Origin: an uncultured virus (IMG/VR IMGVR_UViG_3300048028_000412)
Taxonomy: Duplodnaviria; Heunggongvirae; Uroviricota; Caudoviricetes
IMG/VR virus record: IMGVR_UViG_3300048028_000412
Reading direction: 5' to 3' (one strand)
DNA length: 20,000 nt
Notes under the pieces: generated by a model
Databases searched by the model: none
Seen by the model: the letters and a program-made list of their open reading frames with translations, nothing else
Told to the model about the DNA's origin: nothing
Position numbers and translations under genes: made by a program
Shown here: piece after piece, positions 1-20,000 of the stretch
Layout: each line of letters begins with the position of its first letter
Position numbering within the stretch: position 1 is the stretch's first letter

Positions 1-1346
1 CTTCTAAATGATTGCCCAAATCCTCCTACCGTATCAGCAAAATAAGCGGCAATTGTAGAAGTAACATTAGAAGTTATAGAATTTAAAGTTTGTTCTGTAA
101 GAGATGAGTTAAACTGGAAAAATGTATCAAGTTCAATAAATGTAGTGACAGGATCAGCAAACCTAATATTAAACCCTGCGATCGCAAGTTGTTCTGCTAA
201 TGTTTCAATACTTATTTTAGTGTTAGCTTTTGTAGAAGCATCAACATCATCTTCAAATAGTATAGAGGTAAACACTGCACCGAATTCAGGCTCAATAGCA
301 TCTTGGCCACCAAACGTGGTAATATCTTTAATAAGTGTAGAATATTGTTTTAAAATTAACGAAGTATAATCAGATGCGGTAACCATTCTATTCTGGGTCG
401 CATACTGAAAAGGCGCATTTTTTTTAATAGAAGAAATACTTTCTTTTGCGTCACCACCAGTTGAAGCTGTAAAGGTCGTGGTATTTAAAGTGGTGGTAAT
501 ACCTCCAGCCGTAAGCTGAGACACGGGTGAAAACGTTGCCGCACCATTTGCTATTTTTCCATTTGTTGACACATACTGAATTTCAATTCTATTACCAGCC
601 ACTGGCGCAATACCAAATGTTTCTCCATCACCAAAAGAAAGCTCAAAGTTTCCATTAGGGGATTCTCTAAGAATGTAAATAGTAGTTCTAGCTGATATCG
701 TTCTAGTATTAATAATATTTGTGTATGTAGAAAAATCATTACCAGTGGTATCGGTATATACTTTTACGATAGCAGTATCAGCATCTAAATTAGCATCTGG
801 AATAACGTAAACAGGATTATCAATTACTTCACCTACAAGGAAAGTTTTAGTTTTTATATCACCCTCATATATTGTAATTTGGTTGGACCCTGATGAAGTT
901 TTAAACTCATAAAATCCAGTACCATCATCTTCAGCTTCTATTGTTTCAATAGTTGAAAATGTATAGGTTACATTATCAACTTCGCTTGTAAACTTGGTAT
1001 ATGCCGGTAAATTAATCTTTTTGCTTCTTGTCGTTTCAGTATTTGTAAAATAGATTCTTATTTTAGCTTGAGAAGATGTCTTAGTATCCGGAACATAACC
1101 AATACCTTCTGATAAAGACACGGCAGAGCTTCTAAGTTGTGCAGTACTTAAGTAAGATTCATTTAATGCAAAGTTAGCAATAAGTCCATTAATATGTGTA
1201 TTATACGCTAACACGTCAAGAATATTAGATAGCGCAGCACCTTCAAAATTATAGTCACTGAATTCATCTTGATTCGCAAGATAAGATTTTAAATTATTTT
1301 TAATATTATTAAAATCTAATGCTGTTGATTTAATAGTTGTTGCCAT
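1..1346 (-). CDS. gp6: Baseplate wedge subunit gp6 (3' end runs off the window; absent from the ORF track)
   Basis: ATG at 1346 immediately follows the gp25 stop. Manual translation MATTIKSTALDFNNIKNNLKSYLANQDEFSDYNFEGAALSNILDVLAYNTHINGLIANFALNESYLSTAQLRSS is the typical T4 gp6 N-terminus. Later motifs FELSFGDG, AFQYATQNRMVTASDY-like and FGGQDAIEPEFGAVF are also present. Confidence 0.93.
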   Translation of the reverse strand, partial: MATTIKSTALDFNNIKNNLKSYLANQDEFSDYNFEGAALSNILDVLAYNTHINGLIANFALNESYLSTAQLRSSAVSLSEGIGYVPDTKTSSQAKIRIYFTNTETTRSKKINLPAYTKFTSEVDNVTYTFSTIETIEAEDDGTGFYEFKTSSGSNQITIYEGDIKTKTFLVGEVIDNPVYVIPDANLDADTAIVKVYTDTTGNDFSTYTNIINTRTISARTTIYILRESPNGNFELSFGDGETFGIAPVAGNRIEIQYVSTNGKIANGAATFSPVSQLTAGGITTTLNTTTFTASTGGDAKESISSIKKNAPFQYATQNRMVTASDYTSLILKQYSTLIKDITTFGGQDAIEPEFGAVFTSILFEDDVDASTKANTKISIETLAEQLAIAGFNIRFADPVTTFIELDTFFQFNSSLTEQTLNSITSNVTSTIAAYFADTVGGFGQSFR

Positions 1347-1787
1347 TTATCTTAACCTTGAAAGTGTTGTAGATAGAGTAACTTGCTCTCTTGAATTTAC
1401 TACTTGGAATACTATAGTAGTACTAACGCTATTTCGATCTGAATTAGATACAACTTTAATATCTAATATCAAAGCTCTAGGTTCATATGCTTCTATAGCT
1501 TCTTTTATTGTTCTTTTTATTGCTGATGTTGTTGTACCATCTGCCATTTCAAATAACATAGCCGAAACATTACCGCCAAAATATGGCTGAAATGGTTTTT
1601 CATAGTGATTAGTTAAAACAATATTCTTTACTGATTGTTTCACCGCTGCCGCATCAATCTTTTTATATATCTCACCATTAGGTTTTGCGGTAAAGGAAAT
1701 ATCAATATCAGAAAACTTCTTTGATCTAGATACAATAATACTTGCATCTAGATTTCTGTCTTCAACTGATAAAACTCTATTAGTCAT
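1347..1787 (-). CDS. gp25: Baseplate wedge subunit gp25 (GPW/gp25 family)
   Basis: Motifs AVKQSVKNIVLTNHYEKPFQPYFGGNVSAMLFE and IEAYEPRA; adjacent to gp6. Confidence 0.93.
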   Translation of the reverse strand: MTNRVLSVEDRNLDASIIVSRSKKFSDIDISFTAKPNGEIYKKIDAAAVKQSVKNIVLTNHYEKPFQPYFGGNVSAMLFEMADGTTTSAIKRTIKEAIEAYEPRALILDIKVVSNSDRNSVSTTIVFQVVNSREQVTLSTTLSRLR

Positions 1788-1805
1788 TTTAGCCCGTTTT
1801 TTCTT

Positions 1806-1813
1806 TATTTATA
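1806..1813 (-). promoter_or_regulatory. T4-type late promoter TATAAATA for gp25-gp6
   Basis: TATTTATA on + at 1806-1813, in the short intergenic gap 18 nt upstream of the gp25 ATG. Confidence 0.8.
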
Positions 1814-1816
1814 CGT

Positions 1817-4327
1817 CTAAGGGGCGGCATTTGCTCGAACATAATTAAACCAATAACCATCTTGCTGACGAATACTTCCAACCTCACGCCCCGCAAAATG
1901 GGTGTTATCGTAACTCCATACTCTTCTAGCACCAATATCAACGTGTAGAATGGTATTACCGAATCCAAAGCCTTTAAATCCTGCTTTAGTTGCAGCTGCT
2001 ACTAGCTTATCTTTTTGTGCATTACTCATTCCTGTAATACTAATATCTAATGCCTTTCCGAACCAGTGCTGATTATATCCATTATCTACTTTGGCAACTT
2101 TTCTTGAGGTGCTAGCTTTAGGCAACGCATCATTGATAATAAGCTTGCCGCCATAATATTGCTGCATAAGTGTGTATTGATTGGCAAGTAGTGCTGCCAT
2201 ATTATCTACCGCACCCGGCGATATACTTGGATGGGTTTTATCGCCTTGCCTAGTTATATAAGGATTATTAGCCGGACTTAAATTAATACCATAATCGCCA
2301 CCTTTCGAAAGAACTCCATCAAATTCTGATTTAAATCTGCTCTGAGATAAAACTTCTACCAGGTCTCCGGATGTAAGATCGTTATTATTAAATTCCGTTT
2401 TAACTTTGCGATTAAATGTGCCGATCCAGTTCTTATCAATTTCAGGGAGAGTTATAATAATTCTGCTAGACAATAACTCTTTACCTGAATCTGGATTAAT
2501 ATCAATGGTATCATATGACAATATAAGTTCATCATAAACCGCGTTGTCTTTTAAGAATACAGCAATATCAAACGTTCTTTGTATGCTTGATTTGCCACTA
2601 TTATCGACCACATTATATACAACTGTACGGCCTTTGAGTTTAAGATCATTTAAAGAATCTGGAGTGATTGTTTCAGAAGGACCTGGCTTGTATATACTTT
2701 CTGCAACTTCTAAAGTTACATCTTTAAATTCACTATCATTATCCCGTACTAATTTTATGATCCGCGCATGAATGTACAAATACTTTGCTATTTCTACTCT
2801 TACGGCTTGATCTCTAATAAAGTCAATGTTAGTAGGATCATCTGTACCTAAAAATTTAGAAAGAGTAATACCTTCTGCTAATTTAGTAGAGGCACTAATA
2901 GATTTTTGTCTATAAGGATTATAAACTTCTTCAGGTAATACATGAGGATTAGCTCTCTTCGGAAGAAACGCTGACAATTTATTATTTGTCTGAGAACCAA
3001 TTCTATCTAATTCAGAGTGAGATGAAACAGGGGTAGCATCGCTTGAAAGAATTCTTCCTGTACCCTTTGGAATAGGTGAGTTCCACTCACCGCATATTAT
3101 TCCTTCTGCCAAAAGATATGATACAAATGAGCTATTAGACCTGTTGGCCGGATCTCTTAATCGCGATCTAGCCTTGTCAGCATTGATATTAGAATTAGAT
3201 ATGCCTCCAGTATCAACACTTCTATCTAGATAATTTTTAATAAAGTCTCCTACATCAATCTTTACTCTGTTTATACCGCCCGCTGACTTAGTGAGATAAT
3301 CGTCAATGATAGAGTCGCTAGGTTTAGTAATGGCAGGGGTTGCTGTATTCGTAATAGTTCCTGCTGACCCAACACCTCCTCCAGTACTTGGATCCGCATA
3401 GTTCTGAGACTGTGCTACTGTAGCTGTAGTAGCGGTGCCATCTAAGTCTCCATGAAATGTTGGTGCTGTTACTCCTGCTTCAAACACAGCTCCTTTACCT
3501 GAGAATACCATGTTAGGATTACCAATAGTACCTGACTTAGCAGTAACTGCCATAGAGTTAGCAAACTGGTTCATATTGTTAGAAGATACAGTAAGCTTAT
3601 CTTCTGCAGTAATTTTGGTATCATCGCTTGTAGAATATCTTGCAGAGCCTTCTACTCTGTTGATATATTCGCCTTTAATACTTTGCTTCTTACCAGCAAG
3701 AAAAGTATTAGTGACAGCTTGAGTAACTGCTTTTACATAAGAACCGCCAACAAGCTTTTCAATATTGCCTGCAATAGATTCTTTTATATGACCTAGAATC
3801 TTTTCTGTTTTATTACCTCTTACAGTAACATTATAGTTTAAACAGTCAATATTATAGTCACCCGTAACTTTAAGATTAAGATTGCCCTTGTATATAATTT
3901 GTCCTTCACCTTCTACAATAGTAACTTGATCTCCGCCTGTTACATTAATTTGGTTATCTAATGCCGATATCTTAATGCTACCATCTTTGGTGAGCTCTAT
4001 ACCTGCTCCAGTGTTATGTTTTATTAGCACCCGCTCAGCACCTGGTGTATCATCAGTTTCAATGATATGCCCTGAAATAGTTTCTTGAATTTGGCATAAA
4101 GGATATTCGGAGGCAATTATTTCATCTGACTCGGATTCTAATACAGCAGCAGCGGCTTTGCCTTTAAAAAACAATTCGTGTTTTCTAGAACCAGTCGCCC
4201 CATAGTTAACACTAGAGGAATTAAAATATTCGGCTTTAGGATATTCACCACGAGGATCCTCATGCTGAACTTGAGAACGATCTTCTATTTCTTTTTCAAT
4301 ATCGCTTTCCGTATAAATCTCAGGCAT
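1817..4327 (-). CDS. gp5 C-terminal part (baseplate spike/beta-helix region) fused to a degenerate and an intact peptidase M15-like domain
   Basis: EYPLCQIQETISGHIIETDDTPGAERVLIKHNTGAGIE followed by V/I-x-G repeats is typical of the gp5 C-terminal half. The C-terminus has QHWFGKALDI...GFGFGNTILHVDIG (H, D, H zinc ligands of M15). Confidence 0.8.
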   Translation of the reverse strand: MPEIYTESDIEKEIEDRSQVQHEDPRGEYPKAEYFNSSSVNYGATGSRKHELFFKGKAAAAVLESESDEIIASEYPLCQIQETISGHIIETDDTPGAERVLIKHNTGAGIELTKDGSIKISALDNQINVTGGDQVTIVEGEGQIIYKGNLNLKVTGDYNIDCLNYNVTVRGNKTEKILGHIKESIAGNIEKLVGGSYVKAVTQAVTNTFLAGKKQSIKGEYINRVEGSARYSTSDDTKITAEDKLTVSSNNMNQFANSMAVTAKSGTIGNPNMVFSGKGAVFEAGVTAPTFHGDLDGTATTATVAQSQNYADPSTGGGVGSAGTITNTATPAITKPSDSIIDDYLTKSAGGINRVKIDVGDFIKNYLDRSVDTGGISNSNINADKARSRLRDPANRSNSSFVSYLLAEGIICGEWNSPIPKGTGRILSSDATPVSSHSELDRIGSQTNNKLSAFLPKRANPHVLPEEVYNPYRQKSISASTKLAEGITLSKFLGTDDPTNIDFIRDQAVRVEIAKYLYIHARIIKLVRDNDSEFKDVTLEVAESIYKPGPSETITPDSLNDLKLKGRTVVYNVVDNSGKSSIQRTFDIAVFLKDNAVYDELILSYDTIDINPDSGKELLSSRIIITLPEIDKNWIGTFNRKVKTEFNNNDLTSGDLVEVLSQSRFKSEFDGVLSKGGDYGINLSPANNPYITRQGDKTHPSISPGAVDNMAALLANQYTLMQQYYGGKLIINDALPKASTSRKVAKVDNGYNQHWFGKALDISITGMSNAQKDKLVAAATKAGFKGFGFGNTILHVDIGARRVWSYDNTHFAGREVGSIRQQDGYWFNYVRANAAP

Positions 4328-5889
4328 TATATTATATCTTTTCTTTCTAGGGGAGGATTAACACTAGGATCATAGTCTAGATTATTTTGTCTTTTAAACG
4401 AATTTTTAATAAAAGAATCTACATCAAAATGTGGACCAGGCTGATTAACGTTTATTTGACTTATACCAAATACTTGCACTCCAGGCTTTACGAGATATAA
4501 GCTTTTTAAGAATTTTTTAAGAGTTTTCATTTGTTGATCGGTGTAAGAATTTGAGCTATAATAATCTCTATAGTTTATTCCTCTACCAGCTTCTCTATCT
4601 ATACCTCCGACTAAACCAATAACAATAGATCTCTTATGGTGATCGTTGACTAGTAGCCTATTAGGTGGAGTTTCATTATCAGCAGGAAGACCTCTCTGTA
4701 AATCACCGGATCTTGTAAATACATAATGATATCCTATACCATTTCTACCAGCATCGATTGCTTTTTGGTGTAAGCTATACGCATTTGCTAATACGTCGGT
4801 CGTAGTATTGGTGCTAATAATGATTACTTCAGTAATATCTCTATCAATATTACTTACTTCATTAAGTATCTCTCTTTCACTGAACATATTATTTTTAAAA
4901 TAAGAATTCGGAGTATCTCTTCCTTTCCACTCATTTTTAAGTTTAGACAAGTCAATGCCAGGAACTGAACTAACAGGAATATTTTCTACTAGATTTTTAC
5001 TTGCAGAAACGTCTATGATAATTAAAGCTTTATATATTTCATCCGCGGTTTTATTACTCATCGATGATATTAGATCAACAGCTTTAATATAATTTTTATT
5101 GGCTATTAGGGATATAATTTTTACTTTGTTATTTTCGAAAGATCTACTAAATTCCGGAGAGGTGAGCTGTAAAACAGCATTTTCAGTTATCTTAAGATTA
5201 TCCTCTACTATGTTATCCATAATAGAATTATAGCCGGCAGTATTCTTTGCAATAACTTTTCCTGCGGACGATAAAAACTCGGAAACTGCATTAGATTTTA
5301 ATGCACTTAAAGAATTAGTAACAGAAAAAATATTATTAAAAGAAGAAGTAAGAAAGTTCTGTGCATAAATCTCATAATCATCCATAGGATTAAGAGATCC
5401 TGTAGAGCTAAGGGGGCTTGAGAGATCTATATTTCTTCCTACTATTGCCTTTATTTGATCGCTAGTTGCTCCTACAGCAGTAGTAAGTGCCTGAGCCATC
5501 GCTTCAGGGGATCCTGATGAAACAACGTCATCTAATAGACTACCTGTTGTTAAATCATTGCTTCCTGTTATTGTAGTAAGATCACTTTGGCTTCCTACTT
5601 CTTTGACTAAAGTCGAAGACAATTCAGAATTGTTAACCGAAGTAAGCTCTGTTAAAACTAGATTAGTAGTAACCTGAGTAGGAGTAGAGCCGGCAACATT
5701 ACTAACAACATCATTAATACCAGTAAGAGAAGAGAATCCATTAAAATTATCTCCAGGATTAACACCAGCCTTTGAGACTTTACTAATGGCTGCCTGTGTT
5801 TGTAGCTGATTAAGAATTGTGTTAGTATTCTCAATATTTTGAGCTCTTCTAAGATTTGAAAATATGCTATGAATAAATTCAGATGACAT
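4327..5889 (-). CDS. Virion-associated protein with a C-terminal T7-lysozyme/Amidase_2-like domain, apparently lacking zinc ligands
   Basis: C-terminal RDITEVIIIST...GIGYHYVFTRSGDLQRG...SIVIGLVGG...TDQQMKTL...VFGISQ...PHFDV follows the amidase_2 pattern. The N-terminus is S/T/N-rich. The gene sits between the two gp5 halves. Confidence 0.7.
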   Translation of the reverse strand: MSSEFIHSIFSNLRRAQNIENTNTILNQLQTQAAISKVSKAGVNPGDNFNGFSSLTGINDVVSNVAGSTPTQVTTNLVLTELTSVNNSELSSTLVKEVGSQSDLTTITGSNDLTTGSLLDDVVSSGSPEAMAQALTTAVGATSDQIKAIVGRNIDLSSPLSSTGSLNPMDDYEIYAQNFLTSSFNNIFSVTNSLSALKSNAVSEFLSSAGKVIAKNTAGYNSIMDNIVEDNLKITENAVLQLTSPEFSRSFENNKVKIISLIANKNYIKAVDLISSMSNKTADEIYKALIIIDVSASKNLVENIPVSSVPGIDLSKLKNEWKGRDTPNSYFKNNMFSEREILNEVSNIDRDITEVIIISTNTTTDVLANAYSLHQKAIDAGRNGIGYHYVFTRSGDLQRGLPADNETPPNRLLVNDHHKRSIVIGLVGGIDREAGRGINYRDYYSSNSYTDQQMKTLKKFLKSLYLVKPGVQVFGISQINVNQPGPHFDVDSFIKNSFKRQNNLDYDPSVNPPLERKDII

Positions 5890-5891
5890 TA

Positions 5892-6824
5892 TTATAATCC
5901 ACTAATTGAATTGTTGAGCGCGTTATTATAGTCTTCATACGCAAGCCTGGCGAGCTCTTCTCGTTTTTTTAACTTCTTAGTTTTTTGTGCTGGATTCTCA
6001 TACTTATCTAAAAACACCCACGTAGAATTTCTATTGCTAATACCGCCTTCAAAAGTAGTTGTATTAATAAGTTTTGAATAAGTACTAGCAAATGCTGCAC
6101 CATTAGTTGCTGTGTCTTTTTGGCCTCTAAGCTCGTGTAAAATAAACTCTAGTTGTAGAAAGAAGTCATCTGGCTGCTTGTGGCTTAACTCTGCAAAGGC
6201 TCTTAATTTATCCTGACGATAGCCTGCATTTGCTGAATTATTCCATTGTGCAAGTCCCCATGAATTTTCACCTACTACGTCAGTAGGCCTTGAAGGATCA
6301 AGCGCGCTTTCAGCCTGCAGATTACCAACGATACCAGCTGCGGCTATAGGTGATAGCCGATTAGCCACAAAAAACTGAGTAATAATAACTCTTTTTTGTG
6401 CTATACTAGTATCGTCTCTATAGCTTTGTTTTAATTCAATAGGAATAAATACGCCATCTCTACCGACATTATTGTCAGCAAGACTCGCAGCATTACCTGA
6501 TAGTCCTGCAAGCTTTTGTTGTATCTTTGATGGTCTTTCAAATTTATTTAATGATCCGAGTATAATAGGTGACTGTGATAAAGCACCGTCAGCAAATATC
6601 CCAAAAACTGTACTTGATGGAAGTATCTGAGGTATTTTACCCATACCTGATATTGCGGCTTCAGTAGTAGGTAGCATGCAATCAGCCCATGGAAGATCTT
6701 CAAAAGCAACATTAGGACCATGGATACCATGTATTCTAATTTTAGCTTTGCCTACAGCGGCACGTTGAGAACTAACGCCAACGACTGTTCCTAGAAACCA
6801 TCTTATATTATCGCCGTAATACAT
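5892..6824 (-). CDS. gp5 N-terminal OB-fold domain fused to a phage tail lysozyme (Phage_lysozyme2-like) domain
   Basis: WFLGTVV...GKAKIRIHGIH...LPWA...VFGIFADGALSQSPIILGSL is the gp5 OB fold. AAAGIVGNLQAES...SWGLAQWN...LQLEFILHEL...YENP is the tail-lysozyme pattern, with the presumed catalytic Glu present. Confidence 0.85.
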   Translation of the reverse strand: MYYGDNIRWFLGTVVGVSSQRAAVGKAKIRIHGIHGPNVAFEDLPWADCMLPTTEAAISGMGKIPQILPSSTVFGIFADGALSQSPIILGSLNKFERPSKIQQKLAGLSGNAASLADNNVGRDGVFIPIELKQSYRDDTSIAQKRVIITQFFVANRLSPIAAAGIVGNLQAESALDPSRPTDVVGENSWGLAQWNNSANAGYRQDKLRAFAELSHKQPDDFFLQLEFILHELRGQKDTATNGAAFASTYSKLINTTTFEGGISNRNSTWVFLDKYENPAQKTKKLKKREELARLAYEDYNNALNNSISGL

Positions 6825-6826
6825 TT

Positions 6827-8236
6827 TTATCCTTTAATAAAATTCGGTCTAGATATTCTGGCGCATTGAATAGAAATATTATGCGTCCTTTCTGGAATAT
6901 CAAGAATATGTCTTTTTGCAAGCATTACGTGCCTACCCGAATTAGTGGTGCTTTTCTTTACTATTGTATTTAGTGAAGATGGAGATTCGCCTAAAATAGT
7001 AACAGAAAGTTGATTACCTACACTTAGCAATACATTCTCAGATGAATTAGTTTTAGGTAAAAACAAAAACCCTGGCATTTCTAGGTTATAGATATTTTTA
7101 GTAAGATATAATAAAAGCGCATTTCTAAATTCTGGTAGGACTGCTTCAAAATAAGTTGACTCTTGGTTAAAGCTATTTACCGGAGTTAAAGGGTAGTTAG
7201 ATGTAGAAATGGTTGAAATTATTTTTGAATTCATTTCTCCCAATGTTTTTTCTGTTGCCCCACTAGGATCTACAATAAAGTTTTCATCGATAAGTTTAGT
7301 AAATTCTTTTTCGTCAATAATATTATTATTCTCAAGCATAGTTATAACAGAGTTAACTATAGAATAATGTCTTGTGTCATCTTTTGATTCATCACCTAAA
7401 ACTACATAGTTATGTAATATACCACCTGCTCCCTGTTCTACGAGGCTAAGTGTATCTTCTAATGCAGATCCAGAATAGCTTTTTAGTGCAGAAGATATTG
7501 CCGCAAAGTTATTTAAAGGAGCATTCGTCTGCCCTTGAGAATATACGAATGGCAAGCTTTCGTTAAACGACTGCCTTGTTAATATGGACTCAAGGTCTGC
7601 CAATATAAGTTTATCTGAATATAAAGAAGAATAAAGAAAATATGGACAACCAGTAGTAGTAGTCATTTTACTTAAAACTGTCAAACATGCCTGCATAGGA
7701 GAAAGGTATGGCACTACGTATTTAAAAGCAGATTGATGTGAAGGTTTACTAAAGTTAGTATCCAATTCTATTCCAAGATTATCTTGTAGAATAGACTGGA
7801 CTATTTGCTCACCTGTACCGGTATATCCTTTGCTTATCTTTTGAACTTTATCATAATAACCTATGTCTTCAATTAAATCGAACACGAAAACGTTAGTAAA
7901 GTCGTTATAAGTTTCAGCAGAAGCAATAGATCTAATAATAAATGTCTTTGTTATATTTTTAATATACGATGCTGGATATCCAAATTCAATAACTATTTTT
8001 TCTGAGCCTTTAATGCCAGGAAAATCAAGCAAGCCGAAGTCATCAACAAGTACTAATTTACCTGTGAGGTACGGCATTGAGATGTGCTCAAACATACTAA
8101 GTTCGACTGACGTTTGAATAATATCAATCTCATCAGTAACAGTGCCTGAATTTATTTTAAAATTATAGCCAGGTATTTTTAACGAGAGCTTTGTTAAATC
8201 AAAGGTTTCTGGCGTAAAGTTGGTGTTTGGATTCAT
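6827..8236 (-). CDS. Probable baseplate hub protein (gp27-like)
   Basis: Position between gp53 and gp5. Motifs FEHISMPYLTGKLVLVD..G.EKI.IEF, KISKGYTG, YVVPYLSP and PYFLY resemble hub proteins of marine T4-like phages. Family assignment is inferred. Confidence 0.55.
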   Translation of the reverse strand: MNPNTNFTPETFDLTKLSLKIPGYNFKINSGTVTDEIDIIQTSVELSMFEHISMPYLTGKLVLVDDFGLLDFPGIKGSEKIVIEFGYPASYIKNITKTFIIRSIASAETYNDFTNVFVFDLIEDIGYYDKVQKISKGYTGTGEQIVQSILQDNLGIELDTNFSKPSHQSAFKYVVPYLSPMQACLTVLSKMTTTTGCPYFLYSSLYSDKLILADLESILTRQSFNESLPFVYSQGQTNAPLNNFAAISSALKSYSGSALEDTLSLVEQGAGGILHNYVVLGDESKDDTRHYSIVNSVITMLENNNIIDEKEFTKLIDENFIVDPSGATEKTLGEMNSKIISTISTSNYPLTPVNSFNQESTYFEAVLPEFRNALLLYLTKNIYNLEMPGFLFLPKTNSSENVLLSVGNQLSVTILGESPSSLNTIVKKSTTNSGRHVMLAKRHILDIPERTHNISIQCARISRPNFIKG

Positions 8237-9297
8237 TGAACAAGAAGCCTCTGGTATTCGTCTTGAATTCGCCTTGCAACCTCTGGCGTAAATATTTTAA
8301 TTTGTGACAGATTATCATTGTTTTCTATAAAGAGTTGTTGTATAGTTTTACCAGTATATCCAAGATTATTTAAAGTAAAGGGAAGATTATCTACGCCTCC
8401 ATCAATTTGCCTTGGAAGATCTACTATATTACCATTAGCGTCTTCATAATGATGCACGCTTTCATACTGCGCAAATGATTGTTGAGCCACAATCCCAAAA
8501 CTATCCGGATCTGCAGCGGGAGAACCTGTCCAAAGTCCTATGTCTTTTTCGCCCTTTTGAGACCAAAGTTCTTGAGAGCCTCCTGGCAATCCGTAGCTAG
8601 ATAGAGTGACAATACCAGTGGCTCTAACTCCTCGTGCTAATTCAGGAGCAGAGAAAGTTATAGTAGGAGCAGATTTATAATCATCTCCGCCATCAATAAC
8701 TGTTACGCCTGACACTTCTCCATCTTCATTTAACTCTGGCACCGCTACAGCTCCACCGCCGCCTCCACCCGAAAATGAAATAGTAGGAATATCTGTATAA
8801 CCAGATCCTCCATTAGTAATAGCTATAGAAGCAACTTCAACAATAGGCTTAACAATAAGATGCCCAAGGTCTAAGTCCTTTTTAATAATTTTACCCTTGA
8901 AAGGTGGATTATCAAATGTCCCATCAATATCTTTTTTTGCAATAAGATCATTAACAAAAAACTCTGACTGAAGATTCGAATTTGTTTTAATTGTAGTATT
9001 AGGATAATATAACTTAAGATAATCATATACTTCAGATGGAGTAAACGGCCAACCTTGCGTTCTTAATTTTTCATTTAATAAATAGAACTGCCAATAATAA
9101 TCGGTAGTTCCATATAAGTTTTGAGATAATACATCGGGTCTCTCGCCGTTCGGAATAACTATTTCGGTATATACCCCTATTTGATCAGACAGTTGATCTA
9201 TAATATCAATATAAGTCGTTAAATTTTGAAACGCTGCTTGCGAATTCTCGTTACCGAAATTATAAGCAACAAGTGGAAAGTTCGTAAAAAAAGTCAT
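8233..9297 (-). CDS. gp53: Baseplate wedge protein gp53 with an inserted glycine-rich repeat domain
   Basis: MTFFTNFPLVAY, GERPDVLSQNLYGTTDYYWQFYLLN...WP (LysM-like) and VHHYED motifs. Confidence 0.85.
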   Translation of the reverse strand: MTFFTNFPLVAYNFGNENSQAAFQNLTTYIDIIDQLSDQIGVYTEIVIPNGERPDVLSQNLYGTTDYYWQFYLLNEKLRTQGWPFTPSEVYDYLKLYYPNTTIKTNSNLQSEFFVNDLIAKKDIDGTFDNPPFKGKIIKKDLDLGHLIVKPIVEVASIAITNGGSGYTDIPTISFSGGGGGGAVAVPELNEDGEVSGVTVIDGGDDYKSAPTITFSAPELARGVRATGIVTLSSYGLPGGSQELWSQKGEKDIGLWTGSPAADPDSFGIVAQQSFAQYESVHHYEDANGNIVDLPRQIDGGVDNLPFTLNNLGYTGKTIQQLFIENNDNLSQIKIFTPEVARRIQDEYQRLLVQ

Positions 9298-10352
9298 TAT
9301 CCAGCTCCTGCACCTGTTAAGTAATCATTATAATCGTGACCATCATTTTCAACATCGTTTCTATTAAGAGTTCTTTCTTCAACAAAATTTAGACTAATAT
9401 CTACTTCTTGAGGATTTCCATCTGTATGAAATGCCATTGCATTAGGGTTATAAACTGCATCAAAGCCTTGAAGAAAACATGGCAACAAACCAGTTGCTAC
9501 TTGCTTAGTTTCTCCTGGTATCCCAGCATTTAAAAAGTTTCCATATTCCATTGTTATATTAAATTTAGATGGATATTTTAAAGTAAGACTTGTTCCTTGA
9601 GCCTGGCTTATCGGCACGCCTATGTCTGGGTACATTGCAACTCTAAACCATTTTATCATTTTTTTAATAACTTCTGACTCTTTTGCTGAAGTAGGAATTA
9701 ATTTAAATTGAAACCTAAACGTTCTAAGCCCCACACCGTTTAAAATATTTCTATTATTTGGATTGATGGTCACTCCAGTAGAAGTAGCAATCGCCCCTGC
9801 TATTTGAGGCGCACCAAATCTTTTAGCTGTTCTTTGCACCGCCGCGGCAGCGCCGGCGTCACCTAGATCACCAAATGCCGCTGCTGCAATATCACTCATG
9901 ATACTTTTAAGAGCTTCTCCACCTAAAGCAACGGCACCAGTCCCGGCAGCAACACCTTGCATAGCAGTAGCACCAATTGCACCTAATTCTAAAGAACCGT
10001 ACTGAATATTATCCTGAACTTGAATTGATTGCGGTAGATAGAGAATAGCCTCACCTTTATTAATAGTTTTATTGGATTTTCCTTTTACGGTTTGATGTTC
10101 ACTTCCAGTAAGACCAGATGTTAATATATCTTGTATAGAATTAAATTCATCTGCTGCAGCAATTCCCGCAATAGGAGCCGCGTCTACTCCTAAGGAAGCT
10201 AGGCCCTGATTAGCAAGACTCGACAAACTCTGATAGTCTTCATCAAAGGCTTCGAACCGAATAAAACCTCTATAATCATCTTTATTTTCTAGAGGAAAAA
10301 CAAATTGTGGACTATATGTATTGATAGTAAATGGATATGGATCATTGGGCAT
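9297..10352 (-). CDS. gp48: Baseplate tail-tube cap gp48
   Basis: Motifs AILYLPQSIQVQDNIQY, INPN...GVGLRTFRFQFKLIPTSAKESEVIKKMIKWFR, YPSKFNI and ISLNFVEERTL. Confidence 0.85.
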   Translation of the reverse strand: MPNDPYPFTINTYSPQFVFPLENKDDYRGFIRFEAFDEDYQSLSSLANQGLASLGVDAAPIAGIAAADEFNSIQDILTSGLTGSEHQTVKGKSNKTINKGEAILYLPQSIQVQDNIQYGSLELGAIGATAMQGVAAGTGAVALGGEALKSIMSDIAAAAFGDLGDAGAAAAVQRTAKRFGAPQIAGAIATSTGVTINPNNRNILNGVGLRTFRFQFKLIPTSAKESEVIKKMIKWFRVAMYPDIGVPISQAQGTSLTLKYPSKFNITMEYGNFLNAGIPGETKQVATGLLPCFLQGFDAVYNPNAMAFHTDGNPQEVDISLNFVEERTLNRNDVENDGHDYNDYLTGAGAG

Positions 10353-10363
10353 ATTTGCAAGCC

Positions 10364-10371
10364 TATAAATA
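10364..10371 (+). promoter_or_regulatory. T4-type late promoter TATAAATA for the gp4-gp2-gp54-gp26 operon
   Basis: Exact TATAAATA in the divergent intergenic gap, 21 nt before the gp4 ATG. Confidence 0.8.
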
Positions 10372-10385
10372 GAATTTTATGAGAT

Positions 10386-10393
10386 TATTTATA
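10386..10393 (-). promoter_or_regulatory. T4-type late promoter TATAAATA for the gp48 operon
   Basis: TATTTATA on + at 10386-10393, 33 nt upstream of the gp48 ATG. Confidence 0.78.
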
Positions 10394-10905
10394 TGGCTTA
10401 TTCAGGTAAATACATAGTAAAACATAGAACTAAATATAAGGGTGATCCAGACAAGGTAACCTTTAGATCCATGTGGGAAAGATATTGTTTTGTATGGTGC
10501 GATAATAATCCTAACATAAAAAATTGGTCTTCAGAAGAAGTAGTTGTACCATATTTATGGGAAGTAGATAAAAAATACCATCGCTATTTTACTGATTTAA
10601 AAATAACCTTTAAAGACAATAGGACTATACTTGTAGAAATAAAGCCAGATAAAGAAACGAAACCACCTAAGCGGCCTGATAAATCAAAACGCTATATAGG
10701 TGAGGCAATGACTTACGTTAAAAATATGAACAAGTGGAAAGCAGCAAATGAGTATGCCAAAGATCGTGGATGGGAATTCCAAATATGGACTGAAAAGACT
10801 CTTACTGAAATGGGTATCATGCCTTCGCAGAGTAAAAAAGGTGCGTTGAAGCCCCTTAGGCCGATAAAGCCTATCAGTAGAAAAAAAGTCTTAAAAAAGA
10901 GATAA
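10393..10905 (+). CDS. gp4: Head completion nuclease gp4
   Basis: MAYSGKY...KYKGDP...FRSMWE...CDNNPNI..WSSEEVVVPY...HRYFTD...LVEIKP...NMNKWKAA...F.IWTE. Confidence 0.93.
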   Translation: MAYSGKYIVKHRTKYKGDPDKVTFRSMWERYCFVWCDNNPNIKNWSSEEVVVPYLWEVDKKYHRYFTDLKITFKDNRTILVEIKPDKETKPPKRPDKSKRYIGEAMTYVKNMNKWKAANEYAKDRGWEFQIWTEKTLTEMGIMPSQSKKGALKPLRPIKPISRKKVLKKR

Positions 10906-10914
10906 ATAAGCTAC

Positions 10915-11499
10915 ATGAGCAACTTATTTCAAAAAATAGAACAAGACGCCTTTAGGGCAGGTATTACGCCACGCACAAGTCAGTCGCGTGACTGGTTTCG
11001 TCGTAAGGTACAAGGTATCAGACGAATCAATAGAAATCAATTAATGAAAGATGAGCAACTATCTCTCGGCAGCAGACGTCTTATTGGATCAATGCAGATG
11101 TTTTTCTATGATCCTAAGCATAAAGATAAACTCCCGTTCTATGATAGCTTTCCGCTTACTATTGTATTAAGCCCTGCACCAAAAGGATTTATGGGACTTA
11201 ATTTGCATTATATACCACCTACGCTGAGAGCAAAGTTTTTAGACTCTTTATTGGATATTACAAATAATAGTAAGTATGACGAGACAACTAAATTTAACGT
11301 TACATATAATACATTAAAGAGAGCATCTAAGTTTAAATATTTTAAGCCGTGTATCAAACATTATCTTGCGGGAAACGTGAGAAGTAGATTTGCTGAAGTA
11401 CACGCGCCCGAGTGGGAGATCGCAGCGTTTCTTCCAACCGCTGATTGGCAAAAAACAAGTGCTGCAGCTGTTTATTCTTCTTCAAGGAAAATGATCTAA
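10915..11499 (+). CDS. gp2: DNA end protector protein gp2
   Basis: FFYDPKHKDKLPFYDSFPL...GFMGLNLHYIPP.LRA...FKPCIKHYL...W..AAFLPTA. Confidence 0.92.
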   Translation: MSNLFQKIEQDAFRAGITPRTSQSRDWFRRKVQGIRRINRNQLMKDEQLSLGSRRLIGSMQMFFYDPKHKDKLPFYDSFPLTIVLSPAPKGFMGLNLHYIPPTLRAKFLDSLLDITNNSKYDETTKFNVTYNTLKRASKFKYFKPCIKHYLAGNVRSRFAEVHAPEWEIAAFLPTADWQKTSAAAVYSSSRKMI

Positions 11500-12212
11500 T
11501 GATAGATAAATTTAAAGGGCTTATATCTAAAAGAGATGGCATGGCTAGGTCAAGTGTATTCCAGGTCATACTTCCTTCTATCAACGGAGTAAGAGGAGAA
11601 GAAGTAAACCTCTTATGCAAAGATGTACAGTTACCAGGCAGACAGATACTAACTAGTGAGCGGCGGATCGGCATGCAAGTTGAGAAAGTTCCGTACGGGT
11701 ATGCAATAACAGATACAAGTATGACATTCCACGTGATGAATGACTATGGTATTAGAAAGTATTTTGAGACATGGCAAAACTTGGCAGTTAATCAAGAAAC
11801 AAAGGAAGTAGGATACCAAAGAGGGAAAGAGGGTTATGCCAAACCTGTTCTAATTAAGCAACTTAAAAAGGGATTTGGTCTTCCAGTGTATTCTACACCA
11901 CTTGGGCTACCAAAACTGCCGGCAGAAATTCAAAGCCGATTGCCTAAAATCGGACCATTTGATTTTGCACAAGGTGAACTTGATTTAGATTTTGTTACAA
12001 AAGATCAAGTCGTTTATAGTTGCAGACTCATAGATGCTTTCCCGACATCAATGAATGCTATACAATTAAATAACGAGTTAGACGGTTTAGTTGAGCTTAA
12101 CATTCAGTTATCTTATACTAACTGGGAACCAGTAGAATTTGGCGTTCAAAATGCCACTGAGAAATTTATTAAAACACAAATAGGGACCGCACTTAGCAGA
12201 GCATTTTCGTAA
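11499..12212 (+). CDS. Tail tube initiator gp54 / gp19-like tail tube protein
   Basis: GMARSSVFQV...LCKDVQLPGRQI...MTFHVMNDYGIRKYFETWQ...L.DAFPTSMNAIQL...LSYTNW. The start was moved from 11445 to 11499, giving a TAATG overlap with the gp2 stop. Confidence 0.8.
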   Translation: MIDKFKGLISKRDGMARSSVFQVILPSINGVRGEEVNLLCKDVQLPGRQILTSERRIGMQVEKVPYGYAITDTSMTFHVMNDYGIRKYFETWQNLAVNQETKEVGYQRGKEGYAKPVLIKQLKKGFGLPVYSTPLGLPKLPAEIQSRLPKIGPFDFAQGELDLDFVTKDQVVYSCRLIDAFPTSMNAIQLNNELDGLVELNIQLSYTNWEPVEFGVQNATEKFIKTQIGTALSRAFS

Positions 12213-12224
12213 AGGATGAAATGA

Positions 12225-12929
12225 ATGGCACTACCCAAATTAAATGATGTACCAAAGTATGAAATCACTATTCCATCAACAGACAAAAAGGTATATTTTA
12301 GACCGTTTTTAGTTAAAGAACAAAAGGTTCTGCTAATAGCATTAGAGTCTCAAGATGAAAAACAGATATTACAGGCAGTAGTAGATACTATTAAGGCCTG
12401 TATATATGAAGATATTGAAATCGATAAGTTAGCAATATTTGATCTTGAATATATTTTTCTACAAATCAGGGGAAAAAGTGTAGGTGAGAGCGCTGATCTT
12501 ATAATGAAGTGCAGAGAATGCGACCACGAAAATAAAGTTAAAGTAGATCTAGAAGATATAAAAATTAAAAAGGGACCTGACAAAAAATTTGTTCTTAATG
12601 ACCAGTTTACTATAGAAATGAAATATCCATCCTATGAGATTATTTTAAGAGAAGATATGAATACAGATTCGGCTGTAGAAAATATTTACAACACTGTTTT
12701 GTTATGCATGAGTTGTCTCTATACGGAAGATGATATTATTAGGTTTGAGGAATATACTGATGAAGATAAAAAGGAATTTATGGAAAGTCTTACGTCTGAA
12801 CAATTTGATAAAATTGTAACATTTGTTAGTAATCTTCCTGCAATAACATATGATTTAGAGTATGACTGTGAATCGTGCGAACATAGTAATAAAGAAATAT
12901 TAAGAGGAATACAAGATTTTTTATCCTAG
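12225..12929 (+). CDS. gp26: Baseplate hub subunit / assembly chaperone gp26
   Basis: MALPKL..PKYE..IPST...FRPFLVKEQKVLLIALES...FDLEYIFLQIRGKSVGE; two CxxC motifs. Confidence 0.9.
   Translation: MALPKLNDVPKYEITIPSTDKKVYFRPFLVKEQKVLLIALESQDEKQILQAVVDTIKACIYEDIEIDKLAIFDLEYIFLQIRGKSVGESADLIMKCRECDHENKVKVDLEDIKIKKGPDKKFVLNDQFTIEMKYPSYEIILREDMNTDSAVENIYNTVLLCMSCLYTEDDIIRFEEYTDEDKKEFMESLTSEQFDKIVTFVSNLPAITYDLEYDCESCEHSNKEILRGIQDFLS
12917..12923 (+). other. Putative -1 ribosomal frameshift slippery heptamer T TTT TTA
   Basis: X XXY YYZ pattern in the correct phase (GAT TTT TTA TCC TAG) at the end of gp26. Confidence 0.7.
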
Positions 12930-13114
12930 GCCTCTCTCATGATAGTTTAATAAACTATTTCAGGGTAAACTATCAGTTAATACAAAATCATAAGTATTCA
13001 TTAACTGACGTAGACCAAATGATACCGTGGGAGAGGGAGATTTATGTTAGTATGCTTATTGATGATATTAAAAAAATGAATGAAGAAAACCAAAGACAAA
13101 ATATGCAGAGGTAA
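12917..13114 (+). CDS. gp51: gp51-like baseplate hub assembly domain with no own start codon; likely expressed as a gp26-gp51 -1 frameshift fusion
   Basis: The -1 frame relative to gp26 reads FFILGLSHDSLINYFRVNYQLIQNHKYSLTDVDQMIPWEREIYVSMLIDDIKKMNEENQRQNMQR*. This is the short gp51 family of marine T4-like phages (HKYSL...MIPWEREIY). Missed by the ORF track. Confidence 0.85.
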   Translation, partial: FFILGLSHDSLINYFRVNYQLIQNHKYSLTDVDQMIPWEREIYVSMLIDDIKKMNEENQRQNMQR

Positions 13115-13116
13115 CT

Positions 13117-15030
13117 ATGGCAAATTTAAAAGCAGTAGTAGAACAATTAAAAGAGCAAAACGGTGTTCTCACTAGTGTAAATGAGAACATTTCTGCTATG
13201 CTTAAAGGCCAGATTCAAGAATCTTTGGATAACCAAAGAAAAGCCGGCGATGAAGAAGAAGAAAAAAGAGAAGCTCGCAAAAGTAGGATTAAAGATAGGG
13301 ATAAGCCAACTCCAAAATCGTTTAGCGGAGGGTTTGTTGCAGGAGCTGGATTAGGAGGCTTATTAGACGGGTTTAAAAATGCGCTGGGCGGTACCGCCGG
13401 CGGCTTGGGCATAGGGGCTTTACTGGGCATGGGAGCAGGGAGATTGTTTATGCCTGCTTTAGGCGCTTTACTCGGAGTTAAATATCTAGATAAATGGGTT
13501 GATCCCATTATTGATAAGATCACTGGTGATGATGCAACTTGGTCAATGTTTGGCAAGCAAATAGATGCATCTAAAATTGTATCAGGATTTGCTGGAGGTC
13601 TGGCTCTTATTTTCGGCCCTAAGTTAATTAGTACAGCTGTTAGTAGTTTACTGTCAGGAGGGGGAAGAGGTCCTAACAGTAATGGCCCAGGATTAAGAAA
13701 AACATTTTTAAGTAGATTAGGAATCGGAGGCATAGCTATAGCTGTAGCAGATTCTGTAGGAGACTTTGCTAAAACTTTAACCGGGTCAAAAGATTTTGCT
13801 GACACCGTATCTAATGCGATGGCGGCTACAGGGGTAGGGTTTATGGTCGGAGGGCCAGTTGGTGCTCTTGTGGCCGCCGGAGCTTATATAGCTTACGAGT
13901 CAGTGTCAGCTATCGCCGCTTGGATGAAAGGCAAAGGCGATAGAATGAAGCAAAAGCAACTTGAAGAATTAGATAAGTTGCAATTAGATGTCGACAGGCT
14001 TATTCAAGAAGGTAAAGATGAAGCTGCAGGCGAAGTAGCAAAGTCCATGATTGCAAGTCAACGCTCTTTCATGTCTGGAATATTTCAAGGCCAACTAGCA
14101 GCAGATGAAGCATCGTATTTTGCTGATAAATCTAGAACAGCATTTGAAGGCGCGAAGGCTGCAGGAGATACTTCTGCGATGGCCGCCGCGACTGAACTAG
14201 AAGCAGATGTATTGGGTAGAAGCGATGTTGGTTATGATGAAGGATTAGATCAATTTCGTAGATTAACTAATCAGCTTATTGAATCAGGAGCAGATGCTAC
14301 AGCTGCAGCAACTCAAATTGCTGTTTCGGCTTCATCTATAGGAGGAGCCTTTACTGATGCCGCGGAGGCAGCTAATGATTTAGCTGCTAAAAATATTATA
14401 TTAGAAGGTGAAAGAACTCATCGTATACAACAGGCAGGAAGAAGAATTGGCAGATCTAGATTTGGAGATGCTGAAGCCAGAGTAGGAACCACTCAAGAAG
14501 TCTTTTTAAGGGATTTATTAAGAAGAGCTAGTACTGAAGCAAATGCAGAACGGTTAGCTGGCATAGTATCTCCTATGGATAGTCCGTTTGGAGCTGCAGT
14601 AACGCTATCAGATGCTGCGGCTATGTTTGCAGCTGAATATAAAAAGATATCTAATGAACAAGCCCTAGAAAATTATTACAAAAATAATCCAGAAGCTGCT
14701 GAAAAGTCTGTTCTTAATTTATTCTCAGGCATTTTAAATAATATGGGATTAAGAGCGTATAAAAATAGCCAAGATAGTTCACCAAATCTTATGCCGGCAA
14801 CGGACAGTAGAGAAACTAATTTTGATATACTTGACTCATTTGGTGCTCTAGCTGCAGCCGGTAAGTCTGCGCCAATTGTTGTAAATGAAGGTGACATTAT
14901 TACAAATAACAATAATGCTGGAACTAGTATGCCAAAACCTGCTCCTAAGTCTGCAGTTGATGCTGTTGCAACGACTAAGCAAATGATCAGAGGTTTTGCC
15001 GGTGCTCATAATAAGTGGATGATGGATTAG
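13117..15030 (+). CDS. Probable tape measure protein (gp29-like)
   Basis: 637 aa, Ala/Gly-rich and helical-looking, with hydrophobic glycine-zipper segments (GVGFMVGGPVGALVAAG). C-terminal APIVVN...NNNN tail; follows gp26/gp51. Confidence 0.65.
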   Translation: MANLKAVVEQLKEQNGVLTSVNENISAMLKGQIQESLDNQRKAGDEEEEKREARKSRIKDRDKPTPKSFSGGFVAGAGLGGLLDGFKNALGGTAGGLGIGALLGMGAGRLFMPALGALLGVKYLDKWVDPIIDKITGDDATWSMFGKQIDASKIVSGFAGGLALIFGPKLISTAVSSLLSGGGRGPNSNGPGLRKTFLSRLGIGGIAIAVADSVGDFAKTLTGSKDFADTVSNAMAATGVGFMVGGPVGALVAAGAYIAYESVSAIAAWMKGKGDRMKQKQLEELDKLQLDVDRLIQEGKDEAAGEVAKSMIASQRSFMSGIFQGQLAADEASYFADKSRTAFEGAKAAGDTSAMAAATELEADVLGRSDVGYDEGLDQFRRLTNQLIESGADATAAATQIAVSASSIGGAFTDAAEAANDLAAKNIILEGERTHRIQQAGRRIGRSRFGDAEARVGTTQEVFLRDLLRRASTEANAERLAGIVSPMDSPFGAAVTLSDAAAMFAAEYKKISNEQALENYYKNNPEAAEKSVLNLFSGILNNMGLRAYKNSQDSSPNLMPATDSRETNFDILDSFGALAAAGKSAPIVVNEGDIITNNNNAGTSMPKPAPKSAVDAVATTKQMIRGFAGAHNKWMMD

Positions 15031-15049
15031 GGGCGACGCTAGCCGCCCC
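15030..15049. terminator. GC-rich hairpin between the convergent tape-measure and gp32 genes
   Basis: Minus strand GGGGCGGC-TAGC-GTCGCCCC (8 bp with one G-U). There is no strong U tract on either side. Confidence 0.55.
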
Positions 15050-15056
15050 CAATATA

Positions 15057-15980
15057 TTAGTCTTCTGCTGCTAGTTTAGCAAAATACGACATGGTGTCAT
15101 CATCATCCATAGATGAACTTTCTGCCGTAGCTGCAGGTGCTGATGGCATTGCAGGCTCAGGAGCGGCTGTTACCGGAGAACTATAAGACTCTGTAGTATC
15201 TAATGATACCTGCTCGCGGACAGTTCGTGGTACAGACTCTCCAAGGACTAGAGCAAGACGTGACTTAAGTTCGTCATATGTCTTATAGCTTTTTGGATCA
15301 GTCCATTCAGTCATTTCATGTTGTTTTTCATAAATGACTTCTTTTTTCTCATCGTCTCCGGCAAGTAATTCCGAAGCTGACTTAAACGAAGAAGCATCAT
15401 AGTTTGGATAACCTTCGACCTTACGAATCTTAAGCGTAAAGTCTGCACCTTCCCACATATCAAATGGATTAACCGGAGCTTCATCAGGAAACTGAGGCTG
15501 CATGCTATCCATAATCTTGTCAAAGATTTTCTTGCCGAAGCGATAAAGTTTAACTTGACCTTCGTTCTCTGGATTTGCAGGATCTGAAATAACTAGTACG
15601 TTTGCAATATATCGTAAGTTACGTTTGCGCTCACGTACAGTACGTTTGGCTTCGTCAGAGCCATCTTCATTCCACAGCTTACTGTTACTTTCAGCTAATG
15701 GATCTTGTTGACCAATAGATGTAAGAGACTTCTCTACATACCATTGACCTGTTGGGCCTTTGAAGAAGTGATCCCAGTACCGAACCCATGGTGTTGGGGC
15801 TTCTGCGTCTCCTGGTAGGAAACGGATTACAGCGTAACCATTGCCAGCCTTATCTCGTGTTGGTGTCCAGAAGCGTGGATCTTCTGATTGACGTTGAGAT
15901 TGTTGACCTGTGTTTTCTTGAGCCTGATTAATCAAGCTATTAAGATCAGTACGATTACGTTTTAGTGCTGCAAAACTCAT
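15057..15980 (-). CDS. gp32: Single-stranded DNA-binding protein gp32
   Basis: DPRFW...DKAGNGYAVIRFLP...GKKIFDKI...NPFDMWEGADF.LKIRKVEGYPNYD.S.F; acidic tail DDDDTMSYFAKLAAED. Confidence 0.96.
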   Translation of the reverse strand: MSFAALKRNRTDLNSLINQAQENTGQQSQRQSEDPRFWTPTRDKAGNGYAVIRFLPGDAEAPTPWVRYWDHFFKGPTGQWYVEKSLTSIGQQDPLAESNSKLWNEDGSDEAKRTVRERKRNLRYIANVLVISDPANPENEGQVKLYRFGKKIFDKIMDSMQPQFPDEAPVNPFDMWEGADFTLKIRKVEGYPNYDASSFKSASELLAGDDEKKEVIYEKQHEMTEWTDPKSYKTYDELKSRLALVLGESVPRTVREQVSLDTTESYSSPVTAAPEPAMPSAPAATAESSSMDDDDTMSYFAKLAAED

Positions 15981-16030
15981 ATATATTTTCCTTGTATGTT
16001 ACAATATGTTTTAATGTTTATAGTATGAAC

Positions 16031-16059
16031 ATTATATATCAGTTTACTCAAAAGGTAAA
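16031..16059 (-). promoter_or_regulatory. Putative sigma70-type promoter for gp32
   Basis: Minus strand TTTACC-17 nt-TATAAT, about 50 nt upstream of the gp32 ATG. Confidence 0.5.
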
Positions 16060-16277
16060 CTGTTTTGTCGAGGCAGAAAATTTAAATTCATTGCTTCTGC
16101 CTCCAACTTCGTTTTGATGATCGGTGATATAAACTTTTTTACATCCTCCAATTCAACGTTATTATCTTCACACAACCAGATGATTGCGTCCATATAAGAT
16201 GATCTATGCGACTTAACAGTCTTTTCAATTAACTTTGCGAACTCGCTTTTTGTTAGAAATTTTTCTTTGTCTTGCAT
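16044..16277 (-). CDS. gp33: Late-promoter transcription co-activator gp33
   Basis: FAKLIEKTVK...SYMDAIIWLCEDNNVELEDVKKFISPIIKTKLEAEAMNLNFLP; adjacent to gp32. Start trimmed to MQDKEK at 16277. Confidence 0.85.
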   Translation of the reverse strand: MQDKEKFLTKSEFAKLIEKTVKSHRSSYMDAIIWLCEDNNVELEDVKKFISPIIKTKLEAEAMNLNFLPRQNSLPFE

Positions 16278-16806
16278 AGTCTTCAGCTGCCATTTCGTTT
16301 GTATACTCTCCGCCGATATCAGCATAAAATACTCCTGGAGTTCTTTTAACTGTACCATCAGGATAGTATGCCATTACTGTACAGCTATGTTTAATTTTAC
16401 TTTGCTTCTCGGCACCATACCGAAAATCACGATAGACACCATCAGTCAGATAGCGCTGCAGATTAAATACGTATGTTTCAGTATCATAATACTGTTTACG
16501 CATTGCAGAATCTTTACTATCTTTCTGATGTTTTAAGGCTTTCAGCATTTCTTTCTGCTGCTTAAGCCATTCTTTTACTTTCTTTGGGGAAAGCAAATGA
16601 TCGTCAGGCAAGTTACGAATCGACTCGTCAATTGACATATGCTTAGCCGGTCCTCTAGCTTCTCTTGCCTTTGCCATACGTTCAACTAATACAGCCTTCT
16701 GTTCGGGCGTTAATACTCGTTTTTTACGTGGTTTTTTAACAGGCTTTACAGTAGATGTTTTTGCCAATTCTTTACGAATCTGATTGAGTTTAGACTTACG
16801 AACCAT
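16225..16806 (-). CDS. Hypothetical basic protein (Lys/Arg-rich N-terminus)
   Basis: Long ORF. GGAG SD precedes the ATG at 16806 and a promoter lies directly upstream. Overlaps gp33 by 53 nt. Confidence 0.75.
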   Translation of the reverse strand: MVRKSKLNQIRKELAKTSTVKPVKKPRKKRVLTPEQKAVLVERMAKAREARGPAKHMSIDESIRNLPDDHLLSPKKVKEWLKQQKEMLKALKHQKDSKDSAMRKQYYDTETYVFNLQRYLTDGVYRDFRYGAEKQSKIKHSCTVMAYYPDGTVKRTPGVFYADIGGEYTNEMAAEDYARQRKISNKKRVRKVN

Positions 16807-16833
16807 GATGATCTCCATTCATAATATAATACT

Positions 16834-16893
16834 ATTCTATCACAGTTTTGCTGTAATGTACATAAAAACTTTTTATTAGAAATCAATCAGTTA
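16834..16893 (-). promoter_or_regulatory. Early/middle-type promoter, copy 1
   Basis: TAACTGATTGATTT-17 nt-TGTACA-17 nt-TAGAAT on the minus strand; same architecture as 18818-18877. Confidence 0.75.
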
Positions 16894-17097
16894 TAATTTT
16901 TTTTCGTCATACTCATATAGTTCATATTCACCATCAACTAATTTAGCTCTTACAAATCGCTTTTTGATTAGCGCCACAATTGTGGCTTCAATAACTTCTT
17001 CTGTCTCATGGCGTGACATGTCGCGACCAAATAAAAAACCGACTATAGCTACACCACCAAGAAGAAGCCACTGAATAATAGAAAGTGTAGTAAACAT
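16891..17097 (-). CDS. Small protein with an N-terminal transmembrane helix
   Basis: IIQWLLLGGVAIVGFLFG is a hydrophobic stretch; AAGGA SD upstream. Confidence 0.75.
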   Translation of the reverse strand: MFTTLSIIQWLLLGGVAIVGFLFGRDMSRHETEEVIEATIVALIKKRFVRAKLVDGEYELYEYDEKKL

Positions 17098-17121
17098 ATG
17101 GTTTCCTTAATTATGAATGAC

Positions 17122-17129
17122 TATTTATA
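17122..17129 (-). promoter_or_regulatory. T4-type late promoter TATAAATA
   Basis: TATTTATA on + in the 32-nt intergenic gap upstream of the membrane-protein gene. Confidence 0.6.
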
Positions 17130-17390
17130 CTATGTGAAAGAGATGACATTTGCAACGCGAAAAGAACGAAAACCGCCCTTTAATGTATCAAATGCTACGA
17201 TTGTTTCTTCATTAATATCACGAACCTTTTTTTGCGTAATAGGTTCATTCTTCTTAGCGTCAGGCAGAACATCTTCAATTAGCGTGCACATCATATCACG
17301 CTCTTCACCATTTACTTTTTTAAAAATGACACGGCAGACACGTTTCTGCAATTCATTAATCATATATTCGCGAGAGCTTGAGTCAATCAT
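17130..17390 (-). CDS. SH3-like beta-barrel protein (WYL_2/DUF2693-like)
   Basis: V.FKKVNGEERDMMCTL...AFDTLKGGFRSFRVANV pattern. Confidence 0.7.
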   Translation of the reverse strand: MIDSSSREYMINELQKRVCRVIFKKVNGEERDMMCTLIEDVLPDAKKNEPITQKKVRDINEETIVAFDTLKGGFRSFRVANVISFT

Positions 17391-17581
17391 TTATAGGGAT
17401 CCTTTACTTTGTAAGTTAAATCGATATTCGGGTTCTGGTTCTTTTTTAATTCTTTTACGCCAAGTGTGTGCATAAAAGTAGGATCAGCCATTAGTATGTC
17501 AATGACCTTTTCCCAATCTTGAATTTTACCTTCTAGATATTGCACACGTCGATCGAGATGTGCAACCTGATAGTCTGACAT
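17387..17581 (-). CDS. Hypothetical protein (short coiled coil)
   Basis: GAGGAG SD upstream; tightly packed with its neighbours. Confidence 0.65.
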   Translation of the reverse strand: MSDYQVAHLDRRVQYLEGKIQDWEKVIDILMADPTFMHTLGVKELKKNQNPNIDLTYKVKDPYK

Positions 17582-17582
17582 A

Positions 17583-17924
17583 TTATCTCCTCATCGATGC
17601 AGCATCTATCGCTGCTTGTTTGTTATCTTTACGAACTGGCATTAGATTTGATTTATGTGTAACTACAATACCAGCGATTTCATCACCTGTATAGCGACTA
17701 CGTTCTTTTGCAAGACCATTGCCTGCTATACGATCACTCGTCATACGAGGACCACAATTATAGTCAGGTAAGTCAGGCCTATAACTTGACTTACCTGAAA
17801 CAAGTTTATCTAGAAACTTTTGATGTTCGGCTTCCGCCTTTAATAATTTATTCGATTTTCGTTTCGCCTTACGGCGTTTCCCTACACCATGGACTTGAAC
17901 TCCTCTAATCATATGCATAGACAT
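17583..17924 (-). CDS. Conserved-looking phage hypothetical protein
   Basis: GGAGG SD and TAATG coupling; YTG...GI..THKSNLMPV is a motif I recall from marine phage proteins. Confidence 0.75.
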   Translation of the reverse strand: MSMHMIRGVQVHGVGKRRKAKRKSNKLLKAEAEHQKFLDKLVSGKSSYRPDLPDYNCGPRMTSDRIAGNGLAKERSRYTGDEIAGIVVTHKSNLMPVRKDNKQAAIDAASMRR

Positions 17925-18130
17925 TAAGCTGCCTCCTTATAATGTTGATCGAATGTGCCATAGATACGTAACTTAACATTACGAATATGGTTACATGGTT
18001 TACGTGGCGCTTTTTTACAAGAACAACTGAAACCCTCAGGATGCATGGTGACAGTACCTTTGGCATAAATCCATTCAGTACCGACCATCCAATGGTCCTG
18101 AGTATCAATGAGACTAGTACTAAAAATCAA
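17924..18130 (-). CDS. Small SWIM-type zinc-finger protein
   Basis: CSC-x7-CNH motif; GGAGG SD upstream; TTG start overlapping the upstream stop. Confidence 0.65.
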   Translation of the reverse strand: MIFSTSLIDTQDHWMVGTEWIYAKGTVTMHPEGFSCSCKKAPRKPCNHIRNVKLRIYGTFDQHYKEAA

Positions 18131-18333
18131 TCTGTGTACCTCCTATCAACTGCAGATGCATCCCATACATACTTGTGCATTCTAGGATCACCTACTATAA
18201 CAACATCACTATCACCAACTTCGCTATAGACTCTAGCGTCCATATGTTTGTGATAGTAGGCAGGACCACCGAAGACCCTGCGGGCTGCCTCATAACGAGC
18301 CTCACTCATACCAACATAGTGTACAGTTCTCAT
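18127..18333 (-). CDS. Hypothetical protein
   Basis: Strong AAGGAG SD 6 nt before the ATG. Confidence 0.7.
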   Translation of the reverse strand: MRTVHYVGMSEARYEAARRVFGGPAYYHKHMDARVYSEVGDSDVVIVGDPRMHKYVWDASAVDRRYTD

Positions 18334-18338
18334 AATAA

Positions 18339-18527
18339 ACTCCTTTCCTCATACGCCCCTAGTATATCCAATCACTTCCGCACGGCCTTATTGACGTTGC
18401 CGCTCTAGTTTGATTGAAACTAATATCTCCACGTTTTCACGACACTGATATTTCACAGGCGAATTATTCTCGCGAGATTGTGTTTTCAGGTGGCCTGCCC
18501 TCTGCACGGACGTATGAGGAAAAGAGT
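18339..18527 (-). ncRNA. Putative structured non-coding or cis-regulatory RNA of unknown family
   Basis: Fills a 200-nt intergenic gap in an otherwise packed operon. It has a 20-bp closing stem (two G-U pairs only on the minus strand), several internal hairpins including a GAAA tetraloop, and raised GC content. Confidence 0.7.
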
Positions 18528-18534
18528 CTAAGAC

Positions 18535-18792
18535 TCAATCCCAATCGTTGTCGTAACGAGTTGTTTCAAACATTGTTTCGCCATAGTATTCTTTGGCGTA
18601 TTTAGATGCATCAGTCCAGTGATACATGTTAGACTCTTTAGGAATGTCAAGATCTTTTTTCTTACGAGAAACAGGCTTGGCGCGAGAGATAACTGATGCA
18701 GACTGTTTACGGATCTTAGACATTTTTTTCTTACGCTCAGCGATTTCTTTGATGAGAGCAAGACGATCAGATTGAGTAGTTGCAGTTTTCAT
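18535..18792 (-). CDS. Hypothetical protein (basic N-terminus, aromatic/acidic C-terminus)
   Basis: GGAG SD before the ATG at 18792 (MKTATT); directly downstream of promoter copy 2. Confidence 0.72.
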   Translation of the reverse strand: MKTATTQSDRLALIKEIAERKKKMSKIRKQSASVISRAKPVSRKKKDLDIPKESNMYHWTDASKYAKEYYGETMFETTRYDNDWD

Positions 18793-18817
18793 AGTATTCT
18801 CCATAATTAATAAAACC

Positions 18818-18877
18818 ATTCTACACTATTAAAAACGGTTTGTACACCTTTTTGTTTTGTTTAAAATCAATAACTTA
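18818..18877 (-). promoter_or_regulatory. Early/middle-type promoter, copy 2
   Basis: TAAGTTATTGATTT-17 nt-TGTACA-17 nt-TAGAAT on the minus strand. Confidence 0.75.
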
Positions 18878-19105
18878 TCATTTTTTTTCTAAAATAAATG
18901 CACCTTCCGGTGAAGTCCATGCTGACATTAATTTTAGATACATCATATCAGTCAAAGCTATAACTTGAAATCTGTCATCCTTTTCATTCCACTGGCGAAT
19001 ATAAACTACATCGTCATAAAGAAAAACCGAAACGTCATCGTATTTTCCTTTATCGTCTAAGATTGTAATGAGTGTTTCGTCCTCATCAAATTCAACTGTA
19101 TACAT
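18878..19105 (-). CDS. Hypothetical acidic protein
   Basis: 75-aa ORF in the co-directional cluster. Confidence 0.7.
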   Translation of the reverse strand: MYTVEFDEDETLITILDDKGKYDDVSVFLYDDVVYIRQWNEKDDRFQVIALTDMMYLKLMSAWTSPEGAFILEKK

Positions 19106-19199
19106 TCCACACCACTGCTATATAGTGAGCATCAAGGTGATCTCGATACTCAATTGCTTTGTAAAGACAATCAAAGATTTTATCGTTAACCTTTATCAT
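19092..19199 (-). CDS. Small hypothetical protein (35 aa, not in the ORF track)
   Basis: MIKVNDKIFDCLYKAIEYRDHLDAHYIAVVWNVYS*; ATGA overlap with the upstream stop; fills the gap between two ORFs. Confidence 0.55.
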   Translation of the reverse strand: MIKVNDKIFDCLYKAIEYRDHLDAHYIAVVWNVYS

Positions 19200-19426
19200 C
19201 CCCAATCTTTTCTATCTTCTTCGTTATCATAACCATACATGTAGGCTTCGATCTCACCGACAGTCATGTTATCTTTTCCAACACGTTCAGATTGATATGT
19301 AGAACCAACATAATAATGAGGATCTTCTGGCCGGCCGTAATAGGCATCTGCACTACCACGATCTTGAGGCGAACCGTGACGAGGAAGTTTATTCCAACCT
19401 TTTACAATTACATCTAGATCATACAT
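19196..19426 (-). CDS. Conserved-looking phage hypothetical protein
   Basis: HGSPQDRGSADAYYGRPEDPHYY...EIEAYMYGY motif; GAGG SD before the ATG at 19426. Confidence 0.72.
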   Translation of the reverse strand: MYDLDVIVKGWNKLPRHGSPQDRGSADAYYGRPEDPHYYVGSTYQSERVGKDNMTVGEIEAYMYGYDNEEDRKDWG

Positions 19427-19625
19427 TGTATTGCCTCGTATAAGTTTTACTGCCATCAAGACAAGTCATTTTAAGCATAGCATACTCATTAGTATCATGC
19501 AATCCCCAATAGTATTCACGAGCTTTTTTGTGAGTCATACCAGAAATAAAATGTTGCAATTGATATTCGCCATTCTTAAAAAAGAAGGCTTCGACTTTCC
19601 AATACAAACCTTTACGCATAATCAT
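19419..19625 (-). CDS. Hypothetical protein
   Basis: Co-directional ORF overlapping both neighbours by a few nt. Confidence 0.6.
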   Translation of the reverse strand: MIMRKGLYWKVEAFFFKNGEYQLQHFISGMTHKKAREYYWGLHDTNEYAMLKMTCLDGSKTYTRQYNV

Positions 19626-20000
19626 AATCCTTATAATTGCAAATCTTTGCTAGCTCATTGACTAGCAACTTACCATAGTTGGTAAACAAAATACCTTGTT
19701 CCCAGACAAAGTGTTCGACGTCTTGAATGTGATAAAAGGTTTCAGTACCAATCATCCACAAAAGAGCATTGGTACGATTACCAGCACCAAGCTCAATAAC
19801 GTCTTGGATACGAGCTTCGAACTTTTCGACAGCAGCTACTTCAGCCGATTGCTCGGCTTTAGTATTTTCTTCGAGTTGCTCACACAGAGCATCCCAAAGA
19901 TTTTGCTTTGTTTCATCATCAAACGCTAGAAGGTTTTTCATGAAAATTGCAGAAGGACGGAAGCCATGAACATCTTTATGAAGGTCTGACCAAAGATCAT
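19612..20000 (-). CDS. Hypothetical protein, 5' end outside the window
   Basis: The frame stays open upstream of the track's ATG: DLWSDLHKDVHGFRPSAIFMKNLL... The SDLHKD.GFRP motif is one I recall from phage early proteins. Confidence 0.7.
   Translation of the reverse strand, partial: DLWSDLHKDVHGFRPSAIFMKNLLAFDDETKQNLWDALCEQLEENTKAEQSAEVAAVEKFEARIQDVIELGAGNRTNALLWMIGTETFYHIQDVEHFVWEQGILFTNYGKLLVNELAKICNYKDYDYA

What the first reader, a model, noticed from the sequence alone, without database searches (positions are those of the whole stretch)
18339..18527. ~190-nt highly structured intergenic RNA of unknown class
Seen on the minus strand: 5' arm ACTCTTTTCCTCATACGTCC (18527-18508) pairs fully with 3' arm GGGCGTATGAGGAAAGGAGT (18358-18339). 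Both deviations from a perfect inverted repeat are G-U pairs on this strand only, which points to selection on RNA rather than DNA. The enclosed ~150 nt holds GCAGGC/GCCTGT (or alternatively GCGAG/TTCGC), AATATC/GATATT with an inner CGT-GAAA-ACG GNRA hairpin, TAGTTT-CAATC-AAACTA and GCGGC/GCCGT. The CAATC loop is complementary to downstream GATTG (possible pseudoknot). It is the only large non-coding gap in the window and lies ~290 nt downstream of an early-type promoter. Inference: a phage ncRNA, ribozyme or riboswitch-like element, possibly excised by RNase III at the long stem. I cannot match it to a family I know.
Basis: partly seen in the sequence, partly recalled or inferred. Interest (0 to 1): 0.8.

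Follow-up and report, generated by a model that had tools for sequence, protein, structure and literature searches.

The report
Modular self-pairing ocean phage RNA
This stretch is a conserved, folded non-coding element shared by many uncultured ocean phages and absent from the RNA family catalogue; it is likely made as RNA, cut out by a host enzyme and paired with a second copy of itself, and it carries interchangeable side modules whose job is still only predicted.

Summary
The element is real. 152 distinct relatives (77-219 nt) came from marine viral and metagenome contigs; none matches Rfam. The closing helix (23 bp in the window) covaries strongly on the minus strand. The constant core is the closing stem plus a hairpin whose loop holds a self-complementary tetramer in 152 of 152 members, switching among GGCC, GAUC, CCGG, GUAC and GCGC: the published signature of an intermolecular kissing loop. 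A distant sister group mostly lacks it. Two other arms are optional and combine freely; one resembles the tRNA-elbow-binding double T-loop of RNase P. The stem's conservation pattern fits an RNase III site. Where a gene follows, the 3' arm is its Shine-Dalgarno sequence (28 of 30); elsewhere it precedes tRNAs. Best reading: an RNase III-excised, homodimerising phage RNA chassis displaying swappable modules, which also gates the next gene. Transcription, cleavage, dimerisation and targets are untested. This scan found the family before on other DNA (e1-6059400), whose note gave the dimer lead.

The parts
18508..18530 (-). P1 5' arm (element positions -2 to 20); predicted RNase III cut between 18518 and 18517
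   Evidence: pairing, covariation; cut site inferred
18336..18358 (-). P1 3' arm (positions 170-192); predicted RNase III cut between 18347 and 18346
   Evidence: cut site inferred
18480..18507 (-). P2 hairpin with conserved purine-rich internal loop; part of the constant core
   Evidence: helices 2 and 3 covary; present in members lacking other arms
18492..18495 (-). Self-complementary tetramer GGCC in the 7-nt P2 loop; predicted intermolecular kissing site
   Evidence: criterion from PMC12286853
18425..18478 (-). Optional arm (P-var) with inner hairpin at 18458-18445 and two GAA-type loop strands; resembles the RNase P J11/12-P12-J12/11 double T-loop region
   Evidence: structure; 45 of 152 members; resemblance, inferred
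18407..18423 (-). P3 5' strand (P3a, P3b and 2-bp P3c)
18382..18403 (-). P4 hairpin with near-invariant 12-nt loop ('payload A', 119 of 152 members)
18359..18379 (-). P3 3' strand with 3-nt bulge
18340..18346 (-). Shine-Dalgarno sequence of the downstream gene, buried in P1 in the uncut precursor
18524..18536 (-). Small upstream hairpin that competes for the 5' arm; predicted to help release the Shine-Dalgarno sequence after cleavage
   Evidence: role inferred
18127..18333 (-). Downstream 68-aa gene of unknown family
18535..18819 (-). Upstream small gene of unknown family (longest ORF; real start probably 18792)
   Evidence: start inferred from promoter and SD position
18818..18846 (-). Sigma70-type (early-like) promoter candidate
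   Evidence: not tested

Best explanation
This is a member of an uncatalogued family of structured non-coding elements of marine T4-like phages, likely transcribed early, likely cut out by host RNase III at its closing stem, and predicted to form homodimers through a palindromic kissing loop, so that it would act as a two-headed scaffold or decoy displaying interchangeable RNA modules. Steps. Shown: conserved nested fold, invariant self-complementary loop, free combination of optional arms, many unrelated gene contexts. Inferred: (1) transcription from the upstream early-type promoter, about 0.9; (2) RNase III cuts after positions 10 and 181, freeing an RNA of about 171 nt, about 0.75; (3) loop-loop homodimer, about 0.75; (4) in members followed by a gene, as here, the cut frees the buried Shine-Dalgarno sequence with help from the upstream hairpin and switches on translation, about 0.55; (5) the dimer binds host translation components, the window's optional arm holding tRNA by the elbow, about 0.25-0.35.
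For: Fold: 98.1% of 3367 cells paired, 26 of 56 pairs with double changes, slid controls 40-47%. Kissing loop: 132 of 132 cells self-pair at adjacent columns; 152 of 152 distinct members (148 Watson-Crick, 4 with G-U); chance pattern matches without a closing stem 4 of 15, 1 Watson-Crick; 16 of 18 loop variants against 4.3-5.4 expected; 17 label changes on a loop-masked tree. PMC12286853 uses exactly this switching among palindromes as evidence for intermolecular pairing in OLE and GOLLD. Tandem members in one contig use different loops in 3 of 3 cases. RNase III: pairs 6, 7, 8 and 13 are never G-C (0 of 149 each) while pairs 9-12 are G-C in 94, 76, 41 and 127; pairs 0 and -1 are mostly G-U/A-U; this fits the proximal and distal boxes and 22-bp two-fold site of PMC1540722 and PMC3867540. 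Stand-alone unit: tRNA gene begins 5-9 nt downstream in 11 of 69; directly behind a promoter-like site in L051, L057, L167; manA-like RNA next to it in L059. Gate: GGAG in the arm goes with ATG at +4 to +8 in 28 of 30 against 2 of 38; upstream competing hairpin in 23 of 31 against 4 of 38; SD fully paired in the precursor, residual duplex only about 3 kcal/mol better than the refolded parts. Modules: all six combinations of T-loop arm and payload occur.
Against: No transcript, end, strand or level is shown: the 8 runs laid are contigs and may hold DNA. A distant sister group (11 loci, 4 loop variants) keeps the closing stem and P2 internal loop but has a 4-nt palindrome in only 1 variant, so self-pairing is not universal to the scaffold. 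A 4-bp kiss is weak, and no dimer energy was computed. Members are related and recombine, so counts overstate independent events; the least number of mutational origins is 4. RNase III boxes are degenerate and were defined in E. coli; the host is unknown (best cultured gp32 match 51%); the box register was inferred from text, the figures were not seen. The SD and hairpin associations are confounded by kinship. The RNase P likeness is partial and post hoc, and no Rfam model scores it. The interior is deleted in L668/L669, so it is dispensable in at least one lineage.
Confidence: 0.55

Rival explanations
1. It is only a cis-acting leader or riboswitch that controls translation of the next gene by hiding its Shine-Dalgarno sequence.
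For: SD lies in the 3' arm and tracks the presence of a start codon; it is fully paired in the precursor.
Against: 38 of 68 members have no SD in the arm; 11 of 69 are followed by a tRNA; the same downstream gene has its own SD outside the stem in L049, L068, L093, L116, L213 and occurs without the RNA directly upstream in 43 of 69 evaluable loci; a 23-bp stem is too stable to switch on ligand binding (inference).
Confidence: 0.12
2. The P3/P4 arm is a SAM-clan-like aptamer (it carries AUC, AGAG, CGGCAAY, GUGC and GAU in the order recalled for SAM-I), so the RNA binds or uses S-adenosylmethionine.
For: The SAM-I-like register is 99.6% paired in 66 rows. Motif order recalled from memory, not from a call.
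Against: Double changes support the other register (126-145 in 4, 127-144 in 2 of 118), the equivalent of the next SAM-I pair is formed in 0 of 118; no P2 between J1/2 and P3 as PMC6890682 describes for the clan; no Rfam SAM hit; the arm is absent in 33 of 152.
Confidence: 0.05
3. It is a ribozyme or self-splicing insertion.
For: Many invariant unpaired bases and a multi-helix junction; patchy presence at one locus; an empty allele exists.
Against: No Rfam ribozyme or intron match; the shortest members (77-102 nt) keep only P1, P2 and a stub; no joint skipping the element in 8 runs of contigs, which shows little; the empty allele is explained by deletion between two copies of a 4-nt repeat in the arms of its closest relatives (inference).
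Confidence: 0.08
4. It is a DNA-level cassette (PeSL- or MITE-like) that drives gene shuffling, and the palindromes are DNA protein sites.
For: Fixed terminal trinucleotides, varied neighbours, tandem copies; PeSLs do this in T4-like phages (PMC4122927 abstract).
Against: Strand-specific G-U pairs throughout; one match per record in 6 of 6 records searched with model R1; the palindrome changes among five sequences, which a DNA-binding protein would not tolerate (inference).
Confidence: 0.07

Closest known systems
OLE (RF01071) L9.3 and GOLLD (RF02032) L21a symmetric kissing loops; ROOL (RF03087)
   Same: Palindrome-switching loop as an intermolecular bridge; GOLLD and ROOL are phage or prophage RNAs near tRNA islands, function unknown (PMC12286853, passages).
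   Different: 77-219 nt rather than 550-800; one kissing loop; swappable arms; RNase III-type closing stem that doubles as SD; no Rfam score.
manA RNA (RF01745)
   Same: Under 200 nt, found in T4-like cyanophage ncRNA clusters (PMC9964418), self-assembles (bioRxiv 10.64898/2026.07.01.735769); a manA-like match sits next to one member.
   Different: No sequence or model match to the element itself.
RNase P RNA J11/12-P12-J12/11 interdigitated T-loops (also T-box stem I, L1 stalk)
   Same: Optional arm has a GAA-type strand, a CGCC-started stem and a GUGAAA strand in the same order as four RNase P RNAs fetched here; the motif binds the tRNA elbow (PMC4810234, PMC4919913).
   Different: Spacing and pairing differ by a few bases; no catalytic domain; present in 45 of 152 members only.
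RNase III-processed phage stems (T7 R1.1-type sites)
   Same: 22-bp two-fold stem with A-U-only proximal box positions and A-U/G-U distal box.
   Different: The stem encloses a conserved multi-arm RNA; the same kind of stem ends wrap an unrelated RNA in these phages.
PeSL cassettes of T4-type phages
   Same: Conserved intergenic unit in variable early regions with changing neighbours.
   Different: Not a promoter-terminator composite; single copy; extensive RNA-type covariation.

Membership tests
Any Rfam 15 family | Covariance-model score at or near the gathering threshold | tested here: not met
   No match on the element at E<=5 in the window, E<=2 in 10 loci, E<=1 in 16 loci
Self-associating RNAs with symmetric kissing loops (OLE/GOLLD type) | Adjacent loop bases covary among palindromes | tested here: met
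   criterion in PMC12286853
Self-associating RNAs with symmetric kissing loops (OLE/GOLLD type) | Oligomer seen in solution or by cryo-EM | not testable with these tools
   needs bench work
GOLLD / ROOL / OLE | Length of several hundred nt and family fold | tested here: not met
   77-219 nt; no model match
SAM clan (SAM-I, I/IV, IV) | P1, short turn, P2, then P3, with pseudoknot or P4 periphery | tested here: not met
   no P2 at that place; competing register better supported
SAM clan (SAM-I, I/IV, IV) | Binds SAM | not testable with these tools
   needs probing
RNase III substrate | Helix of about 22 bp with A-U at proximal box positions 2-4 and A-U/G-U distal box | tested here: met
   against PMC1540722 and PMC3867540 text; register inferred, figures not seen
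RNase III substrate | Ends with 2-nt 3' overhang in vivo or in vitro | tested here: inconclusive
   only assembled contigs were available
Interdigitated double T-loop | Two pentanucleotide T-loops on opposite strands of an internal loop | tested here: inconclusive
   sequence likeness only
Interdigitated double T-loop | Stacks on the tRNA elbow | not testable with these tools
   needs binding assay or structure
tRNA / tmRNA | ARAGORN or Rfam call | tested here: not met
PeSL | Repeated promoter plus terminator composite | tested here: not met
   single match per record; promoter candidate is 291 nt away

The most novel reading that the evidence does not exclude
A natural plug-and-play RNA platform: phages use one RNase III-released, self-dimerising chassis with strain-specific palindrome 'addresses' to display swappable RNA domains, one of which is a fourth natural tRNA-elbow clamp, so the dimer would hold or shield tRNAs (for example against host tRNA-cutting defences) while its excision times translation of the next early gene.
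Probability: 0.2. Interest if true: 0.9.

Novelty: new variant of a known kind. Interest (0 to 1): 0.72.

Why it matters
Natural RNA oligomers are few and their functions are open questions. This family is small (down to 77 nt), has 152 natural variants, five orthogonal loop codes and arms that come and go, so dimerisation, processing and each module can be tested by simple in vitro work. If the optional arm binds tRNA elbows it answers a stated prediction that viral RNAs use this motif (PMC4919913). It also shows that uncultured marine T4-like phages carry clusters of uncatalogued structured RNAs beside their tRNAs.

Tried and rejected
Rfam scans and ARAGORN: no match on the element. BLASTN against 50,697 cultured phage records: only 27-nt chance hits. 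Pattern scan of GTDB genomes gave 49 matches, 0 of 49 confirmed by model R1, so no cellular member was found; one exact pattern is a weak search. Neighbouring proteins: no PHROG or Pfam family above cut-off for either flank gene, no Atlas hit. RNA libraries: 20 runs listed, 8 laid; contigs cover the element or relatives in several but cannot show transcription, strand or ends; uncovered parts prove nothing. SAM-I register: rejected as above. One search's stem search mostly returned reverse complements of known members and was cut in the output; only its listed sister elements and tandem pairs are used. Literature: 9 completed searches found no description of this family. In the phage structured-RNA screen PMC10690425, four supplementary files (3-6) held no matching motif, but the zip and PDF files that would hold alignments could not be read, so the family may be among its 10,000 candidates. 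PMC10085705 (permuted RNAs; abstract and one section) and PMC3014915 (passages, no RNase III mention) did not bear on it.

Full report
Setting. The window is part of a 76,559-nt T4-like virus record; its single-strand binding protein is at most 51% identical to any cultured phage. The element lies on the minus strand between two small genes of unknown family, 291 nt behind a sigma70-type site. Element position p equals window coordinate 18528 minus p.

Observation. The closing arms pair as described, with two G-U pairs, and extend to 23 contiguous pairs; this is the only such stem in the contig. The minus strand folds far better than shuffles (z -5.3), the plus strand less so (z -2.3), and the interior alone not at all (z -0.5). 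Folding energy therefore supports only the stem; the interior needed relatives.

Relatives. Of 45 loci of the upstream gene, 20 show the element within 300 nt, 3 carry other RNAs and 22 neither (read by eye). Three patterns on different parts of the 3' arm gave 91, 105 and 107 viral loci, largely the same, and 69 distinct complete elements (one contig cut short was dropped). A pattern on the 5' hairpin gave 104 viral loci and 117 metagenome loci from a partial scan. The union is 152 distinct elements of 77-219 nt. None of 49 pattern matches in cellular genomes passed the covariance model.

Structure. On 66 of the 69 (three longest left out) a nested fold with P1, P2, an optional arm, P3 and P4 has 98.1% of cells paired and 26 of 56 pairs with double changes; slid controls give 40-47%. 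I drew this structure from these sequences, so it is favoured over controls for that reason too. It remains possible as a minor alternative fold. The other inner pairings fail likewise.

The constant core. In 105 matches of the 5' pattern, 20 lack the P4 domain and one is cut by a contig end. The shortest members keep the closing stem, P2 and at most a stub of P3. The optional arm and the P3 payload combine freely: arm plus payload A 38, plus B 3, plus none 4; no arm plus A 81, B 7, none or other 19.

Kissing loop. The P2 loop holds a self-complementary tetramer at a fixed place in 152 of 152 members: GGCC 69, GATC 40, CCGG 33, GTAC 5, GCGC 1, and 4 with a G-U pair. The search patterns fix only the loop's length. 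Chance matches without a closing stem score 4 of 15. The label changes 17 times on a loop-masked tree, at least 4 by mutation, the rest possibly by recombination. Adjacent bases cannot pair within one chain; PMC12286853 (passages) takes such switching as evidence for intermolecular pairs, confirmed there by cryo-EM. Against: a distant sister group of 11 loci keeps the scaffold, but only 1 of its 4 loop variants holds a 4-nt palindrome.

Processing. Pairs 6, 7, 8 and 13 of the stem never become G-C while pairs 9-12 do so freely; the two pairs outside position 1 are mostly G-U and A-U. PMC1540722 (passages) gives A-U at proximal box positions 2-4 and UA/UG in the distal box; PMC3867540 (passages) gives a 22-bp two-fold site and 2-nt 3' overhangs, and warns of degeneracy, as does PMC5371410 (passages). 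Centring the site between pairs 9 and 10 fits these and predicts cuts after positions 10 and 181. This is inference.

Context. A tRNA starts 5-9 nt downstream in 11 of 69; some members follow a promoter-like site directly or sit beside other structured elements. GGAG in the 3' arm goes with a start codon 4-8 nt on in 28 of 30, against 2 of 38; a competing upstream hairpin is present in 23 of 31 such members, in several unrelated upstream contexts, against 4 of 38. In the window the SD is fully paired before cleavage; afterwards the leftover duplex (-12.2) is only about 3 kcal/mol better than the refolded pieces (-7.2 and -2.2). The downstream gene has the RNA directly upstream in 26 of 69 evaluable loci (6 too short), so gating is a local add-on.

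Payloads. The window's optional arm has the order and several short words of the RNase P region that forms the double T-loop, seen in four of five RNase P RNAs fetched (one was not printed); PMC4810234 and PMC4919913 (passages) describe the motif. The likeness is partial. Payload A carries words recalled from SAM-I, but double changes favour the other register and the clan's architecture (PMC6890682, passages) is absent.

Expression. RNA libraries hold the region or relatives, but all eight runs laid are contigs. Transcription is not shown.

Novelty. No Rfam model matches. Nine literature searches found no description; PMC12990946 (passages), bioRxiv 10.64898/2026.07.01.735769 (first part), PMC9964418 (passages), PMC4122927 (abstract) and bioRxiv 10.64898/2026.10.21.760802 (passages) cover related RNAs, not this one. 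Unreadable supplements of PMC10690425 may list it. It works like the self-associating phage RNAs of tRNA clusters but belongs to none of their families.

Verdict. Real and uncatalogued; new variant of a known kind; interest 0.72. Fold, palindrome and modularity are shown; transcription, cleavage, dimerisation and targets are inferred.

Noticed in passing
L017 about 1770-1930; also upstream or downstream of members in L055, L057, L078, L119, L241, L700, L704: A second recurring structured-looking element of about 150 nt ending in a GC-rich hairpin, with no Rfam match at E<=2 in L017.
   Followed up: partly
L017, L086, L564, L662, L670: A third element of 108-120 nt with the same kind of closing-stem ends but no P2; suggests a shared processing stem for unrelated RNAs.
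   Followed up: partly
L059, L191, L240 just upstream of the element: A fourth conserved element ending in a G-rich run, not matched by Rfam in L059.
   Followed up: no
L059:1575-1753: manA-like RNA (50.5 bits, below the 55.2 cut-off) 10 nt downstream of a member, followed by tRNAs.
   Followed up: no
L668/L669 about 572-594: Empty allele: upstream hairpin and outer stem with SD kept, interior gone, apparently by deletion between short repeats in the arms.
   Followed up: partly
L681, L700, L704, L705, L713: Distant 86-94-nt sister with a pyrimidine-rich single strand that could pair with Shine-Dalgarno sequences, and mostly non-palindromic loop.
   Followed up: partly
L061/L602, L666, L679, L684; L407:420-528: Other short sisters with CCGG loops and different payloads, some in tandem with a full member.
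   Followed up: partly
L540, L541, L549, L554, L513, L441: Payload B, a longer arm replacing P4 in 10 of 152 members; no Rfam match in L540, L541, L513.
   Followed up: partly
L408, L410, L447, L511: Truncated P3 capped by a second palindromic stretch; possible second contact site.
   Followed up: no
L585: A tRNA gene whose acceptor stem is extended by similar stem ends.
   Followed up: no
window 17130-17390 (-): 86-aa WYL_2 (Sm-like SH3 barrel) protein 950 nt downstream in the same direction; a possible nucleic-acid binder, link to the RNA untested.
   Followed up: no
window 18846-18818 and 16862-16834 (-): Two promoter candidates with identical TGTACA and TAGAAT hexamers.
   Followed up: no
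window 12929-13117 (+): Apparent gap holds a 31-aa ORF whose start may lie further upstream; recalled likeness to a T4-like baseplate hub protein, not tested.
   Followed up: no
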